Assembly: GCA_016906335.1 (NCBI GenBank)
Contig: JADEYG010000001.1
Coordinates: forward strand, 806,001 to 870,000
DNA length: 64,000 nucleotides
Direction: 5' to 3'
Origin: Novakomyces olei
Taxonomy: Eukaryota
The position numbers and the translations under genes were made by a program. Below are positions 1 to 64,000 of the stretch, in pieces (position 1 is the first letter of the stretch; each line of letters opens with the position of its first letter). Under the pieces are notes generated by a model that had not been told where the DNA came from, searched no databases, and saw nothing but the letters and a program-made list of their open reading frames with translations.

Positions 1-339
1 TCCATCTCCATTACTTGAAATACGCTAGATAAAGCTACGGGCCATATAATATTACGTGCCGTAAACGATATTACTCCACCCTATTCAACAAATAATAAGA
101 GAGTATACTATGAGGCTAACAATAGCCCGGATTATGAGGCAGCCCCGGCCACCCGTCTCTGCGATTAAACCTCCATTGTCTAAACTTCAACCCTGACCGC
201 CTGCTGGCCTTGAACCGGAGGACTCGTACGAAATAAAATGAAAATAAGAATAGCAAATTGATGATATCACAAAGCAAACAAACCAAATCTAAACTCCTCT
301 CCGCATTTAACCAATTTCCAACTCCCTTATTCCATATAC

Positions 340-772
340 TCATTCCGACGGAAAGACGTTATCATCATCATCGAGGTAGACTTCGTGTACTTGTACTGCT
401 TCATTTCCATCGCCACCGTCATCGTGACGGCTGGCTTCTGCTCGCCCCATGTAAGAGTAATCGTAACGGCTAAAGAATAGATCTAAAACGCCAATCAGTT
501 CGGGTATGCAAAAGAGAGCATTGAGTCAAAATTATAAAGGCCTTACCCTGATTCCAAGCAAAACCTTGTCCGGATCTGACATAGATTACAGGCAATGGTG
601 TACGCGGATTGCGTGACAGGTCAAACGACCCATACTCCTGTGAGGAAAGCGATGAGGAAATTAAGGACGACGGGCTATGAAGTGTGGTTGACGGAGTAGA
701 GTATGTAGAAGCCGAAGCACCGGTAGGTGCTTCGTTTGCCGCCTTCCGCGGGATTCGAACTGGAGTTGTCAT
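340..772 (-). CDS. Small conserved fungal protein of unknown function, 122 aa, 2 exons (772-547, 482-340)
   Basis: A GTAAGG donor at 546, a CTGAT branch and a TAG acceptor at 483 join the frames to give ...VIYVRSGQGFAWNQ|DLFFSRY...VQVHEVYLDDDNVFPSE*. The SxQGFxWNQDLF and VHEVxL motifs resemble a fungal small-protein family (recalled, not verified). Confidence 0.7.
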
Positions 773-804
773 TTGTTGGTCGGAAGGTGAGTCGATATTG
801 ACTT

Positions 805-806
<2 letters not shown>

Positions 807-834
<28 letters not shown>
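807..834 (+). repeat. (GATT)7 microsatellite
   Basis: Read directly; lies just upstream of the ATG at 772. Confidence 0.95.
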
Positions 835-835
<1 letters not shown>

Positions 836-1683
836 CCTGCCTTATCACGATGATCAGAAATAATGCACTAATACATGGAGTGGTTATACCCAAGTAATCA
901 ATCGTATAGAACAAACCAATCATGCACAAGGAGAGCTTATTGTGTAATATCGCGTGTCATGCAATGCTTTATACAAGTAATAAGAAGCAAGTAATAACAA
1001 GTGCTTGATTTTATGTCAATATATATTTAAAACTCGTGTGCAGACATGGCGACACATACTTTAATTACCGTGGTCGGCAACAGGTACTGGTTGTTAAACG
1101 GCCAAGGATTCTATACTCGAGGTCATATACAGATCCACACCTGGCTTTCTAATTGAATAAATGGAGATTTGAATAAACGAAGAGCTGTGCATGGAAAGCT
1201 TTACGAATTTGTTAGCCACAGTGGGACAAGCCAGCATTATCGATAACACAAATAATAAAGAATATTTAGCCAGCGTGCTAAGAGCACATCGCGCGAAAGT
1301 GTTGATTAATATATACAATATCTAAATATCTAATGCGTACAATACAATTTAGAAAAATACGATTGCAACTTTGTATCATCATCCTCTCAAAAGTTGGGAC
1401 AGAAATATTAAGAAAAGAATAAAGAAAATAAAATATGTCTTAAAACGCCGTGTATAACAGGCTCGGGACGCGTTGAGCATACAAAATTGCTGTACTGCCC
1501 CGTCCGACGATAATCGTATCTATCGCTCCGCCCTTGATTATTCCAGAATGCAAACTTCCCCATTTCATTTGTGTTTTGCTCGTGTATCCTGGCTCTGTAT
1601 AATGATTAGCACAGCCCCCTTGGTCGACTGTATTGCGTATTTCATTTCATTCCCTTGATTTTTCTAATTTGATTCCAATTTAT

Positions 1684-4249
1684 TCAACGGCAAAACTGGT
1701 TATTTAGCAACGTGATCAGCCGTGCAACATTAAATTGCACGTATTCCAGATCAATGCTTTGTACTCCATTCTTTTGCATTTCCAACAAATCATCGAGACT
1801 CAACTCCAGCTCGGCTAGTACCTGTTGCCGGCCACGGTAGTTGACAGCGATATTGTAAACGCCGGGGAGGGGAGATATAAAAGTAAAAACAACGTTTAAA
1901 CGCCGATTTTCCGGTACAGTAGACTCATGAATAACTCCCTCACGTTCCAGTTTCGCGTGGCCAAGTTTAAAGGGACCTTGTTGCCGGGTATCTGCAGGAC
2001 TTGGGTCAGGTTCACCAGCAGCAGCAACAAAGCCAACCCTGCCTTTCCCTCTAGAAGCACTCGACTGGAACCGGACATTTTGCAGATAAGCCTTGTACGT
2101 TTCCAGCTGGCTCGAGAGGTAATCATTGTGATCACATATAGTACGGTAAACGGCCTTTAGCGATTTCAGTTCCGATTCCAGTTTGTTCCTTAACGAGCCA
2201 AGATGCGTTATCTCTTGTTCAACCTCTTTAGCTAAGGAATCGAGTACTGTAGCTGCAGAATGGCTGCTGGTTCCTGCTCCTTGGACTAGTTTCAATTCGC
2301 TCAACAGATCTAAAGCCCGTAGACCTTTCCTCACAAGCGATGGGTCTGATGATTTCGCTGCCACATCGGCCATAAACTCAAAATTAAGCCTTTGGCCGGG
2401 GATCCTGGCGGAAGGCAGACTCCTTAGAATATGCACAAAAACTGACTTTGCTTCCATATAAGCCAACTCAGCGGAGGACACGTCAAAGGCTTCTTCAAGA
2501 CCTTCCACTATTTGACCGTACCGACTCGTTAATTCGAGCTGGTACGTATAATTCTCAGCTCTGGGCACTTGGGCTGGCGCCGGTCCTAGCTCTTGCAATA
2601 GTGAGCGAAGCTGGTGTCGTTTGCCTGCACTGTTATTATTATTGTTGTTACTGCTATTATTGCTATTATTAGCGCTAGCAGACAATCCGGCATTTGAACC
2701 GTCCGGCCGAGGAGAGTTTGTGCCGGTCACGGACATTTGCTTTTCAATAGTGTCCAGATGCTTTTCCAACAGTGCGTGAATACTGTACATTTCGTTGACG
2801 GTTACACTGATCTCGAGATCCGTTTTCGATAGAGCCACGTACTGGTCAAGCTCTAATTGCTCGTAAAAATCGCCCACTTCACAAAGCTCATTGAGAAACT
2901 TGTTTGTCGAGGCTTGATTTGCCTCACGAAATTCTTGTAGGGCATACATGTATGGCTCTTTAGCATATGAGGGCTTATTTGCCAGATTTTGCATCATCTT
3001 TGCTAGAAGCACAAGTGTACGTCGAGGCCTCTCCTTTGGCGAAGCGTCCACCAGCATATAAGCCTGTGGTGTTACAATAGCTGGGTTTAGATAGCGCAAG
3101 AAGAAGAAGCCTCCAATCAGAGAGCAAATAGCATTATCATTGGCTGCAGGATACTTTCGCCGGGCCAGGTTTCGGATCTGTTTACAGATCCAACGGATCC
3201 CGTATGGCACTGCATTAGCACTGCCAATAATACCGTTAACAAGCTCATCGCCCAGGGCCATTAGCTGCTTGACCCTTGGCTGTATTGTCGCCTGTACGAG
3301 TTCGTTTGAACTGGCCGACTCGTACGAGGCTGATCGCTGAGGCAGAGCTTCGGGTAAAGGCTCCCCCCTATTTTCATAGGCCTGCACCAACTCCGTATAC
3401 ACTTTGAGCGGGTTAATTTCCAAGTCCCGCTTTTCTTCTTCTAGCAAGGGGTTTATTATAGGGGAAAGTACATTGCGCAAATAAGACTGGCCTGGGCCAC
3501 GTCGGGTATACGTTGTCATTAAACGCGAAACTGGGGTATTTGCTCGAATCTGAGCATTCAGCTCAGCGGTCCGTTCAAACTGGGAGGAGAGAACAGACTG
3601 GAAAACGGTGAGAAGCAAATTCTCTTCACGACTCTCGTACTGATTGCCATAGATTGTAAACATGACAATTTGTAGCAGCGAATCAATCTCCGATAGCGAC
3701 ACGAGCCTTACCAGGTTCGATATATAGCGCGGAGACGTCTGTAGAAGGAAGAAAATGTTGCCATACAGCCGCAAAGTCGTCTCTGGAAGTTCCTGGACCT
3801 GATCGAGGTTATCACGGTCGTACAACCGTGAGGAAATGTCGTTCTAAGAGTTTAGTGACAAAATAAATTTGCAAAAAAAAGTATAATTAATCAATGTAAA
3901 GCCAATGCCGCACTAGTGCCAAACAAAGCAAAGGTGGGAGGGTCGCAGATAAAATGCAAGAGTGTATACCTCATCGATAGCAATCCGATTTTGTATCAGC
4001 AACGCTATGCGTGCGTCTAAAAAGCGCAAATCCTTCTCCAGCACATAATTTTGTTTTGATTGAGCCGATATTTTCGTCTTTAACGATTTCAAGTTTTTTT
4101 GCACTGCATTCATTGTTAATTAAGCCATTACACTCTGAGTTGCACAAATTACCCTGAGAAAGAGCGTCGGAGACGTCAATATCGCGTTCAGCAGCGATTG
4201 AGTACAGAGCGTTCACACTATACCGCGACTTGCTTTCATTCAAGCTCAT
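1684..4249 (-). CDS. gap1: Ras GTPase-activating protein (S. pombe Gap1/Sar1 type, RasGAP + RasGAP_C), ~796 aa, 3 exons (4249-4153, 4103-3970, 3843-1684)
   Basis: RasGAP motifs IRANTPVSRLMTTYTRRGPG and GGFFFLRYLNPAIVTP. GT-AG introns at 4104-4152 and 3844-3969 keep the frame. Confidence 0.93.
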
Positions 4250-4723
4250 TTTGATTCTTCACAGAGACGCGATTGGAGGGCAAAGGGAACGCAATCACAC
4301 GACCCACAAAACTGGAAAACAATTAGGACAAATAAATGCCTGCTTGAGCTTAAAACGTACGCACTTTACCCTCAATTATGGTTGGCGCAGAAGCGCCGCG
4401 TTGGCTTATTGCCGGCGTCGTCCTCACGGCGCGTCGCCTTTGTTTTATTTAAGGGTAATTTATGCTTCACATTTGATAAGGGGTTATATACAAGCGCAAG
4501 GGACTAGAGTGTATAGAGGATAGTAAAACAAGGAATAAGCAGAAGAATAATTATAAAGAGTAATTAAAAACAACTAGATAAATTAAAGATAATAATTTAG
4601 AAATAATAATAATAAATAATAATTATAAAAATAATAATTAACAATAATTATATGAAGAAGCAACAACAGTTAAATATACAAAATACTATATCGAAATTAA
4701 ACAGTTATAAATTGCGTGTTAGA

Positions 4724-5079
4724 ATGACACGCTTCACGCAGGCAGCTGGCGTAATCGGCGCTCTAACAGCCATTTGGCTCACTTTTTTCCTCGGCCTTGT
4801 ACGGCTGCCGGAGCCTGTACAATCAGAGATTGTTCCAGCAGTAAGTCAATTGTTTTGGTTCGAGGCTAATTCGGAAAGTTGCCGTTATGGGCTCTGATTA
4901 CATTTGGCTGCTACCTCCTAAGCTCGTTGGGATTCGACGTGCTTACATTTAAAGACAAGGAGGAAGATTACAAGCTTCTAGTGAAGGCAAGAAGGTTATT
5001 GGCTATTTGTCTCTAACATATGTAGGACATTGATGAAGCAAAAGTCTTTTTACGCGAGCACAATGTCGATGTTGATTAG
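4724..5079 (+). CDS. DPM3: Dolichol-phosphate mannosyltransferase subunit 3, 3 exons (4724-4840, 4879-4986, 5026-5079)
   Basis: Spliced product MTRFTQAAG...EIVPA|LPLWALITFGCYLLSSLGFDVLTFKDKEEDYKLLVK|DIDEAKVFLREHNVDVD* has the DPM3 pattern (two TM helices, LPxWxLxxFGxY, C-terminal coiled coil). Intron 2 requires a GC donor. Confidence 0.9.
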
Positions 5080-5470
5080 ACAGGCAAATGTATATCATTT
5101 TTGATGTCTGCTAATTATATATATTAGTCCAAGGAGATTCGGCAATAAACCAAATATTCCGTTTGCTATTCCAAGAATTTAATATGTGCAGGTTCTATAT
5201 GATACAGATATTCTGTTTGATTTTGCAGGGAGCCGTGCTATTTGAAGTCTATGAGCTGTGTGCCTTGGGCTGAGGCGCTTTTATGTGAATGATTCCATAC
5301 GATACTCTAAACCTCTCTAACCTTTTGCCACGCCCATGAACCTTAGAGGTAACTATCCGACTAGTTCGAATCGACAATTCGCTATTTGCATTCTCCAAGT
5401 CACCGTCTATTGTTGAATCAGTAAACCTAAACTGCGAATAAAGGCAGTTTTCCCTGCTCTTTACTGCGCA

Positions 5471-6686
5471 TCAAGTGCTACGAAGAGCATAACGGGCTTT
5501 CTGTTTCTCTAAACGCTCCTGTTTTGCCCGCTTGTTCCTCGCTGCTGCCGACTCCCTTTGAGAAACTTCCTTCCATGAATCAAAAGCATCTTCGTTCACA
5601 TCGTCTAGAGAAAATCTTCCCAATTCACCGCGTCGGTACCGTTCAATAAGACGATGACAAGCACGGTACTCGTCCAGTTCATTGCCTCTTTTCAGGAATT
5701 GCTCTCTTCGAGCAGCTGCACAAATGAGACTATACAAGTCATTCGACGGCCTTCGCAGCTTCCATACGTCGACATACTCAAACTGCCTTCTGCGGTTCAA
5801 TTCGTAAAGTAGATAATCGGCCACTATACTTTCGTTTACAACGTTTTCCTTGAACGCATGAGTCAGACTCAGTTTGAGAGTAGTAATCGGATCGCCAACA
5901 AAGGGCATTAGAATTCCAGGCGTGTCTAATGCGTAAACTAGGGGCTCGTCATTTACACGGATTTTATTGCTGAAGGCTTTCGTACACGCTGGGTGAGCGG
6001 CTGTACGGGCGACTTTGGTTTTTCGCTCAACAGTCAAACTGCAAAATTCGTTTAAAAAGGTCGATTTTCCAACATTAGACATGCCAACGACCATCGTATT
6101 GAATCCCTGCTTTTGCTCTACACTGGCAGCGTACTCAATCACGTATCGATGCACTTGAGCCACTGATCTCGTATTCGATTTGCTCGTGAAAAAGACACGA
6201 TTCGGTTCGTTCCATCGTCGGAGAGACTGCGATTAGCAAAGAAAACAGATTAAAAATTTAATTAATTAATGAAGTATAAAAGCGACCCTCTCGAAATCAA
6301 AAACAATCAAGAGTTTTACCTACCGCCATCTCTTCCCTGCTAAATCCACCAGATAGATCAAATTTATTGTAGACAATCACACGTGGAACGCTTGCCAGCT
6401 GAGTATCGAGCATAGGGTTACGGCTCGTTACTGGCAGTCTAGCGTCCCTCACCTCAATCAGCATATCAATATTTCCCAGGCCTTGGCCTATCTTGCGAAG
6501 GGCAGCCGCCATGTGTCCTGGAAACCAGGGCTGCAAGTGTGTTTCCGAGGGCAAAAACACCTTTCGAGGCTCAAAGTCGGGATACCGAGTCTGCCTTGAG
6601 TCATCTGACCTCCGTCGGGGCTCTCCTATCTTATTATCTAATCTCGTATCCATTACCGTAGCGTAACCTCTTGTCTGCCTTTGCAT
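5471..6686 (-). CDS. MTG1: Mitochondrial ribosome-assembly GTPase (RbgA/Mtg1 family), 2 exons (6686-6324, 6226-5471)
   Basis: WFPGHM, EVRDARLPVTSRNP, NKxD, GMSNVGKST and DTPG occur in circularly permuted order. Intron 6227-6323 (GTAGGT...CTAAT...CAG). Confidence 0.92.
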
Positions 6687-6949
6687 TGGGCTTTGCGACT
6701 GGCCATTCGGGTTTCCGCGTAACGGAGTTTGTGGCGTCAGTGAACGGCTATTGTATTAATAAAAGTTGAAGTTTAAATCGTTTTATTGTCGATTATTGTT
6801 GAAGAAATACACAAAGTATCGTGATTCCATTGTAATTATCAGGAGAATAAAGGTACATATCGAGAAATGATCATTTTATTATCGGGTATAAACTCAACAT
6901 GTATCTGCAGAAAATAGTCCAAGAAATTATGATTGAAGATGCAGGAATA

Positions 6950-8010
6950 TTACCCTAGCCATTCATTTAATGCCACACGCATTTCCTCTGCTGAGCCTTT
7001 CACCGATCTAAATTAGTTAGCATGAAAATCGCTTAATTCAAACATACAGTCCGCGCTCTTCTAAGGCACGCTCTGCTTCAATACGATGCATTTTATTAGC
7101 ACCGCCTGCACGACGCAGCAGGTTATCGTCCACGGCGATATAATCCTCGTAATCTTTCAACCGGTTATGTAAAATATTTGGGGCATACAGAATATCGGGA
7201 ACATGCCGGGCCAGTAATCCGTGTGAACTAGAATTAGACAATGATTATAGAATTAAATTTTTTTTATTTATTTATTTGATTTTGATTTTAATATTTTTCT
7301 AATACATATATTTTTTTATTTTTAATTTCATAAGTTTCTGCTTCTTTTATTAAAACTCACCGACAAAGTAGCGCTAGAGGACGCTGGTCCATTTCTAGTT
7401 GTGAAGCATTTAATTGGAACCGTTCCAAGCGTGGATCTGCATCCAAAGCCTGAGCTTTAGCCTTTTCCTGGCGGCGTCGTTGAACAGCTGCAGTGCTTGG
7501 CAGCACACAAGTGCCCGGCACTAGACCCGCAATTAAAGGTACCAAGAGCGGTGTCAGTTCACCAAAAACAAGGGCAATCATCACAAAAGCCGGAGCCCGT
7601 CGCAGATCCCTGCGGGTGCGATAGAGTAATTGGAACTGCGACCGAGTCAGTAATGAACTTGCTGGATTTGTGCGAACAGCAGCAAGAACAGCCGACGGGG
7701 ATGAGAGACCGGTTTCAGCCACTATACGACGCATTTCACGGCGATTACGCCATAATTGCCGAACACCCGCACGATAAAAAGCAAAGTACGCTTTGCCCTT
7801 GGCGTGAATTTTTTTAAATAACGACATTTGTGCTGATTCAGTAGGACTCGGGATCTTTAGCGGCGGCGGCAGCGAAGTCGCTGCATTTACAGGATCCTTC
7901 AAGTACTCACTGCTGCTGACAAACCGGGTTTGTCTCAGCAATGCGAAGCTTGGACCTGCCAGTCTGCGGTAGCAAAGGCATTTGCGAGCTGTGCTTGCCC
8001 TCGACAACAT
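6950..8010 (-). CDS. LETM1-like mitochondrial inner-membrane protein, 295 aa, 3 exons (8010-7361, 7227-7048, 7007-6950)
   Basis: Arg-rich presequence; YFAFYRAGVRQLWRN, LTRSQFQLLYRTRRDLRRAPAF, GELTPLL, PGTCVLPS, DDNLL and ALEERGL match LETM1-domain proteins. Both introns are canonical and keep the frame. Confidence 0.8.
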
Positions 8011-8682
8011 GTGCAGCAGCGGAGGCAACGTTCCCTGCTCGATATTACGAGTCAAATATCCGACTAAATTTAAGCTCCCACAGTCCGAGCTCAATCGTGC
8101 AGATTCGCGACTAGACCATATACTCTAACGAAAATGACTGGCTCTAGTCTGCGCCATACAAGCCCGTTATCTGCCAAAATCTCTGGTCCCGCCGATAGGC
8201 AGTGGGTCTTGAGGGTACTGTGCAAAAGTATTGCTGACTTTTGCTTGACGCTTTGCGAGGTAGAGGCGGGCGATCAGACGGCAATTCACCCAAATTTGTT
8301 CTTGTTGCTGTGTGTATAATATTTTCGGTGCCTATTACGAGTTTTAGTATATAAGTGCTTAAATTATTATAAATAAATATGTTTATATATTCACAAATAC
8401 TATTATTTTGTATGATGTCTATATATATGGTACATTTATTGATTTAATTTGTTTTATTATTTTTCTACTATTATTTATCCCTTACGACCTCTAATTATTA
8501 AAATTTTATCATCAAAATTGTATTAATTAGGCTGCCATTTACCAGATCTGTTTTTACTGTTATTTGAATAATACAAATTAATTAATATTATAATCAACCA
8601 GAATTGTACTATTACTGCTCGAGGCAGAATCGCTCAGGCTCAGTCTCAGACAAAGGCTCGAGAATCTGCCTTCGCTCCCACA

Positions 8683-9258
8683 ATGACAGACGTGAGTGTG
8701 TCGAATGAGCGGGGGATCCCCAAGGCGCCGTTTGTGTCTCTTGAGGGCATTCGGCTCGAGGACGTGGACGATAACCTGGTAAAGTACCAGGAAGCAATTG
8801 CAAAGTACAGATTTATGGAGCAGAGCTTGCTCCGCCAGTCAGCTGGATTACAAGACAAGATGCCCGATATTGAAAAGACACTGGCTATGGTTCGATTTCT
8901 CTCTGATCGAAAGGCAGAGGCCGAGGGAGAATGTGATGATGACGCAAGGCCATTAAGTACACGGTTTGAGCTCAACGACACGCTTTACGCAACGGCAAAA
9001 GTGCCGGTGAGGGATACAGTCTACTTGTGGCTGGGCGCAAACGTTATGCTCGAGTACCCGATTTCAGAGGCAATTGAACTGCTAGAGGGAAAGCTCAAGG
9101 CTGCGCAAAGTACTTTTGCTTCGTGTGAACGAGATCTCGAGTACCTGCGCGAGCAGATTACGACTATGGAGGTAAATACGGCAAGAGTATACAATCTTGG
9201 TGTATCTCTGCGACGGACTGCTGCTGTTGGAAAGAGCGCAGAGGCGCCAGTAGCGTAA
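8683..9258 (+). CDS. PAC10: Prefoldin subunit 3 (Pac10/Gim2/VBP1)
   Basis: NERGIPKAPF, FELNDTLYA, VYLWLGANVMLEY, LREQITTMEVNTARVYN. Confidence 0.95.
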   Translation: MTDVSVSNERGIPKAPFVSLEGIRLEDVDDNLVKYQEAIAKYRFMEQSLLRQSAGLQDKMPDIEKTLAMVRFLSDRKAEAEGECDDDARPLSTRFELNDTLYATAKVPVRDTVYLWLGANVMLEYPISEAIELLEGKLKAAQSTFASCERDLEYLREQITTMEVNTARVYNLGVSLRRTAAVGKSAEAPVA

Positions 9259-10154
9259 AGTCTGGATCCGATGGGGAAACAAGAGTCGGAGAGCATATTT
9301 ATTTTTATTTATTTACTTGCCGATTAGTATCATATCCGCCAACATTTGCCAATCTAGTCTTGAAAGGGGGTTAGACTCGTGAAAAACAGCCTATGTACTA
9401 TGCACAGTCTACGGGGGGATAGACGGAAACCGTCTCAAGCTTTGTGTCAATTTGTGTATTATATTATAGCAATCATCGCCATATTATACTGCTGATCAAC
9501 AATGAATGAAATCATGCAAATAAAACCAGCCCACATTATAGTACAGATTCCGTGTTCAACAAATAGCTGCTCTGTCCCCAATCCCACGGAAGAGCATACC
9601 TTTTCAGAACCCCGTTGAAATTTGTCCAAAAGAATAAAGAGACAGTGAAATGTATAGATGTGTTATTCAACATAAAATAAAAGATACAAATTCGCGCCAA
9701 AACCAAACAATTCATAACGAGTATAGACTGTATATTAGGCCATAAGTATTGCGGCATTAGTTGAGTCTTTTCCGTATCATATCATTTTGATAAAAGTGTC
9801 GCTCAAATACTGGGGAAAATAGAGGAAAGTGTGCTAGCAAAGCAGGGATAACTGATATGTCGTTGAAAATTCATTCGAGAAAAAAGGGGGGTAAAAAAGG
9901 ATCGTAATGTACCAAACGGCTCCATTTAAAACAAGTGAAACGATAAAAAAAAAATAGAGGTATTGAGAACCATTGGCTACTGCAAAAGGCCTTAAGACGG
10001 GATATCTGACATTCGACCATGAGCACGGCCGTTAGGCAAATGACCAACGGCAAAGATGAGTGTAAAACAATTTGGCACTTTGGGAAAAGACGGGAAGGAA
10101 AGAACAAATACTTTTTGGAATAGATGAATAAACACAAGAAGAAACCGTGCACGC

Positions 10155-11822
10155 CTAGGCTTTGTTTTCCATCAATTTCATATCGGCCGGGTAGGTTCGA
10201 TTGTAGATTTCATGGATAGTTTCACCGTCCCAGGGCTCGGAAACGACACTGGTCTGGTCAGCCTCTGACATGGTGGAGGAAAGACCCTCGACAGGGCTGA
10301 TTGAACTGCTGGAAGACCCAATACTCCACTCGTCCAGAGGCGTTGGCAAATCAGCCATTTCCAGATCGTCCTCCTCCTCGGGAATACCTCCACTGTAGAT
10401 ATCAGTGCGCAGAGCAGGGAGACGATACGCCCTGTCCCGGTCATACCCATCGCCGCGTACGACATAGTCGTATTCCCACCGCAACAGTTTGTTTGGCTGG
10501 ATCTGTGGCATATACAGTCTTTGTGCAACAAAGTATACCATTATAGCCAGGCAGCTTCCGCCCACAAGATCCACAAAGTAATGGTGGGTCAAGTACATTG
10601 TACTCCACCAGATCCAGAGCACATATGCCCACAGGTAAGGCTTGAATCGGGGGAAAACGTGGCCCATAAACAGAGCTTCAATAGTAGCACTTCCACTATG
10701 GAGACTGGGAAAGGCACCAAAGACCATGGGTGAGGCGGTAAAAGTAGAGGTATAAGCAGCATTACCAAACAGCTGGTCAATGCGTGCAAGGCCGCCCGGA
10801 GAACCCGGGATATCGTACGTGGCCGGAGCGAGTCCGTACATATTTTCGTACCAAGGCGGAGCACAAGGAAAACAGATTTGGATGGTTACACCAATCAAGT
10901 TCATCCACCCAAAGCTAACGGCAAACGTGGGAGCACTGCCAGGCGGGCCAAACACAAAGAGGAGTAGGGACACGATAAACGGGGCACCAAAGTGAATGAT
11001 ACCATACGGCAGCCAGGCAAGCACGTCCAGCACATGGTTTGTGTGTTTAGACAGGATGTTTGACAGATTGGCCCCGTACACAATATTCTCCACTGTTGGC
11101 AACACGCGCACCCAAATAGGTGAGCGCCATTCAGCGGGAATAAACCCGCACGAGACCCAAAAGATGAGCCAAGAGCCGATTGGCAGGAAAGCAATGAAAA
11201 ACTGATGAGTCACGGGGAAAACGAGTGATAAGAGCAAAGCACTGGCCACAAAAAATTTAACAAGCGGCCCCGGGTTTTCTATCATGCACAGGGAAAAAAT
11301 GCCCAGAATTGCCAGCACCAGGTACTGTGCATCGGTAAGGGCCCACTGCCGTTCCCGTAACGATTTAATACTGTGCCGAGGGTCCCATGACAGATTCAGA
11401 TGCGTGATTGGGTGAGGAGAGGCCATACCGAGCCGAGCTACAACTGCGCGCCTTAGAGCGCGCGGCATTGGCAGCCTTAAATGTAAGGGCCTGTCATCTT
11501 GCTGTGCTAAAGTATTGACGTGCAGAGCCCCCGGCTGCCGTTCCGTCAGTAAATTCTGATGCTGTTCTCCAGTTTCTGGAGCCTTATTTGCCCTTTGGCC
11601 TTCGCCGGCCAGGAAAACCCTAATCTTGCGCCAAGGATCAGAAATTGTCGCCAGCTTCTCCGCTAGTGCCGCACTCAATGAGGCAGCTTCATCGGCAGCG
11701 GTATTCGCGGAAGGTCCGGTCTGCTCGCCTTTGCCTTTGTGTGACCATGAATCACGTGGCCAATGCTCAAATGCCGTATGGTCCTGCGCAGGAGCAGTCG
11801 CTGGGGCAGTAGTGACGCTCAT
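10155..11822 (-). CDS. AUR1: Inositol phosphorylceramide synthase catalytic subunit
   Basis: VRVLPTVENIVYGANLS, LAWLPYGIIHFGAPF, PCAPPWY, GSPGGLARID, FGAFPSLHSG and STMYLTHHYFVDL; several TM helices. Confidence 0.96.
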   Translation of the reverse strand: MSVTTAPATAPAQDHTAFEHWPRDSWSHKGKGEQTGPSANTAADEAASLSAALAEKLATISDPWRKIRVFLAGEGQRANKAPETGEQHQNLLTERQPGALHVNTLAQQDDRPLHLRLPMPRALRRAVVARLGMASPHPITHLNLSWDPRHSIKSLRERQWALTDAQYLVLAILGIFSLCMIENPGPLVKFFVASALLLSLVFPVTHQFFIAFLPIGSWLIFWVSCGFIPAEWRSPIWVRVLPTVENIVYGANLSNILSKHTNHVLDVLAWLPYGIIHFGAPFIVSLLLFVFGPPGSAPTFAVSFGWMNLIGVTIQICFPCAPPWYENMYGLAPATYDIPGSPGGLARIDQLFGNAAYTSTFTASPMVFGAFPSLHSGSATIEALFMGHVFPRFKPYLWAYVLWIWWSTMYLTHHYFVDLVGGSCLAIMVYFVAQRLYMPQIQPNKLLRWEYDYVVRGDGYDRDRAYRLPALRTDIYSGGIPEEEDDLEMADLPTPLDEWSIGSSSSSISPVEGLSSTMSEADQTSVVSEPWDGETIHEIYNRTYPADMKLMENKA

Positions 11823-13250
11823 GAGCCAATTTGCCCCGGAGATTTAGGAGAAAAGTGACCCGGGAAAATAGGGCAGAGAGTAGAAGAGAAAAGGCCGCCC
11901 GGCCAGAGGGAAGGGGGAGGTAGAAGAAGAGCGGAGAGATCTGTGGCCCTTACTGTAAAAATAAGAGTCAAGAGTCAGGCCAGATCGAGGGTAGTGGAAA
12001 GGCTGGGCGATCTATTTTGGAGAGTGTTGTTTTGCGCGTATTTATTTGTATCCAAATTCGATATTACATGTTTTGTCTACGTATATATTTTATTGCGTTT
12101 CCACCATACACTATACGCACTCGGCAGCGATAAATTTTACCCTGCACTGTGCCCGCTATACATACGCACTGGAAGCGTATACACTTCCATTCGAGTCTGT
12201 ATCGATATACTGGAGATTTACAAGTAACTCGACCAGGCCAAGTATGATGCAGGAATTTTTCCATACAGCGCAGTGTAAATATTACACCTTTTCCAGGCAG
12301 GACAAGACTTGCATGTAATACTTGTAGTACATGTAATACCATGTACATGTACATGTACCATGTGGCCAACCCGTAATTCTCGGCGGCACTAATACGTGTG
12401 CAATATGTTGTAACCCTGCTACACTTTATTGGCAATCATTCCCAACGTCTACGGTTGCTGACGCTCCGACAGCTAAAGCCGACGGTGCTCAACTACAATA
12501 ACCTGATACAGCTGTTTCATCCTGACCGCGCAAAATCCAGTGGATATACAAGTAATGTGATGTACATGTAATGTGACGGCAAACACGAATCCATTCATTG
12601 CATTACTAATATTATACTCATTTTTTATTCCACAAATTTCACATTGCCTCGGCCCGAGCGCGCATACTACACCGGCCGGTTTAGGCCATCACGCTCCGAT
12701 ACCGCCGATAGCATTGGCATAATCGATGACTTGGCCATACGCTTATGTAGCACGACGTTACTCGTCTGCCATCGTCTGCCATAATTTAAAAATGTAAGCT
12801 TAGGGTCTACGGGTGCCGTGAGATTATGATTCAAGTAATCCTCCTAGCAATACAATTGCCGCTCTTTAAACACGCGAAAACTGTAAACTGTAAAGCGTAT
12901 ATAACCGCGTGAAATAATAAAGCCGGAAAAACGATAAACAGCGTGACGTTTGTTGGCAATTCTGATTGAGCGAATAAAGATCTCCGCTTTATTTGCCGCC
13001 TTTACTGACGGTTACTTGCTATCGCTGATTTTTTACTCCATATATTTCACAGCAGAAGCGTGCCACACCGTTGGACCCGTGTACAATACTGCTTTTTCTT
13101 TAAAGGTTTACATTCGTTTACAATCAAGAGAGAGGTTAAAAGATCTTGCCATAGAGAGAATTCATTGTCATTGCCGCTATACATAATATATTGCACTGGT
13201 ATAATTCATTGTGTAACTCGTCCGACAAGCGACCCTGCTTGATTATTTTT

Positions 13251-15650
13251 CTACAATGATATAATTACATTAAGACTGGGCGCGCGCCCATTCGTCCAAA
13301 ATGGCCCTTGTGGTTCGTGCTCACAAGAATCTTGCTGGCTATTCGCTTCACTCGAATAAATACTAGTTCCCACTACTGCCTGCGCCTGTACAGGTAATAG
13401 CCGCTGCGTATCCACTGCGGGTTTAGGTCCTCGATACTTGCGTGAAAATTCAAGGCATTCGCCCATTGGACACTCGTGCTCAGACGACACGGTTCGTGTC
13501 GCGTTACTCATATTGTCGAGCATTGGCACTTCAGCCCTTGAATTTATCCTATTTGTGCCTCCGACCTGAGCCTCACTGGACCTTCTCGGCCGTCCATACT
13601 GCTCAACTCCGATTGTTGCTGTATCAACATTACGCATTTCTTGTCGCTTCGCCTTTAGCGCAGTAGCTGCTGCCAACATCTCTTTACGCTCCCGTTTCTC
13701 CCGTCGACGTCGGCGTTTCTGTTCGATTCCTATACGTATTGCCTGCGCACTGCGCTTAACAAAAATAGGCTCACTGGCCTCTGGAGGAACTGTATCAAAT
13801 ACTGCTGCAGGACGCAGAATCCGACTCAAGGATTGTGAACGTAAGCGGCCTTTTGGTGGAGGTGATCGCGACCTGCGCAAATCACAATCCAACCTTTCCA
13901 CTTTTTGTGCCTTTTCCGGTTTATGCACCGTTTCCGAAACTCCAGGCACATCCATCCTGGGTCGTGCCGAAGTAACAAATGCTGGAGGTGTTTTTACTAC
14001 ACGCAAGGGTAGGCAATTAGCCTTTCTGGCTGCCGATAATACATTGTCCTTGGCTCCTAATCCATCGTATTCTTCGTCTTCGTCTCCAGACGAAGGAAAA
14101 GTGGGATCGATATCGTTTGGCTTGCCCAGCATAGCCTTTTGTTCCGCACGTCTTGTTTCAATAGCAGAAGCGTAAGCTGAAGAAAGCGGGACGTCTTCAT
14201 CCAAAGTGCCCGGACAAAAATCCGTAGAGTCGGGTAGAAGACTAGTTTTACGACGTGGACGGTTAGCACTAACAGTCCGGAAAAGCTGCTGCATCGGGAC
14301 GTCTTTTCGCCGACCCAAACTAGAAAGCCGTCGTCTGTGCCCTTTTGGCGTGTCCTTTGGCAAAGCGGGAGTATCTTCAATAGTCATTTCTGCAGTCTGT
14401 TCAGCGCTTAGCTGTGCGCCTTTCTGAACTGTAGAATCCACATGTTCCCCTTCTGCATCGCTCTCAATATCTTCTTCATAGCCGCCTTCGTCGGGATAGT
14501 TTTTAGTCTGAAGACGAATCATTTCAGCCAGCTTTTCTTCGTCGTCTTGGTCGTCTTGTTCATCCTGCTCATCTTCGTCAGCTTGATCATCTTCATTATC
14601 CTGATCATCTTCATTATCCTGATCATCTTCATTATCCTGATCATCATCATTATCCTGATCATTTTCATTATCTTGATCATCTTGATCCTCGTTATCTTGA
14701 TCCGGACCTGGACAAAAGTCAGAATCGGCTGTACGCTTCAATGCATCGTAAACAGCATCAGCGCCTTTAGCGCAGACCCCATCTGAATTACGATCAAATG
14801 CCTTGGCATTTTCAAAAATTTTCCGCGTCTGGTCATAATTGTCATCCTCGTCCGCTGCCAAACTGCACTTTGCTATTTCAGTATCTTTATGCAGTACGCT
14901 ATCGAGGACACTTTTGCAAGTCGCCCGTAAAGTTTTGTTGGACGGCTTTGTCTGTGTCGCGTTTGCACCGCGACTAGAGTGCTCAAAGTCATCACTATAC
15001 TCAGAAGACGTCTGCCGCTGAGGTCGAGGCATTGGGCAGGCTGCAAATGTGATTTTTCGACAAAAAGGACGTTTCGAAGCTTCTGTTTGCGGCTGAACTT
15101 CAATGCCGCCAATGTCATCAGTACAAGCCGACGATAAAGATGGTGATGTCGGTGGCTGTGGCCGTAGCATACGGGACAGAAGCGATGTTCTTTGCTCAGT
15201 GTCATTCTTCACACTATTGTCGCAAAGCTGAAAATGCGAATTTTCCGTACTCGTTGATGGGGTATCAGAAACAATGAGTCGTTTACGGAAATGCTGAACG
15301 AAAATCGTATCATTCTCGTCCGAAGTACTCGCTTCATCTGTCGTAGCAGAGAGCAATTGCGGGGGATGACGTTGGCCACAAGATATCGCGGCTTGATCGA
15401 AAAAGAAATGCTCGTTATTATCATACACACCGTTGCCGAAATTCTCTCCGTGCTTTTCGTCCTTGAAAAAACCGTCTGTATTTATATGCTGCTGGCCACC
15501 TCTGCGACCTTGTTCGTACAGTTGGGCTTTGCCTAAGCCATCGTACTGAAACTTTTCTATTTTGCTTTGGGCAAAACAGTCTCCGTGGCCATCACTGCTT
15601 CCATTTCTGCGTACTTGCACCGGTGTATGAAACATTGTGCACCCCGCCAT
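13251..15650 (-). CDS. Conserved, largely disordered fungal protein of unknown function (799 aa)
   Basis: Long ORF with the block LPDSTDFCPGTLDED...AY...RR...PNDIDPTFPSS, which I recall from uncharacterised ascomycete proteins. Also an acidic repeat and a basic KRRRRREKR segment. Confidence 0.8.
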   Translation of the reverse strand: MAGCTMFHTPVQVRRNGSSDGHGDCFAQSKIEKFQYDGLGKAQLYEQGRRGGQQHINTDGFFKDEKHGENFGNGVYDNNEHFFFDQAAISCGQRHPPQLLSATTDEASTSDENDTIFVQHFRKRLIVSDTPSTSTENSHFQLCDNSVKNDTEQRTSLLSRMLRPQPPTSPSLSSACTDDIGGIEVQPQTEASKRPFCRKITFAACPMPRPQRQTSSEYSDDFEHSSRGANATQTKPSNKTLRATCKSVLDSVLHKDTEIAKCSLAADEDDNYDQTRKIFENAKAFDRNSDGVCAKGADAVYDALKRTADSDFCPGPDQDNEDQDDQDNENDQDNDDDQDNEDDQDNEDDQDNEDDQADEDEQDEQDDQDDEEKLAEMIRLQTKNYPDEGGYEEDIESDAEGEHVDSTVQKGAQLSAEQTAEMTIEDTPALPKDTPKGHRRRLSSLGRRKDVPMQQLFRTVSANRPRRKTSLLPDSTDFCPGTLDEDVPLSSAYASAIETRRAEQKAMLGKPNDIDPTFPSSGDEDEEYDGLGAKDNVLSAARKANCLPLRVVKTPPAFVTSARPRMDVPGVSETVHKPEKAQKVERLDCDLRRSRSPPPKGRLRSQSLSRILRPAAVFDTVPPEASEPIFVKRSAQAIRIGIEQKRRRRREKRERKEMLAAATALKAKRQEMRNVDTATIGVEQYGRPRRSSEAQVGGTNRINSRAEVPMLDNMSNATRTVSSEHECPMGECLEFSRKYRGPKPAVDTQRLLPVQAQAVVGTSIYSSEANSQQDSCEHEPQGPFWTNGRAPSLNVIISL
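14530..14702 (-). repeat. Coding 18-bp minisatellite (GATAATGAAGATGATCAG; DNEDDQ repeats)
   Basis: Tandem DQDNED/DQDNEDDQ units read in the 799-aa ORF. Confidence 0.85.
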
Positions 15651-17711
15651 TTTATTACGTAGAGTAATAAAGGCAAATAAGCTTCCACTCTAAATAGAGC
15701 AGTGGCCTCTAATGGAAGGTAATCAGCTTTCTGACCATGAATATATGCATCGCTTCTTGCCAACCTCCAAAATGTCGAGTTTTCTTTAGATGCAACAAAA
15801 AACGTTGAGCAGAATATTGACTTTGTGCGGAAGCCGGAAAGGAAAAAGGTAGAGCACACACAAATGAGTAACGCGTACCTTACACTTAACAAGTGTATGC
15901 ACTAAAAAAAGCCTTAGCGGGCTGGAAAAATGTGCTTTGCTGCAACCAAACAATGTATGCACTAATATCGAGCGGGATTAAAACAGCAAACAGCTGTTAC
16001 AGCGAGACCCGGCAAAGAAACATGCACGCGTCCGACACGAAATAAAACCGGGAGACAAGACTTGAACAAGGCATTTTAATCTTTGAACAGGCTAGTGTTT
16101 TGTCCAGAATGTCCAGTGGTTATGTGTCGCTCAAAAGTTCCGCCTATGCGTTTAAAAAATCGATCAGCTAGTAGCATGTATATAATATCGCCATGTTACT
16201 TGATTGTAGCGCATTTAAATTTTAATTTATTAATGATTGATATAGCAAAGCATGATACTATGAAAATGTTATGGATCGTGAAGAGTATTTCCTGATCTAC
16301 ACATAAACATTGCCTATTCGATCAACTTTACTGCATATAATGTCTCAAACATTATTGTTTAAATCTTTTGCAACTATGAGCCTAACAATAAACGTACGGG
16401 TTCCTTATCAGACTCCGCTCAACAGTCGAAGCAGTCTAGTTCAAAAGAGTATTCTTTAATGGACCAAGATTATTCATGCATTCGCCAATCGCCTGCATTC
16501 GCGTTGTGCATACTAATGTAGATATGTGGCTGCTTTTGCTCTCTAGTATTTTTCACCGTTAATTGAAATTATTTGAAATTTTCGAATGTTTATTAATTTA
16601 TCATGAAAACGATTGGTAAAGCCAATAACATAGTGCTCAAAACACGCAAAGGTCAAGGGCGCACGAATAAGAAAAGTCTCGACTAGTTGAAAATTAGGGT
16701 GCGAAATGGGAATGAAGACTAAGTGTACGGCCGGCCATACTCTGTGTCACCCTACCCCTAGCACTTTTACAGTTCTTCAAGTAATGTTATAAGCAGATCT
16801 TGGAAGATCGCAGAGGCGCCAGGCTTACTTTAATTTTGCAAGCAACACTATCGCCAGGGTTGCCATGGCGACCTTTATGGGTCGCAAAGTTTACATAGTA
16901 AACAATGAAATCATACATGCGGATATTAACACGCGCAATTGATCGAAACATTTGATCGCTTGCACCTGTAAAGAAACTATCAACCGCAACACATTTGGGT
17001 TGCTTCGCCAAAGTGATTTGAATCTTGAACAGGTATAGTGACATAAATTGCGCGCGCGACTGCGAAGGCTAGTGCCGGCTTCTTCTACTGCCCTTGAGGT
17101 TAAGCATGTAATCTCTCACGCTCAAAAGTCAATACTGCACTTTAGACAAAGCCTTTCTGACGTACATTTTACATTCTTGACGTAGGAAAGGAGAAACAAA
17201 GGATAAAGGCGGGTGTCTCTTTGCTAAGTTGCCTAGTCATTGCACAGTCAATACTAATGGCTTTCAATTTGACTAGTCAAAATCTATTACCGCAATTTTT
17301 TTGATATTTTCGAGCACACGTGGACCTTAGCTGCCTGACCTTCAACGTTTTTTGCGCGCCAATATACGAGATTAAATACTAACTGTCGCTTTAGATATTC
17401 TATCTGGTCTAATTGCCGGTTCCACTCTATCCGGAACAAGGCAAACTTTGAAACTTTTCAACCCCGTTACCGATTGTGCGACTTGGCAAGGAGCGCGGGC
17501 GCCCTTAGCTTGACGTCGCACAAGTTTGGACATTTTCAAGTCCTGTATGTGCTTTGCCTTTCAATTCTCTTGCTGTTTTCAGTGTTAAGTTGCTAATATA
17601 ATCTATTTTCAGACTCTAGAAAACTCCTAAGGGCAGGTTCCCGAAAGTCGGCATTTGCCTTTATTTCCGAGTCTACAATATCAACCAATTTAAGTGAAAT
17701 TTACAGAAAAG

Positions 17712-17856
17712 GTACGTAAATGTTTAGCTGTCGGTCTTGTTGGCTTTAAGCTCAATTCGGGAAAATTTAGTCTTTCTTATTTCTGAAAATCTCTTTGCCG
17801 TTGGGCATATCATATAAAAGATGCGATTAGCTATTTCCTCTCTACTAACCACACAG
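17712..17856 (+). promoter_or_regulatory. Putative 5'-UTR intron of the Ace2-like gene
   Basis: AG|GTACGT donor at 17712, a perfect TACTAAC branch point at ~17843 and a CAG acceptor at 17856, about 480 nt upstream of the ATG. Confidence 0.6.
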
Positions 17857-18337
17857 AGTGCATACGACTGCAATTTTGATAAGCTCGATTGACTTGTTCA
17901 GCCAACAACAACGCTGAGCTTGCGAAACGGGATCTGCTAGCTGTCGTACTCGATACGCTATCCGAGCGCAAGAAGCTGCTATTAACTGGTTATCCATCTA
18001 AAAATTCGGTCATAAAAAAGTCTTGTAATTAAGCCCCTGCTGGTTCAGGAGGTCTTAATTTGAAACTTGCTTTTTCTGTTTGAGTATTTTCCGTTTGAAC
18101 TTTTTGTCAAGAGTATTCCGTTCAAACTCTTTGTTTTTCTTTTTCATACGCCTCCTACAGCACTGCTGGCCATTGTTTGTACGGAGTATATCAATAGCTG
18201 TTCAGAGCTTAAGGTGAACACTGTAAGGCGCACTCATTCAGTTGTCAAGGAACAGGTTCTGATTGCAGATCTAGATCAACCAAATAATCTTAAAAAAATA
18301 CAACAAAAGAAATATCGGAATTCAAAAACGGCACATC

Positions 18338-20251
18338 ATGCCGCCTATTCGGACGAGCAAGCACGCTAACAGCGCTCCTTCATCACAATACGCACGGCAA
18401 TCATTATCCTCAAGGCCCCTACAAATAGCAGAGGCAAATCAAGATCTGATGGTCGAAGCGCTAGGGATAAGTATTCATCCGGGAGAAGCGGACAAAATAT
18501 ACCAGTATTATTCGTGTCAGGAACCAGACGGCGAAGGAGACGAGCACAATGATCGGCAGCAAACCACCACCCGTTCATATCAGTACTCACAGCCGCGGGA
18601 GGCAGACGACTTACCATTTATTTCCTGTGCTACTGCTGTTGATTCTGCTCTTGACAGCGAAGAGTATACAAAATATCTAGAGCGTCCACCATCCCGCTGG
18701 GAGTCGGCTGATTTTTCAGAGTACTTTAATGAGGACGTGCAACCCTTCTCCGGACTTGAATCGCCATTGCCAATCTTTGAACAAGCTCAGGACCCAAGAG
18801 ACCGGCAGCAAGGCTTATCGAGCAAAGACGTACACAGTGGTCAAAACGAATCTGCCACAGTTGTCCTAATGTCGCCACAAACACCATTGCAGCACAAGAT
18901 TGCTTCATCAAAGCATACAGGAGACAAAGCAGATCCCGCATTGGCCTCGAGGCAGGGGTTACCCTCGCCTCCAGGCTCAAGCTGTGTACCCCAACACTTT
19001 TTCAACCCGCAGTCACTCTTGTTGTCTGATCCGTGCCTGGACCCTTCTTCGTACCTTAACAACGCAGAGCCAGGGGCGATTGACACGGAGTCCAATTTCC
19101 AATCTTACCGCAACGCCTCCTACTCTGTAGCTGCCCCACATGGTCAGTCCTTTGTCCATGTGGCCCCACAATCTTACGCGTCTGAGCCAGCGAATCTCTA
19201 TGCGCCAGATCAAATCTACGCTACTGCTCCATCCTGTCACTATTCGCCTCCGTACTCCTCTGATGCTGATCTAGGTACAGACTATTCGCAAAGCGGATAC
19301 GAGTCAGTAGGAACACCGCCAGGATCGCACTCATTCCCCGTCAGTAACGAGCCTTTAGTGGCGCTAATGACTCCAAGTGTTAAAGTCGAAACTTTGCCAC
19401 CAAAGCCTCTATACTCTTCGCAATCTAGGGCAAATGTTGGTACACGGCCCACCCAGTTCCTGGTGACGACGCCAACGAACTCACGGTACAGCGCTGCGAA
19501 TCGAGCAGGAGGCACACAGCCCTACAGTACTGGTCGTGGGCCAAGGCACGATGATGGCACTGGGACAGTTGGGGGCTACATGACTACCCGACAGTGCCAC
19601 GTGCCCCCACACGTTATGGCCAGCCTGATCGATGGACCAAACGAGGGAGTGTACAAGTTTACTTGCTTGTACAAAGGCTGTGGTAAAAAGTTTTCTCGTA
19701 AATACAACATCCAGTCGCATATTCAAACCCATTTGTCTGACCGGCCCTTTCGGTGTCCTCATTGTAAAGCAGGGTTTGTTAGACGACACGATTTGCGGAG
19801 ACATTTGCGGATCCATGGCGGAGAGGAAGCAAAGAGCTGGATTTGTGAGTGCGGAAAAGCGTTTGGCCGTTGCGACGCACTAACAAGACATAAACATCGA
19901 GGCATCTGTATTGGAAGCGTAGTTGAAAAAAAGGATGCTGTTCAGCCCCGGAGGCATAGCCAGCAGCAGCAACCCGAAGAGCAGAAGCACAGGCACAGTC
20001 CCTCTACAGACAGTTCCATTGATACTTTAAGGCACCCTTCAATGCCTATTTACCGTGAGTCTGGTGTACCATCGTATGACTTTAGGGAGACTGGAAGGCC
20101 GAGATACGTTGGAGAGTCTGACAGTGACGAAGAGGAATTCGACTCTGAAAGAGGGAGGCATCTCATGGACCGGCGGCCAGAGATGCTGGGCCAACGTATG
20201 CTTGACAAGGAAGTGCTTGCAAGGCACTCCCTGGTTTTAGGTCGTGGTTAG
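18338..20251 (+). CDS. ace2: C2H2 zinc-finger transcription factor, Ace2/Swi5 family
   Basis: FTCLYKGCGKKFSRKYNIQSHIQTHLSDRPFRCPHCKAGFVRRHDLRRHLRIH followed by the CECGKAFGRCDALTRHKHRGIC (C2HC) third finger, which is typical of Ace2/Swi5. The N-terminus is SP/TP-rich. Confidence 0.88.
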   Translation: MPPIRTSKHANSAPSSQYARQSLSSRPLQIAEANQDLMVEALGISIHPGEADKIYQYYSCQEPDGEGDEHNDRQQTTTRSYQYSQPREADDLPFISCATAVDSALDSEEYTKYLERPPSRWESADFSEYFNEDVQPFSGLESPLPIFEQAQDPRDRQQGLSSKDVHSGQNESATVVLMSPQTPLQHKIASSKHTGDKADPALASRQGLPSPPGSSCVPQHFFNPQSLLLSDPCLDPSSYLNNAEPGAIDTESNFQSYRNASYSVAAPHGQSFVHVAPQSYASEPANLYAPDQIYATAPSCHYSPPYSSDADLGTDYSQSGYESVGTPPGSHSFPVSNEPLVALMTPSVKVETLPPKPLYSSQSRANVGTRPTQFLVTTPTNSRYSAANRAGGTQPYSTGRGPRHDDGTGTVGGYMTTRQCHVPPHVMASLIDGPNEGVYKFTCLYKGCGKKFSRKYNIQSHIQTHLSDRPFRCPHCKAGFVRRHDLRRHLRIHGGEEAKSWICECGKAFGRCDALTRHKHRGICIGSVVEKKDAVQPRRHSQQQQPEEQKHRHSPSTDSSIDTLRHPSMPIYRESGVPSYDFRETGRPRYVGESDSDEEEFDSERGRHLMDRRPEMLGQRMLDKEVLARHSLVLGRG

Positions 20252-21176
20252 TGATGACTTTGTGATGACTTTTGCTGCTGTGCAGGAAAAAGGTAGCGGC
20301 TTAGTAGATCGAATTGGCCGTCGGTTTGTGCTTTTCATGTCAATTATTATCATCATCTTTTCTTCTTTCAATACACGCTTTTATTAATTTTCCGATACAC
20401 CTATTTCCAGGAGTCAGGCTCACTGATACGTGTTTGGGAATATGGGATTGTACATGTCAAAGGGATGTCACCTTGTCGATCTGTTTTCCCTAAATAGCAC
20501 TCGTCAGGTATCTTTGTTCCTACACAATTTTCACATTTGTTTTTTTTAATTTTTAATTTTTTTTTTTTCATGACCTATCCGTTTATCCATTTCCTCGTTT
20601 CCCTGCGTTATCGTAGCAATATTTCCCACGAGATTAAATAGGTTGTCCAGAGTATCTCAAAATTGGAGTTCAAGGAGATCAGCAAGTTACGCGTTGGAGC
20701 GTTGCCTGTATTTCCAGACAGCAGTACTATCGCGTCGTATTGTGCAGTTGGCTGCGAGAAATTGTGTGGTACTTCGAGGCAACGTGCACGAGCAATCAAT
20801 GGCCGCAAATGCAAATTAACCGCCCATCGGTGGCTCTTGCAAGGCTTTACTTGTTTTGATCATGGTTCCATAGTTAAAATCCAATATTCTTCTTTATCAG
20901 TAAGTTTTATGTTTTAATTTTAAACCGCCCTTGTGCTTTTCGTTTACATTTTGCCATTGACTCACGAATTTGTCGGCATCTGTTATACATCGTCCGATAA
21001 TTGGCAAATAAATTGATAAAAATCCATTGTAACTATATCTCGTCCCCATACTAAATCAATTTTCCGGTTACTTGGTTAACATTCGAATGAAAGTGTGTAA
21101 TGATGTCATTGAAAAGCTTATGTCTATTGTGGCGTTGGACGCTTGGCAACCAAACACAAAACAAAACGAGTCGGCA

Positions 21177-21506
21177 ATGGATATTCCCTTTCTTTTTTGC
21201 GTGCAATGCGGTAAGTTTACAAAAGATTTAAACGACTCTTGATATCGTGATTTGCTACTGACGATTGCCAGGCCCTGGAGTCAACAACCCGTGCAAATGT
21301 AAAATTGTAGGGCCAACAGTGGGATTTATCGTTATGATTGGCACTGCAGTCATTGCATGGCCCGCCGCTATTCTCACTGGCGGATGCACAAAGCCTGCGA
21401 AAAAGTGCTGGGCGTTTCCGGGTAAGTGCTGCGTAAGTGGTGGTTACGACTAATGCATATTGCAGCCGAATCTAATTGGTCTGTGTCGAATGCAATACCC
21501 ATATGA
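21177..21506 (+). CDS. 74-aa Cys-rich hydrophobic miniprotein, 3 exons (21177-21210, 21272-21421, 21466-21506)
   Basis: Two GTAAGT donors, TACTGAC and GACTAAT branch points and CAG acceptors give MDIPFLFCVQCGPGVNNPCKCKIVGPTVGFIVMIGTAVIAWPAAILTGGCTKPAKKCWAFPAESNWSVSNAIPI* with no frameshift. Confidence 0.85.
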
Positions 21507-22559
21507 ATTTGTCACAGAGGGCAATTGATGTTTAACTTGTGGCTTTTGTGATGATACTGATGGTTTGAATATACATGTTTTTGATAATGCGTCAATTGTG
21601 TTGAGTGGTTTATTGTCTCGAGGAAGGGTAAGTCGAGCAAACGTATTTGCATCCAATATACATTGCAAATTGATCCAAATTGTCGGCGAAATATATTTCC
21701 GGCGTTGACTGGCTGTAATCTATGGGTGTCAAATTACTGGCCAGTCTACAAACATAATCAGCTGCCTTCTCCTGTAGTGTAATTCACATTGGCCCGTGTA
21801 TGTTTTTGTATTAAATACGGTGTGAATGTAACCCGTAAGTTTCATCAGTAGACTGACAGCATATGACTGCGCAGGGGTCTTTTCGTTACTTGTGTATACT
21901 GTCTTTCACAGTTTGCTTTGTACTAACGACGTGAGCGTTTGCCACGAGATTGGAATCATGATCACATAAAACACTTTACCCGGTTGTATAGAGGGCAGCA
22001 TAGGTAAACATAGCAATATTGTCCTTTATGCATTCTTCAGGCGTTCTTAGATTGATCAACTTGATCCTTTGTAGCTACCAACCAATCTGTCTCTGTCTGC
22101 TCTATATGCGACGGCAGTGCTCGTTGTGCTGGAGGCGAGTATTCGCGCAAATGTGGCTGCGTGCGAATACTATATGCAGGTACGTTTGCAGTGAACGGGT
22201 AATGCAACGGCCCATGAGGCAGCAATGACAAATATTCTCCGAACTAAACGGACTTACAACTAACTGACAATAATGATCTACGCCGCATGTTCCTTTGACA
22301 AATACAGTGTCATGTTTGACTACCATCGCACGCAGAATTGGGCAATGCCATATAAGATTTAGCAGAATTGCCGTTGCAATTGAGCCAAAAGTAGAAGATG
22401 GCTGGAATAAAGACGTGTATTTAAGAAACAGATTACTAGTGCAAGAGGCGGCGGCTGCGGGATCTAGGCATCCGTACTCTGTTCTAAAAATAATGCATCC
22501 CCACTCGTAGCGGCTATTTACTCTATCCATCCAGTAGTAATAAATAGACGAAATAGACT

Positions 22560-22673
22560 AAACAGAATAAGAGTATATAGAATGAGAGTAAATAGAATGA
22601 GAGTAAATAGAATGAGAGTAAATAGAATGAGAGTAAACTGCATAAATAGAATGAGAGTAAATTGCATAAATAG
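22560..22673 (+). repeat. 15-bp minisatellite AAATAGAATGAGAGT (~6 copies, the last ones interleaved with AAAYTGCAT)
   Basis: Read directly. Confidence 0.9.
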
Positions 22674-23776
22674 CAACACACCTCCGCATGAAGTCTTACG
22701 CATTTTACAGTTTTTTGCGTACGTCCAAGTAAGGGTTCAATTAAATAAACATCTCTGTAGAGTACTTAGACTAGATATAAGCTGAGATAACAAGGGTATA
22801 AAAAGTCTACTTCATCGAGGCACCCGTACCCATTAGCGGGTACAAGCAGGCCCAAACTGGTAAACGCATTTCTGCTTCTAGTCGTTCCTACATAAAGCCA
22901 CGTATAATCACATTATTCGCCCAAAACATGACATGGCGTAAGAGCACCGAACCCGTGACTTCGTTTTACAATTCCTTGGGCAGAGAGTGACTGCACTGTG
23001 CTGCTATATTGAGCATACAAACGACTTTTAGCTTTTAGAGCAATTGGACTTTTATTCTTGTGCAAAATTCTATTTTTAAAGGAGCAGCGTTTGACTTTGT
23101 AATGCAATTTTTTCCAATCCCAATCCTTAACAAGCGACGCCGTATCGCTCGACCAATGTAAAGCACGCTCGACCTCGTTTGCTCGCACACCTGCACACAC
23201 GTGCTGATCGGCTCCTATACTTAAATAGTAAATCAGGGTTTTCTGCACCACATGCGGCAACGTAACGGTTGAGCGTTGGAAAATAAACAACAATATCATT
23301 TACTATATATCCTAGGAGCCCAACAAATTTCCCTATGCTCCGTGCAAAAGGCCGTGAAGGAGGAGCCGTGGAGAGGGGATCATAGTATCTACCGTCAAGT
23401 CAGCTACACGAGCCAGCACAACAAAAGGTTGTGTGGTAAGAGTCAGCATTTTGCATACATTCGCTTCACCGCGTTTGCATAATTTTGCATACATCGCATT
23501 GTGCATACATCGCTTGCATATAGATCGACTCAGGTTGGAGGCGACTATTTCTATCTGTCTGCTTCAACTCGGGAACGGGCTAAAGTACAGACTCGCAAAC
23601 GCCATCGGCCGGCGCGGTCAAACTTGTTTTACTTTGCATTGAGACAGATTGTGCCATAGCCCAACTGGAACAGGCACCTCGACGGACGGCTCAATTAGCA
23701 GTAAAACTGTTGCAACTGCAGACTTAGACTGCTGTAGTCTTGTATTGTCTCAGTATAAAGCGTTGCACAGTGCACA

Positions 23777-26488
23777 ATGTTCACTGGATGGCGACAATTA
23801 ACTTTGCTGCTAGTGCTTTTGTTCTCTGCTTCATTTCTAGTTGATGCCGCTGCTGTTACGAGCACACAATCCTCTGACAGCGAGAAGGACCAAACTCTAG
23901 GACTGTTCAAGATTCTCGGCAGCCTTAGTGGACGCGTATCCAGCGAAAGGCATACTTTGCATAAACGACAAAAGGCGGACACTGGGCAATTAAAGTTTCC
24001 ATCAGAAAAAGATACTGCAGCCAATGGATTGCCTTTGCCAGAGACTCCCGCAAAAAGGCGGCCCGGAGCCCCATCCGACTTGGAAGGCACAGAAATCACT
24101 GCGCCTGATTTGCTGTCTGATTCATTGCCTGGATCTAAAGAAAAAGGGACAGACAAGGATAATGGTCAAGCAAAAGTGCCAGAGGCAGTATCACCGGTGC
24201 CCTTTGTTTTACCGGCCATGCTGCCCACACTTTCAAAATCGGTTTTCACAGTGCAAGCAAAGTCCTTCCCTGAGGAATCAATAGCGGAAGCCGAGTTAAG
24301 GCAAAGTCGGCAGGATGAAATCGCAAGCACCTTCCTTAAAAGCTGGAAGGCTTACCACGACAATGCCTGGGGCGAAGATGTGCTCCTGCCCGACATGCGT
24401 AAGGGCATATCGACAATGTCAATGGCACAGACTGTATTTTCTGCTCTAGACACGGCGCTCATAATGGGGTTGGAAGAGCAGTACGCGACGTCCTGGCAAT
24501 ATATCAAGGCAATGGACCTGGACTTGCGGCCCCAAAACGTGGCCCTGGATGTGCCCGAGGTCTTTTCCCAGCTAGTGGCCTCCTTATTATCCTCCCGTGA
24601 TCTGGCATCCCTGTCTCCTCACCACAAAGTCGTAGCAGAACGTGTCCTTGATGCAGCCCTGATACTCTCTGAGCAAACAGAACAGGCTTTTGATCCAGTG
24701 ACTAAAATACCCAGCACTTTACTCGACTTGCGCCGTGCTCGCGGTGCAAGTGCAAGTGGAGTTAAATCTATTACCATTGGTAATGTCGGCCTGACCGCAT
24801 TGGAAATGTTGCAACTGGCTCGGGTTGCTAGTATCGACGCGTACACTGAAATCGCTAGTGGAATGCTTCAGAGTTTGCATGACCTCGGCGTCACTTCAAG
24901 CGAGCCCGGACTGCTACCAGCCGGAGCCTGGATTGGCTGTGCTCTGGCTGCCTCTCAGCAACAGCCAGAGGAGCAGTTACCGTCCCGCCCAAAAGCACCT
25001 ATCCAGCGTGAGTTTGAGTCGAGGCACTTGGTGCTTTCTACAGCGGATCGTATAAAATTGGCTTCACTTTATGACCAATTTGCTCCAAGATTTGAGGAGT
25101 CTCTGGTTCCGCCGCCTCGAAGACGACGACAGCGGCTTCGGTCTAAAGCTGTACGCGGAGAAGTCAAATCTGGCAGCAAAGGAGCAGCAAACAAGATGGC
25201 CCGCAAACAGGGAAGCCTGGCTGGGGACGAAAGATCAGGAGAAGCTGAGGAGGAAGAGGAGGAGGAAGTGCTTGAGGCTCAGCTGTACCGGGACCCAAAA
25301 ATAATAGAGGAAGACAGGCTGATTGATGATTTTGATCTGGGCTCAGTGAATGGCGAGAGCTTACTACTGGAAATGCAGCTGGCCAAACGGAAACAGGAGG
25401 CAGAAGGGCTGCCTGCCTTTGAGCGCGAGTCTATGGAAAAATCAGGTGTTCCTTCGTCCGTGGTGGACAGTATCGATAGGATGTTCACTTACATTCAGTC
25501 GGGAGAAAGACCAAGGCCACGAGTCCCCGAGGGAGCAATGCCAGATATCATTGCGCCGTCAGTTAAACAGGAGGAAGGAGAAGGAGACCAAAAACGTGAC
25601 GGGGAAGGAGATCAGGAGCCAGAGATGCATGAGCGTAGGAAAAGGTCTCAGGCTGATATTGAAGAGGCCCGCCAAAGACAGGAGGACCCGTCGTGTGACC
25701 CTACAAGGCTACGTTCTACTGACGAACTCTTTACACTGGGCTCAAATCTTGCTCAGGTGTATGACACTCTTGTTCAGGCCTATATGCTCTCTGGGGGCGA
25801 GCTTGTACAGGCACGATTATTGTGGAACAAGGCTTCTACTGCCATTCGCGAAAAGCTCTTGTTTACGCCCGCTGTCAATGGGCTGGAGGACACATTACTC
25901 GCTGGCCAGCTACGTCATGATGCTGGTGGCCAGCAATTGGAAGGAGAAGTCTTACAGACTTCTTGTCAGTTGGGTGCATTGTATTCCCTGGCAGGCCGTG
26001 TCTTTAATCGCGAGGCGGATATAGGCACAGCCGAAAAGTTGACTCTGGGCTGTCTGCGTATGGCAGAAAGGTCGGCCACACATTTGCCAGCGGCAGCACA
26101 AAGAGTCGGAGTTTGCCAAAAAGGGCAGCATTGTGCAGAGGAGCCAGTAGTCATGGAGGATTCTTCTTATTTCCTACAGCCAGAGCTGATAAGAAGCGTT
26201 TTCTACCTTTGGAGAATAACCGGCAACCGAGAATGGCAGGCCCGTGGATGGGAGCTGTGGAAGGCGACAGAAAGAGCCTGCAAGGCTCGAAACAGTCCTG
26301 CGTTTGTAGGCATTAAAAATGTAGAAGATCCTGCTTCGGGAGCAAGTGGCGCCAATGCAATGAATCCGGCCTGGCTTTCCGCTACTCTGAAATATTTCTA
26401 CCTACTGTTTAGCGATCCTTCCCTCGTTTCACTCGATGAGTTTGTGTTCAATGCCAAGGGCCATCCTTTCCGTTACCGTGCAGCATGA
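23777..26488 (+). CDS. Secretory-pathway glycoside hydrolase family 47 (class I alpha-1,2-mannosidase) fold protein, probably inactive
   Basis: Signal peptide. SWKAYHDNAWGEDVLLP, ALDTALIMGL, YFLQPELIRSVFYLWRITGN, TLKYFYLLFSDPSLVSLDEFVFN..GHP match the GH47 scaffold, but key acidic residues are substituted. Confidence 0.88.
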   Translation: MFTGWRQLTLLLVLLFSASFLVDAAAVTSTQSSDSEKDQTLGLFKILGSLSGRVSSERHTLHKRQKADTGQLKFPSEKDTAANGLPLPETPAKRRPGAPSDLEGTEITAPDLLSDSLPGSKEKGTDKDNGQAKVPEAVSPVPFVLPAMLPTLSKSVFTVQAKSFPEESIAEAELRQSRQDEIASTFLKSWKAYHDNAWGEDVLLPDMRKGISTMSMAQTVFSALDTALIMGLEEQYATSWQYIKAMDLDLRPQNVALDVPEVFSQLVASLLSSRDLASLSPHHKVVAERVLDAALILSEQTEQAFDPVTKIPSTLLDLRRARGASASGVKSITIGNVGLTALEMLQLARVASIDAYTEIASGMLQSLHDLGVTSSEPGLLPAGAWIGCALAASQQQPEEQLPSRPKAPIQREFESRHLVLSTADRIKLASLYDQFAPRFEESLVPPPRRRRQRLRSKAVRGEVKSGSKGAANKMARKQGSLAGDERSGEAEEEEEEEVLEAQLYRDPKIIEEDRLIDDFDLGSVNGESLLLEMQLAKRKQEAEGLPAFERESMEKSGVPSSVVDSIDRMFTYIQSGERPRPRVPEGAMPDIIAPSVKQEEGEGDQKRDGEGDQEPEMHERRKRSQADIEEARQRQEDPSCDPTRLRSTDELFTLGSNLAQVYDTLVQAYMLSGGELVQARLLWNKASTAIREKLLFTPAVNGLEDTLLAGQLRHDAGGQQLEGEVLQTSCQLGALYSLAGRVFNREADIGTAEKLTLGCLRMAERSATHLPAAAQRVGVCQKGQHCAEEPVVMEDSSYFLQPELIRSVFYLWRITGNREWQARGWELWKATERACKARNSPAFVGIKNVEDPASGASGANAMNPAWLSATLKYFYLLFSDPSLVSLDEFVFNAKGHPFRYRAA

Positions 26489-27060
26489 TATACTCGAATG
26501 ATGCTCACATATGTTTTCTGCATTACCCATTTGAGCGAGAGTTTGTTTTTTTTTCGTTAACATTCGCGTTTCAAGTCTATACCTATTCTAGCTAATTATA
26601 ATGACAAGCACCGACAACCTTGCGTACATATTCTTTCGTCCTGATATATTTCCATGATGCTATTTCATGATATTTGTATCCATTCGTTTACAAAGCAAAT
26701 AGATCTAGTCAAACAGATCTTTTGGCAATAAAGCGATTGCAGAACGGATTGTATCAGAAGCAAATAAATCTATATCTCCTATGCTAATTCAATTATGCAA
26801 AAATGTAGCGTGTAGTAAACGCATACTTTTTGGGCTGTATATTAGCTGAATAATCAAAATGCTTTGCGAGTTTCATGAGACGATTTGCCAATGTTTCATA
26901 TTATACAAGCGTTCAAGGACCACAAGTAGTCATGGTAAGATAAACCTATTCTCAAATATTATGCAATACTACAACACCAATACCTGTCCTCCCGCCCAAT
27001 AGTGCCTGCATGATAAAGTGTCATCCGGAGTAACACTGCTTTAACCCTACGTCCGTTCGC

Positions 27061-27528
27061 TTATAAGAATTTCGACAGGCGCGACAAGTGGTAATTGATC
27101 GTATCGCGCCGCGACGTATTTTTCTTCCAATCAAGTCAGAATAAAGTCACGAAATATAGAATCATGAGACTAAAGAAGAAAAAAAATGAAATAAAAGACA
27201 ATTAAAAGACCGAAAAAAGATGAAGCTGAAAACGCAACGGGCAAGAATGAACTGTATCGGAGCAAAATATCAAAACACGGAAAAGTATTGTTCCAATAAA
27301 AAAAGCCTTTCACAATGGTAAGCATACATTTATCTTGGACATGCACTCTGTCAGCTCTACTGCCTTTTGCGCACATTCAGCAGCGTCTGGCTTATTACCG
27401 TGAGCAGCCCAGCAATTGAGCATAGCCGTGAGCTGCGCTGAGCAAGGCGATCCAGTCCGTGACTTGGTGCGCCGGACCCGTAAACGCGGGAGGCCTTGTA
27501 GTCGAGGGCCGGCCGGAGGCTTCGGCAT
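27061..27528 (-). CDS. MRP10: Mitochondrial ribosomal small-subunit protein mS37 (CHCH domain), 2 exons (27528-27328, 27123-27061)
   Basis: LPRLRVR, PCxxxxxxMLNCW twin-CX9C and C-terminal TINYHLSRL. Intron GTATGC...CTGAC...AAG. Confidence 0.92.
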
Positions 27529-27956
27529 AGTAAAGAATTTGTGAGTGGATTGCTGTGCGTGTATATTATTGTATTTTGTTAAACAATTTCATAAGTTTTT
27601 ACTGCAGATTCAGTGCTTATAGATAATTTCTGGATTCTATTATACTTTGTATTAACGATAAATGTCTCGCAAGATTACTTGAAATAAGTAAATGTATATA
27701 CTACACTCTTTTATTCCATTTCATTTCATTTATTTTATATTTATATTTATGTTTTATTTTTTATGTTAATTGTATTTTTACATTTTTATCTATTTTATAT
27801 GTTTTCATTATTTATTTGTGTATTCTATTTTCTATTCTATTTACTATTCAAAACTTACTAGTGTAATAGAATTGATCAATCGAATACTTCATTTTGCGTA
27901 TAATTTGCTCTACAGCAGCTCGTCGCATTCCACAACTGGTAGAGTAATCAACTCGT

Positions 27957-29782
27957 TTACTGCCCCTCTTTCATAGAGCGTCCAGCCTTTACAATTTCAT
28001 CGATATTACAGAAATTGCTGGCAATCACAGTGCTAGAATGCAGCATATGCCTCACGACGCGGTAATTGTCGTATACACCTTCGATTGTAGGATCAAAAGG
28101 CTCTCCAGACGCTAAGTCAACACCGACAGGTGTCACTGAATCCTCCTCATCCGGAGCAGCTGAATTAGCTGCACTAAACTCATCTTGTAGGGCCACAATA
28201 ACGTCCTGAGTATCATACCCGCCATTCGCAGCCAACGTCTTTGGAATGACTAGGAGGGCATCCGCAAAAGCAATGACACCCATCTTTGCTTTGCCTTTGA
28301 CTGTGCGAAGTACTGCATTTGACTTTAAATACGCAGCACAGCCAATGTGGAAAGAACCAGCACCTGGAACAACTGAACGATCTTCGATTGCGTTTTTAAC
28401 TGCCCGCAATCCGTCACGAACCGCGTCTTCTACCTGCTTAATTGTATGAGCATTCGGCCCCTTTATTAGAATAGTAACGCTCTTTGGATCCTTGACTTCC
28501 TCCACAAATGTATATTTTTCTTCTCCCAATGTTTCCTCATATACTAATCCCGCATATCCCAGCACTTCAGGCGAAAGATCCTCTACTGAATTCTGGGCGA
28601 CACCGCCACAAACGAGCTGAAGACGTTCCATATTGCGACGCTTTGCGCGTCGCAATGCGAGAATCCCGTTTTTGGCCAAAACGTCGAGCGAAAGTGGATC
28701 AATGCCCTTTTGATTTATGATAACGAAGCCCTTTGATGAGTCCGTACATACTTGGTTCTTCAAATCGACGATTTTCTTAAGCTTCTCATCAATAAACCTG
28801 CGTTCGCTTTCTACCAGCTTTTCACGTTGATCGGCAGTAGAGTAGAAGAAACCTGAATTCACCTCTGTTTTTTCGTACTCGAGTGAGACATTAAGGGTAA
28901 GAATATACGCATTCTTAACGCTACGAGGCATATCCGGGTGCCTGGCACCGTGATCAAGAGCAAGACCACGGATGAGCTTTGTATCAGTTGCGAATCGGTG
29001 CTGCATTTTCATAATCTCCACCATGAACAGGTCGATCGGCTCGCCGGGTTGTTGGATGGCTAATACCGCGTCTGTTATTGCTGGTGCTAGCGACGCAACT
29101 ATAGAAGGGTGAATTTTGGTTCCGAGTGAAGCTTTAGCCACGGATAGTAGGGTAGATCTGTCGCTGGGGTCAATGGCGACTTTGAATTTTTCCAAGTACT
29201 GACTATTAGATTTTGGTCAAACCTCAAACATAATAGGAAAAAAGAGAAAAAAATCAATAAAGCAAATAGAAATAGGAGGAGGCTATTAGAATTAAAAATA
29301 TTAAAAAGAAACGGAGGGTAAAGACTCTACCTGAAGAGATTCGCGCTTAGCTAGCTCAAAGCCTTCCGTTATTAGAGAAGGATGAAGTCCCTCTTGGATG
29401 TAGCGATCGGCAAGCTTTAACATTTCACCGACCAAAAGGCAAACTGAAGTAGTGCCGTCACCGGTAACATCGTCCTGCGCAGTAGCGGCTTTCGCGATAC
29501 AAGACGCAGTTGGGTTCTGAATCTGCATTTCATTGAGCAGGACTCGCCCGTCCTTTGTAAGCTTTATCTGGCCTCCTCCATCAACAAGCCTTCACGTTAG
29601 CAGACATAAAGCAGGAAAAAAGAACGTGAAAAAAAAAGAATAAGCTTGTACATTTTGATGGTGCCTTTGGGGCCAAGATTGCTCTTGAGCACATCCTGAA
29701 GACCAATGGCCGCAGTTATATTGACCTGAAGAGCCTGTGCGCGGCGCACGCTCTCCGCCTTGGGATTGAGCAGCGAGTACAT
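27957..29782 (-). CDS. CCT6: Chaperonin CCT/TRiC subunit zeta, 3 exons (29782-29652, 29589-29331, 29198-27957)
   Basis: [65 protein letters not shown]. Confidence 0.97.
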
Positions 29783-31617
29783 GACAAAGCTAGTGGTAAT
29801 TTGCGCGTAGCAATTTTTGGACTACGCAACGGTAAACTACCAGTGAGTTATCTAGCTATATAATCTTATTACGAGATTAAGATAATGTACAGACGTGGAT
29901 AGGATAGCAGACTAGAGAAATACGTATAAAAATATATTCATTTATAAATAAAATTATAATATATTTATTATCGTCTGCCATTAAGCCTTGGACGTGTGGT
30001 GCCGTAGGCTTAGAGTGCCGTTCATTAAATGGTGCCCCGATTGTGTATGAGCAACGCATACATTTTGGATGAATCGTGAAGTCAAGAGCAGATAGACTTT
30101 GTAGTCTAGGCCGACAAGCCTACATTAATGCTTATCATTAATTAATGCGTACCATTACTGAACAGTCTCATAATTAATGTTGTGCGGGCGACGCGCGGAT
30201 GGGATGACAAACTAACGGCTGAGCGTGGTGGCTCTTTCTATTTTCGGACCTGCCTTCACCCACTAATTACTTGTGATTTGTTTTCTTCCGTAGAGCATTA
30301 ATTTCTACTCGGCGCATCTCAGAGCACTGAGCGCGTCTAAATCTATATCACAATTGCCGAAGGTGCCATCGTCCCATCCTTCGTCCAAATGTCGCGCATT
30401 AAATTTGCTTTATATTAAATATATCCGAGTGGACAGACGAATCGAGCGTTACACTTTGACCACCCACTTGAAATAAACTACATTATGATCAGTATTCTGC
30501 GAAAAGTCTACACATCCTCAATGCCACATATACAGTGCGTATTCCATTACTTACACATGAGTGGCCGTATATCTCATGCGAGCAAAACTAGCTTTGAATT
30601 ACTTGTAAATCGATCATTACTTACGCCATAATAACTCCTGTCACGCGTCTTTTTGTGCACCAAATATGGCTAATCAGCGAGCGCCAGAGCCTGCTTCGGC
30701 CTTTCGCTCCGAACCTGCACATCAAAATCCGCCGCCTTTACTCTTATCAAATCGGCAAGGTGGCCACCTTGACACGGGTACAGGTGGTAGTGCTGTTAAC
30801 GATGGACGCCCGCCTTCTAATGAACTGTAACCCTCCCCTTCTATTTTTTTCCCTTTGTTTTCCCCTCTTTTTTGAATCAAAATCAGAGCTTGGCGAGTGG
30901 GTATACCCGGCGTAAAGTGCTATTTAAAACAGGCATACCCGGTTCCCTCTATAATTCATGGGGAAACGGGTTGAAAGTTGGCTATTCAGTACGCATAATT
31001 CCACGCCTGAGAATGCTTTGTGGACTGTTTGATTCGTGGCGATCATGGCACGCTTTCATAGACAGTGTGCTCAGTGCTCAGCGCCGCTATTCTCGTCTGA
31101 CGTTTGTACTTTTTCTGAAAATTGATCTGTCGCCTGGGTTTATACGTTTTCGAGGCCAAGGAAATATATTGGCTAAGCTTGCCATTCTTGATCTTGTCCG
31201 AAAATTTTGGATGCAGAGATGACTACATGCGCAATTTATTATATTCTAATGCTACCTGCTTCTTTATAGCCCTGCTAGCAACTGAGATCATGGATACCAA
31301 TACGTTTATCGCTGTCTTGCTCCTTGATTTTTTTCTTTGGCCTGCGTCTAGGATTGCCGCTGGCCTAGTCACTTGTCCTAAACACTTCTCCCTATTTTGC
31401 CAATTGAAAAAAAGAAGAAAACATGTTTGCATTCTATTTGATGTGGCTGTATTGGATGCGAATTATCGTTCAACATGCCTCTTATTCTGCTTTCCAATAT
31501 TGATATACCCTCTACGCTATAAACTGTCTTTTTCGTCCTGGTCGCTCCTGAAAACGCTTGCTTTACTTATTATTACTATTAAATTTCTTTATAGCAGCAT
31601 ATAACTAATTCGAACAG

Positions 31618-34600
31618 TAAGACCGGTCTCGGCGGTATACCAGACTACGGTCCGGTAGATCAACAAACCCTGTTGGCCCAAGCTCGACAGGTATTAGGAC
31701 AGAATGCGTCTCCTACACAAGTCAACTCCTTGTATCACGTATGTGAGAAACCAACAATTCTCCTTCATTCATGTTTATCATAACTTTATTGTCTTTTTTG
31801 TCTCGTGAAACATAATGTGCTATACAATATTCTTTCTTTTTTGTTTGCCTTTTTCCTTTTTCCTTTTTCCTTTCTCAATCTTTTATTTAATATTCATATT
31901 TCCCAATCGTTTCCCCACTTTCAACGTCTTCTAATTGCTAGAAATTTTTACATCAACGGCAAATAGCGTCAAGGCAGCAACAGCAACAGCAACAGCCACA
32001 GCCACAGCCACAGCCACAGCCACAGCCACAGCCACAGCCACAGCCACAGCCACAGCCACAGCCACAGCCACAGCCACAGCCACAGCCACAGCCACAGCCA
32101 CAGCAGCAATTCACACCAGGGTTAGCGCCTAGAGCTGCTACTACTCATTTACCTATACGTCGGCCGGACACTCCAGGAGGAGTGGGTCGGCCTGTAAGAC
32201 CAGCCAAACCGTCGCCCAAGCCTCATGGAGTCCGAGGGCGGCCTCCATTAGCTCGGTCTCGTCTGGCAGCAGCAGCAGCAGCAGCAGCAGCGACTGCTGC
32301 TGCTAATGGCGGCAGTGGCAGTAATATAAGCTTTGCGCCTGTTACAAACGCGAACCCGACTTCCTCGTCTCCCCGTCCACCAAACTTGCCTGCTTCTTCG
32401 CCTACGTCTCTGGCAAAATCGTCTCAGCCGCAAAGGCCTTCACTGCAGACTCCGTCGCCTATTCGTGATGGCAGTGGGCCAGTGCAGAATGCAGCTACGA
32501 CTGCTCTGGCAGCAAGCCTGGGCCTTCCGCCTCAAGCCAACTTGCAAGGGTTTATGCGCCATTTATTCGAGTTTATGCACAGGACAGGCCGACCTCTGAA
32601 TGGTGTACCAGGCCTCAGATTACCGGATGGATCTCTTGCCAACATCAACTACATGCTGCTTTTTTACCTCGTTATTAAATCAGGGACCTCACGTAAACTC
32701 GTGGCCCCCTCGCAGTGGGCTTTTATGGCTCAGCAGCTGGGACTGCTACCGGCAGACAGTCCGGGAGAGTTCCGTGATGCCATTGGCAGCCAGTTGCAAA
32801 TGATCTATGGCAGTGTACTCGGGCTGTATGAGGAACGGTACCTTGTCATGCAGGCGCAGAAAAAGGGAGCAGTGCCTGCTACGGCAGTACAGACGCCTCC
32901 TTCTGCTCCGACCCATGGATCTTTGCCCCGGTTCCCTTCACAGCCTCAATTATCGCAATTTCAGCCAGCTCAACCGCCTTTTGCTTCGCAGTTTACAACT
33001 GAGCAGTACAGTGACCAGTATGGCGATTACACAGGCAATGCAAATTTAAATCAAAATCAAACAGCAAATACAAATACAAATTTGAATCAAAATTTGAATC
33101 AAAATTTGAATCAAAATCAAAATCTGAATCAAAATCCGAATCCGAATATTAATGGATCCTCAAACATGCGAGTGCAGCATCCTAATGTGACGGTACAGCC
33201 GCCTCAACGGAATCAGCCAAAGCAGACTCCGATTAAACGGCCTCAGACGTCGAACGCGTCTTCGCTTACGGCAGAAGGTGGACCTACTGCGTCCAGACGA
33301 CTGGCAATTTCGCAATCGCCCGGGTATAAAGGACCCGCTGGTATGAATGGCTCTTCTTTCTACTCCCGTACCAGCTCTTCTCCTCCGCAGACAGCTCCCG
33401 CTGCACTTGGTCCTCCAGTAGAGCAAAGAGAATTTGCACAGTCCTCTCCTCCTCTGGCAACCCACCCTCTTTCCTCTAGCAATAGCGCCTTTGCCCACCC
33501 CGGCAGCATTAACGGAGGCCATGCCACTTTTGTACGAGGCCCCGCTGCGGCCTGGTCAACTCAGGCAAGAAGGCAATCAGACTCACTGCCAAAATCGGGC
33601 AGCGCAGAAGAAGGCTCAGAGCAGGCGAACGAGTATAGACCGCTGAAACGCAAACTCGAGTCCACTTTTGGAGGGTACGACATAGAAACCCTAACCCTAA
33701 TGGGCCAGCAGGTGTCTACACTGCGCCCACGTATCCCACGCGTACATGAAATGGGGAATATAAGCGTGTTTGCACTGACGCGCAGTCTCGAGAGTGGATT
33801 GACACTCGAAGTCAATTACGCAATCGAAGCCCTGTCAAACATGGCGGCCTCCTCCTCTCCGGGTCTAGGCTCTTTTAGCCTGGAGGACTGTGACGATTTG
33901 TTACAGACCATTGTAGAGCTTATGTATGACGAGCTGAGCATTGTGCTGGGTGTGCCCTCGGCTCTGCTCTCGGACGAGGCGGAGACGGGGCAACTGTACA
34001 GTGCAGTTCTCGGGCAAAAGAGGAGGGACACAAGAGGCAGCTCGGACGGCAATTTAAGTGCCGACAGCAGCAGCAGCAGCAATAGTAGTAATAACGCTGA
34101 CGACACTGACTTTACCACCTTTTGCCATTACGAGCAGCTCAAAGACCTTTGCAGAATGGAGACTCGCGGAGCGAACGGCAGTGGGGTATCTGCCAGTACC
34201 GCGTCTCACGGTGCGAGTGCTCGACGTGAATTGGCAGCAGAAAGAATCACAGTACTGGCAACAACTCTGTCAAATTTTGCCTTTCGAGAGGCCAACCAGT
34301 TTACAATGTTACGGGACGGCAGTGTCGTCCCGCTCGTGTTTGATATAGTGAAAACTCTGAGCATATGCCGTGCCTACAGTGCCGCTCATAATTGCTCTCT
34401 GCTCGGCCGATACCAGCGGGAACTGGACTTGGCCAAGGACGTGATGACTCTGCTTTCACAGATCGCTTACGACACTCAGCCGCCGAGTACAATTGCGGCC
34501 CTTAGATTACTACGGTTCCTGCTCATGTTCTCTCCGGCTCGGGAAAAGTCGGACCTTTCTGCTCTCCAGGGCACCCGCAAAAACGGGCCTGTCGCTGCCC

Positions 34601-35376
34601 GTCTCGCAGGCTTTCCCGTCTACTCTGCAGCCGCAGCTCCGTATGCGCCTGTAACGGTAGACGTGCTGGCTAAACTGCTGGCACAGTACGATAGCACGCA
34701 CGCTTGCTTACGCTCAGTGCTAAGCAATGGTACAGAGGCAAGTGCACAGCTGCTTACTGACCTTTTCGCCATGGCCGTTTCGCTTCTGCCGTTGCAGGAT
34801 ACTGCGGCACCAGAAGCAGCTCAATTACCAGCGCTTTGTGAGGTAAGACTGGCCATGATTGAACAAGCTTTGTTGGCAGCTCAAGTGCTGAGTGAAGAGT
34901 TCAATAAACAGGCCTGGCTGGCAGCTGCCTGGCTCAGGTCCGGCCAAGGCTTTGCTGGAGAAATGGTCCGCTTCATCTCCGTCCTGAGCCAGTGCTCTGT
35001 GGGGGAAAGACTCAGGCAGCACGCTCTTAACAAACGGTGGGACCTTTTCAGTAACGTTACAAGACGCGGCGCCAGTGTCGTATCTGCCCTGTTTGAAACT
35101 GCCCAGAACTTTAGGTCAATACTGCCGCCGTCTGCCGTTCCTGTCGTCAACAATGGTACAAACACTGGTACGAGTACTAGTACCAGCATTAATGCTAGCA
35201 CTAATACTGGCGCAGACTCGGACTCTGCAGTTTCAGAGGCAGAGAGGCTGCAACAGGCTTTGGCAGCCTCAGCTCGATGTGGAATGGTACGCACAGGCCA
35301 GGCTATCGGCGCGCTCATGACGCATATGCTAGAGCCCTGGGTGGTAAGGGCAGTAGACAGTCTTGTCTCTGCCTAA
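31618..35376 (+). CDS. SWI/SNF ARID-domain subunit (Swi1/Sol1-like). Exons 31618-31738 and 31942-35376; first exon uncertain (candidate ATG 31290-31303)
   Basis: ARID-like segment FMRHLFEFMHRTGRPL...INYMLLFYLVIKSG...W...A...YGSVLGLYE; Swi1 C-terminal motif MGNISVFALTRSLESGLTLEVNYAIEAL. Intron 31739-31941 extends the ORF in frame through a QP repeat. Confidence 0.82.
31993..32100 (+). repeat. (CAGCCA)18 coding hexanucleotide repeat (Gln-Pro)
   Basis: Read directly; in frame with the ARID gene after splicing. Confidence 0.95.
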
Positions 35377-35853
35377 ATGTATATAATGTAGAGAATATGT
35401 GAGATAGAAATGTATATTGCGGTTTTTATTGTGTGGCCATTTGCATTGATGGGTAAGAGGTACAGATACTAGTCCGCAACATTCGCTATAGTTATGGAGT
35501 TGCTATTGGTCAAATTGAATAGCTTATTTCAACGAATGATCCCTTGGCCATTCATGATTACAATAAATACAAAATTTACAAAAGCCATCAAGCAGGAGGC
35601 GTATAGCCCTGTCTTGATCAAAATTTATACACTTTGGCGATGTAAAATGAATTATTCGTTTGCCTTTGCGTTGGCGACTCGTATCGCTACTAGTCCGTTC
35701 TCGACCGGCGCCTGTTCCGATGAGGATAACGGTTCGGGTGCAGACGACTCAAGTTATACTACACTTGACGCAATAATCACAGGCCAGTTTTGATAAATGA
35801 TTATTTTGTCAATTAATTTATTTCTTTTTAATTATTAATAGTTCGTGATTATT

Positions 35854-36200
35854 TTAAAATCCCTTTGCAGCGAGCCAGGCCTTCACGGGCCCCATCACAT
35901 GACCTTTGAGGACAACTTGATTTGTGACTGGATTCACGTAGCCCTCAACCTCACAATCATTACGAATAGTATCAAGCAATGCCTTTAAGCTTAGCAGACA
36001 ATAGTCAAACGAGATCAAAATTATACCTGAGCGCTGCCGTCAATGCGCCGGATAATCGTCTGGCGCCGAGTGCCTCCGCTTTTGATTTCACTGTAAACCG
36101 GTAAATGATTTGACTGCGACCGTGAAACGAAAAACTTGTACTGCACAGAGCCTGAAACAGCCTCGGTGGAGATTTGCCGTAAAAAAGTGCGTGAAGCCAT
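35854..36200 (-). CDS. IMG2: Mitochondrial ribosomal large-subunit protein mL49, 100 aa, 2 exons (36200-36027, 35982-35854); absent from the ORF track
   Basis: MASRTFLRQIS...FFVSRSQSNHLPVYSEIKSGGTRRQTIIRRIDGSAQ|ALLDTI...VNPVTNQVVLKGHVMGPVKAWLAAKGF* has the L49/Img2 motifs (LPVY, TxIRxIxG, KG...WL..KGF). Confidence 0.92.
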
Positions 36201-36560
36201 GCGTTTAAAACATTTGTGAATAATTTTGGAATTGTCTGAGTTTTATTATAATTTCTGTATATATTTTATTTACCTTTTTTCTATACAGAAAAATGTACGT
36301 CTGGTTTACGCTTTTACGGCGTATGATTGATTGCTTATAATGAAAATCGGGTTCCACTGCGGAAATGCTTTGATTTTATTAGGAAGAATGTGAGCTGTAA
36401 TTTTGATTGCATAAAGAATATTAAAACCTACGATAGTAATAATACGAATAATACGAATAATACGAATAACACTTCGTATATTATTGATAATTAATTAATT
36501 ACGAGTATAATATATATAAATAAATAAATAAAATAAAAAAGGACGAGCAAAAAATTCAAC

Positions 36561-38057
36561 ATGGTCAACGCGACAGAGGCTCAGGGTATGAAACATAACT
36601 TTGGCACTGTAAACTAACGTCAGACGGCGGAATCACTTCGCCACCGGCGGACGGCGAGACGCTGGCGCAGCAGTATGACTTGACTACGCGTATAATGCCG
36701 TATCTAGATCTCCACTTGTCGTTCCCCCTGCTCGAGTTCCTTTCAATCAAGGAGACCTACCCCGCCGACCAGCTGCTCCAGGCAAAGTATGACTTGGTAG
36801 CGCAAACAAGCATGACAGATTACACGAGCAACTTGTGGCAAGAATTGCACCCGGAAGCCAGCAGCGACGAGCTACCAACCGAGTTTGCTGCGAAGCGAGA
36901 AGCTGTACTCAAAAAGCTCTCGGATCTGGAAGCACAGAGCGTCAAGGTTACTCAATTACTGGAAAACCCTGACATCGTATCGTCCCTGCGTCAGGACAAG
37001 GCACAGAATGTGCAGTTTCTCAAGGAACACTTTGGCCTCACCGACGAAATGACAAATGTAATGTATGAATTTGGACGGGCCCAGTATGACTGTGGAAACT
37101 ACCCTGGTGCCGCTGATCTTCTCTATCATTTCCGCGCTCTTTCACTGGATGCTGAGAAAAACACGTCTGCAACATGGGGCAAATTTGCTGCAGAGATTCT
37201 CTCGACCGCGTGGGAGGATGCTTTGGAAGAGATGAACAAGTTGCGGGATCAAATTGATTCTAGAGTAAGTTTAAAGACACTATTAATTTTGTGGTTTTGC
37301 TTTTTGCCGAAATGCATTCTAATTCCAGACTTTCTCGGACGCTGTTTTACAATTGCAGCACCGGACATGGCTCATTCACTGGGCTCTGTTCCCCTTTTTC
37401 AATCATGAAAACGGACGTGAAGCCTTGTGCGACATGTTTTTTGCTCCGTCATACATTAATACTATCCAAACAGCTTGCCCGTGGATACTGCGGTACCTGG
37501 CAGTGGCTGTGATTACTACGCGGTCCGGTATTCGTACTGCAGATGGTATCAGCTCTGCTGCTTACCAGCGTCGCATCAAAGATCTAGTCCGTGTCATTAG
37601 CCAAGAGGCCTACGAGTACAATGACCCGGTAACGCGTTTTGTTAGTGCTCTATACACAGATTTTGATTTTGAAGAGGCACAGAAGCAGCTGGCTCAGGCT
37701 GAGCAAGTACTTAAAGCAGACTTTTTCCTCGTTTCAACGGCAGATGAATTTGTAGAGTGTGCAAAGCAGCTGATGGCGGAAGCTTATTGCCGAATTCATC
37801 AGCGCATCGATATCAACGAGCTGGCAAAACGCCTGGATTTCACACCCGACCAAGTTATTAATTTGATTCACGATGATGTGGTCGATCTGAACGCTAAAAT
37901 TGATGTGCAGGAGGGCACGATTATCCTTAACCGGCCAGCTCAATCTGTCTACCAGCAAGTCATTGAAAAGACAAAGGGTATGACATTGAGCAGCCAGGTG
38001 TTGGCACAGACGATCAACCGGACAAAATTGGGTGCACAGGCCGATTCCCAAATGTAG
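36561..38057 (+). CDS. int6: Translation initiation factor eIF3 subunit e, 3 exons (36561-36585, 36624-37264, 37329-38057)
   Basis: [66 protein letters not shown] domain. Confidence 0.96.
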
Positions 38058-38589
38058 ACTTTTGACAATATAGGACAAGAGGTTTACGGAGTGGTAATTA
38101 AATGCTAATTCTGACTAGACGTGCGTCGGCACTTGTAAATAGTCGAGTAGGCCATAGGAAACTGTGCACCTGTCCTGTTTTAATTAATAACTGTCAGTGG
38201 CTCGTAGTGAGATTGCCGTTGGAAACAAGCTGAGAAATTGAAAATTAGAAACGCAAACGCAGTATCAATCCAAACCAAAGGTTACGCGTACCGAGACGGT
38301 GGAATCGTTCGAGATTACTACATTCAATTGGCTACCATTGAACAGCAATTAGCGGACAAACTCTATATCGAGTTACAATTCAATGGCAAACGCACTGTAG
38401 CCAGTGAGCAAAGATCCAAAGTTGGGGAGATACAAGAGCGGCAACCCCCCCCCCCCTCCCATTGCCAGCCCAGCCCAGCAATTAGGACCGCATACTGTAA
38501 TAATGTACTAGATTGACTGCTTGAGTCTATGAAACAAAATTTACAAGGCTGTTATACACGCCCGCAAGCGAACCCACAACTCCCATCGA

Positions 38590-39408
38590 CTAATGACCAT
38601 CCGCCTGGTCTTTGTGCTTACAATCTACATCGTAGACCAAACAGCGGCACAGCTCTTCATCCTCACACCACACGTGTGGCCGGCCAAAGATAATATGCCA
38701 AGCATACTCCAGCACTCGGCCCGAGGTAGCCGAGTTGAGTTCCGAGTCCATGAGCCACTGACGAACCCCCCTGTAGAATCGAAGGGGCAGTCGATGTACT
38801 TTGTCAGCGTGCACGGCAAACTGAGAACAGCAATTAGTACCGACAACGTCGGGTACGGGCCCAAGGTAGGACTGGAAAGCGTTTTTCCACGCTGAGCGGT
38901 AAGCAGCCTCTGTCTCCCGAGGACTCGTAATCCGGCTCGTGACAATCTCAACCGGGCAGCCGACTTGTGTAGAGCAGCGCAGACTAAAGTACCCGAACCG
39001 TTCCACGTTTGTCCAATTCAAATGGCTCAATGCCTCCAGCATATCTCCATCAAAGGCATCATTGTGCCACGCGCTCTGGTGTGAGTGGATAAAGGCAGTT
39101 GTGCGTGGAAGCGTATAGTAATGGTCGATAATGTATGTGAGGTACACCATTGCCTCATTGCCCCGGTTCAGCGGGACTCGGTTGCGAGCAAAAGGGTCGT
39201 CTGTAACGTAGAGCGTATACGGCACAGGCAGCTGGTCGAGCCACTCGGTCTCTTCGCCGGCAGTGCTGGCAACGACCACCATTTTATTGTGACTCGGGGA
39301 CCACCGAACATGGCGGTACGCCTGTGTGCCATCCGCCCAAACGAATATAAGAATTCCTGCCGTCGACAGCAGCACTAAGGCCGCAAGCGCCGACCGTAGA
39401 AACTTCAT
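38590..39408 (-). CDS. DUF3431-family type II membrane protein
   Basis: N-terminal TM helix; NRGNEAMVYLTYIIDHY, FIHSHQSAWHND, CCSQFAV, GRVLEYAWHIIFG. Confidence 0.85.
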   Translation of the reverse strand: MKFLRSALAALVLLSTAGILIFVWADGTQAYRHVRWSPSHNKMVVVASTAGEETEWLDQLPVPYTLYVTDDPFARNRVPLNRGNEAMVYLTYIIDHYYTLPRTTAFIHSHQSAWHNDAFDGDMLEALSHLNWTNVERFGYFSLRCSTQVGCPVEIVTSRITSPRETEAAYRSAWKNAFQSYLGPVPDVVGTNCCSQFAVHADKVHRLPLRFYRGVRQWLMDSELNSATSGRVLEYAWHIIFGRPHVWCEDEELCRCLVYDVDCKHKDQADGH

Positions 39409-40109
39409 TGCAGACTGGCGACGTTCCTACTTTTCTGCCGTAATTTTAACAATTTATGGGGATTTGCCGTCTTTGCCCGATACGGCTGAGTTTACCTTAT
39501 TAGCCGATATAGTACTGCTCCTTACATCGCTTGTAATCTGTGGCTTGTATACTCTGGGCCATATTTTATTATATTTTGTGTATTGCCATATATTATCATT
39601 ATCATATATTGTTATATACTATCATATATTATCATATATATTGTCATATATTAATATATATTGTCATATATTGTCATATATTTTCATTAGAGGCAGTACA
39701 AAATTGCCACTCGTGCGCTTGACCGGGTATACGATTGGGCGGCTAAAACACCTTTCACCGATACAACCAATATGGCTGCGAGTTTAGGAAGCGTTAATTC
39801 TGCATAGAGCAATGGCCATATGTACAATAAAGTCCTATAACAATCCTTGTAAATGTGGGGTCTAGACACTTGGGTGAAACGTATCGAATGGGTATGCAGG
39901 CTAAGAATCGTCTGAATCGAATGAATTACTGAAAAGTTGAACAAAAGTGAGACACAGCATGTAACACTGCCAGCATTTTAGTATACAAAATGATCAATTT
40001 GGTGTTTTATGAATTTTGTGCTGAATGGTATAATTGCCCCAACGACGTAACGCTTATACGTGATGTTTGTGTAATACGTGTATTTTACACATAGGATGGA
40101 TACGTATGC

Positions 40110-40310
40110 AAGTATGAACCTGGTTACAAAGTATGAACCTGGTTACAAAGTATAAACCTTTATAAAGTATAATATACAGTATAAATTACAGTATAACCCT
40201 TTATACTGTTCAAACCTTTGTACAGTATAAACCTACTTTGAAAATTTGAGTCCTTTGTACAGCACAAACCTTTGAGTGTATAAACCCTTATACAAATAAA
40301 CCCTATAAGC
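40110..40310 (+). repeat. 20-bp tandem repeat CAAAGTATGAACCTGGTTAC decaying into degenerate AGTATAAACC units
   Basis: Two near-perfect copies at ~40110-40150 followed by diverged copies. Confidence 0.75.
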
Positions 40311-40618
40311 ATAACTGTTTATGTATGATTCGTACGCTTGTTATCATACAGTAGTCACTGTAAGCCACGCCGGCTCGATTTCCGCTGCTTCAGAGTCTAC
40401 GCGCTCAGCAGGGCTATACTAAATATACAATTTCACTGGGCAATAAAGCTGATTGCCTCTTTTCTGCAGGGCTACTAGCACTAGCAGGCTGCTCGGAGGT
40501 ACGTGCCTCCCCCATTTTTGCCACTCGCCTCTCTGTATTCCTTCACGACAGAGAATACAGCTCTCGAGCGTTTGGGCCAGCATTTGGCCCGCAAATACTC
40601 ACAGCAGGCAGCTGTGAC

Positions 40619-42412
40619 ATGTCCGTGGCAGGCAACGGCGACGCCGATCCCGTCGATGACGGGATCGGGCGTCTTTCCGTTCAGGACGACGGTGCAGGGA
40701 GTTTGGCAGTGCCATCCTCGTCTCCCGGCTCAGAGACGAGCAGTGCCGTTGGAGGCACAGCTGTGGCTCGCAGGCTCTCGAGGTCGGCACCTCCGTCTCC
40801 GCCTCCGCAGATTGAGGCCGTAGACGGTATAGAGAGTGCCGGGCACGAGGAGAAGGAGGAGTCTAAACTTAAACTCGTCCTGTCTGTGCTTAAACGGTTT
40901 ATAGGCGTGAAGGATATGGCGAGTGCCCGTATGTCTCTGCCCTCACAGCTACTTGAGCCAGTGGGCAATTTGGAGTATTGGAACTACAACGATCGGCCCG
41001 ATTACTTTGTCACCATGTCTGATCCAGAGGAGCCGATCGATCGAATGCTCGCTGTTTTGCGGTGGTGGTTCACCAAGGATCTGAAGCACGTAAAGGGCAA
41101 ACTGGTTAAGCCCTACAACTCGATCCTCGGCGAGTTCTTCCGCTGCCGCTGGCAGGTACGAGAGCCGTGTGTGCGGCCAGACGGTACGATTGACCCAAGC
41201 AGTGCTGAGCTCATGTACCTCACCAACGATCCTCCAGTCTCTGGATCCTCGTCACAGCTCTCTGTCTCTTCTGAATTGCCTTCTACCGGAGGAGGAGGAG
41301 GAGGAGCGCCTACTAATCCTGCGGGTAGACGGCGTGCTATCTTTAGCCGTGCTGGCTCGGCAAAATCAGCGACAAACAATACCACCAGCGCTAATGCTAA
41401 TAATACCCCTTCTTCCACGTCTAGTGCTTCAAATAGCAATCGGCAGGCCCCACTAGAACCTCATCGTGGACTGCTTGTGCCAAAATCGAGAGCAGAAAAT
41501 TCATCAGAAAAGTCTGCAGAAAAGTCTGCAGACAAAGCGGCAAACAGTGTTATTCCGGTGGCCTTTCTCTGTGAACAAACGTCACATCACCCGGCTGTGT
41601 CGGCGTACATTTACTACTGCCCTGCAAAAGGAATCCGTGTACGTGGAATGGACCAAATAGTGGCAAAGTTCACGGGCACGAGTATCCGTGTTGGAGCAGG
41701 AGAGCAAAACAAAGGAATCTTTGTGGAATTGCTCAATCACGGGGAAGAGTACGCTTGCTCTCACCCATTGGCCAGTGTAGGCGGGTTTCTACGCGGCCAT
41801 TTGTCGCTGTCTGTCCACGATTTCACGTACATTACTTGTCCACAGTCCCGTCTCAAAGCAATCATGTACTTTCCGGAAGAACGATGGCTCGGAAAGCCGA
41901 GGTACGCTGTTCAGGGTGTCATATTTGAGTACGATCCGGAGGATGATACGGTGTGGGATTTACGTAAAGTCCCAGAGGACAAGGTGCGGATACGAATTGA
42001 GGGCGGCTGGCGAGATCGGCTCTATTTCCGTCGGGTCAACCATTCAACTTCACAAAAGACCGGGAATCCTCTGTGCACAGAGCAGCAGGTGCTGCTGGAT
42101 CTGAATGAGCTTTCCCTTGTGGACAAGGAAGTGCCGCCACCAGAAGCACAGGACAAGTTAGAGTCACGTCGTGTGTGGGACCCCGTCACTCAAGCGATAA
42201 AGAGCAAGCAGTTTAGTAAGGCAACCAGGGAGAAGGTGGCAATTGAGGACAAGCAGCGGGCTCAGGCGCACAAGAGAGCAGAGGAGAATGAGTCTTGGGT
42301 ATCACGGTTCTTTGTTCCCAATGTAGAGTCTGGCAGGCCTGATCTCACGGACGAGGGCAAGTACGCCCTTGAGCATTTGCTGCAGGGCGACTTTACGCTT
42401 CCCAGCGAGTAA
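40619..42412 (+). CDS. Oxysterol-binding protein family lipid-transfer protein (short ORD-only type)
   Basis: KRFIGVKDMASARMSLPSQLLEP, KPYNSILGEFF, the fingerprint EQTSHHP, ESRRVW and KVAIEDKQR. Confidence 0.93.
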   Translation: MSVAGNGDADPVDDGIGRLSVQDDGAGSLAVPSSSPGSETSSAVGGTAVARRLSRSAPPSPPPQIEAVDGIESAGHEEKEESKLKLVLSVLKRFIGVKDMASARMSLPSQLLEPVGNLEYWNYNDRPDYFVTMSDPEEPIDRMLAVLRWWFTKDLKHVKGKLVKPYNSILGEFFRCRWQVREPCVRPDGTIDPSSAELMYLTNDPPVSGSSSQLSVSSELPSTGGGGGGAPTNPAGRRRAIFSRAGSAKSATNNTTSANANNTPSSTSSASNSNRQAPLEPHRGLLVPKSRAENSSEKSAEKSADKAANSVIPVAFLCEQTSHHPAVSAYIYYCPAKGIRVRGMDQIVAKFTGTSIRVGAGEQNKGIFVELLNHGEEYACSHPLASVGGFLRGHLSLSVHDFTYITCPQSRLKAIMYFPEERWLGKPRYAVQGVIFEYDPEDDTVWDLRKVPEDKVRIRIEGGWRDRLYFRRVNHSTSQKTGNPLCTEQQVLLDLNELSLVDKEVPPPEAQDKLESRRVWDPVTQAIKSKQFSKATREKVAIEDKQRAQAHKRAEENESWVSRFFVPNVESGRPDLTDEGKYALEHLLQGDFTLPSE

Positions 42413-42897
42413 GCCATTGATGGCTCGGCTAATATCTGCTTGAATCATTCTTGTACCTAAATCCTTGTTTAAACATTTACCCGCTTATCACTATTCTATT
42501 GTTTTGAATTTTTAACGTCGTTTGCATATGCAATAGAGAATCAAAACTCGGTCGAACCACAAACTCGGAATTGCTTTGTGGTCGTTTGAGCGCGGCACAG
42601 TTACGCAGAGTACAGTATTATGATTATATATAACTTTTCATGCACCCTTTGATTGGCCAATTTTGTTCCGGGGCTAAGGCGCGCCTATACCCGTCTAGGC
42701 TGAGCGTCAATTTTTTTTCCTGGTTTTTAGAATGTGCATTGAATGTATGGAATCTGCAACGGGTTCCCTTCTCATTTGCAATTATTTATAAATTAATTAC
42801 ACCATTAAATCAACTCATTAAACCTCATACATAAACAAATGCAAATGCAGCAAACGGTCCACGCTTGCTGCCGTCATTAATGCCTTGCCTTGAATAA

Positions 42898-43997
42898 CTA
42901 TGCGGGACGATGCGCCTGCTTTTGCCCCTTTCCACCAAATACAGTCCAAAGGCCGAGAGCCCCCATAACGGTAGCGAGACGGGTACGCTCGCCTCTTGAT
43001 CGCTGTCTCTCACTATGCTCACTATTCTTTTCACCAACGGGCTCTTTTGTATTGGCCACAGACTGAGCTTCAGTCTCGGCCGCCAAAGGCACAGATTTCG
43101 GCTCTGTTTGCACTGCCGCGATCTGGAGGTTTGCTTCGGGTTTAGACACTGATTTTTGTGGCGCAACCGGCGCAGCCTCTAATTGAGCCGCGTCTCTAGT
43201 CTGACGTGTAGCTGATTTGCGCGGCCCATTACTTGTGACATTGCTTGTCTTTCTCGCTGTATCCTTTGCAAAGACTATAGGCACCGGCGGCACTGGCGGC
43301 ACTGGCGGCACTGACGTTGCCGTTACTTTACCAGCTCCACGAGACCTGCCTTTGCTCTTGCGGGGTAACTCTATCCGCGAACTGCTCTGTACTTCACTAT
43401 GCTCAATGGCACCAACACGATTATCTCCAATCTTTTTCCCACCCATATCGGGCATTGACTTGGCGGGTCTAAAGAATTAGCGTCAAACGCAAAGCGTGAA
43501 TTAAGGCCAAAAAAAAACAAAAGAAAAGATAAAAAAAAAAGGGACGAAAAAAGGACAAAAAAAGGAGCTAAAATAGCGCGGATCGGCAAAGAAAAAAGAA
43601 CCAAAAACAGGTAAATTCTTTGAGAATCGTACCGAAGCCGAGACTTTGCCGGCAGTGCTTGTGGTGCTTCGCTTTGGCTCGGCTCAGTAAGGACTTTTCG
43701 TGGCCGTCCACGTTTACGTTTCTCTCGTACAGTTTCCAGGCCGCTTTGCTCCTTTACAATTCCCTGCATTGGCACAACTGTGGGCATAAGCCCCGGCGGT
43801 AACTGTGTGGGAACATGAGACGCTGAGTGCACTTGTAATTGTGTGAGATCTCTCTGTTGCTGCTGCTGCTTTTGCTGCCTAAACGGCGATTTTGGAGGCA
43901 CTTTTTGCGGCAGTCCTGGCGAGGGTGTTTGATGAAAGGCCGCTTGTTGCGTACGTAAAGCACGCAGACAAGGTGCACTGCGAGTCGATCGAAGCAT
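42898..43997 (-). CDS. Orphan protein with a mitochondrial-type presequence, an AT-hook and a C-terminal hydrophobic segment, 2 exons (43997-43633, 43468-42898)
   Basis: A GTACGA donor, a T-rich intron, a CTAAT branch and a TAG acceptor join ORFs 43371..44090 and 42898..43455 in frame. Starts MLRSTRSAPCLRALRTQQAAFHQT; contains KRKRGRPRK. Confidence 0.72.
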
Positions 43998-44278
43998 TGC
44001 GATTTTAATCAGTCTTTCCTTCTCGAGTAAATCGGACTCGGATTTGTTTATCGTATTGTTTACATTGTTTGCATTGTTTACATCCCCCACAATACGAAAA
44101 CCCTAAGGATTTGGTTGATGGCAACGCGCGATTACTTGAATCGAGCGGTAAGTAAGGATATGGCTATGAAGAATTTGTACAGAGTAGCAATATTTTGCTT
44201 TTAGTGAAAACTACATACAGTACATATGATACTATAAAAATCGTTCGAGATAGAATCGTACAATCTCATTGAAAAATT

Positions 44279-44280
44279 GA

Positions 44281-44327
<47 letters not shown>

Positions 44328-44386
44328 AAATAAAAAATAACAAATAAAAAAAATAAAAAAAAAATAAAAAAAATAAAAAAATAAAT
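44279..44386 (+). repeat. (AAAT)n microsatellite grading into A-rich low-complexity sequence
   Basis: Read directly. Confidence 0.9.
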
Positions 44387-44577
44387 TATGTGGGATCGAC
44401 CTGTCGAATCTTCACCAAAACTTGCTCTGGCAAGTTTATTTCTAATGCTTGTACGCCAATTTAAAACATGTACGTGTAAAAGATCAAGGTTTATTCATAA
44501 AAATATATATAGGAATGTAGACAGACCATCTTTCTAGACAATGCAGTGGCCACAAAAAGTCACTCCAAATAAAATAT

Positions 44578-45935
44578 TTAACGTCCGTTTTGTGGCGGCC
44601 GTTGCTGCGGCAACGGAGGTCGTATAGGCGCCATTTGGGAACGGTATTGGGCTCCATAATCGGAATACGTCGCCGGTATCGGCATTCCGGAAGAAGGAGT
44701 ATAATGACCAATACCGGACGACGTTCTAGCATCCGCCATCCGCTGCGGTCGAGCCCCGTAAGAATAAACATAAGGCGCTGGAGGAGCATAATACTGCGGA
44801 TACCAGTATAACGGCTGCTGAGCATATTGGAGCTGCTGTAATTGCTGCTGCTGAAGTAGCTGCTGCACTGGCGGTGAAGGCACAAGCCTTGGTGTCGAAG
44901 CTGAAGGTACTCGAGTTTCTGAAGACGTCCGTGATACGGTTATATCCGGTCGGAATTGTCGAATAGGCGATTTTGGTTCTTTATGTTGTTAACAAATAAT
45001 AAATACTTAAAAAGAATACCTGCTTTGCCCACTATAGGTGCCTCCTCAAGAGAAGATTCCTCGAAATCTTTAAAAATTCTTGCTCTTGCTTCTGCATACG
45101 CAGCCTCACGCTTTTCCCTCAGATTTACCGAATCGCTATCGCCATCTATGACGGATTTCATAGGTGTCGATGCTCTTGATTCCGGAGCAGACTGTGTCGT
45201 CCTATTTTGCTGCAGATTCTGATTTTGTCTCCGCATTATTTTGAACTTTGGTGTTGAAGCTCCATCGGGGGAGCTTCTGCTCTCATGCTCGGAATAAAAT
45301 GAACGCAGCTGTCTTAGTGGTGCAGCTGACTCACTAGTTCTTATAATGGTTATGTTTCCACGGAAACTGTCGGGTGACCGTACAAGCCCATAAGTGTCTG
45401 CAAGTTTATGTGCCAGCAATCGTTGATAAGAGTTCATATGGCCCAAATGTAATTGCGTTTGTCTGCGCGACAAATTAGCAAAGCAAAAAGACAAGACAAG
45501 ATGGAAAGATCATAAACAAAGACCACCAGATAAATGAACGCAACCGAGCAAGGAGTCGATACAAGTGGATCGCACAAACATTACAAAGGGCCAAATAGCC
45601 ACCGATCGGTTTAGACAATATAGAGGATATAGCAAATTGTGAAAACCACGGTCCTTAAAGACAAATAGGCAAAATCAAATAATTGTAGACATAAATGCAT
45701 CGGACAAGATAACAGTAGACACAAACTGTTTTGAAACCGTATTCCATCGTGTTCATCGTTATGAGGAAAAAAGTAAATCATCGATCAAAATGATTAGATG
45801 TGAGACTTACTCCTTGTTGGCCATAAACCCGTTCAGATCCATTTCTAACCGTAACAAGAATATCCGGTCTTTTGGATTCATAAGCGCATCTAATAGAGTT
45901 TGATCAAGCAAATGCTCCGCTGCGTTTTCCTCCAT
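44578..45935 (-). CDS. R3H and SUZ domain RNA-binding protein, 3 exons (45935-45811, 45462-45020, 44978-44578)
   Basis: LLDALMNPKDRIFLLRLE, R3H motif MNSYQRLLAHKLADTYGL, SUZ motifs KFKIMRR and REKREAAYAEARARIF, and a Q/P/Y-rich tail. Both introns keep the frame. Confidence 0.88.
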
Positions 45936-46557
45936 ATTGCAAGCAAAACAGAATTATAGTCAATGCAAGGTTAAAGCTAAGCTAGAGAAGCTTAAAGTTG
46001 GTTTCGGCGTCCCTCTTGTCAAGGGTCAGTCTTGTTCACACTTTCTGCACGCACTGCTGCTCGAACCGACTCCCACTAACACACGCACATCATCTGACTT
46101 TGCCACAATAAGCACACCGGCACAGACGACACTGTTCCAGCTCTATAAAGTGCTCCAATTGCCTTCACCAACGTCGTACCTCCACTTTGCTGTACTCTAA
46201 TCTTTTGTTTGATATACTTTTGATTGCTGCCTCTTTATATATACAACAATAGTATACGAGAAAAATATAGGAAGGACAAATATTACTGTAGTTCAAGTAT
46301 ATTGCACTTTTCTATATAAACAGCGGTAGTGATAAACGCATGGATTTTGAATAGATAGATTTTTGAATAGATTTATTTGCCAATTATTATAATTTTTAAT
46401 TCGACGTCCTGTTGTAAGCTACTGAGTGATGGATGCTTCCTCTCCACCACAAACGAGCATGGAACCGTAATCTACATGATTTAATTTTGCTGTGCTTATC
46501 AAACAGCAGATTTCCAGAATATATATTTTATGTACAAGCTGGCTCTAATCATAAACC

Positions 46558-47113
46558 TCATACTCTTTCCTCTAGTTGAGCCTGCCTCTCCATTTCACGA
46601 ACAGACTCTGCCAAATTCTGTGGTGCAACAGACTTGTTGGAACGAATTTTTTCTCTTATAAACCGCGCTTTTACCTGGTCAGTACGGCCTTGTAGCAATG
46701 CAAGTTTTTGATCTAGCTGCCGTCTCAAGTCCCAGTTGGGTTTTTGTTGCTCCTCGCTTTCTTCCTCGTCTTCTTTTGCCTGCAGACCAGTCTCGTCCAG
46801 CGCATCGACCTCTTCTTCTTCAAGCCGGTTACGTGCAAGCATTTCCTCCCTTCGCGCCTCCTCCTCAAAAGATTTTGCCCGTGATTCTACCGTATCTTCC
46901 TGCTTTGGCGGCTCACTGAAACCCATTCGAGGGCCTTGTGTTTCAGGATCATAATTGCGGTAGACCATTACCCCATTTCTAAAATTAGAAAAAATCCAAC
47001 AGCAAATAAAAAAGGCGATACTTTTCATGTTCGGGCGCAAGCTCACGCTCACGGCGCCGCCGCATTTCCTGCAGGCGCTCTCGGCGTTGAGCCGCATCTA
47101 AATTTAGTGACAT
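46558..47113 (-). CDS. cwf18: Spliceosome-associated Cwf18/CCDC12 protein, 2 exons (47113-47022, 46978-46558)
   Basis: Spliced N-terminus MSLNLDAAQRRERLQEMRRRRE, then YRNYDPET..P..GF and KPNWDLRRQL...L..RT. The intron is 43 nt. Confidence 0.88.
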
Positions 47114-47212
47114 TTGCCCTGCTCAATTATTCTTTGGAGACAAATATATGACTTTATGCCTCGATATGTAATTATATTATGGCATATACAATATGCAAAA
47201 TAATAGTTAATA

Positions 47213-47214
<2 letters not shown>

Positions 47215-47295
<81 letters not shown>
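47215..47295 (+). repeat. (TAA)~27 microsatellite
   Basis: Read directly. Confidence 0.95.
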
Positions 47296-47297
<2 letters not shown>

Positions 47298-47465
47298 GCC
47301 TTTACATTTCAGAGTTTAAGCTCTGCTTTAAGTCAGACCAGGGCAATGGATATAAACATTTTTATTACTAAAGAACGAATCTCGTATCATTACTCATACA
47401 ATAGTCTACAATCTCTGGCAATTCTAATATTGCTCCTCTGTAAACACTCATCTCGGTCGTCGCAA

Positions 47466-50400
47466 TCACAATAGTATCGTCTCCAGCTCTTTACGTAGCG
47501 GTTGAGATAGCTCAGCTGCCCGCAATTCCTCCAGATCGTGAAGCAGTGCGTCTTTGTGCTCAGAAAATAGAGGCAAATGCCTTACCCAGGCCATATAAGC
47601 CCGTATAGCAGAAATTGCGGGTTCACGTACACTCTCAAACGATCGATCACTCGCATTATCGTATAGCAAACGCCATATAGTCTTGCATGCTTTATCACTC
47701 GGGACAAACCCTGGTTCCAGTTGTTTGAGTACGCGAGCCAACCCACGACAAACTGCCACGCGCAGACTCCACGGTGCTGCCACCCGAACTTGCTCGATAA
47801 GCCGGACATACTCGTCCAGTCGAGTAGGCACTATATTTCCGTCTGTCTTTAGCAAAAATAAATTTAACAATTAAAAAAAGAAAAATAAAAAGAAAAATAA
47901 AAAGAAAAATAAAAACAAAAGAAAAAAATAATAAAAAATAAAAGCAGCTTTGATTGTACCCTTATCTCGAGGCCTAAACGATGCAGACAAAAGGACGACT
48001 GCCTCTTGAGACATGTAATTTTTCCTAAACAATCAGCCATGCACCAATTTAAAAAGCATACATTGCCACTGAATCCCGCTCGTCGACATCGTCCACGTCC
48101 ATTTCGCTGTGCGGGTCCATGTACGGCTCAACGACAGCACAGACTTGCTCGAAAACGTTTATTTCCACAAACTCGTCAAGAACAGTACTCACGTGCTTAA
48201 AAGCAGAGCGCTTGTAGGGCACATTATTACGAGCAATTTCACGCAGACACGTCAGCGATACCTCATCAACAATTGGCCCAGAACTGCCACTACTGCCAGC
48301 TCTTACTTGATCCTTGCAAGCACAGACAAGGCGCGTGTAAGCTTGCAAAACCTGTTCCTTCCCCGTCCACGTTTTGCCCCTTAGAGCAGAGGCAAGGACG
48401 GCGTAGACACTGGGGAAATTCTCACTGCTTATTGTTCCGGCCATGTCTGACAGGGTGGCAGCGCACATCCTCCGCACGTCCCACGCAGAATCGCCAATAT
48501 GAGCCTGAACAAGGCTAAAAATCTCACTGAAATAGAGCTTAAAAGCTCCAGATCCGCCCGTATTATCCGACCAAATCTGAGAAAATTTAGCCCTGGCCGG
48601 CTCTGCGCTATCGTGCTTGGCAACAGCCACCAACGGCAGAGTCAGTGAAGCAAACCGGGCCACTTTGTCGCCCGCATTTGCGTAAAAAGCACGGTACAGT
48701 TCAGCCATACGTACTCTGGAGCTAGAATCTGTGGTGTCCGCACTCGCACTGGCAAAGTACTGCCGGGTCCAGTCCTGCAGCAGCAGCTGCACTGCCTCGT
48801 TATCCGCAAGGCGGCAGACACTCGCCAGTGCGTCTGCTGCTGCTCTCTGAACAACAGGGTTAGGGTTTTTACGATTAGCAGAGGCAAGAGCCGGCAGCAC
48901 GGCAGCGGCATAGGGCTTTAGCAGCAGCGGCTTGCGCACCACCAGAACAGTCACGAGACGGCAAGTGGCGATCTGAGTCGGCAGAGCCACTGCTTTACGC
49001 AGCTGAGCAATCACCTGCTGCACTACTGCCTCAAGGCCACTGGCTGAGTCTAAAAGACCAGCCAGTGACTCGATGCTGGCCATTGTAGGCGAGGCTCTGA
49101 CCCCGGCAGCCCGGCCGGCATCGACCTCGGCCGCAGACAGATTGTAAGTAGCAGTGTGAAAGGCGCTGACATAGTTCAGTACTGGAGACTCCTGCTCAGA
49201 GACAGCATCCAGCAGGGCATCAATCAGCCTTGGAATATGGGGTTTAACTGCTACTGCATTCGCTTTTTGTGACAACTGCACTACAGCATCAAGGGCAAAT
49301 GTACGTACTTCCTGAGCCGGTGCGTGTAGATGGTCGAGCAGGAAAGGCACCGCAATTTCCATGGCCCTCTGTGCTTCTTGCCGGTGGTTGGCAGTAGCCA
49401 GGGACTGATCAACAGTACGCACAATTGCCCCAGACAGCTGCTCACATAGAGGGATTGCGGCGCTTCTGATACTGTCTTTCACATCGTCGAGATCCCGGAA
49501 GGCCATCTGCCAAATCTGCTGCAGTTCCTCAATGTACATCCCGATCGGCCGGCCGAGTAAAAGGTCAGCCAATGCTCCAACACTGGCCTGCCTGACCCGC
49601 CATGAGCGGTCAACGATACCCGCCAGCACATCGTGCAGGACAGTGGTGAAATGCAGGGTCAGTGTGGCGGCAGCGTCGGGCACAATCACCTTGTAAATTG
49701 CATTCATACTCTTGGCAACGTTAGGGTTAGGGTCAAACCTGTACCTGAACAGGCGGCAGAGCAGGAGCCGCGACTGGGGCGAATCAGTGGCAAACATGTC
49801 AGTGTTGCCCAGTATACTGCCGAGACTAAAAGCAGCGCCCTTCCTGCCCTGCCATACGGCCGAGGCGGAGGCAATACTGAGGAACTGGTAAATTAGGTCC
49901 GGGTTACCCGTCTCTGAAGCCAGTAGGCAGATATCTCTATATGTCGCTACTGATCCAGGTTCTCCGTCACCGGACCCGCCTTCCGTGCCTGTTACCATAC
50001 TGCCAGGCTCAAACAGCTCTGTTTCCTGGCTGACCGACAGCTTTTGCGAGTCCTGGCCGGTAAAGGATCTAATAAGCCCACGAGTCAAGTCTGACTTGAG
50101 CTTGGAATCGCCCTGACGGTACACGAGGGAAAGGCCTCTGGAGGCTGCGTCCTGTACAAACTCATCGCGCTCTGTCAACAGCTGCATAAAGCAGTGGTAC
50201 ACTCGAGCTAAACTCGATTTGATTATACGCGTTTCTGAGCAGTATTGCAAAAGACATAGCAGCCAAATGGCTCCCGCCTTACGACTCGCCGGACGGGGGG
50301 AAGCAGCGTACTGCCTTGTCACCGTATCTAGCACTTTTTCTAGCCTCGAAGCTTGGATAGGTTTGTTGATATTTTTGTTGTCCTTTTCGTTGCCTTCAAC

Positions 50401-53400
50401 AGTGCTATTACTCACTTTTCTCTGCTTCCCATCCTCATTGCCCACACTGAGAGCGGCCGAGTCCCATCCGGCTGCGGCAATGGAAAGTGCTTCGCCTGAA
50501 GCAAAAATGGTGTCGACAGACGCAGAGTTGGCAAAATCGTACAGCAGAGCAAAGATAGCATCAATATCAGCCTGAGCAGCCAGGCTGCTCAGGCTCATTG
50601 TAGACGCACAGCGAATAGCAACCAGTCCAAGCTTTGCTGTCCTCGTTGAAGGCTGCCTGGCAATCCGCAAAACTTGCTCAAGCAGCTGTGTGAAAGAATA
50701 CTTTGCCAGTATCGATGCCGACAGTGCATCGTATGCGCAGATATAGCTCAGTGCTTTTAGTGCTGACTCTAAAAGCATATCTTGGGCTGTGAATATTGCC
50801 GACTCTATACGCTCAAAACCGTTGGCTACAGTTGGCTTTGGAATTGCTTCCAGACAAGATCGTGCATGGGCTCTTGCGATTATGTATCCAAAGCTCAACA
50901 GCAGTCCCTGCAAGACGCCACTCGCAGTCGAACCGCTTTCCTTGGCAGCCGTCAGTTTATCTGTCAGAGAAAGAGTGTACTCTGCCAGAATCTCGGGGGA
51001 GCTCGTCTCATCAGTCAAGGCAAGGGCGATAACAGAGGCACACGAGTCTTTGAAATCCGTACTGCCCCGACTGGCTGAGCGCTGCAGTAAATCTACCAGC
51101 GGAAGAAACTGTGCCGCTACCCCCGAGGGCCCGAGACGCATTACTTCGAGCGTATACTTGATTGCCATATCAAAGTCACACTCCAGTCCGTTGTAAAGCA
51201 TGGCCAAGTATTGCTCAAAGCCACGTGTAGCGACACCATCGCTCCACCAGTGCCGCATTGCTTGCTTTAGTGGCGCTTGGATGCCTTGATTAACGGCAAT
51301 AAGATCGTCAATACGGACCATGTAGTCCTCGCTCTCGAGCTGCACTTCGTAGTGGGAAAAGGCCAGCGAATTATTGATCAGACAATTGCGCATAAAGGTG
51401 AGTGTGTGTGGAGATTTGGCTACGGCACCGTCTCCCTGTTGGAAATAATGGGCAAGAAACTCGGAAAATTCGTAAAATAAGGGGTACTGCGCCGGACCGT
51501 TGCGGTCACGGATGCTGTTTGTATGATTGAACCAGTACAGGTCAAGTGATTTTTCTGCTTCTGTGGCCACTTGAGCAAAGGGCGAAGCAAAGGCCTCCAG
51601 GCACAGTACTCGTGCAGCCAGGTCGCGAAACTCAAAGGCCTGTACGACAAATTTAAGAGCCAAAAGAGTGCACGATCTGTCGCTGCCAGAAACGATGTAA
51701 GACTCCAGCAGCTTTTGTAAGCGCAGCCTGGGCTCAGGCTCAAGGTTGCGGTGAAGCTGGATCATGCTCGAGATACACTCTTCTATTGAAAGCCTTACAT
51801 TAGGAGACTCCCGCGCCATTTGTTGAAACAGATTGTCGACTATAGACGGATTGCTGCGAACTGCCTCGGGAGCTAGTTTCGCTAGAATCCCAAAACATGT
51901 ATAGTACAAGTTTTTTATAGGATCAGAAAACTCATGCACCCTCTCTAGCTCGGCATGGAGCTTTGCCAGCAAATCAGTGGCATCTCCGCTTGACAGAGAT
52001 TGATTGGCACCGAGACTCCGTAGTAGCTGCATAGTAGCATGACGCATTTTGGCAGACTCATCCTGCAAATGGTACACGACAAGTTTCACCGGAAAAGGCT
52101 TTAGCTTTGCGAATATCTTGCTCTTTGATAGTAAAGCCATTGCCTGTACTTGCACAGCTTCTTTAGCAGTGGATCTTTTTTGTTGAGGATCAATACTGCC
52201 TTGCTCGCCCTCCTCATCGTTAGGGTAACAAAACTCGTAGAGCTGCATTACAGTAGTCGCGTCCTCTAAATCGATTTTAGCGCTATGACGTAGCGCAGAT
52301 TCCGCAATGCTCCTTACATCGGGAGCAGCATCAAAACTGGCGACAAAAACCACAGCCCATCGCTCCTCATTTGTAAATACATCTGTAAGAATAAAGGACA
52401 AGCACGCTTTTTTGGCCTGATCAAGCGTGACCCCAAAGTATGTTTGATCAGCTCCTGGTGCTACAACTTGAGCAGCCGCCATTGAAAGGCCTTGGTAAGT
52501 TTGCCGGAGACCGGTTTCACCTGTTGTCAGTTCAGGGCCAGAATTTTGACGTCCGGGTGCTCGCTGAGAGCTTAATAGACGGTCCACGCCTTGAAGTTCC
52601 TGAGCCCGTGGCCTTATGGGCATGGAGTACAACATAAGATCCAAGAAAACATCGCCTAATTGCTCCGATACGTCAGGGTTATTTGTAAACCCAAATTTCT
52701 GCCGTGTAAGCTCGGGGCGTGGAGTTATGCGCGACCATGAGTAGACTAGTTTGACGAGGATTCGAAACAGCAACGGCTGATGAATTTCCTCACACGCACT
52801 ATAACTTGCACTCAGCTGCGGGAGGTACTCGACAAGATTCTGATCATTAGGGTAAGACGAGACAAATTGAAGGCAGGACATGAATGTGTTATGAACAGTT
52901 CAAAACCTATCCTCGTCCAAAAAAGAATAATTGAGAAACTGAACTAAGACCGAAAATAAAACTAAAAAAGAATGAATTAAAAAAAATAAAATAAATAAAT
53001 AAATAATAAACAAAGTGCAATACAAGCCTACAGTCACATCATCGCGCCCGATACAGATGGCCAAATATTGCAGTGCAAACGTCTTTGTCAGCGCTGTCTG
53101 AGCACGTTCTGTAAATAGCTTCAGCAACTCGGTGAAGGGAAGCACGATTGTTGTTCCTTTGACGCGTTGCGACACGTGGTTGGATATATCCACAACCTAC
53201 AACGGTCAGCAGCAACGCAGATAAACCAAGATAAAATCACCTTTTGCCGGACGGCTTCGTTAGGACTCTATAAAGTATTAGCCTCATTATTGTAAATGTC
53301 AGAGCAGCTTACATCGAGTTTCAACAGGATTGGCGCAAGGTATACCGATAAGGTCTTTTCGAGTTTACTTTCCTTATCGGCGAGCGCAATTTTGAACTCG

Positions 53401-53485
53401 GCTGCATTCAGTCTATGAATTAGATTCTCCGCTAAAACCACGATATGTAAAAGGCCGTTTACAGTTTGAGTTCCGCTTCCGCCAT
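47466..53485 (-). CDS. ECM29: Proteasome-associated HEAT-repeat adaptor Ecm29, 7 exons (introns 53413-53462, 53268-53312, 53197-53240, 52840-53031, 48025-48061, ~47831/47843-47959)
   Basis: N-terminal YLAPILLKL.SP...VR.KV; EFVQDAASRGLSLVY, TYRDICLLASE.GNPDLIYQF, RLFRYRFDPNPNV, WRVRQAS, FRDLDDVKDSIR, GKTWTGKE. Confidence 0.93.
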
Positions 53486-53851
53486 TGCCGGAACTGCCTT
53501 GATGCTGCCGCGTGGACAGACGCGTGTGCAGCTTGCGTAAGTGGTATCTGCCTGCACATGACTGTAATCATAAAAATACTAAATAGACTACGTAATTCTC
53601 CTAATTTGCTATACTATTTGGGTAAGCGTGATGATTATGATGGAATAATGTATGGAGCGACAACGGGTCTGCTGATCATTAGACTGAAAAATTAATAAAT
53701 AAAATAATAAATAATAAATAAAAAATAATAAATAATAAATAATAAATAATAAATAATAAATAATAAATAAAAAATAATAAATTAATTAATTAATTAATTA
53801 ATTAATAAAATATTAATAAAACAATAATCATCAAAGGACCGGTTAATGTAG

Positions 53852-55604
53852 ATGAGAGGCCCTCGTCCACCGGTCTTTGGACTGGCGCAAAGACTATGCG
53901 CGAGTCTTTGCGGACGCAAGCGTGCGTATACGTCTGTATCAAAACCTTTCATTGCCAGCACACCAATCTTCTATGTCAATGGCAGTCCGCACTTGGGTCA
54001 TTTGCATACGCTTGTGCTGACAGATACGATAACACGGTTCCAGCGTCTCTTGGGCAGGGACGCTTTGCTCTGTACGGGCACTGACGAGCACGGGCTTAAA
54101 GTACAAAGAGCTGCGGAAAAAGCTCACCTTGATCCGCAACAGTTTTGCGATATAAAAAGCCAAACTTTCCGTGATTTGGCGCCGATGGCCGGAGTGCATC
54201 CAGACATGTTTGTGCGTACAACAGACGCGGATCATGTGGCAGCAGTGCAGGAATTTTGGCGTCGGCTTGTCAGTTCGGGCTACGTTTACAAGGGCCTCCA
54301 TGAAGGGTGGTACTCGATTGATGACGAGACTTTTTTCCCGGCCAATGGGATAGAGCCGCGAGTGCAATCAGATGGATCAACAAAGATGGCGGCCATAGAA
54401 ACCGGGTCAGTAGTGGAATGGACAACTGAAGAAAACTATCAATTTCGTTTAACCTCGTTCCGCGATGAGCTTTTACGACTATACGAAGAACAGCCTGACT
54501 TTCTTGTCCCCACAGAGTACCGTAATCAGATCGTTGATCACTTGAAACACTCGCTACGTGATCTCAGTCTTTCACGGCCACGGTCGCGGCTCACGTGGGG
54601 CATAGCGGTCCCCGATGATCCTTCACATACAATCTATGTTTGGCTAGATGCGCTTATTAATTACATCACAAAGTGCGGCTTCCCTTGGGCTACTGCAGAG
54701 GACATGCAAAGAGGCGGCTGGCCCATGGATGTTCATGTGATTGGCAAGGATATTACCCGGTAGGATTATATGCATATTTACGTTTATTTGCCAACGCGTA
54801 TTAACACCCAGATTCCACGCTATCTATTGGCCCGCATTCTTAATGGCCACGGGTATCCCGTTGCCAAAGCAAATAGTAGGACATGCTCACTGGACAATGG
54901 AAGGCATGAAGATGTCAAAATCGCGGGGCAACGTTGTTGATCCTGTGGAAATTCTTCACGAGCACGGAATAGATCTGGTCCGATACTACTTGATGCGCGA
55001 TGGCCGTTTATCCGCTGACTCGGATTTTTTACCCTCGAAACTAGGTCTCTATTACAATCAGCTACGCTCGCAAATGGGCAATCTACTGCAGAGAATCTTG
55101 TCTAAACGGCTTTGCTCTGAGCATGCACAGATCGTGGCGGCTTTGGCTTCCCAGCCGAACTTTGATGCTCAAGATAAAGAGTTTGCTGCTAAAATTGATA
55201 CACTATCCAAAGCAGTTCCCGCACTTGTAGCAAAGTATGATATCTCTGGGTACCTGGACAATGTTGCCGACCTTGTTTCAGAGGCCAACAAGTACGTGCA
55301 AGCTCAAGCTCCCTGGGCTATTGCAAAAGCTTTGCGGAATAGTGCATCGCAAACGGAGGCCGGTGAACAAATGTCAGAGCGCGAACAGAGACTAAACAGA
55401 ATAATTTATCTGGCTATGGAGGCCACAAGAATCGCTGCCATCTTGCTCATTCCTGTTATGCCTTCAAAGTCAAACGAAGCTCTGGACTGGCTCGGTGTTT
55501 CACCTGCACAAAGGTCGTATGCTTATGCTCATGTCGGCGACGACAATTCATACGGCCATTTGACTCCCCCTAAAGATACCCTTTTTCCTGAAAAATATGT
55601 TTAA
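53852..55604 (+). CDS. MSM1: Mitochondrial methionyl-tRNA synthetase, 2 exons (53852-54759, 54812-55604)
   Basis: Presequence; TPIFYVNGSPHLGH (HIGH), TGTDEHG, YVWLDALINY, IGKDITR|FHAIYWPAFL, KMSKS. Confidence 0.96.
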
Positions 55605-55631
55605 ACGCTTTTATTAATTTTTATTATATCT

Positions 55632-57143
55632 TTATACAGTGGCAAAAGCAGAGTCAAATTGTAGTAATGTTGACTCTAACGAAGCAAGATTCACAAGAAC
55701 CGCCTGCTTTGTTTCTTTGAAACGTGGCACCATAATCAAGCGGCAAACTTGACCATCACCTCCGTTTACCAGTGTCGTTCCGTATTCTTTTTGATTGCCG
55801 ATAAAATAGACATGGGGAAGCGTTTCCAGTACAAAGGGGTCCCTGTCAGGGAAGGGATAGCAATCTGTAAATTAGTATGAATTATAGAAAATAACAAGTG
55901 GATGAATAAGTACAAAATACGTAGCAAGCACTTACAAAGGGTATCAGGAGCAGTGGGGGCAATATGCCGCCAGCGTAGAGTATTATCCATCATTTCCAAG
56001 CGATCAGATCCAGCCACGTATCTGAAAATATCATCAATATTCTGTCCCGAGGTCCCCAAGATGCTCACGCCACCAGCTTTCCACCGACATGGATTTGTAG
56101 TGCTTGTAAACGCAGACCCGTGGAACATGTGAGCAACAGGGGTGAGCGACGAATGTAGTGGCTGTTGAGGCAGTGCAATATTTGTGGGATCGTGCTCCCC
56201 GGGCATAATGTCCACAGAAATGCTGGGGAGTATACTCTCCAGGAAAGTGTCAAGTACAAGAGACGGTTTTGCGTTGTAACTTAAAGAATCGTACCCGTAC
56301 TTTTTCGATTTCCGGGGGGCTTCCACCGTGGAGATATTTACAGAGTCTCCGGCAAATATGACTTTGGATATTTGTGAAATGGCCTCCTCGTTTCCCAGTT
56401 CGCCAGTCAAATAGGAGCTGAGCAAGCTCAGTTCCAAATCATCGGTACCGTCACCAGATATATCCAGTCCGCTAACGAGTAAAACACTTTGGCCCACTGA
56501 AGTATTGCTGTTCCCACCCGTCTCTGTCTGGGTTTGCGTCTCCTCTTTTTGATCGGTTCCAATATCATCCTGAGGCGGATAGTCCGCAAAACAGATATCG
56601 ACCACGTGAAACTCTCCAGCCTCTGTTTCACTTCCCAGCACGGCACATACAACGCCAGTAACTAAACGACCCTCATCCACAATATTGCCCGTAAGCCGTA
56701 CTCGTCCGGAATCGTCTTCCAGGACAATAGTATCGTTGCCGGGAGAACAGTACTTGTCTTGCGGGGGCGGCATTGTGATTGATTGCTATAGGGAAAATTA
56801 GATAAAAATCCGTAAAAAGATTTACAGATAAATATACAAAACTTGTGTCAAACGCAAGATATACCTCGTTGGCCAAATCTTTCAAGACGTTTGGCTTCAG
56901 AATCATGTCGCAGTACAGCGTGCCTGTGACCCAGCACAGATTGCCTTGCCGCACATCTAGAACGCGATCCACTGGACTCGCGTCCGGTAATGAAGACCAT
57001 CGAGCATGAGCCGCGATGTTTGTGGCCTTTTGCAGTTTCGCAAGCCTTACATAATATATATTTGCATACTGCTGTGTAAACGATCGGTTTTTGGAGACGT
57101 ACTCGTCCGAGACGCTCCAATTAACGCGTTCGCGTCGCGTCAT
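55632..57143 (-). CDS. POL31: DNA polymerase delta small (B) subunit, 3 exons (57143-56865, 56785-55936, 55864-55632)
   Basis: QQYANIYYVRL, LEDDSGRVRL, IMPGEHDPTN.ALPQQPLH, GTSGQNIDDI, WRHIAPTAPDTL|YCYP. Confidence 0.95.
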
Positions 57144-57314
57144 TATGCGGTAGGTGCTGTCGCGTTGGCAATTATATTATTCATACGCTAATCATGTGGA
57201 GTCCATACTATAATTATATTAATTTGAAATAAACCCTAGACTCGTTAGCCATGTTACCACAACTGATACTCATTACTCGCTCTATGATTACATATCACTA
57301 AATTATATATCCAC

Positions 57315-57326
57315 AGGGTTAGGGTT
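57315..57326 (-). promoter_or_regulatory. AACCCTAACCCT box (telomere-like repeat) upstream of POL31
   Basis: AGGGTTAGGGTT on the + strand about 170 nt upstream of the ATG, with a second AAACCCTA at 57231. Confidence 0.45.
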
Positions 57327-57526
57327 AATCGACCTATCTAATAAATTAACTTGCTCTTAACAAGCCTTATACCAACGACATGGTCCATAAAACTTGTATA
57401 TAATAGCAAAGTTTGTCGTCGGTTCTAATGAATGACCTTACAAGACGCATATTTAAAACTGCTGTTCACTGTATTCGTATTACACGCGTTAAAGTTTTAT
57501 ACACAAAATCTGTCTAAATCTACAAA

Positions 57527-60500
57527 TCATTTCCACGTCTGTGATCCTGAAAGGCAATCAATAAGATCCTCGTCGCGAACCATTTCGCCTACAGCCGAGA
57601 CTGTATCCTTTCCCAATACCAGTTGTTTATCCAGCCGTTCCGTATCATTTGCATTGTTTCTTTTATTTTCCGATATTTCTAGTATTTTTGACTCTACCGT
57701 ATCCGCCACAACATACACCCAAACGTTTGTCTCCCGTGACTGGCCGATTCGGTGGACGCGAGAGACGGCTTGGCTCTCAATCGCAGGGTGGAGTAGCGGC
57801 TCACAGAGAAACACGTTTGTTGCGTTTACCAATGTGAGCCCAGACCTAGGATTAGTGACTCATTGATCTCAATTATACACATAAACAAGACAATAAAGAC
57901 AATAATGAAAAAAGAAAGAAAGAAATGAAATGACATGAAATTAATTAAATTACTATGAAAATAAAAATGGTAAGCCTCAAAAAAATAATGTAACATTAAA
58001 TTTCCTCCTTTGTCTTTTCATTTTCTGACTTACGATTGCGATATGCCATTCAATAGCAATACCTCAATGCGAGGCGTGGTCTTGAAAAGCGCAACTGGAT
58101 CCTGAGCCTTGGCTGAAGAGGAAAAGCTTTCAAACCTCAAGCTCTCTAATCCATTAGCCTTGAGACTATGCTGAATCAATGTTGAAACGCCCGGCCATTG
58201 AGAGTAGATAATGCTCTTTGGATTATCTTCAAGAGTACGCAAATAAAGCAAATGGGCGACGAGAGAGTCAATCTTTGATCCATAAGACACTTTGATCTGG
58301 ATCTTTCTTATCGCCTCCAACATCTCAGGGCTGGGCGTTGTGTATGAGTGAGGGCGGCTATTAGAACTTTCAGATGTGCCATTTGCTCTTGTGACTTCCA
58401 GTCGAAGAGTAATCCTGTGAATATCCGCATGACTCAATACTCTTTTGCAAGAAGGGCAATTATGATGCTGACGGAACCAAAGACGGAAGCACTCTGTACA
58501 ATAAACGTGACCACAGGTTGTTATAAGGCCGCGCTTAAATACTTCTTGACAAATAATACAGATCCTAGATGCGTTATTGCTGTCTGATTCGTTTAGATGA
58601 CGCAGATATCGGAGCCTTGATTCTAATTGGCGAATCTGGCCAGAAGCGTTTTGTTCACGCTGGCAGTTTTGTTTTAAACGTTGCCTCAAAATATCGTCAG
58701 CTGTCGCCTCCTCTGTATCCTCCGGAACGCGTTCTAATAAGGTATCTGAAATTTCTTGAAGCTGACGATAATATTCCAAACGCTCATTATAAATTTGACG
58801 GTACAACTCGATTTCTTTTTCCAATTCTTGAATTGCTCTGCTCTGATCTAAATAAGCTTTTTGCATTCGATTCAGTTCGGTTTGAGCAATAGCTCGATCC
58901 TCCTCGCGAACTCCATCCTTTGCGACTCTACGAAGATCTGTCAGTATAGACTTTAGTGAGCCCGTTTTGTCTGTAGACGGACGCGTGCGCAGACGGGTGT
59001 CTGTCAGTTCTTGCACTAAAAGACCGAGATCAATTTGATCGGGTTTCGCCTCTTCATTATTGGGCTCAGGCTCGGATTCTCCAGTGGCAGTTTCATCCAC
59101 TGCAGAAACTGCTTTTGAGCCATCCTTTGGCAAAGAACTTTCTGCTGCACTACTATTTGGCTCATGGGCAGGCTTGCCGTCCGCAATCAAAGGATTGTTT
59201 CGAGACTTGTCAGCCAAAGAATCGGAATCTACACGATTCTCTTCGGACTTTTTCGCTCTATTTTTCTTCTTTCTCTCCTCGGGCGGTTCAATATTGCTTT
59301 CCCTGTACAAACTTGCCAAGAGCGCTCGTTTGATGTCTCCCTCCACGAGCATACTCATTTGCCCCGTTACTGCCATCGATCTGTCCGCAACCATTTGCCG
59401 TAAAGCCTCCTGGTAAAAAAAGGCAATCTCTTGTGCATCAAGCGACTGAGCGTACTCCTCCCCGCTGGGATCCCAGTCCCGATCGACCAGGTTTGTAAGC
59501 AAAAGCTGGATAATCTTCTCCCTCCATTCATCGAGAACGTTGGCCTGATTATTCAAGCATTCAGAGAGGACTTCGAGCCTTTCCAGGTACCGCCTAGACT
59601 GAATTCCGCCCGTGAATTTAGGGTACTTTATCTCGGGTATCTCTACGAAATCTTGCTTGTCTGCAGACTGGCGTAAATCCGACATCATCTCTACTGCACG
59701 TCTTTCCGCTTGTTTAAGGATGATTCTTCTATCGTTCTGGGCCTGTTGGTAGTACTCTTCTTCCTGCTGCTCATTTCCCAGATTGAAATGAATACTGCCC
59801 GTGTAAAAATTCAGTTTGTGTTGCAACAGCATCCACAATCGCGCCCTACGAAAATCTTTTGCCTCTCCACTATTGTTGTTGCCATTACTAATATTATCGT
59901 CGAGAGACTGCCTGTTTGCATATTCACGAATTTCCGAGCCCACAGAGTCTACAGCTGCAAGAGCCTTTTCGTGTTCTTTCAGATGGTCATGGATCCAAGC
60001 ACGTTCGAGAACAAGAGCGTATCTCTGCCTCTTTGCGTTATCAAGAAGGCCCTGTGTTTGATCGGTCATTGTCTGCATGACTTCAGCAAGTGTACGCAAG
60101 CTGCCACCGCCTAGAGTCCGGCTGTTTTGCATTCCAATCTGAGGGTGGCAGCAGATTTGACGGAGTCTCAAGAACCAGGACCTTAGCTTTTCCAGCACAT
60201 TGGGGACACGTTCATCTAAGCCAGGAATACACGATAAATCAAGCGGCTTTGACCCGTCTACTACAGCTTCAATACTGGCTTCTTCAACGCCCATTCCCAT
60301 CAGCATTGACCGTAGAGTATCGAGGTAGTTTTGCTGTTCAATCGGAGTAAAATTGATACTGACTACATATTTATTCTGACGCGGGAGCGATAGGTCTTGC
60401 AAAACATCATTTTTTGAGTTTCTGCAAGCTATTTGATGGAACAATGTCTTTAGCGCTAAAGAATCAGGCCGTAAATTGCCCTGTGCAGACCCGACAAGCC

Positions 60501-62058
60501 GGTCCCAGAAACCCTTGTCATACACAAAGGGCTCAAACCGTAAAAAATAAAATAAAAAATACAAATCTCCAAGCTCGCGTCTGACTGGAGTGCCACTCAT
60601 GGCCCAAGCATTGACGCGCGGAATCTGGCACGCAACTCGTGTAACACTGGAGAACGAGCCCTCAACCATCTGCGCTTCGTCTATACATACACGCCACCAT
60701 TCTAGCTGTGTCAATAGTGAAGTTGGCCGTTGCCTCCTTTGGCTGCTGGGCTGTCCAAGAGTTGTATTGCCGCCCACATCCTTCGACCTCAAGTTCCGAT
60801 CAGGCGGGGCCGCAGCAAAATGCACTTCTGAACGCATAACGCTGTACGTAGTCAGAACTATATCGCACTCTGCAAACTCGGAGAAAGATTCCAGACTATG
60901 CTTTGTAGCCCCGCGATAGACCATGACCGAAAGGGAGGGAGCATGCTGTTCTAATTCGACCATCCACTGACTCAAAATTGGTAAAGGACAGACAATAAGA
61001 GTCGCGCTGCTCTTTACAAGGTCCCTACCAGGAAAAAGCGGGTCTGTCGAGAACTCTCTAGTGTTTTCAGTCAAGGCCCCTGGCGCCTCCTTATGCCCAT
61101 GTGACTCGGTACGCCGTGGATTGGACAGGACAAGCGCAATCATTTCAACTGTCTTACCCAGCCCCATTTCGTCAGCCAAAATTCCTCCTCTTGGGTACCG
61201 TTTCAAGAGTGCCGTTGGCTCTGTAGAAGACAATCTTTCAGTTGGAGGCTCTACCATTGCTCCCACAGAGCTGCTGGCCAACACTCGACGGCCTTGGATC
61301 GTGTAGTAGTGCCACCAGGGCGGCAAACCCGGTATTTGGACATGCTCTCTTGCCTGCATCCAAGCAACAGCGCGCTTCTGGAAGGGCAGCAGTACTGAAT
61401 GCAGCCGCTCCGGCCGAATATCTGGCACTCGTCCGGAAGAAGGCCGGTAAGCATTATCGTAAAACAGGGCAGAGCTCAAAGGCCCAAATTCCTCACTGGC
61501 ATCTTTCAGATGGGGTAGAAAAGCGGGCATTGCGTCGGGATACTCGCGCAGACGTGCATACGGATAGATGCAGGTATCAGGTAGCTGATCAGCAATTTGC
61601 ATCACCCGATGCTGGACCGCTATCGCTAGACGGTTAGGATACTGTAATGTGCTTTGCAGCCAAATTTGAGGAGCCAGTTGCCGCGAATTTCGTGGGCGAG
61701 GCTGCCTGCAGCCGGGAAGGATGGAAGCCAAGTTGTAAATTTGAGCAAAACTAGTCGCGTCCACAGCGAGATCGCATAGGCATTCGCTGGTTAGTAAAGA
61801 ATAAACGCGTACTAAATTATCATCTTCTTCCGGCACGAGTTCCAGCTCCACCGCCAAATTGTTTGGGAACGCGGTGCTACCGACTTCAGACGCGTCCGTC
61901 TCGATACAAAGCTGGTGCAAAGTGATCGCGGTGGCGGCAGAATCAGTTCGCTGGCGTTTGAGCGGCGGCCGCTCAACCTCGTCATGCTCGTCGTCTTTTA
62001 CTGGAGAATACGTCCTCAGAACGACGGCCTCTATTCTGTGTATGCAGTCGGGCGGCAT
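57527..62058 (-). CDS. SNF2-family helicase with RING E3 ligase domain (Irc20/SHPRH-like), 2 exons (62058-58034, 57845-57527)
   Basis: GGILADEMGLGKT, WWRVCIDEAQ, SGTP, LRQICCHP, C3HC4 RING CIIC...CGHVYC..C...CPSC, and GLTLVNA...QAVSRVHRIGQ after the intron. Confidence 0.92.
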
Positions 62059-62520
62059 AGCGCACGGCGCAGTGTAGTCAAAAGCCAACAATCTTCATCG
62101 ATAGCCGCTCTACAGTCGTAAAGCTTTCGGCAATGGCAATCAAAGTGCGACACCGTATTTTTGATTAGTCGGCCATTACGTTTATAATTATAATTATTAT
62201 TTTTAATTATTATTTTTACTTCCCATTTTTACTTCTTAACTACAATCTCACGAGTCCGGTATCTGATTCAAGTAATCTAACTATCCATTCCTTATAGTAA
62301 GGACGAGGCTCTCTATCGACGAAACAGAGTGTGGGATCACAGTCTCAAGAGCGGTATCGCAAAGTAATAGGATTAATCTGTGTGGAACTACGGAAAATGG
62401 GCCGTTATAGACCACGGGCAGACGAGCAAATGCATCGGCTGTTCCCTTTGAACTACATATTCCATACGAACCCCTTTGAATTAGTGGATTAAGTGGCTTC
62501 AAGGCACTATAGCTCGAACA

Positions 62521-62672
62521 TTCAAACATTCAAACATTCAAACATTCAAACATTCAAACATTCAAACATTCAAACATTCAAACATTCAAACATTCAAACA
62601 TTCAAACATTCAATTATTCAATTATTCAATTATTCAATTATTCAATTATTCAATTATTCAATTATTCAATTA
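62521..62672 (+). repeat. Compound 8-bp tandem array (TTCAAACA)11-(TTCAATTA)8
   Basis: Read directly. Confidence 0.95.
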
Positions 62673-62872
62673 TTTGAATAATTAAAATATTTTGTTAATC
62701 ATTATATCACACTAAATTATTAATATATCACTAGATTGTTAAATATACCAGTATTATATTGTTGTGGCGATACGTATATTATTCTGATCTCAGATTATAT
62801 AGGTATTTTGACATTTCCTCGGTTCTTGACCCTGCTGATAATCACACCGGCTATGCTCGCTGCTTGGCAACA

Positions 62873-64000
62873 ATGAGCCGGACAACGCTAGAGCCGTCTC
62901 CTGTGCGGCAAAATGGGCCTCGAAAGCGCCATTTACGGCGGCACTCTTCCTGTCTGGTCCCCGAAACTGCAATGGTACAGGATGCAGAGGACGAGGAGTT
63001 TATGCTGTTCAAAGTAAGGTGAAACGCGCTCTAAAGGCGGCGCTGGTGGATGCAAGAAATGATAAAAAAGACAAAAGAATTGAGGGTTGGGAGACGAAGC
63101 TCTCACTCGCACTCCCAATCTGCTTGTTAAACTGCTCCAGGCCAAGACTAACTGGTAGTTTGATCGATTTCTGACGCGACTGGCTCGACGGCTGGATACA
63201 CTTGAGGCGGCAGGTTTAGCCTCACTGGACGAGGCTAAACGGTCGAGCTATGAGGTTCTGAAAAGTGTGCGTGGCTGTGCGTCTGCTCTTTCGCATGATA
63301 GCGTGGCAGCGCTAACCCGGTCGAGGGTAGTCTCTGTGCTTTCCGCTCTTGAAGATGCAGCTACGGCTCATCGTGGACCCTTGGTCGCCCGAGCTCATGC
63401 GGCTATGGAGTACCTCGAGGCCCGTTTGGTGGAGATGGAGGCTACGGTTGTGGACACTAAAGACAGTTTGAACGACGCTACCAGGTTTATGGCTGCTGCA
63501 ATACGTAATGGTGCCATGCGGTTGCTCACTGTAGACGAAATCCCACACGAGTGGAAGAATAATCATTATATTCTCACAGGGTACCGTTTCTACGAGAGCA
63601 AAGCTGCCTGCGTCGTCAGTATATGGCAGGTTCACAACGAAACCGGGAATATCTGGACACATTTGGCAGGACTCGTTCTCCTGTTTGCTTTAGCCTTTTA
63701 TTATTACCCGCGAAGTGCGGCTTTTGATCTTGCCCAGGTGGGGGACAAAGCAGTCGCCGGCGTTTTTCTAGCAGCAGCAGCCAAGTGTTTGGCTTGCTCT
63801 GCCATCTGGCACACGTTTTGTAACCTGGCAAATCTGCGGCAAATGAAAACGGCAGCGTGTATGGATTACGTGGGAATTTCCGTGCTTATAGCTGCCTCTA
63901 TTATAACCATCGAGTATCATTCATTTTATTGTCAGCCCTGGCAGCGGGCGTTTTACATGTCTTTTACGGGATCGCTCGGCCTTATCGGCATTCTCATTCC
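62873..64000 (+). CDS. PAQR/hemolysin-III family membrane protein (Izh3-like); runs off the window; exons 62873-63013, 63159->64000
   Basis: After the intron GTAAGG...ACTAAC...TAG the frame reads LLTVDEIPHEWKNNHYILTGYRF...HNETGNIWTHL...CSAIWHTF...ACMDYVGISVLI, the PAQR motifs. Confidence 0.9.

What the first reader, a model, noticed from the sequence alone, without database searches (positions are those of the whole stretch)
21177..21506. Hidden 3-exon Cys-rich membrane miniprotein resembling an uncharacterised land-plant small-protein family
Seen: near-perfect splice signals give a 74-aa product with a CxxC-x7-CxC head (FCVQCGPGVNNPCKCKIVGPTVGF), a hydrophobic segment containing WP, a basic/Cys patch and a C-terminal VSNAIPI. 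The ORF track shows only exon 2, and the gene sits alone in a ~3.5-kb otherwise non-genic gap. Recalled, not searched: angiosperms encode ~70-aa unknown proteins of the form CVQC..xNPCRCKVVGPTLGF...EWP...P...V.NAIPI, with matching motif order and terminus. Inference: this is either an ancient, patchily retained micro-protein or a plant-fungus transfer/mimic, possibly a palmitoylated or metal-binding membrane peptide.
Basis: partly seen in the sequence, partly recalled or inferred. Interest (0 to 1): 0.78.

Follow-up and report, generated by a model that had tools for sequence, protein, structure and literature searches.

The report
Small cysteine-rich membrane protein gene
This is a real three-exon fungal gene for a 74-residue cysteine-rich membrane protein; it belongs to a little-studied family shared by green plants, green algae and ascomycete fungi whose one studied member is reported to help rice tolerate salt.

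Summary
Exons 21177-21210, 21272-21421 and 21466-21506 join through two GTAAGT...CAG introns into a 74-codon frame.

A search with exon 2 alone found 35 relatives. These carry the N-terminal and C-terminal motifs that the window encodes on exons 1 and 3. Against a profile of 149 full-length members, the spliced product aligns end to end at 78.6 bits.

The recalled plant family is real: sources name members "Little protein 1" or "Cold-regulated protein". It has no Pfam model. It also spans green algae, five classes of Pezizomycotina and Saitoella.

The window copy groups with fungi (support 99/96), scores 27 bits higher on a fungal than on a land-plant profile, and has fungal-type introns. A recent plant-to-fungus transfer is therefore not supported, although an AU test does not exclude a position on the green side (p 0.43).

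Function is inferred only: a membrane-anchored stress protein, by analogy with rice OsSALP1. No RNA evidence could be obtained. This is a new, divergent member of a known kind.

The parts
21177..21210 (+). Exon 1: start codon, 11 codons and the first base of a split Gly codon. It encodes the short hydrophobic N-terminus and the C-x2-C motif.
   Evidence: Adding it raises the family-profile score from 54.0 to 62.3 bits. The conserved columns C8, C11 and G12 are kept.
21211..21271 (+). Intron 1: 61 nt, GTAAGT...CTGAC...CAG, phase 1 in the Gly codon of C-x-Q-C-G.
   Evidence: It is the best-scoring junction of the alternatives tried. Two fungal-type metagenome loci, L058 and L062, have an intron in the same codon and phase.
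21272..21421 (+). Exon 2: the N-P-C-x-C-K motif, G-P-T-x-G-F, a hydrophobic helix with W-P, and a basic/Cys patch.
   Evidence: protein P0001. It gave 35 relatives at E <= 1e-3, 52.7 bits in the six-frame scan, and the hydropathy profile.
21422..21465 (+). Intron 2: 44 nt, GTAAGT...CTAAT...CAG, phase 1 after the conserved Pro (P61).
   Evidence: It is the best-scoring junction. No intron was found at this position in any of the 26 cleanly modelled fungal-type loci.
21466..21506 (+). Exon 3: the last 13 codons, ending in the family's ...SNAIPI terminus, plus the TGA stop at 21504-21506.
   Evidence: Adding it raises the profile score from 62.3 to 78.6 bits. The conserved I72 and P73 are kept.
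21087..21176 (+). Possible 5' extension. In-frame ATGs at 21087 and 21120 have no stop before 21177, so the true start is not settled.
   Evidence: ORF 21033-21242. Full-length family members start 7-10 residues before the C-x2-C motif, which favours 21177.

Best explanation
A genuine three-exon gene of an ascomycete-like fungus encodes a 74-residue member of the 'Little protein 1 / SALP1-type' family of small cysteine-rich membrane proteins. It is a divergent copy on the fungal side of the family, not a recent import from plants.

Shown here:
- The exon structure fits the family.
- The product matches the family profile end to end.
- The conserved residues are retained.
- The family occurs in green plants, green algae and Ascomycota.

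Inferred architecture:
- A short N-terminal Cys4 knuckle (C-x2-C ... C-x-C). A relative's AlphaFold model draws it as a small beta hairpin. It could bind a metal or be S-acylated.
- One 23-27 residue hydrophobic helix with a conserved W-P.
- A basic juxtamembrane patch.
- A C-terminal helix ending in the conserved ...AIP[I/F].
- Both flanks of the hydrophobic segment are positively charged and cysteine-bearing. A monotopic hairpin with both ends in the cytosol is therefore as plausible as a single span.

Inferred function (about 0.3 confidence): a membrane-resident modulator of osmotic, salt or cold stress responses. This is by analogy with rice OsSALP1, whose overexpression is reported to raise proline synthesis and salt tolerance.
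For: Gene model:
- Splice signals and reading frame are as described.
- The product aligns to profile positions 3-75 of 75.
- 19 of 20 columns conserved at >=90% are kept, including residues on exons 1 and 3 that were not part of the search query.
- G+C is 0.47 over the gene against 0.34-0.44 in the flanks.

Family:
- 35 hits with exon 2 alone.
- 427 and 343 proteins at E <= 1e-3 with two profiles, 120 listed from each.
- Source names are 'Little protein 1' and 'Cold-regulated protein'.
- No Pfam family fits: the most frequent match was 8 of 149 members, at E >= 0.11.

Fungal affinity:
- Tree of 101 rows: fungi+window against green rows 97/91; Pezizomycotina+window 99/96.
- Fungal profile 81.5 bits against streptophyte 54.4 bits; best identity 57% to an Aspergillus protein.
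- Introns are short with fungal-type signals.
- The neighbouring ORFs are ordinary fungal genes. The PAP2_3 neighbour's nearest Atlas clusters are mostly Ascomycota, scores 0.98 and 0.97.

Architecture:
- Hydropathy profile and charge positions.
- AlphaFold2 model of relative P0120: pLDDT 75.4, strands at 12-13 and 22-23, helices at 25-47 and 54-73.

Function by analogy, from passages in citing papers only:
- OsSALP1 raises OsP5CS expression and proline under salt stress (PMC12819948).
- SALP1 is Os01g0644200 (PMC12757826).
Against: - No transcript evidence exists for this locus, and the start codon is ambiguous.
- The AU test does not reject a tree with the window row on the green side of the central branch (lnL difference 5.1, p-AU 0.43). 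The window row sits on a long branch of 0.58.
- A profile of 10 chlorophyte-type sequences scores nearly as high as the fungal one, 77.4 against 81.5 bits.
- The window shares a one-residue-longer G-x-G-V-N-N-P-C-K-C-K stretch with Coccomyxa proteins.
- Its intron pattern is atypical. It lacks both introns found in 26 of 26 cleanly modelled fungal-type loci, and it has one intron seen in none of them.
- The window's two neighbouring genes are not found beside the gene in any of 80 related loci with +/-2 kb flanks.
- The conserved Gly before the basic patch is Ala here.
- The link from this family to OsSALP1 rests on database names and one review sentence. No rice sequence was aligned here, and the primary paper (Yuan et al. 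2016) was not held.
- The OsSALP1 phenotype is an overexpression result in a plant, and nothing is known for any fungal member.
- No solved structure or fold match exists.
Confidence: 0.85

Rival explanations
1. The family's split distribution (green lineage plus Ascomycota) comes from one ancient horizontal transfer between a green alga or early plant and an early ascomycete, before Taphrinomycotina and Pezizomycotina diverged. The window gene is a vertical descendant of that event.
For: - All named rows listed belong to Viridiplantae or Ascomycota. None of the named rows among the 120 listed or the 120 listed comes from animals, Basidiomycota, other fungi or other protists.
- The tree has two sides, each roughly following species relationships. 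Chlorophytes lie outside streptophyte algae, bryophytes and seed plants. Saitoella lies outside Pezizomycotina.
- No intron position is shared across the two sides. All 34 full-length green-type loci are a single exon, whereas fungal-type loci have 2-3 introns.
Against:
- 75-residue multi-exon genes are often missed or mis-spliced by gene callers; searches show several read-through models. Absence from protein databases is therefore weak evidence.
- No eukaryotic genomes could be searched at the DNA level here.
- The tree is unrooted and has 78 columns.
Confidence: 0.3
2. The family is an ancient eukaryotic micro-protein, inherited vertically in both plants and fungi. It has been lost, or simply not annotated, in most other lineages.
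For: - It is deeply conserved on both sides: 20 columns are at >=90% identity across 149 members.
- There is clear evidence of under-annotation. Exon 2 shares no three 5-residue words with any candidate in the 5.8-billion-cluster collection, so the window's own product is not in it. Several database models are read-through or truncated.
Against: It needs many independent losses, and no named member outside Viridiplantae and Ascomycota was listed.
Confidence: 0.3
3. The window gene itself is a recent acquisition from a plant or green alga, for example a host or symbiont mimic or effector.
For: - The AU test does not reject the window row on the green side (p 0.43).
- The chlorophyte-type profile scores 77.4 bits.
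- The G-x-G-V-N-N-P-C-K-C-K stretch is shared with Coccomyxa.
- In the Atlas feature search with exon 2, the top cluster was mostly Streptophyta (0.92) and the second mostly Ascomycota (0.89).
Against: - Bootstrap and SH-aLRT support of 99/96 for Pezizomycotina+window.
- The streptophyte profile scores 27 bits lower than the fungal one, and the highest identities are all to fungal proteins.
- The C-terminal third has the fungal length and pattern.
- The gene has two short fungal-type introns, whereas all 34 full-length green-type loci have none.
- The same longer stretch also occurs in Diaporthe.
- There is no signal peptide-like feature, the gene lies among housekeeping genes, and no composition break stands out.
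Confidence: 0.04
4. The three-exon reading is a chance arrangement around one conserved-looking open frame, or a decayed pseudogene.
For: - There is no expression evidence.
- The branch is long and the intron pattern atypical.
- One conserved Gly is replaced.
Against: - Exons 1 and 3 add 8 and 16 bits, and the exact junctions are the optimum of 134 alternatives.
- 19 of 20 conserved columns are intact and there are no frame disruptions.
- Both introns have consensus donor, branch and acceptor signals.
Confidence: 0.03

Closest known systems
Plant 'Little protein 1' / 'Cold-regulated protein' small proteins, to which rice OsSALP1 (Os01g0644200) is linked by name
   Same: - Length is about 73-78 aa.
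- The motif order is the same: C-x2-C, N-P-C-x-C-K, G-P-T-x-G-F, a hydrophobic helix with W-P, a basic patch, and a ...AIP[I/F] end.
- Homology is significant: the streptophyte profile scores 54.4 bits.
   Different: - Plants have E-W-P and an R/K-rich G-R-R-I-M-x-H-P patch. The window has A-W-P and a shorter K-rich patch.
- Mean identity to seed-plant rows is 43%.
- All 34 full-length green-type loci (plant- and algal-type together) are intronless in the coding region, whereas the window has two introns.
- The functional data (plasma membrane, salt tolerance, proline) are for rice and were seen only in citing passages. OsSALP1's sequence was not compared here.
Uncharacterised 75-80 aa 'hypothetical proteins' of Pezizomycotina (for example Aspergillus desertorum P0179 and Aplosporella prunicola P0120) and of Saitoella
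   Same: - These are the nearest relatives: 55-57% identity and 81.5 bits on the fungal profile.
- They fall on the same side of the tree.
- The C-terminal P-A-[D/E]-x...S-N-A-I-P-I region has the same length.
- Intron 1 is in the same codon and phase as in L058 and L062.
   Different: - Typical fungal members have C-W-P followed by a C-C-C-C or C-G-C-C cluster, plus two conserved introns (phase 0 before x-x-C-W-P; phase 2 after G-K) in 26 of 26 modelled loci. The window has neither intron, has A-W-P, and has only two Cys after the helix.
- It has one extra residue before N-P-C, shared with Diaporthe and Coccomyxa.
CYSTM (cysteine-rich transmembrane module) stress-tolerance proteins, PF12734. 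The description of the family is recalled, not read here.
   Same: Both are small, cysteine-rich, membrane-anchored proteins found in plants and fungi and associated with stress tolerance.
   Different: - No sequence relationship was detected: PF12734 matched 0 of 149 members at E <= 1.
- CYSTM carries its Cys cluster inside a C-terminal tail anchor. Here the conserved Cys lie in front of the hydrophobic helix, and a conserved C-terminal tail follows it.
RCI2/PMP3 low-temperature- and salt-responsive small membrane proteins, PF01679 (recalled)
   Same: They are tiny hydrophobic proteins shared by plants and fungi, regulated by cold and salt, and located at the plasma membrane.
   Different: - No match in 149 members.
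- RCI2 has two transmembrane helices and no Cys-rich head.
LITAF/SIMPLE-like zinc-knuckle membrane-hairpin domain, PF10601 (recalled). One fungal member, P0009, is named 'LITAF domain-containing' by UniRef.
   Same: The concept is similar: Cys knuckles next to a hydrophobic segment that may dip into the membrane without crossing it, with cytosolic flanks.
   Different: - PF10601 matched neither P0009 at E <= 10 nor any of 149 members at E <= 1.
- In LITAF the two knuckles flank the hydrophobic stretch. Here both Cys pairs precede it.

Membership tests
Little protein 1 / SALP1-type small Cys-rich membrane proteins (no Pfam model; defined here from alignment A4 of 149 members) | End-to-end significant match to the family profile | tested here: met
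   78.6 bits, profile positions 3-75 of 75, window residues 3-74 of 74. The profile was built without the window sequence.
Little protein 1 / SALP1-type small Cys-rich membrane proteins | Length about 70-80 aa with the N-terminal C-x2-C-G and N-P-C-x-C-K motifs | tested here: met
   74 aa; C8, C11, G12, N17, P18, C19, C21 and K22 all kept.
Little protein 1 / SALP1-type small Cys-rich membrane proteins | G-P-T-x-G-F leading into one hydrophobic segment that holds a conserved W-P | tested here: met
   G25, P26, T27, G29, F30, A37, W41 and P42 kept. Hydropathy is high over residues 23-49.
Little protein 1 / SALP1-type small Cys-rich membrane proteins | Basic patch after the hydrophobic segment, with a conserved Gly | tested here: inconclusive
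   K52, K55 and K56 are present, but the Gly conserved in 142 of 149 members is Ala here.
Little protein 1 / SALP1-type small Cys-rich membrane proteins | Conserved Pro about 12 residues from the end, and a C-terminal ...I-P-[I/F] | tested here: met
   P61, I72 and P73 kept; the protein ends in Ile.
Little protein 1 / SALP1-type small Cys-rich membrane proteins | Rice OsSALP1 (Os01g0644200) itself belongs to this sequence family | not tested
   No rice sequence was in hand. The link rests on UniRef names ('Little protein 1') and on a review sentence equating little protein 1 with SALP1.
Little protein 1 / SALP1-type small Cys-rich membrane proteins | Plasma-membrane location and stress-regulated expression or a stress-tolerance phenotype | not testable with these tools
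CYSTM, PF12734 | Match to the Pfam model | tested here: not met
   0 of 149 members at E <= 1. Exon 2 gave 0 families at E <= 10.
LITAF-like zinc ribbon, PF10601 | Match to the Pfam model | tested here: not met
   0 of 149 members at E <= 1. P0009, which UniRef names as LITAF, gave no such hit at E <= 10.
BRI3, PF10164 | Match above the gathering score | tested here: not met
   1 of 149 members (Saitoella P0226) scored 16.7 bits against a cut-off of 25.9, E 0.011.
RCI2/PMP3, PF01679 | Match to the Pfam model | tested here: not met
   0 of 149 members at E <= 1.

The most novel reading that the evidence does not exclude
This roughly 75-residue family may be a cross-kingdom micro-protein whose presence in both the green lineage and Ascomycota stems from a single ancient alga/plant-fungus gene transfer. 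If so, its fungal members, including this structurally atypical and unannotated copy, would be an unrecognised component of fungal membrane stress tolerance working like rice SALP1.
Probability: 0.25. Interest if true: 0.6.

Novelty: new member of a known kind. Interest (0 to 1): 0.4.

Why it matters
The finding shows that a careful reading of splice signals can recover a real micro-protein gene that ordinary ORF lists miss. The gene's product is also absent from a 5.8-billion-cluster protein collection.

The family is strongly conserved: 20 columns are at >=90% identity across plants, algae and fungi. Yet it has no Pfam model and no structure, and only one studied member was found in the papers searched, in rice. 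Every fungal member listed is a 'hypothetical protein' or carries a plainly wrong name.

If the stress-tolerance role carries over, fungi would offer a simple genetic system for working out what this membrane protein does. That is harder to do in crops.

The restricted green-plus-ascomycete distribution is a testable case for either ancient gene transfer or systematic under-annotation of small spliced genes.

Tried and rejected
- Word-indexed protein search with exon 2: no candidate. The exhaustive search was needed instead.
- Own genome: none is held for this window.
- RNA evidence: no RNA holder was listed for window 20700-22000.
- Organism identification by exact look-up of 10 long window ORFs: none is in the collection. 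Only a phylum-level lead (Ascomycota) came from the Atlas.
- Synteny: tblastn of the C2H2 and GH47 neighbours against the 80 related loci gave no hits.
- Fold and structure: Foldseek against PDB gave no match at E <= 0.001 (best E 5.8). A profile search of PDB sequences gave 0 hits at E <= 10.
- Pfam: nothing for exon 2, for 16 single members, or for 149 members.
- Literature dead ends:
  - 'SALP1' by word start returned tick Salp15 papers.
  - A five-term cold-regulated query returned unrelated COR413 and LEA papers.
  - PMC9904508 uses SalP1 as a sample label.
  - The primary OsSALP1 paper (doi 10.1007/s11105-015-0944-0) is not held.
  - 'stress associated little protein' found 1 paper and 'LTCOR12' found 6. 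Only the listings were seen, and no link to this family could be tested.
- Type-C fungal loci (L017-19, L063, L068, L075-77, L079-80): my anchor-based models missed what looks like a micro-exon. They were left out of the intron count, which used the 26 of 45 multi-exon loci that scored >=105 bits.
- A homo-oligomer prediction was considered and not run, because the report makes no binding claim.

Full report
**Observation.**
- The ATG is at 21177.
- Exon 1 runs to 21210 and ends with one base of a Gly codon.
- Intron 1 is 21211-21271, 61 nt, GTAAGT...CTGAC...CAG.
- Exon 2 is 21272-21421.
- Intron 2 is 21422-21465, 44 nt, GTAAGT...CTAAT...CAG.
- Exon 3 is 21466-21506 and ends in TGA.

The three pieces translate as described. 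Joined by coordinates they give 225 nt, or 74 codons. A stop-to-stop ORF list shows only exon 2 as an open frame: 21262-21453, 63 aa. G+C is 0.47 over the gene and 0.34-0.44 around it.

The protein has Cys at positions 8, 11, 19, 21, 50 and 57. Its hydrophobic stretch covers about residues 23-49 and contains W41-P42. Lys residues at 20 and 22 lie before the stretch and at 52, 55 and 56 after it.

One caveat on the start: in-frame ATGs at 21087 and 21120 lie upstream with no stop between. The start at 21177 is chosen because family members begin 7-10 residues before the C-x2-C motif.

**Is it more than chance?** Exon 2 alone (P0001, 49 aa) has no Pfam match and no word-sharing candidate in the indexed collection. 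An exhaustive phmmer scan of 1.84 billion representatives found 35 proteins at E <= 1e-3, the best at 3.1e-7.

Those proteins carry a C-x-Q-C-G motif before the matched stretch, and many end in ...NAIP[I/F]. These are the features that the window encodes on exons 1 and 3, which were not in the query.

I built a profile from 149 full-length members, without the window sequence. The spliced product scores 78.6 bits and aligns to profile positions 3-75 of 75. Exon 2 alone gives 54.0 bits, intron 1 only gives 62.3, and the unspliced frame gives 9.2.

Of 20 alignment columns conserved in at least 90% of 149 members, the window keeps 19. The exception is Gly to Ala before the basic patch. A six-frame profile scan finds only this one copy in the 64-kb window.

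**What family is it?** The recalled plant family exists. Profile searches returned 427 proteins (mixed plant/fungal profile) and 343 proteins (fungal-weighted profile) at E <= 1e-3. Each call listed 120.

Named rows include:
- seed plants, a fern, a lycophyte, liverworts and mosses;
- the streptophyte algae Spirogloea and Mesotaenium (identified from the eukprot tag);
- the chlorophytes Coccomyxa (two species), Botryococcus and Raphidocelis;
- among fungi, many Dothideomycetes, Eurotiomycetes, Leotiomycetes and Sordariomycetes, one Lecanoromycete, and Saitoella of Taphrinomycotina.

Assigning genera to classes is from my own knowledge. No named row came from any other eukaryotic group. However, the lists were truncated and many rows are unnamed.

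Sources call plant members 'Little protein 1' or 'Cold-regulated protein'. Fungal members are 'hypothetical' or carry evidently misplaced names such as 'polyol transporter 2' and 'COP9 signalosome complex subunit 1'.

No Pfam family covers the family. Scanning all 149 members, the most frequent hit was 8 members at E >= 0.11. CYSTM, LITAF, RCI2 and BRI3 were absent or below threshold. No solved structure is related by sequence.

**Where does the window copy belong?** A careful maximum-likelihood tree of 101 rows and 78 columns splits into a green side and a fungal side. The window row falls with Pezizomycotina (ultrafast bootstrap/SH-aLRT 99/96). Fungi plus window against the rest has support 97/91.

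The window row has a long end branch of 0.58. An AU test does not reject a tree in which it sits on the green side of the central branch (lnL difference 5.1, p 0.43). The tree alone is therefore not decisive.

Independent indications are fungal:
- The fungal profile gives 81.5 bits and the streptophyte profile 54.4. A broad 10-sequence chlorophyte-type profile gives 77.4, nearly as high as the fungal one.
- The top identities (57-51%) are all to Eurotiomycete and Dothideomycete proteins.
- The gene has two short introns with fungal-type signals.
- The surrounding ORFs are ordinary fungal genes: RasGAP, PAP2_3, DUF2457, C2H2, GH47, CCT, ARID, OSBP, ECM29 and SNF2/RING. The PAP2_3 protein's nearest Atlas clusters are mostly Ascomycota.

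**Intron comparison.** The metagenome scan gave 80 related loci.
- 34 encode a full-length green-type protein (E-W-P or algal-type) in a single exon.
- 45 are multi-exon.
- 1 is cut by the contig end.

I could model 26 of the 45 multi-exon loci cleanly (>=105 bits). All 26 share a phase-0 intron two codons before C-W-P and a phase-2 intron in the codon after G-K.

13 of the 26 also have an intron next to C-x-Q-C-G:
- 7 in the Thr codon (phase 2);
- 4 in the Asp codon (phase 1);
- 2, L058 and L062, in the Gly codon (phase 1). This is the same codon and phase as window intron 1.

The window lacks the two universal fungal introns. Its second intron, phase 1 after the conserved Pro, was seen in none of the 26. 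No intron position is shared between green and fungal loci. The window copy is therefore a structurally atypical, divergent fungal member. The two neighbouring window genes are not next to the gene in any of the 80 loci.

**How it probably works.**

Shown:
- A conserved Cys head.
- A strongly conserved N-P-C-x-C-K-x-x-G-P-T-x-G-F entry into one hydrophobic helix with W-P.
- A basic patch.
- A conserved Pro and a C-terminal I-P-[I/F].

An AlphaFold2 model of the fungal relative P0120, made with the 149-row alignment, has moderate confidence (pLDDT 75.4, pTM 0.57). It draws a small beta hairpin over the Cys head, a helix at 25-47 and a helix at 54-73. It resembles no solved fold.

Inferred:
- The head could chelate a metal or be S-acylated.
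- Both flanks of the hydrophobic segment are basic and bear Cys, so a monotopic hairpin with both ends cytosolic is as plausible as a single span.

Function is by analogy only:
- A review states that 'little protein 1 (SALP1)' is plasma-membrane located and possibly osmoregulatory (PMC8558194, passage).
- Citing papers state that OsSALP1 improves salt tolerance by raising OsP5CS expression and proline (PMC12819948 and PMC11122936, passages).
- SALP1 is Os01g0644200 (PMC12757826, table passage).
- In a wheat salinity array table, a probe whose rice match is Os01g0644200 is listed at 2.41 (PMC4526543, passage).
- A moss 'Little protein 1' is listed among up-regulated miRNA targets under drought (PMC5054160, table passage).

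The primary paper (Yuan et al. 2016) was seen only in reference lists and is not held. I did not align a rice sequence, so the link between the family and OsSALP1 rests on names.

**Novelty and verdict.** The gene is real, and it is a new, divergent and probably unannotated member of a known but barely studied family.
- A recent plant-to-fungus transfer or mimicry is not supported.
- The origin of the family's green-plus-ascomycete distribution stays open. It could be ancient transfer, or ancient descent with loss and under-annotation. This needs genome-level searches that these tools do not offer.
- Interest is moderate. It is a tidy recovery of a hidden micro-gene and a pointer to an uncharacterised, deeply conserved membrane protein in fungi, but not a new kind of system.

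Noticed in passing
window 22555-22673: A tandem repeat lies in the intergenic gap downstream of the gene: a 15-nt unit x5.5 overlapping a 24-nt unit x2.3, at 92-96% matches. In one frame it reads as a repeated short peptide inside a 105-aa ORF. No function is suggested.
   Followed up: no
window 21087 and 21120: Two in-frame ATGs lie upstream of the proposed start with no intervening stop. They could be upstream starts or part of the 5' UTR.
   Followed up: partly
database proteins P0003, P0004, P0007, P0010, P0015, P0215, P0227: Many public gene models of this family look mis-spliced, with intron read-through inserts or wrong C-termini. Several carry names that cannot fit a 76-aa protein ('polyol transporter 2', 'COP9 signalosome complex subunit 1', 'CWF19-like protein mug161', 'LITAF domain-containing'). 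The family is systematically badly annotated.
   Followed up: partly
L017-L019, L063, L068, L075-L077, L079-L080: A third fungal gene structure has an extra intron right after G-P-T-x-G, and probably a micro-exon of about 8 codons before the x-x-C-W-P exon. My anchor-based models could not resolve it.
   Followed up: partly
L021-L034, L031-L033, L039, L041, L043, L054: Intronless copies in which the second Cys of the C-x2-C motif is replaced (C-I-E-V-G or C-V-Q-V-G). They resemble unnamed proteins that sit on the green side of the tree. The four-Cys head is therefore not universal in the family.
   Followed up: no
window 23777-26488: The GH47 (alpha-mannosidase-like) ORF downstream is 903 aa. 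Its best-scoring Pfam stretch covers residues 640-899 of two matched stretches, with long acidic/basic low-complexity sequence before it. This is an unusually extended form, or a gene model that needs introns.
   Followed up: no
window, 10 longest ORFs: None of the 10 long ATG-to-stop ORFs of the window is present as an exact sequence in the 15-billion-protein collection. Either this genome's proteome is not in it, or all of these genes are spliced differently.
   Followed up: no
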